Shown here: piece by piece, positions 1 to 52,776 of the stretch | Numbering within the stretch: the stretch's first letter is position 1 | How the letters are laid out: each line of letters opens with the position of its first letter | Assembly (NCBI GenBank): GCA_943357015.1 | Contig: CALRFZ010000001.1 | Span: forward strand, 1 to 52,776 | Length of the DNA: 52,776 bases | Reading direction: 5' to 3' | DNA from: Candidatus Staskawiczbacteria bacterium | Lineage (GTDB): Bacteria > Patescibacteriota > Minisyncoccia > Minisyncoccales > Staskawiczbacteraceae | Translations under genes and position numbers: made by a program | Notes under the pieces: model-generated | Told to the model about the DNA's origin: nothing | The model's input: only the letters and a program-made list of their open reading frames with translations | Database searches by the model: none

Positions 1-536
1 CTAAAAACTTCTTTAAATGTATGAATATTTTTATCTTGTAATTCCTGGGGCAACTTCCATTTGCCAATAATATTATCATTGCCATCAATAATAGTTCCAA
101 GGGTAAATACAGCGGGAACACTTGGGTTTTGCATTAAAAATTCTACCTCTTTTTTAACAATATCAGTTTGATATAAATCATCTTGATGGCAAAAAATAAT
201 AAAATCTCCCTTAATTTCTCCTGATTTTATTAATGTGTTGCAATGATTAAAAACCACGTCATACATTTTTTTGGTCGTTGGAATATTTTTTTCAGCAATA
301 TCAGAAAATTCTTCTTTTTTAAGGTTTGGAATATTGTACCGATAGCTAACTTTCGGGTTTTTAAACGCAATTTCTTTGGCGACTTGTTCGGTATTATCAG
401 TGGATTGATTATTGGAAATGATAATTTGGGTGTTAGCGTAAGTCTGGTTAATAAGCGGAGTCAATGACTTTTTCAGTAAAGGAGCGTAATTATAAGTTAA
501 AAAGCAAACTGTTACTAGTGGATTTTTTTCATTCAT
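1..536 (-). CDS. Family-2 (GT-A) glycosyltransferase, 3'-truncated by window edge
   Basis: Not in the ORF track because there is no stop inside the window. The reverse strand from ATG at 536-534 translates MNEKNPLVTVCFLTYNYAPLLKKSLTPLINQTY..IISNNQSTDNT.., a GT2 N-terminal pattern. It stays open to position 1. The start overlaps the stop of the upstream gene (ATGAATGA). Confidence 0.75.
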   Translation of the reverse strand, partial: MNEKNPLVTVCFLTYNYAPLLKKSLTPLINQTYANTQIIISNNQSTDNTEQVAKEIAFKNPKVSYRYNIPNLKKEEFSDIAEKNIPTTKKMYDVVFNHCNTLIKSGEIKGDFIIFCHQDDLYQTDIVKKEVEFLMQNPSVPAVFTLGTIIDGNDNIIGKWKLPQELQDKNIHTFKEVF

Positions 537-1560
537 TGGTTATCTGTTTAATAATAGTGTCGGCAAAATATTGGGCTGAAAATGGATAGGCTTTTTGGCT
601 AGTCAAAAAAAGTTTAATGTTATTTATGTGATCTAGATAATCTTTATCGGGCATATTTTTAATGTAGCTATAAAGTTTCTCGTAGGTGTCAAAATTTCTT
701 TTATCAATAAAAGTGTTGGATGGAATGTGATCTGTGATATTGCTCGCCCCCAAATAAATTGGCACGCAGCCTGCTAAAAAGCAATCAAATATTTTTTCGG
801 TAATATAGCCCTCAATATCTCTAACATTTTCATAGCAGATGGAGAATTTATATTTTTTATAAGTTTCATTTTTAGATTTAACTTTTCCTTTGTATGAAGG
901 GTAATTGGGTTTTAATAGTTTGGTTAAAAAAGTTAACCGGTTGAGGCGGGCAATATTTATTCCTAAAAAAGTCCCATGAAAATTATATCGGTCCCAGCCA
1001 ATCCCAAACAGGTCAAAATCTTCTAGGTGATGTCTTTCAAACCAGCGGATAGCTTTTACTCTTTCTGAATATAATTCCCCTTGATGTTTCGCAAGCTTAT
1101 TGCCAGCTATAATAGTGCATAGTTTATTTTTTTTATCGGTTTTAAAATTAAATGTTTTTGGAATGTCATGACTATAATTTAATTTAAAATATTTTTTATT
1201 ATCTATTACAGGGTCATTCCAAGTAAAAACTTTTTTAAAATGGGCATGGTTTTTTGTATCTAAATTATCAGGTTTTATTATGGGTGATTCTTGCGCGATA
1301 AGGTAAATATTTTTAAAGTCGTTTTTTATTAATTTTTTAAAATATGGGTTATTGATCCCAGGGAATTCAATAAATACTATGGCGTCAAAATTTTCTAATT
1401 TATCCATATCGATGGTGTTAACTTTGTGCCCCATTTTTTTTAATTGTGTGCCTAAAAAAACAAAAGGGTAAACTAAATTGTCTCCAAACCATGAATTAGG
1501 ATCCAAAAACATCCGATTTTTATTAAATGCTTTAGTGTGATTATAAAAGCCTATATGCAT
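529..1560 (-). CDS. GT10-like glycosyltransferase (alpha-1,3-fucosyltransferase-like)
   Basis: 343-aa ORF. The C-terminal motif FSICYENVRDIEGYITEKIFDCFLAGCVPIYLG matches the conserved GT10 FucT pattern (F.FENS...GYVTEK..D....G.VPIY.G). Confidence 0.6.
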   Translation of the reverse strand: MHIGFYNHTKAFNKNRMFLDPNSWFGDNLVYPFVFLGTQLKKMGHKVNTIDMDKLENFDAIVFIEFPGINNPYFKKLIKNDFKNIYLIAQESPIIKPDNLDTKNHAHFKKVFTWNDPVIDNKKYFKLNYSHDIPKTFNFKTDKKNKLCTIIAGNKLAKHQGELYSERVKAIRWFERHHLEDFDLFGIGWDRYNFHGTFLGINIARLNRLTFLTKLLKPNYPSYKGKVKSKNETYKKYKFSICYENVRDIEGYITEKIFDCFLAGCVPIYLGASNITDHIPSNTFIDKRNFDTYEKLYSYIKNMPDKDYLDHINNIKLFLTSQKAYPFSAQYFADTIIKQITNE

Positions 1561-1630
1561 GGTAATAAAATAAAAATTTAAAAGTTAAAAGTCAAAAATT
1601 AAGTTAATTTTGAATTTTATTTTTAATTAT

Positions 1631-2194
1631 TTAAATTTCTATCCCTTCCTGTTCTTTAATAAATTCTTTAAAGCTTTTGGCATTAGAGTCTTTTTCGGAT
1701 AAAATTGGCTGGCCAGTTAATTGCCAGTCAATATTTAAATCTGGATCACTCCACTTAATTTGACGTTCGGCATCGGGATTGTGATGGTTATCCATTTTGC
1801 AAAGCACCATAGTATTGTCAGTTAGGGCGCAAAGACCGTGAGCAAAGCCCCTAGGGATATAAATCATCTTTTTATTTTCAGCCGAAATTACAACACTACT
1901 CCATTGACCAAAAGTTGGAGAATTTTTTCTCAAATCCACAAACACGTCTAGGCTTTTTCCCTGCAAAACTCGGACTAATTTAGCTTCCGCATACGGCGGT
2001 AGCTGAAAATGTAAACCGCGAATAGTACCTTTTTTTAAGGATAAATTATGGTATTCCTGTACCCAATTTTTATTGATGTGGTTTTGCGCAAAAACTTTAT
2101 CGTCATAGGTGCGCATAAAAAAACCACGAAAGTCTTCTTTGGCTTCTAATTGAATTTCAAATACTCCTTTGATTTTATCCTCTTTTATCGTCAT
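1631..2194 (-). CDS. rfbC: dTDP-4-dehydrorhamnose 3,5-epimerase-like cupin (RmlC family)
   Basis: 187 aa with FRGFF..., GLHFQ, KLVRVLQG..DVFVDLR..SPTFGQW, IPRGFAHG, all typical of RmlC-family sugar-nucleotide epimerases. Confidence 0.8.
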   Translation of the reverse strand: MTIKEDKIKGVFEIQLEAKEDFRGFFMRTYDDKVFAQNHINKNWVQEYHNLSLKKGTIRGLHFQLPPYAEAKLVRVLQGKSLDVFVDLRKNSPTFGQWSSVVISAENKKMIYIPRGFAHGLCALTDNTMVLCKMDNHHNPDAERQIKWSDPDLNIDWQLTGQPILSEKDSNAKSFKEFIKEQEGIEI

Positions 2195-3165
2195 GCTATT
2201 TTTCTAATTTTGTTATGTAGTAATTTGCCAAATTTAACGACAGAGTTTGGTATGAAAAATACGAGGGTTGCTATAAATAATGGTAAGGGATATTTATAAA
2301 AAACCTGATAAATGCGTTTCAAATTAGTAAAAGAACATTTTAATCCAAATGTTTTGGCAATTAGTAATGCCATTGGCAAACTCTTAGAAAATCGGTTGGT
2401 ATTATAATCAATAAATTTTTTGCTATAACCAAATGCGCCTAGTTTTTCCCAAATTTTGACAAAATTTATGGCAGTTAAAAATGTGCCACCATTTTCTGCC
2501 CATCGGTAATCTTGGCCAGTATAAAGTAGGGGGGTTTTAATGTATCCTAGTGGCAGAATTGTGTTTCCAATCATTTTTAAAGCAAATTCATAGTAATTAA
2601 AATATGTCTGATAATTACTTTTGTCTACGGCAAGCCAAAGTTTTCGATTAACAATCAGGGCCCCTAGGGTGGCGATACAATAATTTTTGTTGCAAAATTC
2701 TTCAGCTGAATTTAAATATTCTACAAAATTTTCACTATTAAAAACTTTTTTTTCTAAAGCTTTTGCAATATCAATGAATGGATAAAAATGAATCCCTAAT
2801 AATGCAACTTCTTTTTTTTGCAAAACTTCAATTAATATGCTCAATGATCCATTTTGAATCGCGTCGTCATCTCCTATATGCCAGCAGTACTTTCCCGTCG
2901 CTTTCATTACAGAATTAGTGACGTTGTCGTCCATGCCGATATTTTCTTGATTTCTAAAGTATTTTAGATTAATGAAATTGGATTGGTAGTTCTTAACTAA
3001 ATTAAAGGTATTATCTTGACTAGCGTTATCTGATACGACAATTTCAATTAAATTTTTAACTTTCTCATCATCAAGCTGAATAAAAATACTATCCAGGCAA
3101 TTTTTTAAATAATTTGCTCGGTTGTATGTGGGGATGCAAATGCTAAGTAAAAATTTATTTTCCAT
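2191..3165 (-). CDS. Family-2 glycosyltransferase
   Basis: LSICIPTYNRANYLKNCLDSI ... VSDNASQDNT is an N-terminal GT-A/GT2 signature. Overlaps its neighbours by 4 nt, so it looks operonic. Confidence 0.8.
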   Translation of the reverse strand: MENKFLLSICIPTYNRANYLKNCLDSIFIQLDDEKVKNLIEIVVSDNASQDNTFNLVKNYQSNFINLKYFRNQENIGMDDNVTNSVMKATGKYCWHIGDDDAIQNGSLSILIEVLQKKEVALLGIHFYPFIDIAKALEKKVFNSENFVEYLNSAEEFCNKNYCIATLGALIVNRKLWLAVDKSNYQTYFNYYEFALKMIGNTILPLGYIKTPLLYTGQDYRWAENGGTFLTAINFVKIWEKLGAFGYSKKFIDYNTNRFSKSLPMALLIAKTFGLKCSFTNLKRIYQVFYKYPLPLFIATLVFFIPNSVVKFGKLLHNKIRKIA

Positions 3166-3166
3166 T

Positions 3167-3964
3167 TTATTTACTTTTTCTCTCTGCTAAATAGTTGGTG
3201 GTAAAAAACACCTCTTGGGTTTCATTATAATTTTTCAAGGGACAAAGTCCATCCCTTAAAACCCGATAAATATTATAGTTTTCTGATAATAGATAATAAA
3301 AATCTTTAAAATAAGTTCTGGAATCAATATTGGCGGCCGAAAATTCAAATTGGATAAAATCAATGTTTTTCTTTATCATTTCTTTTGCTCCTTGCAAGGC
3401 AAAAAATTCGTGACCCTCAATATCCATTTTTAAAAAGTGGATGTGGCTAACGTTATGTTGTCTACAAAAATCATCGATGGTTGTCAATTCGATTGTTTCA
3501 GAAATATTCATAACTCTATTTTCATGATCTAATTTTCTCTGGTAAACGCTAGCATACACAGAAGTTTGATAGTCATAAAAAAGTGACATTTTTTTAGCTT
3601 CATTGCTAAATCCAAGATTATGCAGTAAAACTTTTTTGCCAGCCAAATTTATTTTTAGTTTTTGAAACGTTGTATTAGAAGGTTCAAAAGCATGAATTTG
3701 AATTTTACGATTTTTGAGATGCTCTAAAAGCATGTTGGAATAATCTCCCAAATGCGCGCCAACATCAAAAATAACTAATGCTATACCATTAGGTAGTTTT
3801 TTTGATACATAATCAACCACATTTGCTTCGCCACTATTTTTAACCACGGCTCCACCGCTAAAATTCATTCCCACGAGAGAAGTTTTATAAAGGAATAAAA
3901 AAAATCTTTGCAAATAAACTCTACCTCTAATTAGTTCTCTAAAATAAGCGATTAGCTTTTTCAT
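3167..3964 (-). CDS. FkbM-family SAM-dependent methyltransferase
   Basis: FDVGAHLGDYS (SAM-binding G-loop), FEPSNTTFQKL, IHFLKMDIEGHEFFALQGA: the FkbM family pattern. Confidence 0.8.
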   Translation of the reverse strand: MKKLIAYFRELIRGRVYLQRFFLFLYKTSLVGMNFSGGAVVKNSGEANVVDYVSKKLPNGIALVIFDVGAHLGDYSNMLLEHLKNRKIQIHAFEPSNTTFQKLKINLAGKKVLLHNLGFSNEAKKMSLFYDYQTSVYASVYQRKLDHENRVMNISETIELTTIDDFCRQHNVSHIHFLKMDIEGHEFFALQGAKEMIKKNIDFIQFEFSAANIDSRTYFKDFYYLLSENYNIYRVLRDGLCPLKNYNETQEVFFTTNYLAERKSK

Positions 3965-4917
3965 AAATAATATTCTTTATTTTCTTTAAACCAATTTATG
4001 GTTTTGGCAATTCCTGATTCAAGGCTGTGAGTAGGTTTCCAGTTAAATTCAACTTTAGCTTTTTTGTTATTTGCTTGAAAAAAATCCGGCTCTTCATAGT
4101 AGCTTTTACGTTTGCCATATTTTGCATTAATTTTTTTGCCTAATAATTTTTCAATAGTTTTAACTACTGACTCAATATTATGTTGCCTGCCTGAGCCAAT
4201 GTTAAATGTGTCTGCCTGATAGCGTTTTTTATTTTTTATGATTTTTAAAAAGGCGTCAGTTAAGTCTTCAATAAAAATAAAATCCCTAACATAATTAGGC
4301 GAACTTAAATCTACATTTTTATTATCTAGGGCGTTTAAGATAATGTGGGGGATTAATCTTTGTCCATCTTCATAAAAACCGTAGGCGGTAAATAGTCTTA
4401 AGTTAATAACTGACATCTTGGTTTGCGCCACAACTTTTTTTAGCAATAATTCCGTGGTCAATTTGGTAATGTGATAAGCGTTTGACGGATCAACTGGGTC
4501 ATTTTCATTTAGGCTGGATTTTTTAGCCTTATATTCCCCGCAACTGGCAGTATGAATAAAACAGCGCACATTACAATTTTTTAGCGCATCAATTAAATTT
4601 AATGTTCCCTTGATATTAATATCAATCATTTTTCGCACATCTGTTTGAATAGCGCTGTAAACCCCATAAGTTGCTAAATGAAAAACAAAATCTGGCTTTA
4701 TATCATCAATGGTTTTTTGTAACTCTGCTAAGTTTTCAATGTCAGTATAATTAATGGTAATACTGCTTAATATGCCTTCTAGTCGCCACAAATTAACGCC
4801 ATTTTTTTCAATAATAAACACTTTAAAACCACTCTGCGAAATTAATTTTCTAGCTAAATTCGCCCCAATAAAACCTGCCCCACCGGTGATTAAAACTTTT
4901 TGGTTTTTTGTTGTCAT
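3961..4917 (-). CDS. NAD-dependent sugar epimerase/dehydratase (extended SDR)
   Basis: N-terminal KVLITGGAGFIGANL Rossmann motif and a Y..K catalytic region (AYHITK). Confidence 0.85.
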   Translation of the reverse strand: MTTKNQKVLITGGAGFIGANLARKLISQSGFKVFIIEKNGVNLWRLEGILSSITINYTDIENLAELQKTIDDIKPDFVFHLATYGVYSAIQTDVRKMIDINIKGTLNLIDALKNCNVRCFIHTASCGEYKAKKSSLNENDPVDPSNAYHITKLTTELLLKKVVAQTKMSVINLRLFTAYGFYEDGQRLIPHIILNALDNKNVDLSSPNYVRDFIFIEDLTDAFLKIIKNKKRYQADTFNIGSGRQHNIESVVKTIEKLLGKKINAKYGKRKSYYEEPDFFQANNKKAKVEFNWKPTHSLESGIAKTINWFKENKEYYL

Positions 4918-5054
4918 AGATTGAATTTAATTATAATATCACATCTTGGTAGGCGGTAGAATATTGACTTTACTTAAAAAATATTATAGTATTTTTGCAG
5001 AGTCGCTATTACTATTTTTAGGTTTTTGGGATATTTTTACCAGAAAGGTGTATT

Positions 5055-5831
5055 ATGTTTAGCAGTCATAATGCCAAAGAATCTTTGAAAAGCGTTAATT
5101 GGGTAGAGGGCAAGATTTTCCCTGTTGCTCAAGGCCCGTATCGCTATCAGATTGTTGTTCACTGTAGTAGCGTGGGTCGTCAAAAGGCAGAGTTTGCCAA
5201 TGGCGAATATAGCTACTTTTGCTATGTGGAATTGTGCGCTGGCAATGGTTCGTGGATTGAAAAGGGCACTGGCATTGTTCCTGTGTTGCCAGACGGTCGT
5301 CTGTTAATGGTGATAGAACAACGTCCCGCTCAAGGGAGGTATACGAACCGATCAACTTTGGCCCAAATCGGTGGCAAAAAGGTTGATCTTGCTAAGTTTG
5401 GTCCCTACAGTTCCTTGGAATTTCCCGGTGGGGCTTTGGATCCAAACGAAGGTTTGAAAATGGGTGCCCTACGGGAATTGGTGGAAGAAACCGAAATCGA
5501 AAGCCAAGAAGCCACGCTTTACCGTTGCCTTCGCCCAGTCTATTTGTTTGGGTCGGACATCGCCATTCAACACTACTCTAGTTTTGTGTATCTTTCTGGT
5601 CTTAATTACCAAGAAAGGACAGAAGGCGACGGTGGCTTAAACGTGGTGGCGCTTACGAAAAAGGAGGTTATGGAAAACATCCATAATGGCGTCATTGCTT
5701 CTGGTCAGGCAGCTTTGGCTCCGTGGAACTTCTATCTTGAAGTTTCTCGTGGCTTTTTTCCCGCATCCGATTTGATTAAGTTTGGCTATATCAACATCGA
5801 AAAAATCAAAATTGCCAAACCGGCAAAGTAA
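5055..5831 (+). CDS. Nudix hydrolase-domain protein (GC-richer singleton)
   Basis: Nudix box GGALDPNEGLKMGALRELVEETEIE (G.5E.7REUxEExGU). GC is visibly higher than in the neighbours, which produces shadow ORFs at 5095-5355(-) and 5125-5307(+). It has its own terminator. Confidence 0.75.
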   Translation: MFSSHNAKESLKSVNWVEGKIFPVAQGPYRYQIVVHCSSVGRQKAEFANGEYSYFCYVELCAGNGSWIEKGTGIVPVLPDGRLLMVIEQRPAQGRYTNRSTLAQIGGKKVDLAKFGPYSSLEFPGGALDPNEGLKMGALRELVEETEIESQEATLYRCLRPVYLFGSDIAIQHYSSFVYLSGLNYQERTEGDGGLNVVALTKKEVMENIHNGVIASGQAALAPWNFYLEVSRGFFPASDLIKFGYINIEKIKIAKPAK

Positions 5832-5833
5832 TT

Positions 5834-5876
5834 AAAAAGGGGTACAGAGAGAATTTCTCTGTACCCATTTTTTTTG
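5834..5876. terminator. Bidirectional intrinsic terminator between convergent genes
   Basis: Stem gggtacagaga (5840-5850) pairs with tctctgtaccc (5856-5866), loop 5 nt. An A-run precedes it and a T-run follows. Confidence 0.7.
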
Positions 5877-5877
5877 T

Positions 5878-7668
5878 TTAACTTTGCAAGAAGTTATTTT
5901 TATGCCACTCAAAGGTTTCTTTAATGCCTTGCTCAAAATTGGTTTTTGGTTGCCAGTTTAGTTTTTCGCGGGCTTTTGACCAGTCTAAGTATTGCGCGGG
6001 GATTTCGTTTTTAGTTTCGTTTAAAATTCTATAATTTATTTTGATGCCCAAAATTTGTTCTGATTTTTTAATGACATCTAGTACGCTTAAAACATTTTCT
6101 GATCCAAAATTAAAAGCTTGGCCAAAACTTTCTTTGTGACTGGCCAGTTTAATGCAACCATCAACAATATCTTTAACATAAGTATATTCGCGTATCATAG
6201 TTCCGTCGCTTCGGATTGACAGTTCCTTGTTTCTTTTGATTGATTCTATGATCCCCGGAATAATTCGGGAAAAATTAAGGTCGCGAGGTCCAAAAACATT
6301 GGAAAATCGGGTAATTAAAATTGGTAGACCATAAGTTTTGGCATAGGTTTGAGCAATTAAATCGGCGGAAGATTTAGATACATCGTAAGGGTGATCGCCT
6401 TTTAACGGATGATTTTCTGCGTAAGGAAGACTATTGGATGTTCCGTAAGCCTTGTCTGATGAAACAATAATAATAGATTCTAAATTTTTACGTTGACGGC
6501 AGATTTCCAAAATGTTGGCGGTGCCCATAACATTGGTTTCTATAGCATCATAAGGATTTTGATAAACTTCCTGCACTAAAGGTTTGGCGGCAAAGTGATA
6601 AACAATAGTGGGATTTTCTTTGGCAAAAATGTCAGCAATTTTTTTGTCGCGAACATCCGCTTGATAAAAAATGGCTTCCTTGGGTAGATTTTCTTTTTTC
6701 CCAGAAGACAAGTCATCAATAACAACTACTCTTTGACCCTGATTGATTAATTCGTGCACCAAATTACTGCCAATAAAACCAGCGCCACCCGTAACTAAAA
6801 TTGTTTTTTGCTTTGACTCATCTAAGCCTTGCGCAAAGATGTCTGGAACTGGAATGAGTTTTGGTTTAATTGGGTTTTCTTGCCAAATACGCCATTTTGG
6901 GTCGGTTTCCCATAATTTGTTTAAATGTAAAAAATCTTTGTGAGTGTCCATACCATACCAAAAGCCTTCGTGTTTATAAAGCGCCAGTTGTTTTTGTGGA
7001 ATTAGTTTAATTAAAGCGTCCTCAATCATTTCTCCTGATTTAATATAGTCAAAAATTTCTTTATTAAAAACCATAAATCCGCCATTAACATAATCATAAA
7101 GCATTGGTTTTTGAGCAAATTCAGTAACTAAGCTGTTGTCATCGGAATTTACTAAGCCCCATTTTGATTCTGGATGTACGCCTGTAATAGTGGCAATTTT
7201 GCCGTGAGATTTGTGAAATTTAACTAAGGCGTCAATATCAATGTTGGCCACGCCATCGCCATAGGTAACCATAAATATGTCCTCTTTAATATAAGGCTTG
7301 ATTTTTAAAACTCTTTCGCCATGAGGAGTTTCTAGGCCGGTTTCAGCAAAAATAATATTAAAATCGTCTCTTTGAGTGTCGTTATCTAAGAAATTAATAA
7401 TTTCGCCTTTATTGGTATTTAGTAAAAAATCAGACGTATGATGTTTTTGTCTGATAAAGTAGTCTTTAACAGTGTTGCCTTTATAGCCCAGCGCCAGCAC
7501 AAAATCTTGATAACCATAATGGTTATATATTTTCATAATGTGCCACAAAATTGGTTTGCCACCAATTTCCACCAAAGGCTTGGGTTTAAATTCCGTTTCT
7601 TCTTTTAGACGAGTGCCTGTACCGCCACAAAGAATAATAACTTTAATTTTCTCAGATTCAGTATCCAT
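5878..7668 (-). CDS. Fusion protein: glucose-1-phosphate cytidylyl/nucleotidyltransferase (N-terminal) plus NAD-dependent sugar dehydratase/epimerase (C-terminal)
   Basis: The N-terminus IILCGGTGTRLKEETEFKPKPLVEIGGKPILWHIM is RfbF-like. The C-terminal half starts ILVTGGAGFIGSNLVHELI and has a YDVSK catalytic motif (SDR). Single uninterrupted 596-aa ORF. Confidence 0.8.
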   Translation of the reverse strand: MDTESEKIKVIILCGGTGTRLKEETEFKPKPLVEIGGKPILWHIMKIYNHYGYQDFVLALGYKGNTVKDYFIRQKHHTSDFLLNTNKGEIINFLDNDTQRDDFNIIFAETGLETPHGERVLKIKPYIKEDIFMVTYGDGVANIDIDALVKFHKSHGKIATITGVHPESKWGLVNSDDNSLVTEFAQKPMLYDYVNGGFMVFNKEIFDYIKSGEMIEDALIKLIPQKQLALYKHEGFWYGMDTHKDFLHLNKLWETDPKWRIWQENPIKPKLIPVPDIFAQGLDESKQKTILVTGGAGFIGSNLVHELINQGQRVVVIDDLSSGKKENLPKEAIFYQADVRDKKIADIFAKENPTIVYHFAAKPLVQEVYQNPYDAIETNVMGTANILEICRQRKNLESIIIVSSDKAYGTSNSLPYAENHPLKGDHPYDVSKSSADLIAQTYAKTYGLPILITRFSNVFGPRDLNFSRIIPGIIESIKRNKELSIRSDGTMIREYTYVKDIVDGCIKLASHKESFGQAFNFGSENVLSVLDVIKKSEQILGIKINYRILNETKNEIPAQYLDWSKAREKLNWQPKTNFEQGIKETFEWHKNNFLQS

Positions 7669-7714
7669 AAGTTTACGGATATATTAAACTAAATTGAGCA
7701 TAAACGCAAGATTC

Positions 7715-8512
7715 TTACATTAAGTTTTCAATACTAATGCCCATATAATAGCTTTCTAAGCCCTTGCCAATATCTAGGACTTGGTAACCCATAAAAGATA
7801 AGTCATAGATTGTGGTTTTAGCTAAGCCAGCTGACATTAAAATCACAAAGTTATTTTTAGGCAGACCCGTTTTATAAACAAGGTCAATAATATCTTGCTG
7901 TATTTTTTTTCGGCTCTCATATGTATTTTTATTTTCACAAATAATATACTGATAATTATTAGATGCTAGCGGGGAATTTTGAATTTTTATTTTATGATCA
8001 TAATTTGTAACAATAACAACTTTCTTGGTTTTTATGTAAGGCAATATAAGTTTTTCAAATTTTCCGTTTCTATAAAAAGCTAATTGATCAAAATATCTAG
8101 CATTTTTATTAAAAATTAATTCGTAAGTTATTTTAAATTGTCGGTAAAGATAAAACCGGTTAATTTTTTTTAACTGTAGGTTAGTATAGTTAACTGGCGG
8201 TGGAATTGAAATGATGTAGGGGGAATCATCGGAATAATTTTTAATAATTTTTAAAAAATCATTTCTAATTGCATCGCTATAAACTTGGTAGCGAACTTGG
8301 CAAAAATGTAGTAAGCCCATTTCTCCGTCACCAATTCTAATCATAGATTTGCCTTGATTAATGGCGCTAGCAAATTCTTCGTCGCTATAAAATGAACAAT
8401 TGTTGTGGTGGTTGTTTTGAAAATAACGGTAAAGATACATTAGAAAATATCTAGTATCCTTAAATAAATACCTGTTAATTACCTGATATGACCAGATTAA
8501 TTTTTCAAACAT
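7715..8512 (-). CDS. Hypothetical protein, weak resemblance to DUF1792/GT-D glycosyltransferases
   Basis: 265-aa ORF in the glycan locus. IRIGDGEMGLL resembles the (R/K)(F/Y)GDGE motif of GT-D enzymes. The function call is tentative. Confidence 0.5.
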   Translation of the reverse strand: MFEKLIWSYQVINRYLFKDTRYFLMYLYRYFQNNHHNNCSFYSDEEFASAINQGKSMIRIGDGEMGLLHFCQVRYQVYSDAIRNDFLKIIKNYSDDSPYIISIPPPVNYTNLQLKKINRFYLYRQFKITYELIFNKNARYFDQLAFYRNGKFEKLILPYIKTKKVVIVTNYDHKIKIQNSPLASNNYQYIICENKNTYESRKKIQQDIIDLVYKTGLPKNNFVILMSAGLAKTTIYDLSFMGYQVLDIGKGLESYYMGISIENLM

Positions 8513-8583
8513 TTGGGTTGATTTTTGCGGTTATAAATTATATTATAATAGAATAATTTTATACTAATCACAAGCTAAAAATA

Positions 8584-9738
8584 ATGGAAAAGGAGAGAAT
8601 TAGAGTGGTATTTTTCCTACCTTCTTTAGAGGTGGGTGGAACTGAAAGGGGAGTGGTTAATCTTGTTAATTATATTGATGAGCAAAAATATCGCGTATCA
8701 ATATTATTAGGGAAGTTAAAGGGTGATTTTATTAAAGAGGTAAAATCTAGTATTGAAATTGAAAATCTTAACGCTTCTGTAAGTTTGGGTTTATTTTTTT
8801 CTTTAGTTCGTTATTTTAAAACTCAAAAACCAGATATTTTTATATCGGCGTTTCCGCGCGTTAATGTAATTTGCATATTGGCTAAAATATTTTCGGGCGC
8901 GTCGGTTAAAATAATTATTACAGAGCACTCGGTGTTTTCTATGTTGCCGGTTATTGCCAAAACTTCTTTTCGTCGTCTAATTGCGCGTTTTTTTATGCCT
9001 GCTATGGTCAGATTTTTGTATCCTAAGGCTGATGCGATAATTTGTGTTGCCCGTGGCATTGCTAGTGACCTTCAGAAAAGTGTCAAAACCAAAAACGATA
9101 TTAAAGTTATATATAACCCAGTTATTAACGACGGTATTTATCAACTTGCCTTGGAGCAGGTTAATCACTTATGGTTTGTAAATCAGGATATTCCTGTTAT
9201 TGTTGCAGTAGGTAGGTTAGTTGAATGCAAAGATTATCCTAACCTTTTTAAGGCTTTTAAGCTAGTTCTAAAAAAAAAGCCTACGCGGTTGGTAATTTTA
9301 GGTGACGGTCCAGAAAAAGAAAATTTAAGAAATTTAGTTAATCAAATGGGCTTATCAAGCAGTATTGCTTTTTTGGGGTTTCAGTCAAACCCGTTTAAAT
9401 ATATGAAGCAATCCTCGGTTTTTGTTTTATCAAGCTTGCAGGAAGGTTTTGGAAATGTAATTATTGAAGCAATGGCCTGTGGAGTGCCTGTAGTATCTAC
9501 TAATTGCCCTGTTGGACCGGGAGAAATAATAGAAAATAATAAAAATGGTATATTGGTGCCTGTTGGTAATTATCAAAAAATGTCCGATGCAATTTTGGGT
9601 ATTTTAAATAATTTACAGTTAGCAAAAAATTTAATCAGTAGTGGCAAGGAGCGAGCAGAATTTTTTTCTGTAAATAAAAGCGTTGCAGAATATGAAAAAG
9701 TTTTTGAAGAATTAATGCAGGTGACACCAATTTACTAA
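8584..9738 (+). CDS. GT4 (GT-B, group 1) glycosyltransferase
   Basis: EGFGNVIIEAMACGVPVVSTNCPVGPGEII is the E..G....EAMA.G.PV signature. Confidence 0.85.
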   Translation: MEKERIRVVFFLPSLEVGGTERGVVNLVNYIDEQKYRVSILLGKLKGDFIKEVKSSIEIENLNASVSLGLFFSLVRYFKTQKPDIFISAFPRVNVICILAKIFSGASVKIIITEHSVFSMLPVIAKTSFRRLIARFFMPAMVRFLYPKADAIICVARGIASDLQKSVKTKNDIKVIYNPVINDGIYQLALEQVNHLWFVNQDIPVIVAVGRLVECKDYPNLFKAFKLVLKKKPTRLVILGDGPEKENLRNLVNQMGLSSSIAFLGFQSNPFKYMKQSSVFVLSSLQEGFGNVIIEAMACGVPVVSTNCPVGPGEIIENNKNGILVPVGNYQKMSDAILGILNNLQLAKNLISSGKERAEFFSVNKSVAEYEKVFEELMQVTPIY

Positions 9739-9742
9739 TTTT

Positions 9743-11260
9743 ATGTTAAAATATTTTTTTACAATCGCGCAACAAGAAATAAAAAAGCCGACATGGTATT
9801 CGGTTTTATTTTTGGCTTACATATTTTGCGTGATTAGTTTTTTCGATAAAGCTTTGGCAGTCGGGCTTTTACTGCTTTTGTTTTTATCTATGACAACAGT
9901 TTTTTTTATGCAAAAATCTGGCATAGCCGATAAGGAAATATATGTAATTTTTGTGTTGGCAATTACAGTTCACCTTCTTGCTGTTTTATTTATTTATTAT
10001 TTTAATTTTCGGCCATTTGGTGGCGGGTCAGATGCTGATGGTTACAATCAAATTGCTATTGAGCTTGCTAAGAGATTTAGTCGCGGTAGTTTTTATTTGA
10101 CGGGGCTATATACTGACCATTTTTGGCCGATTTTAGTTGGTATTTTATATATGTTTACCCTTCCCAGCGCAATTGTTGGCCTGCTTTTTACGGTGTGGCT
10201 AGCTGGATTGTCGGTGATATATATCTACTTGTTGATTTTAGAAATTGGGGGAACCAAAAAAACCGCTTTTTTAACCAACCTTATCGTAATATTGTACCCA
10301 AGTTATTTATATTTTGGCAGTACATTGTTAAAAGATACAGTAGTTACTCCATTAGTGATTTTGGGATTACTGCTTGTCGTAAAAATGTTAAAGCATTTTT
10401 CTTGGTTTAACTTTTTTTTGTTTTTTGCTATTTTAACTGGCTTAATTAATTTGCGTTTTTATGTTGGGTACGCCCTAATGTTTAGCTTTATTTTGTGTTG
10501 GCCTTTACTTTCTGCGCTTGATTTAAAGAAAAAAATGATTTATTGGTTGATGATTATATTTTTGCTGGGATTTTCGTCCTTGATTGTGGGTAACGGTTAT
10601 TATGGTTTTAATAGTTTTGCAAAAATGTTAAATTTTAAAACCATTACTTATTACAGGGAAGTTGTATACAGTGCTAATTCGCCCTTAATGCAACCCCAGC
10701 CGAGTGTCGCTCAAACAATTGTCGTTAATTCAAACACACCTAAGTCAAACGCATCTAAGTCAAATATATCTAAGCCTAATACTTCCTTGCCACAACCCCA
10801 AAGCCCAGCAGTTGTTGATACGGGTTCAACCTTTATCCTTGAAACTGGATTTAGTAAGGGGCCTGTAGTATTTTTAATAAACTCCGCCAAATCCTTTATT
10901 TATAGTTTATTGGGGCCATTACCTTGGCAATTTACTTATAAAAGGCAGATTGTTGCTTTGATTGAAACTATTCCTTGGTATGTATGGATAATCGCCTTTC
11001 TATATAATAGCGCTATATTTGTTAAAAAAAGTGGCATAAAGAAATTTTTACAATACTTTAAATTTAGTCTTCCCTTGTTGTGTTTTAGTGTTTTGGCATT
11101 AGGTGCCCTTGCTTTATTTATTAATAATTATGGAATTATTGCTAGAATTAGAATTCCGATGTTTATTTGTTTTGTATCGGTAATGTCGATTATGTTTAAT
11201 AATCAAGCAGAAGTTTATAGTTATAAATTAAAGGCGTTGATTAATAAGTTTATTTTATGA
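9743..11260 (+). CDS. Polytopic membrane protein (possible GT-C transferase or glycan polymerase)
   Basis: 505 aa with many hydrophobic segments and an S/N/P/K-rich low-complexity loop encoded by 3 imperfect 15-nt repeats. Sits in the glycan locus. The function is inferred from context only. Confidence 0.65.
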   Translation: MLKYFFTIAQQEIKKPTWYSVLFLAYIFCVISFFDKALAVGLLLLLFLSMTTVFFMQKSGIADKEIYVIFVLAITVHLLAVLFIYYFNFRPFGGGSDADGYNQIAIELAKRFSRGSFYLTGLYTDHFWPILVGILYMFTLPSAIVGLLFTVWLAGLSVIYIYLLILEIGGTKKTAFLTNLIVILYPSYLYFGSTLLKDTVVTPLVILGLLLVVKMLKHFSWFNFFLFFAILTGLINLRFYVGYALMFSFILCWPLLSALDLKKKMIYWLMIIFLLGFSSLIVGNGYYGFNSFAKMLNFKTITYYREVVYSANSPLMQPQPSVAQTIVVNSNTPKSNASKSNISKPNTSLPQPQSPAVVDTGSTFILETGFSKGPVVFLINSAKSFIYSLLGPLPWQFTYKRQIVALIETIPWYVWIIAFLYNSAIFVKKSGIKKFLQYFKFSLPLLCFSVLALGALALFINNYGIIARIRIPMFICFVSVMSIMFNNQAEVYSYKLKALINKFIL

Positions 11261-12168
11261 AAAAATATTTAATAATTGGTGGAGCAGGTTTTATTGGGTC
11301 TTGCTTATCAAAGACACTTTTAGATTTGGGTAATAATGTGATAGTTATTGATGGTTTGCCACCCAAAGAGCCTGATTTAAAAATTAAATACTATCAAGTA
11401 AATATTAAAGATTCAGAAAAGGTACAGGAAGTTTTTGAAAAAGAAAAACCAAATATGGTTTATTATTTAGCTGGACCAATTAATTTAAGAAAACCAATTG
11501 ATGATCCACTTTTTTTAAAAGAAATGGATTTTTTAACAGGTATTAAAATTACTTTAGATACTTGTAAAAACTTTAATGTTGAAAAATTAATTTTTGTTTC
11601 CAGTGGTGGAGCAATTTATCAAGATGCAAAGTTGGTACCAACCAAAGAAGAGTATTTGGCACATCCAACAACTTTGTATGGCTTGGCAAATTTAGCGATA
11701 GAAAAATATATTTTGTCATACGCAAAAATCAATAGAATTAATGCTGTGATAGCTCGCTTGGCTAATGTTTATGGGCCGGCTCAGTGGAAGAGTGGGTTTA
11801 TTCCAGCGATGATTTTAAAAATGTTAAACAGGGAAAGTCCAATAATTAATGATACTGGTCGTCAAACCAGAGATTTTATTTATATTAATGATGCGGTTTT
11901 GGCGCTGGTTGCCTTAGAGAAAAAAAATAAAAGTGAAGTGTATAATATTGGTGGTGGAAAGGAAATAAGTTTAAATAAAGTTTTTAGTCTAATAAATAAA
12001 CTGCTTGGCGTCAAAATTAAGCCTACTTATCAAAAGTTAAGTAATTTAGAAACTAAGCGTAGTTTTCTGGATATAAAAAAAATTAAAAAAGAATTTGGCT
12101 GGACGCCAAAAACAGATATAGAATCTGGACTTTTAAAAACCATTGCTTTTATGAAACATAAAACATGA
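11257..12168 (+). CDS. NAD-dependent sugar epimerase/dehydratase (SDR)
   Basis: YLIIGGAGFIGSCL Rossmann motif and YGLANLAIEK (Y..K). Confidence 0.85.
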   Translation: MKKYLIIGGAGFIGSCLSKTLLDLGNNVIVIDGLPPKEPDLKIKYYQVNIKDSEKVQEVFEKEKPNMVYYLAGPINLRKPIDDPLFLKEMDFLTGIKITLDTCKNFNVEKLIFVSSGGAIYQDAKLVPTKEEYLAHPTTLYGLANLAIEKYILSYAKINRINAVIARLANVYGPAQWKSGFIPAMILKMLNRESPIINDTGRQTRDFIYINDAVLALVALEKKNKSEVYNIGGGKEISLNKVFSLINKLLGVKIKPTYQKLSNLETKRSFLDIKKIKKEFGWTPKTDIESGLLKTIAFMKHKT

Positions 12169-12514
12169 AACTTGAAACATACCACGAAAAATTAAAAAAC
12201 AAGATGGATGAATTTGTGCATTCGGTATATAGGATTAGTAGAAATTTTCCAAGGGAAGAAATGTTTGGGGTTACATCGCAATTAAGAGAGCTACTTTATC
12301 AGTAATTTTAAATTATATAGAAGGCTATGCAAGATTAAGAAGCAAAGTCCATAAAAACTTTCTGGAAATATCATATGGTTCTCTAAAAGAAGCAAGATAT
12401 CTGTTAGATTTTTCTTTAACAGAAAAATATTTAGTGCAAAAGGAATATGATCAAATAATTAAAGTGGCTGATTAAATTGGGGCAATGTTATGGGGCACCA
12501 TGAAAAATGTGTAA
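12165..12514 (+). pseudogene. Degraded four-helix-bundle (23S rRNA IVS / S23-like, Avd-related) gene
   Basis: ATG at 12165 gives MKLETYHEKLKNKMDEFVHSVYRISRNFPREEMFGVTSQLRE, then the frame breaks near 12286-12290. The shifted frame continues ATLSVILNYIEGYARLRSKVHKNFLEISYGSLKEARYLLDFSL..., typical of this family. A TAA at 12473-12475 interrupts it, after which IGAMLWGTMKNV* still looks like the family C-terminus. Confidence 0.65.
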
Positions 12515-12544
12515 CATTGCTTCATGTTTTATGCTTCATGTTTT

Positions 12545-13675
12545 ATGAAAAAAATTTGTTTTGTGGTGGCGGTTGATATTACTTTAAAATTTTTATTAAT
12601 TTCTGAATTGAAATTTTTTAAAAACCAAGGGTACGATGTTTTTGTAGTTTGTTCGCCGGGAAAATGGCTACAAGATATTAAAAAAGAGGGGGTGGTGGTT
12701 AAAGAAATTATTATTAACAGAAAAATTTTTACCCCCATTTCAGATTTGATTTCGCTAATTAGATTATTTTTTTATTTTAAAAAAGAAAAATTTGACCTAG
12801 TTTTGACTTTTACTCCAAAGCCCGGTTTTTTAGGTCAGTTAGCGGCTAAAATGGCTAATGTGCCAATTATTATCAATACAATTTTTGGTTATTACTTTCA
12901 CGAAAATACACCGTTTTTAAAAAGAAAGTTTTTTATTTGGATTGAAAAACTATCGGCGAAATGTTCCAGTTTTATTTTCTTTAGAAACCAAGAAGATTTT
13001 AAAACTGCTCAAAAAGAAAATATTGTAAATCCAAATTTTGCCGAATATATAGGCGATGGAATTGGTCTTGAAAAATTTAATCCAACAAGATTTTCCCCTG
13101 ATTCCATTTTACAATTAAAAAAAAGTTTAGGAATTAATACTGACTATTTTGTAATTGGCATTGTTGCGCGACTTGTAAAAGAAAAGGGTTATATGGAATT
13201 ATTTGAAGCGTTTAAAAATGTTTTGACGCAATTTCCCAATACCTTGCTTTTGGTAGTAGGGCCGGCAGATCTGCAAAAAAAAGATAACATTAATCCCGCT
13301 AATATAAAACAAAAAAATATAATATTTTTGGGCGAAAGAACCAATGTAGACCAGTTATATTCTGTAATGGATATGTTTGTACTGCCGTCTTACCGTGAAG
13401 GTTTTCCACATAGTGTAATGGAGTCCTCAGCAATGGCTTTGCCGGTAGTTACCACTAATGTGCGTGGTTGTCGTGACGCGGTAGAAAATAATATAACTGG
13501 CATTATTGTTCCGCCAAAAAATTCTCAAGCCCTGCAAGAAGCCATAATTTATTTTTTAAAGCATCCTGATATTGCCAAATTAATGGGTCAGACCGGACGA
13601 AAAAAAGCCGAAAAGCAATTTGATAGAAATATCCTTTTACAAAAAATGGCAGAAAAAGTTAAAGAATTAATATGA
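12545..13675 (+). CDS. GT4 glycosyltransferase
   Basis: REGFPHSVMESSAMALPVVTTNVRGCRDAV. Start moved to ATG 12545 (MKKICFVVA); the track start at 12524 lies inside a 14-bp tandem duplication. Confidence 0.85.
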   Translation: MKKICFVVAVDITLKFLLISELKFFKNQGYDVFVVCSPGKWLQDIKKEGVVVKEIIINRKIFTPISDLISLIRLFFYFKKEKFDLVLTFTPKPGFLGQLAAKMANVPIIINTIFGYYFHENTPFLKRKFFIWIEKLSAKCSSFIFFRNQEDFKTAQKENIVNPNFAEYIGDGIGLEKFNPTRFSPDSILQLKKSLGINTDYFVIGIVARLVKEKGYMELFEAFKNVLTQFPNTLLLVVGPADLQKKDNINPANIKQKNIIFLGERTNVDQLYSVMDMFVLPSYREGFPHSVMESSAMALPVVTTNVRGCRDAVENNITGIIVPPKNSQALQEAIIYFLKHPDIAKLMGQTGRKKAEKQFDRNILLQKMAEKVKELI

Positions 13676-14253
13676 TTATTGAATTGGCAAAAAAAGAAGA
13701 TGCGCTAGCTATGGCTCAAATCCATAAGGTGGAAATTGCTCAGGGCTTTTTAAGTTCTTTAAGTTCGTCTTTTTTGCAAAGATTTTATTTGGCGTTAATA
13801 GAATCTGGTTATAGTTTTTGTATTGTTGCTAAAGAAAATAACGAAGTGGTTGGCTTTGCATCTGGAGCTATTGATATGAATAAATTTTATTTTTATTTTC
13901 TTTCGCATTATTTTTTTCAGTCTTTTTTTATTCTTTTACCCAAAATTTTTTCCTCTTTTAAAAAAATATTGGAGTCCTTGTTTTATCCGGTCAAACAAGA
14001 ATCTTTGCCCAGATCTGAGCTTTTGGTTATTGCTATTAAAAAAGAATTTCAAGGTCAGGGCGTTGGGGGATTAATACTAAAATCTTTTATTTTAGAGATG
14101 AAAAGTAAAAATATCACTGTTTTTAAGGTTGTCGTGGGCGAAGAATTAAAGTCTGCTATAAAATTTTACGAAAAAAACAATTTTGTTTTTGTAAAAAATA
14201 TTAATATTCATGGCAAGGCTCAATCACGAGTATATTGCTATAAAGCTATATGA
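13672..14253 (+). CDS. GNAT-family N-acetyltransferase
   Basis: IAIKKEFQGQGVGGLIL matches the acetyl-CoA-binding Q/R..G.G motif. Confidence 0.75.
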   Translation: MIIELAKKEDALAMAQIHKVEIAQGFLSSLSSSFLQRFYLALIESGYSFCIVAKENNEVVGFASGAIDMNKFYFYFLSHYFFQSFFILLPKIFSSFKKILESLFYPVKQESLPRSELLVIAIKKEFQGQGVGGLILKSFILEMKSKNITVFKVVVGEELKSAIKFYEKNNFVFVKNINIHGKAQSRVYCYKAI

Positions 14254-15179
14254 ACATAATATCTATTTTTTTAACATCGTTTTTATTAGGACTAGCTTTA
14301 ATTCCTATTTTGATTGTAATTTCTGAAAAAACTAATTTTTTGGTTGACGTGTCAGAAGGTGATGTCTTAAAGATTCATAAAAAAAATATTCCCCTATTGG
14401 GTGGATTGGCAATGATAGTGTCAATTATTTTTTGTGCAGTAATTTTCTTTCAGAAAAGTTTTGCATCAGAAATTATTGGAATTTTTACGGCACTATTGCC
14501 AATATTTTTTTTAGGGTTTTACGATGATTTAAAATGGAAGCACATTTCTGATACAAAGCCATTTCTGAAATTTGCCCTGCTTTTGATTTGCACTTTAGTT
14601 CCAGCAGTTATTTTGTCATACATCGGAATTAGTTTTAAATTTCTACCAATTTTTATTATTTCTACAATATTAAGTTTTGTTTATATTTTTGTTTGTATTA
14701 ATGCAGTAAATTACCAAGATGGTATGGATGGATTGGCAGGGGGATTGGCAGTAATTTCTTTAATGGGTTTTATTATTTTAAGTATTATTTTTAGCAATGT
14801 CCTTGCTCTATATATCGCGGTCTTGTTTTTAGGCGCCGTACTGGGATTTTTAGTTTTTAACTTTCCACCCGCTAAAATTTTTATGGGGGACTCTGGCGCT
14901 TATTCTTTGGGATTTGTTTTAGCGTTACTGGCGATGATTTTTTCTCTGCCTTTTAATTTATACAGCGTTTTGGCGCCAATATTTATTATTGGACTGCCGG
15001 TTTTTGATGGAGTCTATACTAATATTAGACGGTTAACTAAAGGTAAATCCATTTTTTTAGGCGATCGTAGTCATTTTTACGACAAGCTACTACAAAAGGG
15101 TTACTCTACCAAAAAAACCTTGGCAATTTGCTATGGGTTGCAGATTGTGCTAGTTTTGGTTGGATTGGCATTATATTAA
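14250..15179 (+). CDS. Polyprenyl-phosphate sugar-1-phosphate transferase (MraY/WecA family)
   Basis: NAVNYQDGMDGLAGG and FMGDSGAYSLGF motifs in a polytopic membrane protein. Confidence 0.85.
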   Translation: MNIISIFLTSFLLGLALIPILIVISEKTNFLVDVSEGDVLKIHKKNIPLLGGLAMIVSIIFCAVIFFQKSFASEIIGIFTALLPIFFLGFYDDLKWKHISDTKPFLKFALLLICTLVPAVILSYIGISFKFLPIFIISTILSFVYIFVCINAVNYQDGMDGLAGGLAVISLMGFIILSIIFSNVLALYIAVLFLGAVLGFLVFNFPPAKIFMGDSGAYSLGFVLALLAMIFSLPFNLYSVLAPIFIIGLPVFDGVYTNIRRLTKGKSIFLGDRSHFYDKLLQKGYSTKKTLAICYGLQIVLVLVGLALY

Positions 15180-15266
15180 TAATTACATTGACTATTTATT
15201 GTTTTATGATAATGTATTGATAGTGTTTAAGTTGTTTCTTTGACAAATTTTTTTGGAGATTTGTAT

Positions 15267-16169
15267 ATGAGCAATATTACTGCAAACCCATTTTATCGTC
15301 CCGCTTTTGCGCAGGTCCCAATGGAAGATGGTCTTGCCATCAATGATCCAGCCAAAATGTATGTGGTATCAGACGGGGTATCTGGACCGTACTGCCCCGC
15401 AATGCCAGGGATTCAGTACCCCAAAAAGGCTGAGAAAATCACTGGTGGCCAGATGGTGACCGAATGCATTTGTGATGCGGTGTCTCGCGCGATGCCATCA
15501 AGTTTAAGGGTAAGGTCTAGTATTATTGAGGTGTTGATTGGTGCCAATACTACTGTCTTGGCCAATCATATGGCAATGGGTCAGGATCCCGCCCTCAAGG
15601 CTGTCGCCGGTGCTTCGGTGTCAGGTTGCCAAATTCTTGAGGATGGGCGGGTGATGTTGGTTGAGATTGGGGACTGTTTTACCTTTTACAAAGACAGGAT
15701 AGGCTTTCACTTCCGGACCAATTTTGATCAAGCGGCGTTTGATTTTGAGCAACGTGGCAATGAAGCTTTTGATCAGTGTCTGAAAGAGGCTTGTGGTAAT
15801 AAGGGGGTGGCGTGGAATTTTTACTACCCTTATTTTGCTCAAAAGCAATTTGATCGCGCCAATCGTAATATGGGCAAACTTGGTCATGCGGTACTAAACG
15901 GTAATCCGCACTTTCTGCAGTGTATGTCAACTAAAATCATCGAACCTATGGATTTGGAATGGATTTTATTAGGAACCGATGGACTGTTGACTGCGGACTG
16001 CACCAATCCTAAAAACCGTGTTCAATTTGAACAAGATCTTGGTCAAATGTATTTGAAAGGAGGTCTACCGGCAATTATTGAGTGGCGAGATAAGGCAGAT
16101 TATCTCCCTCATATTTCTGGTTATCCAGAAGCCTCTGCCATTGAGATATTTTTTGACAAAACTTTTTAA
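15267..16169 (+). CDS. PP2C/SpoIIE-like phosphatase-domain protein (tentative), GC-richer singleton
   Basis: VVSDGVSG and LLGTDGLL resemble PP2C metal-binding motifs. Start set at ATG 15267, preceded by GGAG. GC is higher than the flanks, giving shadow ORFs on the minus strand. It has its own terminator. Confidence 0.55.
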   Translation: MSNITANPFYRPAFAQVPMEDGLAINDPAKMYVVSDGVSGPYCPAMPGIQYPKKAEKITGGQMVTECICDAVSRAMPSSLRVRSSIIEVLIGANTTVLANHMAMGQDPALKAVAGASVSGCQILEDGRVMLVEIGDCFTFYKDRIGFHFRTNFDQAAFDFEQRGNEAFDQCLKEACGNKGVAWNFYYPYFAQKQFDRANRNMGKLGHAVLNGNPHFLQCMSTKIIEPMDLEWILLGTDGLLTADCTNPKNRVQFEQDLGQMYLKGGLPAIIEWRDKADYLPHISGYPEASAIEIFFDKTF

Positions 16170-16177
16170 CAATCAAT

Positions 16178-16210
16178 GCTCGCAACCTTTTAAGGAAGCG
16201 AGCTTTTTTT
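16178..16210 (+). terminator. Intrinsic terminator
   Basis: gctcgc (16178-16183) pairs with gcgagc (16198-16203), with an inner cctt/aagg pairing, followed by T7. Confidence 0.7.
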
Positions 16211-16252
16211 ATTGATTAAACCTAAAAATCTGATAGTATTTAGTTAATAACT

Positions 16253-17386
16253 ATGCATAAAATTCCTCTATTTAAAATCCATACTGACCAGGCTGATATT
16301 GATGCGGTAACTTTGGTTATTAAAAGTGGGCGTAATTGGGCAATTGGGCCTGAAATTGAAGAGTTTGAAAAAGCTTTGGCTGATTATGTTGGTGCAAAAT
16401 ATTCCATGGTTTTTAACTCGGGAACCTCGGCTTTGCATGCATTGATGTTGGCATATGGTTTTGGGCCGGGTGATGAAATTATTGTCCCCTCATTTACTTT
16501 TATTGCTACTTCCAATGCTCCGTTGTTTGTGGGGGCCAAACCTGTGTTTGCTGAAATAGAAGAAAGTACTTTTGGCCTAGACCCTGCCGACATTGAAAGA
16601 AAGATTACTAAAAACACCAAAGCTATTATCGTTATTCATTATGCTGGCAATCCCTGCTTAATTGAACAGATAAAAATCATCGCCGACAAACATAAATTGA
16701 TATTAATAGAAGATGCTGCGGGGTCATTGGGATCTTCGGTCGGAAATAAAAAAATTGGTATGTTTGGTGATTCGGCTATGTTTAGTTTTTGTGGCCCTAA
16801 GGTTATTGCCACTGGAGAGGGCGGGGCAGTGGTAACCAATAATAAAGATATCTATGAAAAAATGAAATTAGTCAGGTCGCATGGCCGTCTAGAAACTGAA
16901 AACTATTTTTCTGCAACGGGTTATATGGACTATATTTGTTTGGGATACAATTTGCGAATGTCGAGTATGACAGCTGCGCTCGGTTTATCCCAGCTAAAAA
17001 AAATTAATACATTAATTGCTCTGCGCCAAAAAAATGCAGAGTATTTAAATAAAGAATTGTCGACCATTAAACAAATTAGTCTGCCGATGGCTAGGGAAAA
17101 TAATGTTAATATTTACCAGCTTTATACTATTTATGTAAAAGGCGGGCAAGCGCAACGAGACAATTTAAAAAAATATTTAAACGACAAAGGGGTTGCAGCA
17201 AAAATATATTTTGAGCCAATTCATATTACCAGTTTTTATCAAACCTTGGGACATAAAAAAGGGGATTTACCGCGCACTGAAAAAATATCTTCAGAAGTTT
17301 TAACTTTACCAATGTACCCTGATTTAACCAAAGAAGAAATGGATTATATAGTACAAGAAATTAATACTTTTTTTAAAAAATTATAA
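16253..17386 (+). CDS. DegT/DnrJ/EryC1/StrS-family PLP-dependent sugar aminotransferase
   Basis: Family-typical length and motifs across the whole protein (FNSGTSALHAL, IIVPSFTFIATSN, FSFCGPKVIATGEGGAV). Confidence 0.9.
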   Translation: MHKIPLFKIHTDQADIDAVTLVIKSGRNWAIGPEIEEFEKALADYVGAKYSMVFNSGTSALHALMLAYGFGPGDEIIVPSFTFIATSNAPLFVGAKPVFAEIEESTFGLDPADIERKITKNTKAIIVIHYAGNPCLIEQIKIIADKHKLILIEDAAGSLGSSVGNKKIGMFGDSAMFSFCGPKVIATGEGGAVVTNNKDIYEKMKLVRSHGRLETENYFSATGYMDYICLGYNLRMSSMTAALGLSQLKKINTLIALRQKNAEYLNKELSTIKQISLPMARENNVNIYQLYTIYVKGGQAQRDNLKKYLNDKGVAAKIYFEPIHITSFYQTLGHKKGDLPRTEKISSEVLTLPMYPDLTKEEMDYIVQEINTFFKKL

Positions 17387-19236
17387 TGTCGGATATATTT
17401 AAAAGAACCGCCAATAAAAGAATTATTTTTTTTGTCTTTGCGGATATATTTTTTATTGCTATTTCAATTTGGCTGGCTTTTTTGTTAAGGTTTGACGGTC
17501 AAATTCCGCCTCAATATAATCAATTTATTATTAAAACTATTGCATTGGCAGTTATTTTTGTGGTGCCGGTTTTTTATTTCCAAAAACTATACTCTTTTTC
17601 TTGGTCGTATGTAAGCGCGGGGGAATTGGTATCTTTGTTTAAAGCCACAACAATATCATTTATTTTTTTAAGTATTGCTATTTTTATTTCAAATGATTTT
17701 TTTCATTTTTTAAATTTTCCAAGATCCACAATTATTATAAGTTACGTGCTAGTATTTATTTTGACTAGCGCTTTGCGATTTTCAAAAAGAGTTTATTTTC
17801 ATGCCTCTGAATTTAAAAAAATATCTGGCAAAGAAAGAACATTAATTGTTGGGGCGGGGGATGCTGGTGAGCAAATTTTAAGAAATATTTTATCGTCTAA
17901 ATCTCATAATTATTTTCCAGTTGGATTTGTTGATGATAATCCAATTAAAAAAGGAGTTAAAATTCATGGCTTGCATGTGTTAGGAAAAATTTTGGATATT
18001 CCCAGTATCGTGAAAAACGAACAGATAAAACAATTAATTATCGCCCTGCCATCCGCTAATTCCGCTACTATTAGACATGCCATTGAGCTTGGTAAGAGTT
18101 CGGGTGTGAGAAAAATTAAAATTGCTCCGCCATTAAATGAAATTATGCGTGGCGAAGTTTCTTTAAAAAACTTAAAAGACGTAGAAGTAGAGGATCTATT
18201 GGGGCGTGATGCCGTGGCATTGGATAGAAGGCAAATTGAAAGTTTTATAAAAAATAATGTAGTTTTAATTACAGGATCTGCCGGATCAATTGGGTCGGAA
18301 CTTTCAAGGCAGGTGGCGGGCTTTAAGCCTTCATTATTAATCTTGCTGGATCAGGATGAAACAGGTATTTTTTATATTTCCAATGAATTAAAGAATAAAT
18401 TTTCAAATTTAAATATTAAATCTCTGGTGGTTGATATACGCGATCAGGAAAAAATTAATGATATCTTTAAAAACTTTACTCCAAAAATTGTTTTGCACGC
18501 AGCTGCTTATAAACATGTGCCATTAATGGAAGACCAGCCAGACGAAGCAATAAAAAATAATATTTTTGGCACAGAGGTGTTGGTTAAGGCTTGCGTTGAT
18601 AATCAAGTAGAAAAATTTATTTTTATCTCCACTGATAAGGCGGTAAATCCAACTTCGGTTATGGGGAGCACTAAAAGATTTAGTGAGATGATTTGCCAAG
18701 CTTATAATCAAAAAAATATTACTAAATTTATTTCTGTTAGATTTGGTAATGTGCTTAATAGTCGCGGGAGTGTCATTCCAATTTTTAAAGAACAAATCAG
18801 AAAGGGTGGTCCAGTCGAGGTTACACACCCAGATATGAAGCGATATTTTATGTTAACTTCAGAAGCTTGTCTTTTAGTTTTGCAGTCAGGGTCTATGGGT
18901 CAAGGCGGAGAGGTGTTTGTTTTGGATATGGGTCAGCCCATTAAAATTTTGGATTTGGCTAAGGAAATGATACGATTATCTGGATTTGAACCAAATAAAG
19001 ATATTGCCATTATTTTTACTGGTGCAAGACCAGGTGAAAAATTATTTGAGGAAATTCTGACTGCTCAAGAGGGTATATTGAGTACTAAAAATAAAAAAAT
19101 TTTTATTGCTAAAATGGTAAGTGTTAACCCTGTAGAAATAGAACAAAAATTGGACGTTTTAAAGAATATGACTTATAACAAAGATAAAAGTAAATTAGTA
19201 GAAATTTTAAAAAGTATTATTAGTCCCATTGAGTAA
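17386..19236 (+). CDS. Membrane-anchored UDP-sugar 4,6-dehydratase (CapD/WbpM/PglF family)
   Basis: N-terminal TM helices, two Rossmann regions (LIVGAGDAGEQ and VLITGSAGSIGSEL), AAYKHVPLME and STDKAVNPTSVMG motifs. Confidence 0.9.
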   Translation: MSDIFKRTANKRIIFFVFADIFFIAISIWLAFLLRFDGQIPPQYNQFIIKTIALAVIFVVPVFYFQKLYSFSWSYVSAGELVSLFKATTISFIFLSIAIFISNDFFHFLNFPRSTIIISYVLVFILTSALRFSKRVYFHASEFKKISGKERTLIVGAGDAGEQILRNILSSKSHNYFPVGFVDDNPIKKGVKIHGLHVLGKILDIPSIVKNEQIKQLIIALPSANSATIRHAIELGKSSGVRKIKIAPPLNEIMRGEVSLKNLKDVEVEDLLGRDAVALDRRQIESFIKNNVVLITGSAGSIGSELSRQVAGFKPSLLILLDQDETGIFYISNELKNKFSNLNIKSLVVDIRDQEKINDIFKNFTPKIVLHAAAYKHVPLMEDQPDEAIKNNIFGTEVLVKACVDNQVEKFIFISTDKAVNPTSVMGSTKRFSEMICQAYNQKNITKFISVRFGNVLNSRGSVIPIFKEQIRKGGPVEVTHPDMKRYFMLTSEACLLVLQSGSMGQGGEVFVLDMGQPIKILDLAKEMIRLSGFEPNKDIAIIFTGARPGEKLFEEILTAQEGILSTKNKKIFIAKMVSVNPVEIEQKLDVLKNMTYNKDKSKLVEILKSIISPIE

Positions 19237-19306
19237 TAGAATTTATGTTACAATTTGTAATTTTGATTTTAAAATACCCAGATGGTCTATTGTTTAAATT
19301 TTAGAT

Positions 19307-20980
19307 ATGTTTCCCAAAAAAATAAAAAAAATTATATTGATCGCAATGACATCTGGCCTGATATTTTCTTTTGCCGGATTAGTTGGAGCAACCACAATTG
19401 GGGAATCCTTTAATTTTAATGTTGATCAAAATTTTGATTTGGGATCAAGATCTCAGGTTATTTCAACTTTGGTAAAGACCAGCAATAATTTATATTTTTA
19501 TGTAGATAAAAATTGGTGGGATGGTCAGGTGGAAGTAAAAAAAACTGAAATATTGGCTAATTTTGACGCATTATCTATTGAATTTAGCAATAAAATTTAC
19601 CCTACACTTACTTCGGTTTTTGGCAGTGAGTGGAACCCTGGCGTTGATGGTGATAGTAAAATTATTTTATTATTCCACCCTATGATAGAGGGTTCGGCTG
19701 GGTATTTTCGTTCTACTGATGAGTATTTAAAGCTTCAGACTCCAGATTCTAATGAAAAAGAAATGCTGTATCTGTCGGTTTCTAATATTGACAGTCCTCA
19801 GTTAAAAGTTTTTTTGGCTCATGAGTTTATGCACCTTATTACCTTTAATCAAAAAGATAGAATGAATGGAGTTTCTGAAGAGGTGTGGCTCAATGAGGCA
19901 CGCGCCGATTATGCTTCGACTATTTTAGGTTATGATACGGTTTATGAGGGCAGTAATTTACAAAAAAGGATGAAAGATTTTTTATCCAACCCCTCAGATT
20001 CTTTGACCGAATGGCAAGAGAAAAAAAGTGATTACGCAGTTGCTAGTGTTTTTATGCATTATTTGGTGGATAACTATAGTATTAAAATATTATCAGATTC
20101 TCTAAAATCAAAGTTGGTGGGTATTGCCAGTCTTAATGAGTCCTTGTTAAAAAATAATTCTCAGGAAGATTTTGATAAAATTTTTACTAATTGGACAATT
20201 GCCAACATTATTAATAGTTGTTCTGGAAATACTAAATATTGCTACTTAAATCAAAACCTGAAAAATTTAAAAATTAGTCCGGTGCTTAATTTTTTGCCAC
20301 TGGCAGGAAATAGTTCTTTGTCAGTTACCAATGTCACTAAAAATTGGTCTGCCAATTGGCAAAAAATAATTGGCGGTAATGGAAATTTATTGTTGGAATT
20401 TTCCAGTTTAGCTGGACTTGATTTTTCTGTGCCCTATATTATTTTTGATAAAGACAATAATTTTTCTGTTAATTTTCTTAAATTAGATGCCAAACAAAAG
20501 GGACAAATTACCATAAAAGATTTTGGTACAAAATATAGTTCTTTGGTTATCATTCCTTCTTTACAAACAAAAATTGCTAAATTTGATGGCATGGAACTAA
20601 CTTATCCTTACACGTTTAAGGTTTCAATTTCCCAGAAACTACCAACTGAAGATCCCTTGATAATTGAAAATCTGCTCGCACAAATTGAATCTTTAAAAAA
20701 ACAAATATTGGCTATTAAGACGGGTAACAAAAATTCGATTTCTTGTTCATCAATAAATAATAATCTTTATTTTGGACTTTCTGATAATAATTTGGTTACT
20801 TGTTTGCAGGAGTTTTTAATTTTGCAGGGTGATAATATTTATCCGGAAAAAATGGTAACGGGAAATTTTGGAAATTTAACTAAATTGGCAGTTGTACGTT
20901 TTCAAACCAAATACAAAATTCCATCTACTGGTTTTGTGGGAACATTAACCAGAGCTAAAATTAATGAGCTATTTAAATGA
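19307..20980 (+). CDS. Secreted putative zinc metalloprotease with C-terminal peptidoglycan-binding domain
   Basis: N-terminal signal/TM segment (KKIILIAMTSGLIFSFAGLVGA), HExxH (AHEFMHLITF), and a C-terminal PG_binding_1-like region (LQEFLILQG...GNFGNLTKLAVVRFQTKYKIPSTGFVG). Confidence 0.65.
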   Translation: MFPKKIKKIILIAMTSGLIFSFAGLVGATTIGESFNFNVDQNFDLGSRSQVISTLVKTSNNLYFYVDKNWWDGQVEVKKTEILANFDALSIEFSNKIYPTLTSVFGSEWNPGVDGDSKIILLFHPMIEGSAGYFRSTDEYLKLQTPDSNEKEMLYLSVSNIDSPQLKVFLAHEFMHLITFNQKDRMNGVSEEVWLNEARADYASTILGYDTVYEGSNLQKRMKDFLSNPSDSLTEWQEKKSDYAVASVFMHYLVDNYSIKILSDSLKSKLVGIASLNESLLKNNSQEDFDKIFTNWTIANIINSCSGNTKYCYLNQNLKNLKISPVLNFLPLAGNSSLSVTNVTKNWSANWQKIIGGNGNLLLEFSSLAGLDFSVPYIIFDKDNNFSVNFLKLDAKQKGQITIKDFGTKYSSLVIIPSLQTKIAKFDGMELTYPYTFKVSISQKLPTEDPLIIENLLAQIESLKKQILAIKTGNKNSISCSSINNNLYFGLSDNNLVTCLQEFLILQGDNIYPEKMVTGNFGNLTKLAVVRFQTKYKIPSTGFVGTLTRAKINELFK

Positions 20981-21942
20981 CCAAAGACATTTTTGAAGAA
21001 TTAAAAATTAAACTACCTAATTTAAAATCTGGAGTTTTGTTAAAAGACCATACAACATTTAATATTGGTGGCCCGGCAAAATATTTTTTGGAGGTAAGTA
21101 AAAGAGATTATTTGATTGAGGGATTAAAATTGGCAAAAAAATTCAAGATACCTTTTTTTATTTTAGGTGGAGGTAGTAATGTTTTGGTTTCCGATAAAGG
21201 TTTTGATGGATTAGTTTTAAGTGTTAAAAATTACGGTCAACCTTTGAAAATAAAAGATAATATTATTGAAGCCTTGGCCGGAATTGAGGTTGGGGAGTTG
21301 GTAAAATTTTCCGTAGACAATTCCTTGCAGGGTTTGGAGTGGGCAGGCGGACTACCTGGAACTTTTGGTGGTGCTATTCGTGGCAATGCCGGAGCTTTTG
21401 GTGGGGAAATTAAAGATTCAATTTTAGAAGTTGAGTGCCTAGATAAAAATTTAAAGATTAGAAAGCTAACTAACTTTCAGTGTCAATTTTCTTATCGGTC
21501 ATCAATTTTTAAGGAAAAAAATTGGATAATTATTTCGGCTAAACTTAAGTTTAATCAAGGCCAAAAAGAAGAGTTGCAAAAAATTGCCAAATCTAATATG
21601 GATTATCGCAAGGATCGTCACCCATTGGAATTGCCCAATGCCGGCAGTATTTTTAAAAATTGTGAGTATGAAAAGCTATCAAAAAAAATCCAAAAAGAAT
21701 TTTCTGGTTTAGTGAAAAATGATCCTTTCCCAATAGTTCCGGTAGTGCATTTTATTATAAGAGATGGTTTAAAGGGGTTAAAAATTGGTGGCGCGCAAAT
21801 TTCAGAAAAACATCCAAATTTTATTGTTAACACTGGTAACGCTAAAGCCCAGGATGTGTTAAAATTAATTAGTACAGTTAAAAGCAAAATTAAAAAAAAA
21901 TACGGAGTTAATTTAGAACAAGAAGTGCAATATCTTGAATAA
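20977..21942 (+). CDS. murB: UDP-N-acetylenolpyruvoylglucosamine reductase
   Basis: HTTFNIGGPAKYF, ILGGGSNVLV, GLEWAGGLPGTFGGAIRGNAGAFG, PNAGSIFKN. Confidence 0.9.
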   Translation: MTKDIFEELKIKLPNLKSGVLLKDHTTFNIGGPAKYFLEVSKRDYLIEGLKLAKKFKIPFFILGGGSNVLVSDKGFDGLVLSVKNYGQPLKIKDNIIEALAGIEVGELVKFSVDNSLQGLEWAGGLPGTFGGAIRGNAGAFGGEIKDSILEVECLDKNLKIRKLTNFQCQFSYRSSIFKEKNWIIISAKLKFNQGQKEELQKIAKSNMDYRKDRHPLELPNAGSIFKNCEYEKLSKKIQKEFSGLVKNDPFPIVPVVHFIIRDGLKGLKIGGAQISEKHPNFIVNTGNAKAQDVLKLISTVKSKIKKKYGVNLEQEVQYLE

Positions 21943-22060
21943 TTTAAAAATTCAAATTTAAAATTCAAAAACAATTTAAAAATAGTAATTTAAGATAACA
22001 TTTTAAAATTTTTATAACTAATTATTTTTAGAATTTAAATTTTAAATTTGAAATTATAAT

Positions 22061-22408
22061 ATGAATATAATTATTAAAGTTAAAAATTTAGAATTAACTG
22101 AATATCTGGAAAAATTAATTAATCAAAAAATTGAGAAATTAGAAAAATTTTTAAATTCACCTGATCAGGAAGTTTTTGTTGAAGTTGAAAAAGAATCTAA
22201 TCATCATAAAAAGGGGGATATATACTGCGCTGAAATTATTATAAGTTTAACTGGTAAAAAACTGATCGCCAAAGCTCAGGAAGCTGATTTGCAAAAAGCT
22301 ATTATGCAATCTAGAGAAGAGATGGAAATAGAAATAAAAAGGTATAAACTAAAAAAGATTGAATTACCCCGTCGAGAAGCCAAAAAATCCCGCAAAGAAA
22401 TTTTTTAA
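22061..22408 (+). CDS. hpf: Ribosome hibernation factor (HPF/RaiA, S30AE family)
   Basis: 115 aa. The MNIIIKVKNLELTEYLEKLINQKIEKLEKF start and overall pattern are typical of the family. Confidence 0.8.
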   Translation: MNIIIKVKNLELTEYLEKLINQKIEKLEKFLNSPDQEVFVEVEKESNHHKKGDIYCAEIIISLTGKKLIAKAQEADLQKAIMQSREEMEIEIKRYKLKKIELPRREAKKSRKEIF

Positions 22409-22431
22409 CAAAATATTATTTTCAATAAAAG

Positions 22432-22455
22432 CCAGATTAATAGTCTGGTTTTTTG
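22432..22455 (+). terminator. Intrinsic terminator after hpf
   Basis: The ccagatt/agtctgg hairpin is followed by a T-run. Confidence 0.6.
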
Positions 22456-22490
22456 TTGCTAAAATCCCAATTTTTAGTTAAAGTTATTGT

Positions 22491-24923
22491 ATGAATATAT
22501 TTACAAAAATTTTTGGAGATGCTAATGAAAAGCAGATAAAAAATCTGCGAATTTTGGTTGAAAAAATTAATCAATTAGAGTCGGGATTTAAAAAATTAAC
22601 TGATTTGCAGTTAAAAAGTAAAACGCAGGAATTTAGGGATCGGCTGACTAAAGGCGAAACTTTAGATGATCTGTTACCTGAAGCTTTTGCTTCTGTCAGG
22701 GAAGCGTCTTTACGCGCACTTGGTCAGCGTCACTTTGATGTGCAGTTAATGGGTGGCACGGTTTTACATCAGGGAAAAGTGGCAGAAATGAGAACTGGTG
22801 AAGGTAAAACTTTGTCAGCGACTTTGCCAGCTTATCTTAATGCTTTGGAGGGCAGGGGAGTTCACATTGTGACAGTTAATGATTACTTAGCCAGGCGCGA
22901 TATGGTTTGGATGGGTCAAATTTATGGTTTTTTGGGGATGAGTACGGGTTGCGTGACCAGTGAATCTGGTTATGTTTATGATGCTCTATATATAGATGGA
23001 CAAAAAGATCAGCTTCGTGATCAGGTGGGAGGATTTAAGGTTGTGGAAAGTTTTTTAAGGCCCGCCAGCAAAAAAGAAGCTTACTTGGCCGATATTACTT
23101 ATGGTACTAATAATGAATTTGGTTTTGATTACTTGCGCGATAATATGGTTTTAGATTTAAGTCAGCAAGTGCAACGTGGACATAATTACGTTATTGTTGA
23201 CGAAGTTGATTCGGTTTTAATTGACGAAGCGCGTGTACCATTAATTATTTCTGGACAGGCCGAAGATGCAACGCAAAAATATAGTCAGTTTGCCAAGATT
23301 GTTGCTAATCTAGAAAAAGATACCGATTATATTTTGGATGAAAAGTTAAAATCGGTAAATTTTACCGAAGCAGGTCAAGATAAAGTAATTAAAAATTTAG
23401 GTCAGGACCCTTGGGCTCAAAATAATATTACAGATACGCACCAGTTAGAATCAGCGTTAAAAGCTAAAACCTTATTTTTAAAAGATCGAGATTATGTGGT
23501 AGCGCAAGGTCAAATTATGATTATTGATGAATTTACTGGCCGAATGTTGCCTGGGCGTCGCTGGTCTTCTGGATTACATCAAGCGGTAGAAGCTAAGGAG
23601 GGCGTAAATATTCAGCCTGAATCTGTAACTTTGGCCACTGTTACTTTTCAAAATTATTTTCGGCAATATAAAAAAATCTCTGGTATGACCGGAACCGCCT
23701 TAACTTCAGCGGAGGAATTAGATAAGGTATATGGTTTGGATGTTGTTTCAATTCCAACTAACAAGCCTGCCAAAAGGCAAGATTACCCTGATAAAATTTT
23801 TAAGACCGAAGAAGGTAAATTTAGGGCTGTAATTAAAGAAATTAAACAACTACATCAAAAAGGTCAGCCGGTTTTGGTAGGCACGCGATCAGTTGAGCGT
23901 AATGAGTATTTAGGAAAAATTTTACAAATGGAAGGTATTCCGCACCAAATTTTAAATGCTAAAAATCATCAACGTGAAGCAGAGATTATTGCTCAAGCGG
24001 GAAAAATTGGAGCTGTGACTATCGCAACTAATATGGCGGGGCGAGGTGTCGATATTATTTTGGGTGGCAATCCTAAAGATCCTGTAGAAAGTCAAAAAGT
24101 TTTAGATTTAGGTGGTTTATATGTTCTAGGGACCGAGCGCCACGATGCCCGCAGAATTGATAATCAGTTGCGTGGACGAGCTGGTCGGCAAGGAGATGCT
24201 GGGTCATCACAATTTTTTGTTTCCTTAGAAGATGATCTAATGAGAATTTTTGGTGGCGATAGAATAAAATCAATTATGACAGCCCTTAAAGTTCCAGATG
24301 ACGAACCAATTTCGGCGAATATTATTTCTGGCGCCTTAGAATCAGCCCAGAAAAAAATTGAAGGTTTTAACTTTGATGCTCGTCACCACGTACTTGAGTA
24401 TGATGATATAATGAATAAGCATCGAGAAATTATTTACAAGAAGCGTCGAACTTTTCTTGTTATGGTTGACGGGCAGTATCCGATTTCTGATGACATAGTA
24501 AGTTCCGAGGAATTTAAGGAAAGGGAACAAGAAGTTGGCAAAGAAAATCTGGAAAAAATTATAAGATTTGTCGGCTTAAAAGTTATTGATACGCTTTGGC
24601 AGGATCATCTAAATAATATGGATCACCTGCGTGAATCGGTAAAACTTCGGGCCTATGGTGGCAAAGATCCTTTAGTAGAATATAAAAACGAGGGCCGAAA
24701 ATTATTTACGCAATTATTGGAAGAAATTGACAGTACGATTACTAAAAATATCTTGGTGGCGCAATTAAATGTTTCTGGGCCTAGTTTGCAAACCGTGAAT
24801 TCGCAAAATAATATTGAGGGGATTGGGCGCAATGATGAGTGTCCTTGTGGTAGCGGAAAAAAATATAAAAAGTGTGGTATGGTAAATTCGCCAGAGCATC
24901 AACAAAATATAGGCAAGAAGTAA
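22491..24923 (+). CDS. secA: Preprotein translocase ATPase SecA
   Basis: MRTGEGKTL Walker [30 protein letters not shown], and a C-terminal zinc motif [13 protein letters not shown]. Confidence 0.97.
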
Positions 24924-24966
24924 AAAGCATATAACATAGTTCAAAATCAGATAATAATTTTTATTT

Positions 24967-25845
24967 ATGAAAAAAATATATTACTTTGGAATTTTAGTTT
25001 TTATTTTGGTTGTAGCTTGGTTCGGATTTTATTATAAAAATATTATCTTCACTTTTTATGATAATGCTGGTAAAAAACTGCATGAATTTGAGTCATCAAA
25101 AATTGAAGATGCTGTAAGTCAAATTTCCAAGAATATTTTTGTGCCAGCCCCTTTGATAGTTGGCGGAGAGGCCAATGAATCGGTTTTGGTAAAAAGTAAA
25201 ATTATTGCAGAGACAAATGTTCAGAGATTTAACAATGGCACCCTACCCCCACTAATTGAAAATGCCAAACTTACTGCTTCAGCTAAAGCTAAGGCGATTG
25301 ATATGTTTACAAATCAATATTTTGAACACGTGTCATTAAAAGGTGTTGATCCTAGTATGCTTGTTAAAAGTTTTGGTTATGAATATATTGTTTCTGGGGA
25401 AAATTTAATTTTGGGTAATTTTAAAGATGAAAAAGAATTGGTTCAGGCTTGGATGGATAGTAAGGGGCACAGAGAAAATATTTTAAATAATCGGTTTGCC
25501 GATATTGGAGTTGCGATTGTAAAAGGTAATTACAAAAATCAGGTTGTTTGGATTGGTGTGCAGGAATTTGGTTTGCCGTTGTCGGCTTGTAAAAATCCCG
25601 ACTCTGTTTTAAAAACTGAAATAGACAATAGTAAGTCAATTCTAGATCAGTATTCTTTGCAGTTAGATGCCAAAAAAGAAGAAATTAATAACACTAATTC
25701 AAAGTCAGACCAATACGGTTTTTTGGTGGATGAATATAATAATTTGGTGGCCCAGTATGATCAACTACATCAAAATGTTAAAAACTTGATTGTGCAGTAT
25801 AATGATCAGGTAAGTAATTTTAATCAGTGCGTAGAAGGAAGATAA
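24967..25845 (+). CDS. Membrane-anchored CAP/SCP (YkwD-like) domain protein
   Basis: N-terminal TM segment. GENLILGNF...WMDSKGHRENILNNRFADIGVA is the CAP-domain signature. Confidence 0.75.
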   Translation: MKKIYYFGILVFILVVAWFGFYYKNIIFTFYDNAGKKLHEFESSKIEDAVSQISKNIFVPAPLIVGGEANESVLVKSKIIAETNVQRFNNGTLPPLIENAKLTASAKAKAIDMFTNQYFEHVSLKGVDPSMLVKSFGYEYIVSGENLILGNFKDEKELVQAWMDSKGHRENILNNRFADIGVAIVKGNYKNQVVWIGVQEFGLPLSACKNPDSVLKTEIDNSKSILDQYSLQLDAKKEEINNTNSKSDQYGFLVDEYNNLVAQYDQLHQNVKNLIVQYNDQVSNFNQCVEGR

Positions 25846-25854
25846 GTTAAATAT

Positions 25855-26322
25855 ATGAAGTTTGCAATTGTTTCTGACACTCATGATAATATGGCCAATT
25901 TTAATAAGGTAATTGATTTTTTAAATAATCAGAAAATTATTACGCTTTTGCATTGCGGTGATATTTGTAATCAAGATACTATTAATGAAGCCACAAAAAA
26001 ATTTAATGGCGAAATTTTTTGGGTTAAAGGAAATGGAGATTATCACTTAGATAATTACCAAGATGTAATGGAGCTGGACTTAGGTGGCAAGAGCGTGGCT
26101 TTTATACATTACCCAGATTTAGCCAAAAAGTTAGCGGAGTCCAAAAAATACGACTTGGTTTTTTACGGTCACACTCACCGCCCATGGGAAGAAATGGTAG
26201 GTAAGTGTCGTTTGGTAAATCCCGGCGAATTAGCGGGTCAACGTTACAAACCCTGTTTTACAATATATGACACTACGACAGATAAGTTGGAACTTAAAAT
26301 TTTAGAGAAGATGCAAAATTGA
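25855..26322 (+). CDS. YfcE/MJ0936-family metallophosphoesterase
   Basis: FAIVSDTHDN, HCGDI, GNGD, GHTHRP motifs. Confidence 0.8.
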   Translation: MKFAIVSDTHDNMANFNKVIDFLNNQKIITLLHCGDICNQDTINEATKKFNGEIFWVKGNGDYHLDNYQDVMELDLGGKSVAFIHYPDLAKKLAESKKYDLVFYGHTHRPWEEMVGKCRLVNPGELAGQRYKPCFTIYDTTTDKLELKILEKMQN

Positions 26323-26355
26323 TTATGTTTTAAATATTATTTATATAGTTTTTAA

Positions 26356-26391
26356 AACGCAGGACTACATTATGTAATCTTGCGTTTTTTA
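26356..26391 (+). terminator. Intrinsic terminator
   Basis: aacgcagga (26356-26364) pairs with tcttgcgtt (26378-26386, one G-U), followed by a T-run. Confidence 0.65.
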
Positions 26392-26462
26392 TTAAAAAGT
26401 ATTAAGATATTTTAATACTTTAAATCTCAAAATAGTTTCTTTAGATTTTTTAAATATATACT

Positions 26463-27884
26463 ATGCAACAAAAACATTGGATATTAATTGGCGTTATTAT
26501 TTTGACCTTATTGGCCGGAAATTTTGCGTATCCAAATTATTACAATAAAGCTATAGATTCTTTAAATAGTAAATTTCACTGGACCTTGCCGTATTTTTGG
26601 CAAAAACCATACGTCTTGGGTTTGGATTTGCAGGGTGGAGTGAATTTAACTTATCAGGCTGATTTAAGTTCTATTTCCGATAAAGATGGTGCGATGTCGG
26701 GATTAAGAGATGTGATTGAAAGAAGAGTTAATTTATTTGGTGTATCAGAGCCAGTAGTAAAAATTCAGGGTAAAGATCAGTTAACTGTTCAGTTACCGGG
26801 AGTTAAAGATGTGGCTTCGGCCATAGCAATGATTGGTCAAACGCCTTATTTGGAATTTAATGAAATTCGACCGGAAGCTGAAAGTAAATCAATTTTGGAT
26901 AAAATAAAAGAGGTGAAAGATGCTCAAGATAAAAAACAAGATATCCAAAAAATAAAAGACTGGCAGTTGGCGATGGAAGATCCTTACATAAAACCAACTG
27001 AATTAACGGGAAAATACTTGTCAAAGGCTACAGTTGTTTTTGATCAAACTACTTATAAACCAAAAATTCAATTGCAATTTAATAATGAGGGCGCCAAACT
27101 CTTTGAAGACATTACTGCAAGAAATATTGGCAAGCCATTAGCAATTTTGTTGGATGGCGCTTCGATTATTGATACTTCTGGTGACGGAAAAATTGATAGC
27201 CATGATTTATATGCACCAATTATTCAGGATAAAATTACAGGTGGAACGGCAGTTATTACAGGAGATATGCCAGCTAAAACTGCTAACGATATTGCTCGTC
27301 GGTTAAATTCTGGCGCCCTGCCAGTGAAAATTGGTAGTCCAATTTTGCAAGAAACCGTAGGTCCAACTTTGGGTGCAGTGTCATTACAAAAATCTTTATG
27401 GGCCGGAGTTTTTGGGCTTTTAGCTGTGATAGTATTTATGATTTTATTTTATAGGTTACCGGGATTACTGGCTTCTATTGCTTTGATAATTTACGTTGCT
27501 ATAACCTTGGCAATTTTTAAATTAGTGCCTATTACTTTAACCTTGGCTGGTATCGGTGGATTTATTTTGTCTATTGGTATGGCGGTTGATGCTAATATTT
27601 TAATTTTTGCTCGTATGAAAGAAGAAATTAATAGTGGTAAAAGCTTATCTTTATCAATCGAAGAAGGATTGAGTCGGGCTTGGCCATCAATTCGCGACAG
27701 TAATCTAAACTCATTGATTGTTTGCGTAATTTTATTTATTTTTTCTACGTCTTTTATTAAAGGTTTTGCCTTAACTTTATCATTAGGTATTTTAGTTTCG
27801 TTATTTTCTGCGATTTTTGTTACTAGAATATTATTATTAGTTTTTGTTGGTAGACTGGCAAATAAGTTTAGGTGGTTAATGTAA
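26463..27884 (+). CDS. secD: Protein translocase subunit SecD
   Basis: GLDLQGGV, the periplasmic domain, and a C-terminal 6-TM region with GFILSIGMAVDANILIF. Confidence 0.93.
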   Translation: MQQKHWILIGVIILTLLAGNFAYPNYYNKAIDSLNSKFHWTLPYFWQKPYVLGLDLQGGVNLTYQADLSSISDKDGAMSGLRDVIERRVNLFGVSEPVVKIQGKDQLTVQLPGVKDVASAIAMIGQTPYLEFNEIRPEAESKSILDKIKEVKDAQDKKQDIQKIKDWQLAMEDPYIKPTELTGKYLSKATVVFDQTTYKPKIQLQFNNEGAKLFEDITARNIGKPLAILLDGASIIDTSGDGKIDSHDLYAPIIQDKITGGTAVITGDMPAKTANDIARRLNSGALPVKIGSPILQETVGPTLGAVSLQKSLWAGVFGLLAVIVFMILFYRLPGLLASIALIIYVAITLAIFKLVPITLTLAGIGGFILSIGMAVDANILIFARMKEEINSGKSLSLSIEEGLSRAWPSIRDSNLNSLIVCVILFIFSTSFIKGFALTLSLGILVSLFSAIFVTRILLLVFVGRLANKFRWLM

Positions 27885-27906
27885 TTATATCGTAAATTAT
27901 AAAAAA

Positions 27907-28806
27907 ATGTTTCCATTTACTAAATTTTCAAAAGTATATTATATTATTTCTGGCTTATTGATTGTTGGCGCATTAGCGTCTCTGGTTTTATTTGGTCTTA
28001 AGTTTGGCATTGAGTTTACGGGGGGTAGTAATATGGAATTAGATTTTCTTAATCAGAGACCAGATAATACAGCGATTTCAAAATCCTTGATGGAGTTTGA
28101 ACTAGGAGATATTGTGGTTCAACCTACAGGGGAAAAAGGGGTGTTGCTACAGTTTAGGGGTATTGATGAGGCCTTGCATCAAAAAGTTTTATCAAAATTG
28201 CAAGCATTGTCCCCTGTGCAAGAAAAAAGTTTTCAATATATTGGGCCTTCAGTGGGTCAGGATTTAAAAAATAAAACTTTGCTAGCAATTTTATTATCTT
28301 TACTTGCAATTACTTTGTATATTGCTTTTGCTTTTCGAAAAGTTTCACGACCCTTGGCTTCGTGGAAGTATGGCATGACTTCCTTGATTGCTCTTTTTCA
28401 TGACATTTTAATTCCTTTGGGCGCATTCTCTTTGCTAGGTTATTTTTATAATATTGAAATTACTATCCCAATTGTCGCCGCTCTACTGACTATTTTAGGT
28501 TTTTCTGTTCACGATACAATTGTTATTTTTGACCGAATTAGAGAAAATATTTTGCGTCATAATATGAATAGTTTTGATCAAACGGTTGATTTGAGTTTAA
28601 ATCAAACCGTGGGTCGATCTATTAGTACAGTGCTTACGGTTTTGTTGGTAATGTTTTCTTTATTCTTTTTTGGCGGTCAAACTCTCAAATATTTTTCTTT
28701 GGCGTTAATTATAGGTATTGCTTCTGGAGCGTATTCATCTATTTTTATTGCTGGTCCATTATTGGTGACTTGGCAAAATTGGAACGATAGTAGAGCGAAA
28801 AGGTAG
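27907..28806 (+). CDS. secF: Protein translocase subunit SecF
   Basis: GIEFTGGS, LTILGFSVHDTIVIFDRIREN. Confidence 0.93.
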   Translation: MFPFTKFSKVYYIISGLLIVGALASLVLFGLKFGIEFTGGSNMELDFLNQRPDNTAISKSLMEFELGDIVVQPTGEKGVLLQFRGIDEALHQKVLSKLQALSPVQEKSFQYIGPSVGQDLKNKTLLAILLSLLAITLYIAFAFRKVSRPLASWKYGMTSLIALFHDILIPLGAFSLLGYFYNIEITIPIVAALLTILGFSVHDTIVIFDRIRENILRHNMNSFDQTVDLSLNQTVGRSISTVLTVLLVMFSLFFFGGQTLKYFSLALIIGIASGAYSSIFIAGPLLVTWQNWNDSRAKR

Positions 28807-28867
28807 ATATGATTCCATAGATTTTCAATTTTATTTTTTTGTAAAAGTGTAAAGTTATAGTAATCTA

Positions 28868-28896
28868 TTGACAAGATTATTGATTGGGTGTATAAT
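28868..28896 (+). promoter_or_regulatory. Consensus sigma-70-type promoter
   Basis: TTGACA (28868-28873), a 17-nt spacer, then TATAAT (28891-28896), about 50 nt upstream of the 28947 start. Confidence 0.6.
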
Positions 28897-28946
28897 CAAT
28901 TATCATTATAAGATGATTAAATTATTACTTATTACTAAATAGTTAT

Positions 28947-29972
28947 ATGGAAAAAATTAATTACGCCCAAATTTACACAAAACTGACTCGCGGTCTTTCG
29001 CCAAAAACCAAAGATATCTTTGATCGCCGTTTTGGTGTAAAAACTGGAAGCGTAGAAACCTTAGAATCTATCGGAAAAAGTTTGGGAATTACTCGTGAAA
29101 GAGTGCGTCAAATAGAAGAGGTTGGTTTTAACTTCGTCCGAAAAAATCATCAAGAAACCTTAGAAAAAGTATTTGTTGTTATCGAAAATTACTTTGCTAG
29201 TCAGGGCGGATTTAAAAAAGAAGAGTTGGTTCTAGCTGACTTGGGTGGGGCAAAACAAAAACCACACGTTTTATTTTTTTTAATGTTGGGCAATCAATTT
29301 TCGCGAGTTTGTGAAAAGCGTGATTATTCTTATTTTTGGTCGGTTATGCCAACCGCTGAAAAAAGCGTAAAGGAAATCTTAAATGCTTTAGCTGGTGATT
29401 TGCAGACTTATGGCAAGCCCTTATCTAGAATGGAACTAGCTAAATTTGCTTCTAATTATAGCCTAAATGATCAAGCGCTAAATTCTTATCTTGAGGTTTC
29501 AAAAAGAATTCAGGCTAATAAAGAAGGTAGTTTTGGGTTGGCGGAATGGCCAGAAATTAATCCAAAAAGCGTAAAAGATAAAGCCTTTTTGGTTTTTAAG
29601 AAACATCAAAAGCCTTTACATTTTAGAGAGATCACTCAATTAATCGACAAATTGGATTATAATAGTCTTGATAAAAAAACTCATCCGCAAACCGTACATA
29701 ATGAATTAATTAAAGATTCCAGATTCGTATTGGTTGGTAGGGGAATGTATGCGCTTGGAGAATGGGGTTATAAACCCGGAACTATTCAAGACGTAATCAC
29801 CGATGTCTTAAAGCAAAAACCGCACTTGGTAAGTAAAGATGAAATTGTAAATGAGGTATTGTCGCAACGTCTAGTAGAAAAAAATACTATTTTAATTAAG
29901 CTTAACAACAAAAAATATTTTCAAAAAGGTGAAGATGGAAAGTATTTTACGGTTGGAAATCAAACCGCATAA
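28947..29972 (+). CDS. Sigma-70 region-4-like HTH plus HARE-HTH domain protein
   Basis: TLESIGKSLGITRERVRQIEEVG is region-4-like. The C-terminal LHFREITQLI...VHNELIKDSRFVLVGRGMYALGEW is a HARE-HTH (RpoE-delta/ASXL-type) pattern. Confidence 0.65.
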   Translation: MEKINYAQIYTKLTRGLSPKTKDIFDRRFGVKTGSVETLESIGKSLGITRERVRQIEEVGFNFVRKNHQETLEKVFVVIENYFASQGGFKKEELVLADLGGAKQKPHVLFFLMLGNQFSRVCEKRDYSYFWSVMPTAEKSVKEILNALAGDLQTYGKPLSRMELAKFASNYSLNDQALNSYLEVSKRIQANKEGSFGLAEWPEINPKSVKDKAFLVFKKHQKPLHFREITQLIDKLDYNSLDKKTHPQTVHNELIKDSRFVLVGRGMYALGEWGYKPGTIQDVITDVLKQKPHLVSKDEIVNEVLSQRLVEKNTILIKLNNKKYFQKGEDGKYFTVGNQTA

Positions 29973-29993
29973 ACTAATTATTGATATTGAGTC

Positions 29994-30023
29994 TAAAAAA
30001 TCCCGCAGAATCGGGATTTTTTT
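29994..30023 (+). terminator. Intrinsic terminator
   Basis: aaaaaatcccg / cgggattttttt hairpin with a T-run. Confidence 0.7.
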
Positions 30024-30099
30024 GATGACTCAGAATTATTTTTCCAATTGATTTAAAATTATGCAAATTGTATAATACATTAAATAAGCTATCAAGGCT

Positions 30100-30324
30100 A
30101 TGAATTTATATTTTTTTTGGGGATCAATTATTTTATTTGTCTCAACATTGATTTTTTATGTGGTGTTTTTGTCTTTAATGTATTATTGGCATGAAAAGCA
30201 GATTACTTTTGTGGTAGCTCCTCTTTTATTTGCTTTTGATTTTTTTCTAATCGCCTTTTTAATAATGGCAATTATTGTTATTTTTTTACAATACTTACCA
30301 GATATATTGATTTTACTAAAGTAA
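30100..30324 (+). CDS. Small membrane protein (2 TM), hypothetical
   Basis: 74-aa hydrophobic ORF immediately upstream of the 30355 gene. Coding status rests on the ORF and context only. Confidence 0.5.
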   Translation: MNLYFFWGSIILFVSTLIFYVVFLSLMYYWHEKQITFVVAPLLFAFDFFLIAFLIMAIIVIFLQYLPDILILLK

Positions 30325-30354
30325 TTTCAAATTTTTTATTTTTAAATTTTAATT

Positions 30355-31734
30355 ATGGCTAATTATTTATTTTTTCTTAAGCCAATTAATAAGATTTTTA
30401 TCACTGCTTTTTGGTGGATTTTTTTGATGCTGGTAATTTTATTTGTCCCTTTTTTAAGAGTTTGGTGGTGGTTATTTTTTCCTCTAATTTTATCAATAGA
30501 ACTGCGAGTCTTGTATTTTTGGTGGATGAATTGGGATTACAAATACGCCAAAAAAAGGTGGGTAGTTTTAGAGGTTGTTCCGCCCAAGGAAGTACTAGTG
30601 CCACTAAAGGCTATGGAAGATGTTTTTACGGTAATGTGGGCGGCTAATTACACTCCCCCTAATTGGCGCGAAAAATGGTGTGAAGGAGAACTGGAAGATG
30701 CTTCAGGGTGGATGTCCTGGGAAATTGTTAGTATTGAGGGCCGATTACATTTTTATATTCGCGTTTTGGATGGCGCAAGATCTACGCTAGAAACTGTGCT
30801 TTATGGACATTATCCGGAATTAGAAATTTCGGAAGTTTCTGATTACACTAAAAATGTGCCTCAAAATATACCTAATGCCGAATGGGATGTTTATGGTGAA
30901 GATTTTGTTTTGGGTAAATCTGCGGTATATCCAATTAGAACTTACGAAAAATTCTTTGAACCGCAAGGAGAAAAAATTTCGGCGGAAGAAAAAAGACTTG
31001 ACCCTTTATCTTCTTTGCTAGAATTAATGTCAAGATTGGGTACTGGCGAACAATTTTGGTTGCAGTTTATTACAATGTCAACTGACGAGCCTCATTATCA
31101 AGAGGAAGCAAAAAAACTTATTGCTAAGTTATCTAATCGCTCAGTAAAATCGGTCAAGACTTTTTGGAGTTATGTTACTGATATGATATATAACCTGGTG
31201 ATGGGGCCGAAAAAAGAGGGTTCGGGCGAAAAAGCTACTTTTAAATGGCTTGATTCAGCCAAAACTGATGAAAGTTCAGATAGGGAGTTAGTGCTTTCTC
31301 CTGCCGAAAGAGAAACATTGACTGAAGTTGAAAATAAATTAAAACGTCCAATCTTAAGGACTAATATCCGCGGTGTTTATGTGGCCAAGCGCGAAAACTA
31401 TCAATCATCCAATCGCACTTTGACTCGCTCGTATTTTGCTCATTTTCAAACTCAAAATTTAAATCATATTAGGTTTTCCAAGGTTACTCGGCCCAAAACT
31501 CAATACGTTTTTAGAACTAGTATTCCTTTTATTAGAATTCGGCGTATGTTTCGTAATTACGTTAATAGATTTACACCTTTGTACCCAGATCGTAAAAAGG
31601 AAATGGCGCTTTTAAATACTGAAGAATTGGCAACATTGTATCATTTTCCATTAAAGATTACGGGTTTGGTGGCGCCTACTATGGCAAGAATTGAATCTAA
31701 AAAGGGTGGTCCACCACCAAATCTACCAATGTGA
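30355..31734 (+). CDS. Membrane-anchored hypothetical protein (partner of the downstream ATPase)
   Basis: 459 aa. It has two N-terminal TM segments and a W-rich region. I recognise no family. Confidence 0.7.
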   Translation: MANYLFFLKPINKIFITAFWWIFLMLVILFVPFLRVWWWLFFPLILSIELRVLYFWWMNWDYKYAKKRWVVLEVVPPKEVLVPLKAMEDVFTVMWAANYTPPNWREKWCEGELEDASGWMSWEIVSIEGRLHFYIRVLDGARSTLETVLYGHYPELEISEVSDYTKNVPQNIPNAEWDVYGEDFVLGKSAVYPIRTYEKFFEPQGEKISAEEKRLDPLSSLLELMSRLGTGEQFWLQFITMSTDEPHYQEEAKKLIAKLSNRSVKSVKTFWSYVTDMIYNLVMGPKKEGSGEKATFKWLDSAKTDESSDRELVLSPAERETLTEVENKLKRPILRTNIRGVYVAKRENYQSSNRTLTRSYFAHFQTQNLNHIRFSKVTRPKTQYVFRTSIPFIRIRRMFRNYVNRFTPLYPDRKKEMALLNTEELATLYHFPLKITGLVAPTMARIESKKGGPPPNLPM

Positions 31735-31765
31735 TTTTAGGTAGTGGTAAATTAAAATTTAAATT

Positions 31766-33640
31766 ATGGATAATCATAAGGTGACATTTTTTGGGTTAAC
31801 TTCTTTTAGAAATCAAAAGAAGAAATTTGGCATAAAACAAGATGATAGGCGTCGTCATTTTTATACTATTGGAAAAACCGGTATGGGTAAATCCAATTTA
31901 ATGGAAAATATGGCGATTCAAGATATTCAAAACGGCCATGGTATTGCCTATGTTGACCCGCACGGCGAGGGGGCAGAAAAATTACTTGACTTTGTGCCCC
32001 AGGAAAGAATTAACGATGTGATTTTTTTAAATCCCGCTGACTTGGATTTTCCGATTGCTTTTAATGTAATGGAAAAAGTTGATTTTAAATATCGACATTT
32101 AGTGGCCGGTGGTTTAATGGGTGTATTTAAGAAAGTTTGGCCTGATGTTTGGTCTGCTCGTATGGAATATATTTTAAATAATGTGATTTTGGCATTATTA
32201 GAATACCCAGATTCTACGCTACTTGGGGTAAATAGAATGTTGGCTGATCCAGAATATCGAAAATTAGTAGTGGCAGAAGTTAAGGATCCAATTGTTAAAG
32301 CCTTTTGGGTTACTGAATATGCTCGCTACACTCAGCGCTATGAAATAGAAGCTACCGCTGCCATTCAAAATAAAGTTGGGCAGTTTATGTCTAATGCCTT
32401 AATTCGTAATATTATTGGTCAGACAAAGTCTACAATTAATATGCGCAAAATTATGGATGAAGGCAAGATTTTGATTTTAGATTTATCAAAAGGCCGGATT
32501 GGCGAAGATAATTCTCGGCTTTTAGGAGCGTTGCTAATTACTAAAATTCAATTGGCGGCAATGTCGCGCGTAGATATTCCAGAAGACGAAAGAAATGATT
32601 TTTATTTATATGTGGATGAATTTCAAAATTTTGCCACCGAATCTTTTGCGAATATTTTATCTGAAGCTAGAAAATATCGCCTAAATTTAATTGTGGGACA
32701 TCAATATATTACTCAAATGGATGAAATTGTCCGAGATGCGGTATTTGGAAACGTGGGAACATTGGCAGTTTTTCGAGTTGGAGCTGAAGACGCGGAATTT
32801 TTAGAAAAAGAATTTTCGCCAGAATTTACCGCTGAAGACTTGGTTAATTTAAGTAAATATAATATTTACTTAAAGCTCATGATTGACGGCGTAGCATCTC
32901 ATCCGTTTTCCGCGGGCACCTTGCCTCCGCCCACACCTTTGGCGGTATCGAATCGTGATAAAATTATTCAGGCTTCCCGTGATTGTTATGGAGTCAAAAG
33001 AGAGATTGTGGAAGAAAATATAGTTTCTTGGCTGGGAGATCAAAAAGCTCCGTTAATTTTGGGTGATAAGGATAAAAGTGGTTTTTCTCGTTCGCAAAGT
33101 TCTGGTGAACAGCCGGTATTATACGATGCAATATGTTCAATGTGTGGTAAATCCACTAAAACTATTTTTGAGCCTCAAAAAGGCCGACCAGTTTATTGCA
33201 AATCTTGTTTGAAAAAAATTAAGGGAGAATCACCGCAAAATCAGGCAAGCAAGGTTAATTCCATATCAGTATTGACTGAAAAACCAGTTGAAAACTCAGG
33301 GGTATTGGCATCAAAAATTTTTGTATCACCCGCTAAACCAGTAGCGTTAGAACAGAAGATTGAAGAAGTGTCTTTTAATAATATGCAAAAAGCTAAGCCT
33401 GAGTCGTTGGTGGTGAAGTTTTCTCAGGATAAAACAAAAAGAAAAGAAATTAATTTAGTTGATCTTAAAAAAACCTTAGACGAATCGTTGCGTAAAAATG
33501 AGCAGTTGAAAAAAGAGTTAGTAAAAACAGTGGTTGCGATTATGCCAGTAGAAAGTAGTAAATCTGAGGATAATAATATTTTAAAAAAAGACGTAATTAA
33601 TCTGGAAGAAAAAACCGATACATCTAATGAAAACAATTAA
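31766..33640 (+). CDS. VirD4/TraG/TraD-like (FtsK-HerA superfamily) P-loop ATPase with C-terminal CxxC zinc ribbon
   Basis: Walker A IGKTGMGKSNLM, Walker B-like FYLYVDEFQNF, and a C-terminal CSMCGKSTKTIFEPQKGRPVYCKSC (CxxC-x17-CxxC). Confidence 0.7.
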   Translation: MDNHKVTFFGLTSFRNQKKKFGIKQDDRRRHFYTIGKTGMGKSNLMENMAIQDIQNGHGIAYVDPHGEGAEKLLDFVPQERINDVIFLNPADLDFPIAFNVMEKVDFKYRHLVAGGLMGVFKKVWPDVWSARMEYILNNVILALLEYPDSTLLGVNRMLADPEYRKLVVAEVKDPIVKAFWVTEYARYTQRYEIEATAAIQNKVGQFMSNALIRNIIGQTKSTINMRKIMDEGKILILDLSKGRIGEDNSRLLGALLITKIQLAAMSRVDIPEDERNDFYLYVDEFQNFATESFANILSEARKYRLNLIVGHQYITQMDEIVRDAVFGNVGTLAVFRVGAEDAEFLEKEFSPEFTAEDLVNLSKYNIYLKLMIDGVASHPFSAGTLPPPTPLAVSNRDKIIQASRDCYGVKREIVEENIVSWLGDQKAPLILGDKDKSGFSRSQSSGEQPVLYDAICSMCGKSTKTIFEPQKGRPVYCKSCLKKIKGESPQNQASKVNSISVLTEKPVENSGVLASKIFVSPAKPVALEQKIEEVSFNNMQKAKPESLVVKFSQDKTKRKEINLVDLKKTLDESLRKNEQLKKELVKTVVAIMPVESSKSEDNNILKKDVINLEEKTDTSNENN

Positions 33641-34691
33641 AGATTTTAATATCACAGGTAAAAGAGTTTTAATTAGGTGCGATTTTAATGTGCCTACTGA
33701 TGATTATGGAAATATTCTAGATGATTTTAGAATTCAAAAAACCTTGCCAACTTTGCAATACGCCATATCTCAGAAAGCAAAGATTATTTTAATGACTCAT
33801 TTGGGCAATCCCGATGGTGTAGTGGTTAATAATTTAAAACTAAATCAAATTAGAGACAGGGTAGAGAAGCTTTTGGGCGTAACAATTATGAAGGCGTTTG
33901 ATTGTATTGGTAGGGATGTGCAAAATCAAGCGTCAAGATTAAAAAAGGGAGAAATTTTATTGCTAGAAAATTTGCGATTTTATAAGGGAGAAAAATCTGG
34001 CGATGTAAAATTTGCTCAGCAACTTGCTAAATTGGGCGACATATATGTTAACGACGCATTTGGTGATTGCCATCGGCAAGATGCTTCTATTGCGCAAATG
34101 CCTCAACTCTTACCCAGTGGCGCTGGATTGTTGTTACAAAGCGAGTTAGAAAATTTAGATAAGGTTTTGAAAAATCCAACACATCCTTTAGTGGTTTTAG
34201 TGGGCGGAATTAAGGTGGAAACTAAGGTTAAATTTATAGAAAATATTTCTAAGATTGCAGATAGTGTTTTGATTGGCGGTTTAATAAAGAAAGAAATTAT
34301 TGGTCAGAAGATTAAATTTACTAATCCAGAAAAAATAATTGGACCGCAAAGTAATTTGGATGCATTAGACATTGGAGAAAAAACGATTAATATGTTTGAG
34401 GAAAAAATAATTGGCGCCAAGACTATTTTGTGGAATGGTCCGTTTGGAGAGTTTGAAAATAAAAAGTATAAAAAGGGAACATTAGAAATTGTAAAATCTA
34501 TGGTGGAAAGTGGAGCATATTTGGTAGCGGGTGGCGGTCAAACCATTGCATTTTTACGCCAAGAAGGTATGCTTGATAAGTTCAATCATGTTTCTACGGG
34601 AGGCGGAGCAATGTTAAGTTATTTGGCTGGAGATATTTTGCCTGGCATAAAGGCGTTAAATTATAATGAAAGTAAAAATAAAAAATCTTAG
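33627..34691 (+). CDS. pgk: Phosphoglycerate kinase
   Basis: RVLIRCDFNVP, LENLRFYKGE, the NDAFG..HR motif, and GGGAMLSYLAG at the C-terminus. Confidence 0.92.
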   Translation: MKTIKDFNITGKRVLIRCDFNVPTDDYGNILDDFRIQKTLPTLQYAISQKAKIILMTHLGNPDGVVVNNLKLNQIRDRVEKLLGVTIMKAFDCIGRDVQNQASRLKKGEILLLENLRFYKGEKSGDVKFAQQLAKLGDIYVNDAFGDCHRQDASIAQMPQLLPSGAGLLLQSELENLDKVLKNPTHPLVVLVGGIKVETKVKFIENISKIADSVLIGGLIKKEIIGQKIKFTNPEKIIGPQSNLDALDIGEKTINMFEEKIIGAKTILWNGPFGEFENKKYKKGTLEIVKSMVESGAYLVAGGGQTIAFLRQEGMLDKFNHVSTGGGAMLSYLAGDILPGIKALNYNESKNKKS

Positions 34692-35820
34692 AGAGGCGTC
34701 TGATAGGATAAAAAAAGCGGTAAAAGATAATGAGAGAATTATTATCTACGCTGATTCGGATTGTGACGGAATTACTTCAGCGGTTATTCTTGAGGAAACT
34801 ATTAAAAATATCGGCGGGAAGGTGGATTTAGTTTTATTTCCTAATCGCGAGGATGATGGTTATGGTGTAAATAAACGCGCGTTGGAGTTTTTGCGGGACA
34901 AATCTCCGGCGCTTTTTATTACCTTAGATTTGGGTATTAGTAATGTGCGGGAGGTTGAATTGTTAAATAGTTATGGTTTTTCTGTAATCATTATTGATCA
35001 TCACCAAATTTTAGACAGAATTCCTGATGCAGAAATTGTAGTTGATCCTCAGCAAAAATATGATGAGTCAGAATATAAATATTTAGCTAATGTGGGCGTG
35101 ACTTTTAAATTAGTAGAAGAGATATTGGTTGGTGATTTTTCGGTAAATTTAAGAAATAGTTTTTTGGAATTAACAGCTTTGGCGACTATTTCTGATATGG
35201 TCCCGCAAATTGGCGATAATAAGATTTTTATTGAAGACGGTTTGCGGTCACTAAAAAATACCTTTCGCCCGGGACTGCGTGCTTTTTTGGATATTTTGGG
35301 TGAAGGCGAGGTTTTATCAGGAGGATTTTACAAAATAATTTCTTCTTTAAATGCGGCCGAATCTAAGGACTTTAAAAATGAGTCATATAATTTACTTGTA
35401 AGTTTTAGGCAAAATGATGCTATGGATTTGGCGCAAAATTTAATTGCTAAAACCAATTACAAACAAATAAAAATTAAAGAAATCAGTGAAGAAGTTGAGC
35501 GTCGTTTGTCGCAAAAAAAAACCGAAGCGATTATTTTTGAGGGGGACCCAGCGTGGCGGTCAATATTGGCGGGTCCTGTGGCATCTATTTTATTTAGCAG
35601 ATATAGTAAGCCGACATTTATTTTTAAAAAAGGTGACACAGAGTCTTCTGGTTCAGTGCGTAGTTCTGAGGATAAAAATTCTGTGGAAGCTATGAAAACT
35701 TGTAGTGAATTTCTAATTACCTATGGTGGACATCCGCAGGCTTCAGGGTTTAGGGTAAAAAATGAGGATTTGAATAAATTTAGAGAAAAACTTAATGATT
35801 ATTTTAACAATTTAATTTAA
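34666..35820 (+). CDS. DHH-family phosphoesterase, RecJ-like
   Basis: IIYADSDCDGITSAVIL (DxD motif), IIIDHH (DHH motif) and GGHPQASG (DHHA1 motif). Confidence 0.75.
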   Translation: MKVKIKNLREASDRIKKAVKDNERIIIYADSDCDGITSAVILEETIKNIGGKVDLVLFPNREDDGYGVNKRALEFLRDKSPALFITLDLGISNVREVELLNSYGFSVIIIDHHQILDRIPDAEIVVDPQQKYDESEYKYLANVGVTFKLVEEILVGDFSVNLRNSFLELTALATISDMVPQIGDNKIFIEDGLRSLKNTFRPGLRAFLDILGEGEVLSGGFYKIISSLNAAESKDFKNESYNLLVSFRQNDAMDLAQNLIAKTNYKQIKIKEISEEVERRLSQKKTEAIIFEGDPAWRSILAGPVASILFSRYSKPTFIFKKGDTESSGSVRSSEDKNSVEAMKTCSEFLITYGGHPQASGFRVKNEDLNKFREKLNDYFNNLI

Positions 35821-36263
35821 TGAAAAAAATTATTATTTATACTGATGGTGGGTCACGAGGTAATCCCGGCAAGGCGGCCATTGGTATAGTTTTTTGTGAT
35901 GAGCAGGGAATGGTGATTAAAAAATTTGGAGAATATTTGGGAGATAATTTAACCAATAATGATGCGGAATATGCGGCGGTAATTTTTGCTCTCAAGAAAT
36001 TTAAGTCTGTTTTTGGTAAAGAAGAAGCTAAATTAAGCGAGGTAGAAGTGCGTAGTGATTCGGAATTATTAGTTAATCAAATGAGCGGAAAATATAAGGT
36101 GGAGAATGAAAAAATCCAGAAATTTTTTATGGAAATTTGGAATTTGAAGGTTGAATTTGCAGATGTTAAATTTATTGCTATCCCACGCGAAGAAAACAAA
36201 GAAGCCGATAAGTTGGTTAACGAAGTTTTGGATGCTAAAATGTCTAATCAAAAGTTGTTTTAA
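35820..36263 (+). CDS. rnhA: Ribonuclease HI
   Basis: IYTDGGSRGNPGKAAIG, NNDAEYAAVIFAL, SDSELLVNQM, NKEADKLVN. Confidence 0.88.
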   Translation: MKKIIIYTDGGSRGNPGKAAIGIVFCDEQGMVIKKFGEYLGDNLTNNDAEYAAVIFALKKFKSVFGKEEAKLSEVEVRSDSELLVNQMSGKYKVENEKIQKFFMEIWNLKVEFADVKFIAIPREENKEADKLVNEVLDAKMSNQKLF

Positions 36264-36280
36264 TTGAAATTATTAAACAT

Positions 36281-36309
36281 TTGACAATAATTTTGTAATC
36301 TGATATTAT
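36281..36309 (+). promoter_or_regulatory. Sigma-70-type promoter for RNase P RNA
   Basis: TTGACA (36281-36286), a 17-nt spacer, then TATTAT (36304-36309). This places the transcription start about 7 nt downstream, where the P1 stem of rnpB begins. Confidence 0.55.
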
Positions 36310-36316
36310 AAATCTG

Positions 36317-36660
36317 TCCTAGCAAGATGAATGATTGCCCTGCTAATCCTTTATTTTTAAATGGTTGGCGGGGAGGAAAGTCCGAACACCAACTCTGTAA
36401 AAAGAGTTAAAATAATAGTGGCTAACGGCCATCCATCGTAAGATGCGAGGTGCGAACAGTAACGCCAAAACCGAAAGGTTACGGTACCCGTCAGGGTAAG
36501 TTTGGTAGAAATACCAGAATGAAACGGCTAAATCCTTATTGGGTGCAAGAACAAAGCTGAAATTATTTCAGTTAAAAGTAGTTCGCCAGAGGCAAGTAGT
36601 AATGTTTGCCCCAGATAGATAATCATATAATACAGAATTCGGCTTATAGTCTTGCTAGGA
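36317..36660 (+). ncRNA. rnpB: RNase P RNA (bacterial type)
   Basis: GGAGGAAAGTCCGAAC (P4 5' strand) and ACAGAATTCGGCTTATAG (P4 3' strand). The terminal P1 pairing is tcctagcaag (36317-36326) with cttgctagga (36651-36660). No ORF. Confidence 0.85.
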
Positions 36661-36670
36661 TACCAAAAAA

Positions 36671-36693
36671 CTCGATTTAATGTCGAGATTTTT
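36671..36693 (+). terminator. Intrinsic terminator after rnpB
   Basis: ctcga (36671-36675) pairs with tcgag (36683-36687), then ATTTTT. Confidence 0.6.
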
Positions 36694-36783
36694 GTTTCTT
36701 GAAAGCTGTGTCAAAAAAGATTAGAATACGTTAAGCTTGTTGCATAATAAGTCTCGTAGTAAATGAGGTAATTAGTTTATTAG

Positions 36784-38421
36784 ATGAAATTTCTTAATAT
36801 TCAAACAAAGAGCGTTAGTTTTGCCTCTCTGATTTTAGCGGGGTCTTATTTGTTTTCAGCAGTATTGGGTTTGTTGCGCGACCGCCTTTTGGCTGGACGA
36901 CTTGGTACGGCCAAATTAGATGTTTATTATTCTGCTTTTACCATTCCAGATTTTGTCGCACTTTTATTGATTTTTGGAGCAATTTCTGCGGCCATTGTGC
37001 CGATTTTTAGTACTTATTTGGTTGAATCTAAGGAAGAGGCGTTTGAATATTTGGTTAATTTATTAAATATTTTTTTATCTTTTTTGATTGTAGTTTGTAT
37101 TATTTTTATTATCTTTGCGCCATTTTTGGTTAGTCTGATTGCCCCTGGGTTTTCATTAGAAAAAAAAGAAGCAACAACAGCCTTGATGCGCATTATGTTT
37201 TTAAGTCCGATTATTTTAGGTGTTAGCACTATTATTACGGGTATTTTGCAGGTGTTTCATAGGTTTTTGGTCACAGCTTTGGCGCCAATTATGTATAATT
37301 TGGGAATTATTATTGGGATTTTATTTTTTGTTCCATTTTTTGGTTTAAACGGCTTGGCGCTGGGAGTGGTTTTTGGTGGGTTTTTGCATTTGTTAATTCA
37401 AATTCCGGCCTTTTTTCATTCTGGTTTTACGTATAAATTGAATTTTAACTTCCGTCATTTTGGAGTGATTAAAACTCTAAAGCTTATGGTGCCAAGATCT
37501 TTGGGATTGGGCGCTGGCCAATTTAATATTATTGTTATTACCGCTATAGCCTCAACACTTATGGCAGGTAGCATATCAATATTTAATTTGGCCAATAACT
37601 TGTCAGCTATGATGGTAAATGCTATTGCAGCCTCGCTTTCTTCTGCTATATTTGTGCCGATGTCTCGTGCTTTTGCAGTTAAAGACATTAAAGATTTTGA
37701 ATATAAATTTCAGATTGCATTTTTACAAATAATATTTTTGACAATTCCAATTAGTATTTTGCTTTTCTTTTTACGCGCCCAAATCATTCGGGTATTATTG
37801 GGTACGGGTAAATTTGGTTGGCAGGATACTCGTTTAACCGCCGCTTGCCTTGGTATTTTTGCAATTGGATTATTTGGACAGGGCTTAATATTTTTATTAT
37901 CAAAAACATTTTATGCTGCCCATAACACTAAAATTCCAGCTTGGATTAGTTTTGGTACGGTGGTATTTAATATTGCTAGTAGTTTATTGTTTATTTGGAT
38001 TTTAAATTTTTCGAATAGTTTTTCTGATTTTTTACATTGGATTTTAAAATTGCAGGACATTGAGAATATCAGGGTTGTGGGGCTAGCTTTGGCTTTTACT
38101 ATAACCGCCATTTGTGAAGCTTTAATTTTATTATTTTTTGTTCATCGCAAATTAAAGGTGTTTAAAATTAGTAAAGTAGCGTCATCTCTTTATAAAATCA
38201 TAATTTCTGGTAGTGTAATGATATTAGTTATATTGCTGATTAGGGATGGTTTGGTAATTTATAATGTTGTTAATCTGCAAACTACTTTTGGGGTTTTTGT
38301 TCAATTGTTTTTGGCGAGTGTTTTTGGATTAATTGCTTATATTGGTGTTTCGTTTTTAGTGAAATCTTCTGAAATAAAAATTATCAGAGAATCTTTTTTT
38401 AAAAAGTTTGTAAAAATATAG
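36784..38421 (+). CDS. murJ: Lipid II flippase MurJ/MviN
   Basis: 545-aa polytopic protein. The N-terminus LLGLLRDRLLAGRLGT...DVYYSAFTIPDF is typical of MurJ. Confidence 0.88.
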   Translation: MKFLNIQTKSVSFASLILAGSYLFSAVLGLLRDRLLAGRLGTAKLDVYYSAFTIPDFVALLLIFGAISAAIVPIFSTYLVESKEEAFEYLVNLLNIFLSFLIVVCIIFIIFAPFLVSLIAPGFSLEKKEATTALMRIMFLSPIILGVSTIITGILQVFHRFLVTALAPIMYNLGIIIGILFFVPFFGLNGLALGVVFGGFLHLLIQIPAFFHSGFTYKLNFNFRHFGVIKTLKLMVPRSLGLGAGQFNIIVITAIASTLMAGSISIFNLANNLSAMMVNAIAASLSSAIFVPMSRAFAVKDIKDFEYKFQIAFLQIIFLTIPISILLFFLRAQIIRVLLGTGKFGWQDTRLTAACLGIFAIGLFGQGLIFLLSKTFYAAHNTKIPAWISFGTVVFNIASSLLFIWILNFSNSFSDFLHWILKLQDIENIRVVGLALAFTITAICEALILLFFVHRKLKVFKISKVASSLYKIIISGSVMILVILLIRDGLVIYNVVNLQTTFGVFVQLFLASVFGLIAYIGVSFLVKSSEIKIIRESFFKKFVKI

Positions 38422-38434
38422 TCTAGGTTTTTTT

Positions 38435-40246
38435 ATGAGTCAAAATCATATCAGAAATTTTTGTATTATCGCTCACATTGATCATGGTAAATCCACTTTA
38501 GCGGACAGGCTTTTAGATATGACTAAAACCATCGCGACTAATAAAATCACCGCTCAGTTTTTAGATTCAATGGATTTAGAAAAGGAAAAGGGGATTACAA
38601 TTAAATTAAAACCTGTGCGAATGCATTATAATTGTGATGGCAAGGAGTATATTTTAAATTTGGTAGATACCCCCGGTCATGTTGATTTTTCTTATGAAGT
38701 TTCTCGGTCTTTGGCAGCGGTAGAAGGAGCGGTGCTGTTGGTGGATGCGACTCAAGGTATTCAGGCGCAAACTTTAGCTAACATTGACTTGGCCAAAAAG
38801 CAAAATTTGGTAATTATTCCAGTGGTTAATAAAATTGATATGCCAGCGGCCAGAATTGAAGAATCTTGTCAGGAGCTAGCCAATGTTTTGGGAATTTCGC
38901 CAGAAGATGTGATAAAAATTTCAGCGAAAAGCGGTTTAAATGTTGAGCAAGTGTTACGGGCTGTGGTAGAAAAAGTTCCAAGTCCTGAAGTGCGAAATCC
39001 TAGCGCAGAACAAAAGCCTTTCCGTGCGCTAATTTTTGATTCAACTTATGATTCATTTAAGGGGGTCTTGGCCTTGGTTAGGGTTATTGATGGCTCAATT
39101 AAGGATCGCGAAAAAATTGAATTACTGGCAACTAAAACTCAAGCAGAAATTAAGGAGCTTGGATATTTGGCGCCGGTAATTACGCCACGAGCTGAAATTT
39201 TTACTGGCGAAATTGGTTATATTGCTACTGGAATAAAAGAGCCCGGTAAAGTTCGGGTAGGAGACACAATTGCTAAAATTCAACCACCAAACGCGCCAAA
39301 AATTATACCACTTGGCGGATACCAAGAACCTAATCCGATGGTGTTTGCCAGTTTTTATCCGGAAAATCCCGAGGATTTTGAATTACTTAAAGTAGCTTTA
39401 TCAAAATTAAAATTGCAAGACCCAGCTTTAGTTTATGAGGCTGAAATGAAGGAAGCTTTGGGTCGCGGTTTTAGGTGTGGATTTTTAGGAACTTTGCATG
39501 TGGAAATTATTTCCGAAAGATTAGAAAGGGAATTTAATTTGGGTCTGGTAATTTCTACGCCGTCAGTAATTTATAAATTATTTAATAAGCGTGGCGAGGA
39601 GCAAGTCATTTATTCAGCTTCAGATTGGCCTGATCCAAGTGGTATTGAAAGAATGGAAGAGCCTTGGGTTTTGTTGGAAATCATTGCTCCGGCTAGTTAT
39701 TTAGGGAAATTAATGGATGTGCTAAAAAGCGTGGGCGGAAATTATTTGGAAACCAATTATTTATCTGCCGAGCGCGCTATTATTAAATACGAAGCCCCGT
39801 TGCGCGCCATTGTGGCAAACTTGTATGACAAAATAAAAAGTACTAGTCAGGGCTATGCATCTTTAAATTATGCGGTTTTGGGTTATCGTCCAGCGGTTTT
39901 GGTTAAAATGGAAATTTGGATTGCAGGTCGCGCGGAAGAAGCTTTTAGTAGAATTGTAGAAGAACACGACGCTCAAGAGCAGGGCAAAAAATTAGTAGAA
40001 AAATTAAAAGAAGCTTTGCCTCAGCAACAATTTACTGTAGCATTGCAGGCGGTAATTGGCGGTAAAGTGATTGCGCGAGAAACCATTAGTGCTCATCGCA
40101 AAGATGTGACCGGATATTTATATGGCGGAGATAAATCGCGTAAGAAAAAGTTGTTAGAAAAACAAAAAAAGGGTAAAGCCTTAATGAAGGATAAGGGTAA
40201 GGTGAATGTGCCAAGTAAAACTTTCTTGGAAATATTTAGGTCATAG
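38435..40246 (+). CDS. lepA: Translation elongation factor 4 (LepA)
   Basis: IRNFCIIAHIDHGKSTLADR, LVDTPGHVDF, NKID, and a LepA-specific C-terminal domain. Confidence 0.96.
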   Translation: MSQNHIRNFCIIAHIDHGKSTLADRLLDMTKTIATNKITAQFLDSMDLEKEKGITIKLKPVRMHYNCDGKEYILNLVDTPGHVDFSYEVSRSLAAVEGAVLLVDATQGIQAQTLANIDLAKKQNLVIIPVVNKIDMPAARIEESCQELANVLGISPEDVIKISAKSGLNVEQVLRAVVEKVPSPEVRNPSAEQKPFRALIFDSTYDSFKGVLALVRVIDGSIKDREKIELLATKTQAEIKELGYLAPVITPRAEIFTGEIGYIATGIKEPGKVRVGDTIAKIQPPNAPKIIPLGGYQEPNPMVFASFYPENPEDFELLKVALSKLKLQDPALVYEAEMKEALGRGFRCGFLGTLHVEIISERLEREFNLGLVISTPSVIYKLFNKRGEEQVIYSASDWPDPSGIERMEEPWVLLEIIAPASYLGKLMDVLKSVGGNYLETNYLSAERAIIKYEAPLRAIVANLYDKIKSTSQGYASLNYAVLGYRPAVLVKMEIWIAGRAEEAFSRIVEEHDAQEQGKKLVEKLKEALPQQQFTVALQAVIGGKVIARETISAHRKDVTGYLYGGDKSRKKKLLEKQKKGKALMKDKGKVNVPSKTFLEIFRS

Positions 40247-40254
40247 TTGATTTA

Positions 40255-40282
40255 AGAAATTCGCTCACTGGCGAATTTTTTG
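40255..40282 (+). terminator. Intrinsic terminator after lepA
   Basis: gaaattcgc / gcgaatttt hairpin with a T-run. Confidence 0.7.
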
Positions 40283-40295
40283 ATACAATTGGATT

Positions 40296-40700
40296 ATGAA
40301 AATGCAAAAATCAATTTCAAATAAAATTCATTCGGGTTCAAAAATGGTGCGTTATTTTTTCTTTGTGGCGGGAATTACAGCAACTATTGCTTATCGAATT
40401 ACGCCGTTTTTAAGTCCCATAGCAGTAAAGATTTCTTGGTATGTTGGAACGGTGGGTTTTATTTTGTATTTTACGCATCGATCGCACGTAGAGAATAAGC
40501 GGGCAAATTTAGTCAAAGAATATAATTTAATTGATGCGGTTGAAAGGGGTAGTTTGCAGGGAGACCAAAAAACTGCAATATCGTATTTAGTCAAAACTAG
40601 TTTAACTTCAAAGGCGCGGTATAATTCCGCGTTTATTGTGGTGGTTTCTATCTTAGCTCTTATTTTTAGTATATTAATTGATCTTGGTTTTCGGTTTTAA
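40296..40700 (+). CDS. Small membrane protein, hypothetical
   Basis: 134-aa ORF with 3 hydrophobic segments. I recognise no family. Confidence 0.55.
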   Translation: MKMQKSISNKIHSGSKMVRYFFFVAGITATIAYRITPFLSPIAVKISWYVGTVGFILYFTHRSHVENKRANLVKEYNLIDAVERGSLQGDQKTAISYLVKTSLTSKARYNSAFIVVVSILALIFSILIDLGFRF

Positions 40701-40718
40701 TGCTGGCAAGTTGGTTAA

Positions 40719-48997: not shown

Positions 48998-49050
48998 ACA
49001 TTTCGTGGTCAAGCAAAACTGGCGAAACCCTAACGAAAGGAAAAACCGCC

Positions 49051-49662
49051 ATGTCTCAAGACGCCAAGCTCGTGTCTCGTATCGCCGAGTGCCTTCCTGA
49101 GATGTCCAAGGAGCAGAAACAGGGGTGGATCGAAAACCCCAAACGGCTCCAGCAGGTCCTCCAAGTCTTGGCCGAGATTCCTTCCGACCCTAAGGTCTGG
49201 AAGCGGATCACCATCGGTACGGGACTGAACACCGACGGCCTTCGTCAGGCCATGAAGGACAAGGGCATGCGTATTAGTGACTGGGCCAACGACATCCTCG
49301 GCAAACCCGCCTTCAGCGTGGCTACCGAAAAGATGGATGTGGACCTCGTCGTCGTCAGTGTCGAGGACTTGGGCTTCAAGGACGGAGCTACGCTCAAAGA
49401 CATCTACGCGGCCGCCAAAAAGCGTGGCCTCGAGCTCTGCCCAAACGAAGTCGGTCCCCAACTGCGTCTGCAGTACAAGGATCAGCCGAAAGACGAGTGG
49501 TTGCTTATCGGCATGGAGTCGTTTACCGTCTCGGACGGCGATCTCCGCGTGTTCCACGTCGCGCACGATGGCAGCGTTCTGTGGCTCTACACGTTCTATG
49601 ACTACCCGGACGGCCTCTGGCGCGGCAGCGATCGCTTCGTGTTCGTTCTCCCGCGCAAGTAG
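49051..49662 (+). CDS. DGR target protein 2 (paralog of target 1, C-terminal variable region)
   Basis: Start set at ATG 49051 (MSQDAKL), by homology of the leader and RBS with target 1. The track's 48979 start would run through the leader hairpin. 203 aa. The last 46 codons are VR2. Confidence 0.85.
   Translation: MSQDAKLVSRIAECLPEMSKEQKQGWIENPKRLQQVLQVLAEIPSDPKVWKRITIGTGLNTDGLRQAMKDKGMRISDWANDILGKPAFSVATEKMDVDLVVVSVEDLGFKDGATLKDIYAAAKKRGLELCPNEVGPQLRLQYKDQPKDEWLLIGMESFTVSDGDLRVFHVAHDGSVLWLYTFYDYPDGLWRGSDRFVFVLPRK
49522..49658 (+). repeat. DGR variable region VR2
   Basis: 137 bp collinear with the TR. I count 23 mismatches by hand, all at TR adenines. The A-free 3' tail is identical. Confidence 0.9.
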
Positions 49663-49737
49663 CTTCAGGTTGCTCTTGGTCTCTTGGATCTTCTGCCCTT
49701 TATTGGACATTTGGTTCCTTGAAACTCGGAAACAACA

Positions 49738-49782
49738 AACCCCTCAATGCAAACGGAAATTGCAAAGAGGGGTTCTTTTTTT
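49738..49782 (+). terminator. Intrinsic terminator after target 2
   Basis: aacccctc (49738-49745) pairs with gaggggtt (49767-49774), with an inner tgca/tgca pairing, followed by CTTTTTTT. Confidence 0.75.
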
Positions 49783-50028
49783 AAATCAATATGATAGTAT
49801 ATAAATCGGATAGTAGGCTATTATCAAGTCTGCGGTTACGGCTTCAGGCAGCCGAATTCTATATTTCAGGACTATGCAGAATCAAGGCGGTTACGGCTTC
49901 TTTGAGCGTCATACCTGATTAGTAAAAAATGAAGATACTTGGTGTAAAGCGTTAGGGTATAAAAGATACCGAATCAATTCAGCCCTGAGAGTATTCGAGG
50001 GGTGGTGGCAGGGGGAGACGCTTTATAC

Positions 50029-50165
50029 ATTACCGACTCGGACGGCGATCTCAACGTGTTCAACGTCGAACACAATGACAACGATCTGTGGCTCAACACG
50101 AACTATGACAACCCGGACAACATCTGGAACAGCAACAATCGCTTCGTGTTCGTTCTCCCGCGCAA
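50029..50165 (+). repeat. DGR template repeat (TR)
   Basis: Non-coding copy of the target C-terminus. About 40 adenines by hand count. 11 Asn codons in the VR frame (9 AAC and 2 AAT: ITDSDGDLNVFNVEHNDNDLWLNTNYDNPDNIWNSNNRFVFVLPR). It diverges from the VR flanks immediately after ...cgcgcaa (C versus G). The hairpin ctccgc/gcggag (50178-50198) follows. Confidence 0.9.
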
Positions 50166-50200
50166 CTCTCTTTATTTCTCCGCTTCAAAAGGGCGGAGTT

Positions 50201-50530
50201 TTACTTAACAGATTTAATCCAACCTCCGAGCATTTTCCCCACTTCAAGTAATTTTTCAGAAAGATTGATATATTTTTTATCGTCCAGCGATCGAATCTCC
50301 CAGGCAACCTGCAGGAAAAATTTGAGCAAGTCTAATTTAACAGAGGCACGTTTCAGAAAAATCTCTTTTTCTGCTTTATCAGAGTACCCGGCTTTTATGA
50401 CATTTTCTATGACTTCTAAAAACAAGCCATCAATTTTTTGTCCAAGGGTGTGGCGTGAATCTCTTGAGAAATTGGGCAGGATTTCATGCCACAGTTTGTA
50501 AATCAAAACCAACTTTTGGATTATGCTCAA
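50201..50530 (-). CDS. avd: Accessory variability determinant (Avd-like four-helix-bundle protein)
   Basis: 109 aa, basic and helical. IQKLVLIYKLWHEILPNFSRDSRHTLGQKIDGLFLEVIENVIKA fits the Avd pattern. It lies between the TR and the RT gene but on the opposite strand. TTG start as called, with no obvious SD, so the start is uncertain. Confidence 0.78.
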   Translation of the reverse strand: MSIIQKLVLIYKLWHEILPNFSRDSRHTLGQKIDGLFLEVIENVIKAGYSDKAEKEIFLKRASVKLDLLKFFLQVAWEIRSLDDKKYINLSEKLLEVGKMLGGWIKSVK

Positions 50531-50571
50531 ACCAAAAGGCTGGCTGGGGGGGGGTTAGAGGAAACGTTTTT

Positions 50572-51567
50572 ATGAAAATTAGACTGGACCATAAATTTGA
50601 AGATTTAATTGGTATGTTAAACCTGCTTTTGGCGTGGGAGGAGTTTATCAGGGGTAAACGAAACAAGAAAGACGTCCAAGAGTTCTATATGAACCTAATG
50701 GATAACATACTATCACTTCATTATGATTTGTCCAACAAAACATACAGCCACGGAGGATATGAGGAATTTAATATCTCCGACCCAAAGCCTAGGATTATAA
50801 ATAAAGCCAGCGTCCGGGACAGGCTTTTGCATCACGCTGTGTATAGAATATTGTATCCTTTCTTTGACCAAAAATTCATATCAGATTCTTTTTCCTGCCG
50901 TGATGAAAAAGGAACTCATAGGGCGCTTGAAAGGTTCACCTATTTTTATGGCAAAGTCAGTAGAAATAAAACAAGGACATCTTGGGTGTTAAAGTGTGAT
51001 ATTAAAAAATTCTTTCACTCAATCAGCCACCAAACACTATCAAAAATTCTCGAAGAGTGTATTCCAGACAGAGACATTATAAATCTTTTACGGGAGATAA
51101 TTATCAGTTTTAATTCAGGCAAAGCGGGTGTGGGTTTACCGCTGGGGAATTTAACCTCACAGCTTTTTGCTAACGTGTATATGAATGAGTTTGACCAATT
51201 TGTGAAGCACAAACTGAAAGTAAAATACTATATCAGATATGCGGACGATTTTGTGATTTTGTCAGAGAATAAAAGTTATTTGAACGAAATAATTCCGGCT
51301 ATCAGTAATTTTTTGCAAAATAATTTGAGCCTAACCTTGCACCCCGATAAAATCTACATTAAGACACTATATTCCGGTGTAGATTTTCTGGGGTGGGTGA
51401 ATTTCCCAAACCATAAAACTATCAGGAATCGGACAAAAAATAGGATACTAAAGCGGATTAAGGAAAACAGAAATTCAAAGACCTTGAGTTCTTATATCGG
51501 CCTACTTAAGCATGGTAATACTCGCACAGTTAAAGAAAGGGTCTTAAAATTATATGCTGAAAGTTAA
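50572..51567 (+). CDS. DGR-type reverse transcriptase
   Basis: Start set at ATG 50572 (MKIRLDH), with AGAGGA 8 nt upstream. The N-terminal region ..DPKPRIINKASVRDRLLHHAVYRILYPFFDQKFISDSFSCRDEKGTHRAL is typical of DGR RTs. The DGR-diagnostic LGNLTSQ motif is at 51142-51162 and YADD at 51238-51249. 331 aa. No maturase or endonuclease domain. Confidence 0.92.
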   Translation: MKIRLDHKFEDLIGMLNLLLAWEEFIRGKRNKKDVQEFYMNLMDNILSLHYDLSNKTYSHGGYEEFNISDPKPRIINKASVRDRLLHHAVYRILYPFFDQKFISDSFSCRDEKGTHRALERFTYFYGKVSRNKTRTSWVLKCDIKKFFHSISHQTLSKILEECIPDRDIINLLREIIISFNSGKAGVGLPLGNLTSQLFANVYMNEFDQFVKHKLKVKYYIRYADDFVILSENKSYLNEIIPAISNFLQNNLSLTLHPDKIYIKTLYSGVDFLGWVNFPNHKTIRNRTKNRILKRIKENRNSKTLSSYIGLLKHGNTRTVKERVLKLYAES

Positions 51568-51599
51568 AGATTTCTTATTTAGCCAGCTGTTGGTAACTA

Positions 51600-52776
51600 T
51601 GCTTCCCAAATCCCAATTATTAAGCTATAAGGGTGCATAACCTCACATACATCTTGGACTCTTTGAGGCCAAAATAGTATGCCGTTTTTTCACAAAATTC
51701 ATTGTAAGTACAAAGGTGTCAAAGGATTTATCACTGCCTACCAAGATGGGGTAAGATGGCAGTATATGATTACACAAAAAGCACAAAAGAAATTTAAAGC
51801 ACTCGTATTTTGGGAAAATCATGGCTTAAAGGCAACAATAGATGCCTTTGGAGTAAAAAGATCAACCTTGTTTGAGTGGCAAAGTAAATTCAATAAAGGG
51901 GGTAAAAAGCCCGAAGCTCTCAACGAAAAGAAAACTACACCCAAAACAAAAAGAAAGAGAATCTGGCCGTTTGAAATTCGTCAAAAGATCAAACAAATCC
52001 GTCGCAATCCAGTTTGCCCTAACCTTGGGCCAGAAAAGATTTTTCCTTTATTGCAGGTGTTTTGCAAAGAGCAAAACCTCATATGTCCCAGCTCTGCCAC
52101 CATCACCCGCATCATCGCCGATGACCCTGAAAAGATGCGCATATTCCCACAGCATGTATCTTATTTTGGCAAGATTAAAAAAGCCAATCGAAAAAAGGTT
52201 CTCCGCAAGCCAAAACACCTGCGCCCCGAGTATCCGGGCCACCTGATTGCCCTAGACACCATTGAAAAATTCATCGACGGCACGCGTCGCTACATTATTA
52301 CTTTTGAAGATATTTACAATCGATTTTCTTTTGCTTGGGCCACTACCAGTCATGCGTCCAAAGCCGCCGAGGAGTTTTTTGGTCTTTGTCAGAAAGCTTT
52401 TCCTTATTCGTTTAATTTTCTTTGGGTACTGACCGATAACGGTTCGGAATTTAAAAAACATTTTTCAGAAAAACTGAGAGAACTTCATTTAACTCACTAC
52501 CACACTTATCCTCGCACACCCAAAATGAATGCTCACGTGGAACGATTCAATCGCACCATTCAAGATGATTGGATTGATTGGCATATCCAAGATTTAAAAG
52601 ATCCTAATGTTTTTAACCGAGACCTAATGGATTATCTGATTTTTTACAACACCAAGCGAGTGCACTTTGCTTTCCAAAACAAACTCTCTCCAGTACAATT
52701 TATGATACAATGGCAAGAAAGCCGACCAGTTATTTTTAATCCAATCGAAAAGTCCAGAAGTGGGTGGGGTTATACA
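51600..52776 (+). mobile_element. Partial insertion sequence (IS481-like); ends not determinable
   Basis: The transposase gene is as described above. The left inverted repeat should lie in about 51570-51678, but it cannot be defined without the right end, which is outside the window. Confidence 0.5.
51679..52776 (+). CDS. IS481-like DDE (rve/integrase-core) transposase, 3'-truncated by window edge
   Basis: Not in the ORF track because there is no stop inside the window. The frame opens after TGA at 51664-51666, with the first ATG at 51679, and stays open for 366 codons to the edge. An N-terminal HTH (GVKRSTLFEWQSKF) is followed by the DDE core: ALDT..., LTDNGSEF, AHVERFNRTIQDD, YNTKRVH. Confidence 0.85.
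   Translation, partial: MPFFHKIHCKYKGVKGFITAYQDGVRWQYMITQKAQKKFKALVFWENHGLKATIDAFGVKRSTLFEWQSKFNKGGKKPEALNEKKTTPKTKRKRIWPFEIRQKIKQIRRNPVCPNLGPEKIFPLLQVFCKEQNLICPSSATITRIIADDPEKMRIFPQHVSYFGKIKKANRKKVLRKPKHLRPEYPGHLIALDTIEKFIDGTRRYIITFEDIYNRFSFAWATTSHASKAAEEFFGLCQKAFPYSFNFLWVLTDNGSEFKKHFSEKLRELHLTHYHTYPRTPKMNAHVERFNRTIQDDWIDWHIQDLKDPNVFNRDLMDYLIFYNTKRVHFAFQNKLSPVQFMIQWQESRPVIFNPIEKSRSGWGYT

Follow-up and report, generated by a model that had tools for sequence, protein, structure and literature searches.

A putative template-RNA gene with a structured 5' leader, and a G-run of variable length, in a CPR DGR of Architecture B3

Where does a DGR keep the functional parts of its template RNA when an inverted avd gene stands between the template repeat (TR) and the reverse transcriptase (RT) gene? 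In the Bordetella phage element, the RNA elements that hold the template, stop the cDNA and prime its synthesis lie in the spacer 3' of TR (Handa et al., 10.1101/2023.10.23.563531). In the window analysed here, which is the whole 52,776-nt stretch of contig CALRFZ010000001.1 from a Candidatus Staskawiczbacteria bacterium, TR (50029-50165, + strand) is followed by a hairpin (50178-50198), by avd (accessory variability determinant; 50201-50530, - strand), by an intergenic gap of 41 nt (50531-50571) and by the RT gene (50572-51567, + strand). An earlier note on this DNA had reported this order, with avd inverted between TR and RT and a short divergent region before RT, and our analysis recovered every element at the positions given above. 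The arrangement is not a product of chance: minus-strand avd lies directly 5' of RT in all 76 related loci that include upstream DNA, and TR on the + strand lies just 5' of avd in 57 relatives as well as the window, with a TR-to-avd gap of -8 to +37 nt.

The earlier description of this layout as non-canonical holds in that it differs from the Bordetella phage paradigm, but it is overstated, as the same order occurs in every relative fetched and already has a name. TR, reverse-strand avd and RT in succession, with no further accessory gene, constitute "Architecture B3, TR-(avd)-RT", to which 90% of CPR DGRs are assigned in the portion of Wu et al. (2018, Nucleic Acids Res 46:11; PMC5758913) available to us, and which, having components on different strands, requires at least two transcription units according to the same text. 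The window matches the B3 class in order, strands, CPR/Patescibacteria host group and the location of the targets upstream on the TR strand, and is a plain member of it. In that portion, Wu et al. (2018) classified gene order only; the words "promoter" and "spacer" do not occur there, and neither a leader RNA nor a post-TR terminator nor a simple repeat is described. The window thus holds a complete DGR of known Architecture B3, typical of CPR/Patescibacteria, and the inverted-avd layout adds nothing new in itself. What we consider probable, taking its parts jointly, is that this B3 DGR is divided into three transcription modules, has a TR RNA gene with a structured leader that RT and Avd serve in trans, and carries a hypermutable G-run.

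The marks of a DGR are all present, namely TR/VR differences confined to adenines, a DGR-clade RT beside TR, VRs at the 3' ends of targets, and Avd. The targets are two paralogous + strand ORFs, gene 1 (48105-48752) with VR1 at 48612-48748 and gene 2 (49051-49662; repeat families D1 and D2) with VR2 at 49522-49658, and both VRs stop 4 nt short of the target stop codons. TR matches VR1 and VR2 as the third copy of a 137-nt repeat family (D2). All 15 mismatches between TR and VR1, and all 23 between TR and VR2, fall at TR adenines, and the last 28 nt are the same in the three copies (an IMH-like end). Two diverged VRs with A-only differences imply past mutagenic retrohoming activity, as far as sequence can tell. 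A Pfam search returned no match for the target proteins. Downstream of gene 2, a long hairpin (CCCCTC..GAGGGG; 49740-49782, + strand) followed by a T-run reads as the putative terminator of that gene, and relatives have hairpins with other sequences at the matching position.

The minus-strand avd ORF, which points towards the TR RNA and away from RT, encodes 109 aa from a TTG start. It matches Pfam bAvd (PF22296) with E 1.8e-18 and 67.4 bits (cut-off 40), and scores 79.5 bits against NCBIfam DivGenRetAVD, half a bit below the cut-off of 80; a sequence comparison of Avd to the PDB gave no meaningful match. A codon alignment with 75 relatives showed protein-type constraint, with no variation at Y11, W14, W77, G98 and W104 and with unconstrained 4-fold sites. 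The identification of avd on this strand in the earlier note was thereby confirmed by profile, coding constraint and synteny alike. The RT gene has an ATG start preceded by an SD-like GAGGA (50558-50562), and its product matches RVT_1 with E 6.9e-26. Among solved structures, its best match is the Bordetella phage bRT (8ub7_A, E 2.7e-42), ahead of the RTs of group II introns and retrons (about 1e-20). An exact look-up of the RT protein found no record. Its translated palm contains the motif LGNLTSQ. The pattern [ILV]GxxxSQ is a mark of DGR RTs.

Comparison of related loci locates the conserved part of the RNA 5' of TR and not 3' of it, a feature that the earlier note overlooked. An extended -10 box (TGATAGTAT; 49792-49800, + strand), whose consensus TGnTAnnAT is kept in a 58-locus alignment, is the putative TR RNA promoter, and would place the RNA start near 49807-49809. 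Between this start and TR extends a structured leader of about 220 nt (49808-50028, + strand), which was recognised by RNAalifold, pair counts, a covariance model and its tetraloops. The leader contains helix P0 (49816-18:49851-53); hairpins H1 (49828-49849) and H2 (49882-49905), each with 9-10 bp, a UACG tetraloop and a C.U mismatch; an A-tract (49924-29); an invariant UACUUGG (49936-42); helix H3 (49942-53:50017-28), which ends at 50028, one base before TR; and helices H4 (49956-60:49966-70) and H5 (49982-86:49999-50003). RNAalifold predicted 41 pairs, with compensatory changes in 38. Over 44 pairs in 8 helices, 94.0% of cells were paired compared to 70.1% in shuffled alignments (0 of 500 reached the observed value) and 39-51% in slid ones; covariation was 0.74 compared to 0.285, and double-change cells numbered 665 compared to 200. 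The strong covariation lies entirely 5' of TR. The minimum free energy of the whole TR RNA is not unusual (z -1.55).

The covariance model (R1) matches the window at 49923-50032 with 96.6 bits and E 1.5e-19. It gave 94 matches among 100 metagenome loci that had been chosen by a 20-nt motif alone, and it found the leader in phage-borne B3 elements as well, but not in canonical avd(+)-TR-RT relatives. An Rfam search of the whole window at gathering thresholds returned only RNase P and tRNAs, and a search of 47700-51800 at E<=5 added only weak chance matches to miRNA and snoRNA families. Moreover, some contigs that reach 7-10 kb further contain a VR-leader-TR-terminator unit but neither avd nor RT, and one contig has two such units. 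The TR RNA thus seems, by comparison of sequences, to be a self-contained gene of about 400 nt (approximately 49808-50202, + strand) with its own promoter. The earlier note had foreseen a different RNA organisation, and the covarying 5' leader, the long-range helix described below and the terminator-like hairpin after TR agree with it. It had offered a separate TR transcript acting in trans as one of two alternatives, and the comparative evidence favours this one.

The leader is also linked to the far side of TR. A leader strand P (AAAUGAAGA; 49927-49935, + strand) is complementary to a strand P' (UCUUUAUUU; 50169-50177, + strand) that consists of 9 nt just after TR, and this predicted pairing makes a closed loop of H3 and TR. 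Cognate P:P' duplexes are more stable than non-cognate ones (-8.3 compared to -6.1 kcal/mol, p<=1e-4), the same holds on 14-nt windows (-5.2 compared to -2.9, p=5e-5), and folding of the window RNA alone recovers the helix. A column-wise count, made on an ungapped, anchor-only alignment, was marginal (71.5% paired compared to 69.1%, equalled in 5-6 of 500 shuffles), because the register shifts between lineages; we therefore relied on the register-free comparison of cognate and non-cognate strands. Pairing of the TR 3' end itself with the leader, which would be the analogue of the phage TR:Sp pairing, gave no signal.

Immediately after P', the hairpin CTCCGC-TTCAAAAGG-GCGGAG followed by TTTT (50178-50202, + strand) has the form of a terminator-like end of the TR RNA, with 8 pairs, a 5-nt loop and then TTTTAC, so that the short hairpin with a weak T tract reported earlier was found as described. 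Among the terminator-like sites of the + strand it ranks first. Between TR and avd, 54 of 58 loci have a hairpin plus T-tract on the + strand, compared to 5 of 58 on the - strand, and the stem sequences vary. In 50 loci, the avd stop falls inside the hairpin or to its 5' side; the TR RNA would then end at the hairpin U-tract, at the 3' end of avd or, in most relatives, inside it. The hairpin may also be an Avd-binding element, because Handa et al. (10.1101/2023.10.23.563531) report such stem-loops with CPR DGRs included: putative Avd-binding stem-loops, commonly of 9 bp, lie just 3' of TR in 207 of 278 avd-containing DGRs, and, over a search span of 40 nt upstream and 100 nt downstream of TR, a stem-loop with upstream and downstream duplexes around TR is putative in many DGRs, those of CPR among them. 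The window hairpin, with its 8 bp and its start 12 nt past TR, would fit this description. If it were the counterpart of the phage Avd-binding stem-loop and not a terminator, the RNA would continue downstream, but a T-tract conserved to this extent would be superfluous for a pure protein-binding hairpin. Furthermore, the post-TR loops range from 3 to 22 nt, differ in sequence and are not tetraloops, whereas it is the leader hairpins H1 and H2 that combine a tetraloop cap with a conserved mismatch. We consider this replacement of the terminator unlikely, although it deserves weight. The two roles are not mutually exclusive, and the hairpin may be a counterpart of the Avd-binding stem-loop as well as, or instead of, a terminator.

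The gap between avd and RT, in turn, is dominated by a hypervariable G-run, which was also overlooked in the earlier note. In the window this is a G9 homopolymer (50546-50554), the sole G/C run of at least 7 in 52.8 kb. Of 77 loci, 69 have a G-run of 7-14, and 7 more have another simple repeat in its place, such as (GA)n, (CT)n or (GT)n; as a background, the 559 kb of flanking DNA contains 3 G/C runs of 8 or more. Its length differs between close relatives. In one near-identical pair of contigs (97.5% identity), G10 compared to G9 is the sole indel in 1.5 kb; two further pairs with identical flanks differ as G10 to G8 and as G9 to G7; and near-identical pairs without the repeat show no difference. 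These are assembly-level comparisons, part of which may reflect sequencing or assembly error. When metagenomes were scanned with the flanks of the window's G-run, no variants of this run turned up, and repeat variation was therefore assessed in relatives only.

In a subfamily of 28 loci, the G-run lies within a promoter-like arrangement: a -35-like cTGGCA, which is the reverse of the avd start TTGCCAG, is followed by a spacer of 16-22 nt that holds the G-run, and then by a -10-like TAnnnT of RT, with the start codon (ATG in 24, GTG in 1) 7 nt past TAnnnT in 25 of the 28. A repeat between -35 and -10 is the classical form of a repeat-controlled promoter, as in meningococcal porA and opc, Bordetella fim and Haemophilus hif. 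The present loci share with Neisseria porA/opc, Bordetella fim and the divergent Haemophilus hifA/hifB pair a repeat located between divergent genes, in the subfamily between -35-like and -10-like boxes, and a length that varies between near-identical genomes. They differ in that the hosts are uncultured CPR bacteria, the genes belong to a mutagenic retroelement and not to a surface structure, and the promoter boxes of the window are unclear. There, G9 is followed by TTAGAGGAA, with 3 nt between the run and the SD-like GAGGA; the clear -10 box of the 28-locus subfamily is absent, promoter boxes are not assignable, and no promoter-like site for RT or avd was found in the 41-nt gap or near it. 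In the subfamily of the window, the G-run may act in a 5' UTR. A minus-strand extended -10 peak at +30 to +39 of RT, seen in 28 of 69 loci, was considered as an avd promoter and rejected; it is absent from the window, and was judged a by-product because the conserved RT peptide D-I-I-S accounts for it (GATATCAT read backwards).

The G9 run is most likely a hypermutable repeat that would switch or vary the expression of RT, and perhaps of avd, between cells. It could instead be a fixed structural or regulatory element, such as a homopurine or non-B DNA spacer or a 5'-UTR element; the (GA)n, (CT)n and (GT)n substitutes are likewise non-B-forming tracts, the run in the window adjoins an SD-like sequence and not a clear -10 box, and length differences are possibly assembly noise. 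However, all three independent pairs with a G-run differ in length, two of them by 2 nt, although their flanks are 97-100% identical and repeat-less pairs are unchanged. What the substitutes have in common is repetitiveness and not sequence, and in the 28 loci the run sets the spacing of the promoter-like boxes. A fixed element is accordingly the less favoured reading, with perhaps a minority chance of being correct. Literature searches on DGRs with homopolymers, poly-G or phase variation, and on DGR RNA upstream compared to downstream of TR, returned nothing relevant; earlier descriptions of the leader or of the G-run may nevertheless exist.

The earlier note had also suggested that read-through from TR to RT would carry antisense avd as the spacer, and this suggestion found no support. 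It would require one + strand transcript running from TR through antisense avd into RT, with antisense avd as the RT-Avd-binding, cis-priming spacer. The short tract of 4 T after the window hairpin makes read-through into antisense avd and RT possible, an RT promoter was not found in the 41-nt gap, and the spacer of the Bordetella phage is 3' of TR. In phage-borne B3 elements, moreover, 0-4 nt separate the start codons of avd and RT, which places the beginning of RT transcription within avd or upstream of it, except in the case of a leaderless mRNA. Nonetheless, the 4-fold sites of avd carry about 0.02-0.2 bits over the whole gene, the TR-side end included, and pairing of antisense avd with the leader, with the 40 nt upstream of TR or with the TR 3' end had no cognate advantage (p 0.18-0.58). 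The hairpin and T-tract between TR and avd in nearly all loci, the solo leader-TR-terminator units that lack avd and RT, and the confinement of strong covariation to the region 5' of TR also argue against an antisense spacer, which we regard as quite improbable. Antisense control of avd, raised as a possibility in the earlier note, may occur, as the sequence speaks neither for it nor against it. Finally, it is next to inconceivable that the minus-strand avd ORF is spurious and that the true Avd is the + strand ORF 45624-45977, since the latter, although a four-helix-bundle protein from a clan with a relationship to Avd, belongs to PF05635 (23S rRNA IVP; TIGR02436) and scores 17.8 bits against a cut-off of 80 with the Avd equivalog model, whereas the minus-strand ORF has the bAvd match, is syntenic in 76 of 76 relatives and evolves as a protein; no plus-strand avd emerged elsewhere.

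A TR RNA gene separate from avd and RT would give three transcription modules in place of one operon: the targets, the TR RNA and the enzymes. The first would comprise the two target genes with a VR at the end of each. The second would run from the extended -10 promoter through the 220-nt folded leader, TR and the P' strand to the hairpin and its U-tract. In the third, avd and RT diverge across the 41-nt gap, and both would serve the TR RNA in trans.

Comparison to the BPP-1 system, which consists of the avd 3' end, TR and a 140-nt spacer (Handa et al. 2018 NAR; 10.1101/2023.10.23.563531; PDB 8ub7-8ube), shows similar parts in a different order. Both systems have a homologous RT, an Avd partner, a duplex that directly precedes TR (H3 in the window), a short strand that pairs next to where TR ends on its 3' side (P:P' in the window), a stem-loop just 3' of TR, and stem-loops of 9-11 bp capped by UNCG-type tetraloops. 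The connectivity is permuted, however. The phage elements are nearly all 3' of TR, whereas the conserved, covarying ones here are 5', and only 9 nt and a hairpin are conserved 3' of TR. A BPP-1-type 3' spacer, with a primer strand, a stop-duplex strand and an RT-binding stem-loop within about 140 nt, was not found at this locus; a duplex directly preceding TR and a strand paired next to its 3' end, as in BPP-1, are present, and both partner strands come from the 5' leader. The stop duplex of BPP-1 joins upstream to downstream sequence, but H3 is wholly within the leader. The partner of the strand that pairs near the 3' end of TR is the 9 nt following TR here, and TR itself in BPP-1, and avd is on the opposite strand.

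These correspondences suggest that the template-holding, stop and priming functions found 3' of TR in the phage moved 5' of it. H3, abutting the first TR base, would correspond to the phage "cPRT stop" duplex; the leader strand AAAUGAAGA, brought beside the TR 3' end and ending next to the conserved UAC-UUGG, would correspond to the phage primer strand; and the two UACG-capped hairpins resemble the phage Avd-binding stem-loop. The 5' leader, and not a 3' spacer, would then bind RT-Avd and stop the cDNA at the TR 5' edge through H3, and P:P' would let an adenosine next to the invariant UAC-UUGG, predicted within 49935-49938, prime the cDNA in cis. The gene for the TR RNA would stand alone and act in trans, open to duplication or scattering, and targeted hypermutation would itself become stochastic, either switched on and off or graded, through the hypermutable G-run in the promoter region of RT. 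That the B3 clade combines all of this, a circularly permuted version of the phage RNA machinery with its functions in the 5' leader, a TR gene acting in trans and hypermutation tuned by the G-run, is a tentative proposal that we put a little short of an even chance.

Retron msr-msd RNAs have their priming nucleotide 5' of the template, which is closed into a loop by flanking complementary strands. They are, like the TR RNA proposed here, stand-alone structured RNAs, but the analogy is one of topology only: they belong with another RT clade, have no Avd, yield msDNA and not a homing cDNA, and lack adenine mutagenesis. Neither sequence nor Rfam comparison showed a similarity of the TR RNA to msr-msd.

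CPR bacteria hold a large share of known DGRs, and the mechanistic model rests on one phage element whose functional RNA is 3' of the template. If a 5' leader fulfils these RNA roles in B3 elements, looking 3' of TR for the RNA elements of a DGR is misplaced for B3. TR RNAs could then be annotated as separate genes by covariance model, orphan and tandem TR units could be read as modules served in trans, and the engineering of compact DGRs would gain a second, independently evolved RNA scaffold. If a mutable repeat controls RT, these populations would have a form of bet-hedging on top of protein diversification, and the likely on or off state of a DGR could be read simply from the repeat sequence in metagenomes.

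The window contains a 137-nt repeat in three plus-strand copies (48612-48748, 49522-49658, and 50029-50165). Between the third copy and the first there are 15 mismatches, and between the third and the second 23; because every mismatch sits on an adenine of the third copy, we identify this copy as the template repeat (TR). The other copies are variable repeats, VR1 and VR2, each located at the 3' end of a target gene (48105-48752 and 49051-49662, respectively), and these two genes are paralogues. Twelve bases 3' of the TR lies an 8-bp hairpin (50178-50198, +) followed by TTTT. The accessory gene avd follows on the minus strand (50201-50530; Pfam bAvd, E 1.8e-18; NCBIfam Avd equivalog, 79.5 bits with a cut-off of 80), and after a 41-nt gap the plus-strand reverse transcriptase (RT) gene starts at 50572 (RVT_1, E 6.9e-26). 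The closest solved relative of this RT is the Bordetella phage bRT (8ub7_A, E 2.7e-42). The arrangement described in the earlier note was thus confirmed, with every element in place. A plus-strand avd elsewhere was also considered, and the candidate ORF at 45624-45977 (+) was rejected because it belongs to the 23S-rRNA-IVP family and reached only 17.8 bits on the Avd model. This ORF lies between two tRNA-Met genes and encodes a 23S rRNA intervening-sequence protein (PF05635, E 9e-28), a four-helix bundle that is kin to Avd at the clan level and is not an Avd.

The order itself, which had been called non-canonical, is the rule among relatives. An RT search over one genome per species returned 80 loci with 57-69% RT identity, almost all of which carry titles of Patescibacteria/CPR or unclassified bacterial metagenome-assembled genomes. 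In 76 of the 76 loci with DNA upstream of RT, avd lies directly before RT on the opposite strand. An A-biased TR/VR pair was detected in 57 of these loci; there the TR shares the strand of RT and immediately precedes the inverted avd. Wu et al. (2018; PMC5758913) named this layout "Architecture B3, TR-(avd)-RT" and pointed out that components on different strands require at least two transcription units. We conclude that the layout is already known and that the window is a typical representative. An inverted avd is likewise present in phage-borne relatives (L201-L209, 45-59% RT identity), most of which keep the folded leader described below. Relatives with RT identity of 39% or less (viral contigs L210-L253) show the canonical avd(+)-TR-RT order and gave no match to the leader covariance model.

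A conserved, folded leader precedes the TR in these elements. The VR-to-TR distance clusters at ~320-370 nt (range 246-599), and its last ~220 nt are conserved non-coding sequence that matched no Rfam family. RNAalifold predicted 41 pairs from 58 sequences, and compensatory changes support 38 of these. For 44 leader pairs in 8 helices, 94.0% of cells were paired compared to 70.1% after shuffling (0 of 500 shuffles reached 94.0%) and 39-51% when partners were slid; double-change cells numbered 665 versus 200, and the covariation score was 0.74 versus 0.285. All leader elements are on the plus strand. An extended -10 box, TGATAGTAT (49792-49800), lies ~8 nt before a conserved putative start, GGAUAGUAGG, and would serve as the promoter. 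The short helix P0 is accompanied by near-duplicate hairpins H1 (49828-49849) and H2 (49882-49905), each capped by a YAMG tetraloop (UACG in most cases) and containing a C.U mismatch that is conserved. Located 3' of H2 are an A-tract, the strand AAAUGAAGA (49927-49935), and UACUUGG, which contains invariant positions. Finally, H3, a 12-bp helix that pairs 49942-49953 to 50017-50028, has hairpins H4 and H5 inside it and ends one base before the TR, abutting its 5' edge.

The leader strand AAAUGAAGA (P) is complementary to UCUUUAUUU (P', 50169-50177), a 9-nt segment that lies between the TR and the hairpin. Variant leader lineages carry matching partners (AAAUAAAG/CUUUAUUU, AACGAAGA/UCUUCGUU, AAAUAACA/UGUUAUUU, AAGUGAAGA/UCUUCACUU, AUGAGGA/UCCUUAU, and CAUACGA/UCGUAUG). 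Cognate P:P' duplexes were more stable than non-cognate ones (-8.3 versus -6.1 kcal/mol, p<=1e-4), as they were in 14-nt windows anchored independently of pairing (-5.2 versus -2.9, p=5e-5), where for 22 of 41 variant leaders the cognate P' was among the five best of 52 partners. A strict column-wise count in an ungapped alignment gave only a marginal result, owing to a drifting register and the A/U richness of the strands. When the window RNA from 49808 to 50206 was folded alone, P:P', H3, H4, H5, and the hairpin were all recovered, and the A-tract paired with the terminal U-tract. P:P' is a covarying helix that joins the leader to these 9 nt downstream of the TR and would close the TR into a loop.

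On the 3' side, the earlier note had raised the possibility that antisense avd acts as a spacer. In relatives, the end of TR/VR homology lies -8 to +37 nt from the avd stop codon, a distance so short that a phage-like 140-nt spacer is possible only as antisense avd. Three tests argue against a functional spacer of this kind. Comparison of relatives revealed no plus-strand constraint, as 4-fold-degenerate sites carried only ~0.02-0.2 bits along the whole gene, TR-adjacent codons included (76-sequence codon alignment). Predicted duplexes of antisense avd with the leader, the 40 nt upstream of the TR, or the TR 3' end showed no cognate advantage (p 0.18-0.58). Moreover, a terminator-like hairpin and T-tract stand directly 3' of the TR on the plus strand in 54 of 58 loci, whereas the minus strand shows one there in only 5 of 58. 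The stem sequences vary between loci. The avd stop codon falls within the hairpin in 30 loci and on its 5' side in 20; only 4 loci, among them the window, have it on the 3' side. The Lys-rich C-terminal tail of Avd in relatives is the reverse complement of the T-tract and stem. In most relatives (L013, L014, L023, L027, and others), the last Avd codons, which specify a tail such as K-Q/K-N-S-P, correspond to the reverse complement of the terminator 3' arm and T-tract; a single stretch thus specifies both a protein tail and, from the opposite strand, an RNA 3' end.

The leader-TR-terminator unit also occurs without its protein genes. A blind metagenome search with a 20-nt leader motif returned 120 loci. 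In the 100 loci searched, R1, a 110-position covariance model of the leader's 3' half, produced 94 matches; the majority scored 60-116 bits, and four of the weakest five fell below 50. R1 had exactly one confident match in the window. An inverted avd was present in 68 of 92 metagenome loci with >800 nt downstream, and RT followed in 60 of 80. About a dozen VR-leader-TR-terminator units lack avd and RT on contigs that reach several kb further, and one contig carries two such solo units. Among the remaining motif loci, five are chance 20-mers and a few are decayed elements. Individual leader-TR-terminator units on contigs with neither avd nor RT were seen in L100, L107, L117, L126, L127, L161, L164, L176, and L188, several with a detectable VR upstream; the two units of L126 are ~1.9 kb apart. 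Elements L129, L147, and L169 appear decayed, with the TR truncated or deleted.

A length-variable simple repeat is conserved between avd and RT. In the window, G9 (50546-50554) dominates the 41-nt gap, and no other G/C run of 7 or more occurs in the 52.8 kb. Among 77 loci (median gap 37 nt), 69 have a G-run of 7-14 and seven others have a different simple repeat, (GT)n, (GA)n, (CT)n, or (TGGCGGC)6; 559 kb of flanking DNA contains only three G/C runs of at least 8. All three independent near-identical contig pairs, which are assemblies and not reads, differ in G-run length: G10 versus G9 is the sole indel in 1.5 kb at 97.5% identity in one pair, and G10 versus G8 and G9 versus G7 occur between identical flanks in two pairs. 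Near-identical pairs without the repeat showed no length difference. In a 28-locus subfamily, a -35-like cTGGCA, which is the reverse complement of the avd start TTGCCAG, is followed by a 16-22 nt spacer containing the run and then by TAnnnT, with the start codon 7 nt further in 25 of 28 loci (ATG in 24, GTG in one). Judged from these motifs, the arrangement is a predicted leaderless RT promoter with spacing set by the run. In the window, G9 is followed by TTAGAGGAA, 9 nt, and ATG, with neither assignable -35 and -10 boxes nor a promoter-like site found in the 41-nt gap. Phage-borne B3 elements have no simple repeat, and 0-4 nt separate the start codons of avd and RT, as in the CATATG of L209.

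Other features surround the cassette. The ~90 nt from each VR stop codon to the next hairpin (48753-48830 and 49663-49730, and the same position in L001-L080) contain several CTTGG/CTTAG/CTTTG-like motifs, spaced most often by 8 nt, with CTTGG enriched 9.7-fold relative to flanks; these motifs may function in target-site recognition or as a protein-binding array. An invariant CUUGG occurs in the leader too (49938-49942). A similar inverted repeat, AGTCACAGC...GCTGTGACT, lies ~55 nt upstream of both target-gene start codons (48000-48049 and 48944-49003), with a conserved stretch from there to the ATG, and could be a shared operator or 5'-UTR hairpin. The cassette is flanked on one side (45469-47733) by three tRNA genes and a large serine recombinase (46414-47733, -) and on the other (51679-52776) by an rve-type transposase running off the window end. 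GC content is 53-57% in the target genes and 35-42% around them. The cassette may reside on a mobile island. A class A bacterial RNase P RNA (36319-36662, +; 125.9 bits) fits a chromosomal context.

From these comparisons, we infer transcript boundaries and functional roles by reference to the Bordetella phage ribonucleoprotein (Handa et al., bioRxiv 10.1101/2023.10.23.563531). H3 would be the counterpart of the phage "cPRT stop" duplex. P:P' would correspond to the template:primer duplex, and the priming nucleotide would lie in the leader near 49935-49938. Avd may be bound by H1 and H2 and/or the post-TR hairpin, and RT-Avd would work in trans on the TR RNA. The G-run may vary RT expression, and perhaps avd expression, from cell to cell. 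For the Wu et al. DGR set, which includes CPR elements, Handa et al. covered 40 nt upstream and 100 nt downstream of the TR, so the leader lay outside their view and antisense avd was read instead for B3 elements. A 2022 review placed structured RNA in "the trailing RNA sequence". No prior description of the leader, P:P', the terminator overlap, or the simple repeat was found in the literature searched, which lacked Paul et al. (2017), the principal paper on DGRs in CPR. What appears to be new here is the RNA organization and the repeat, not the gene order.
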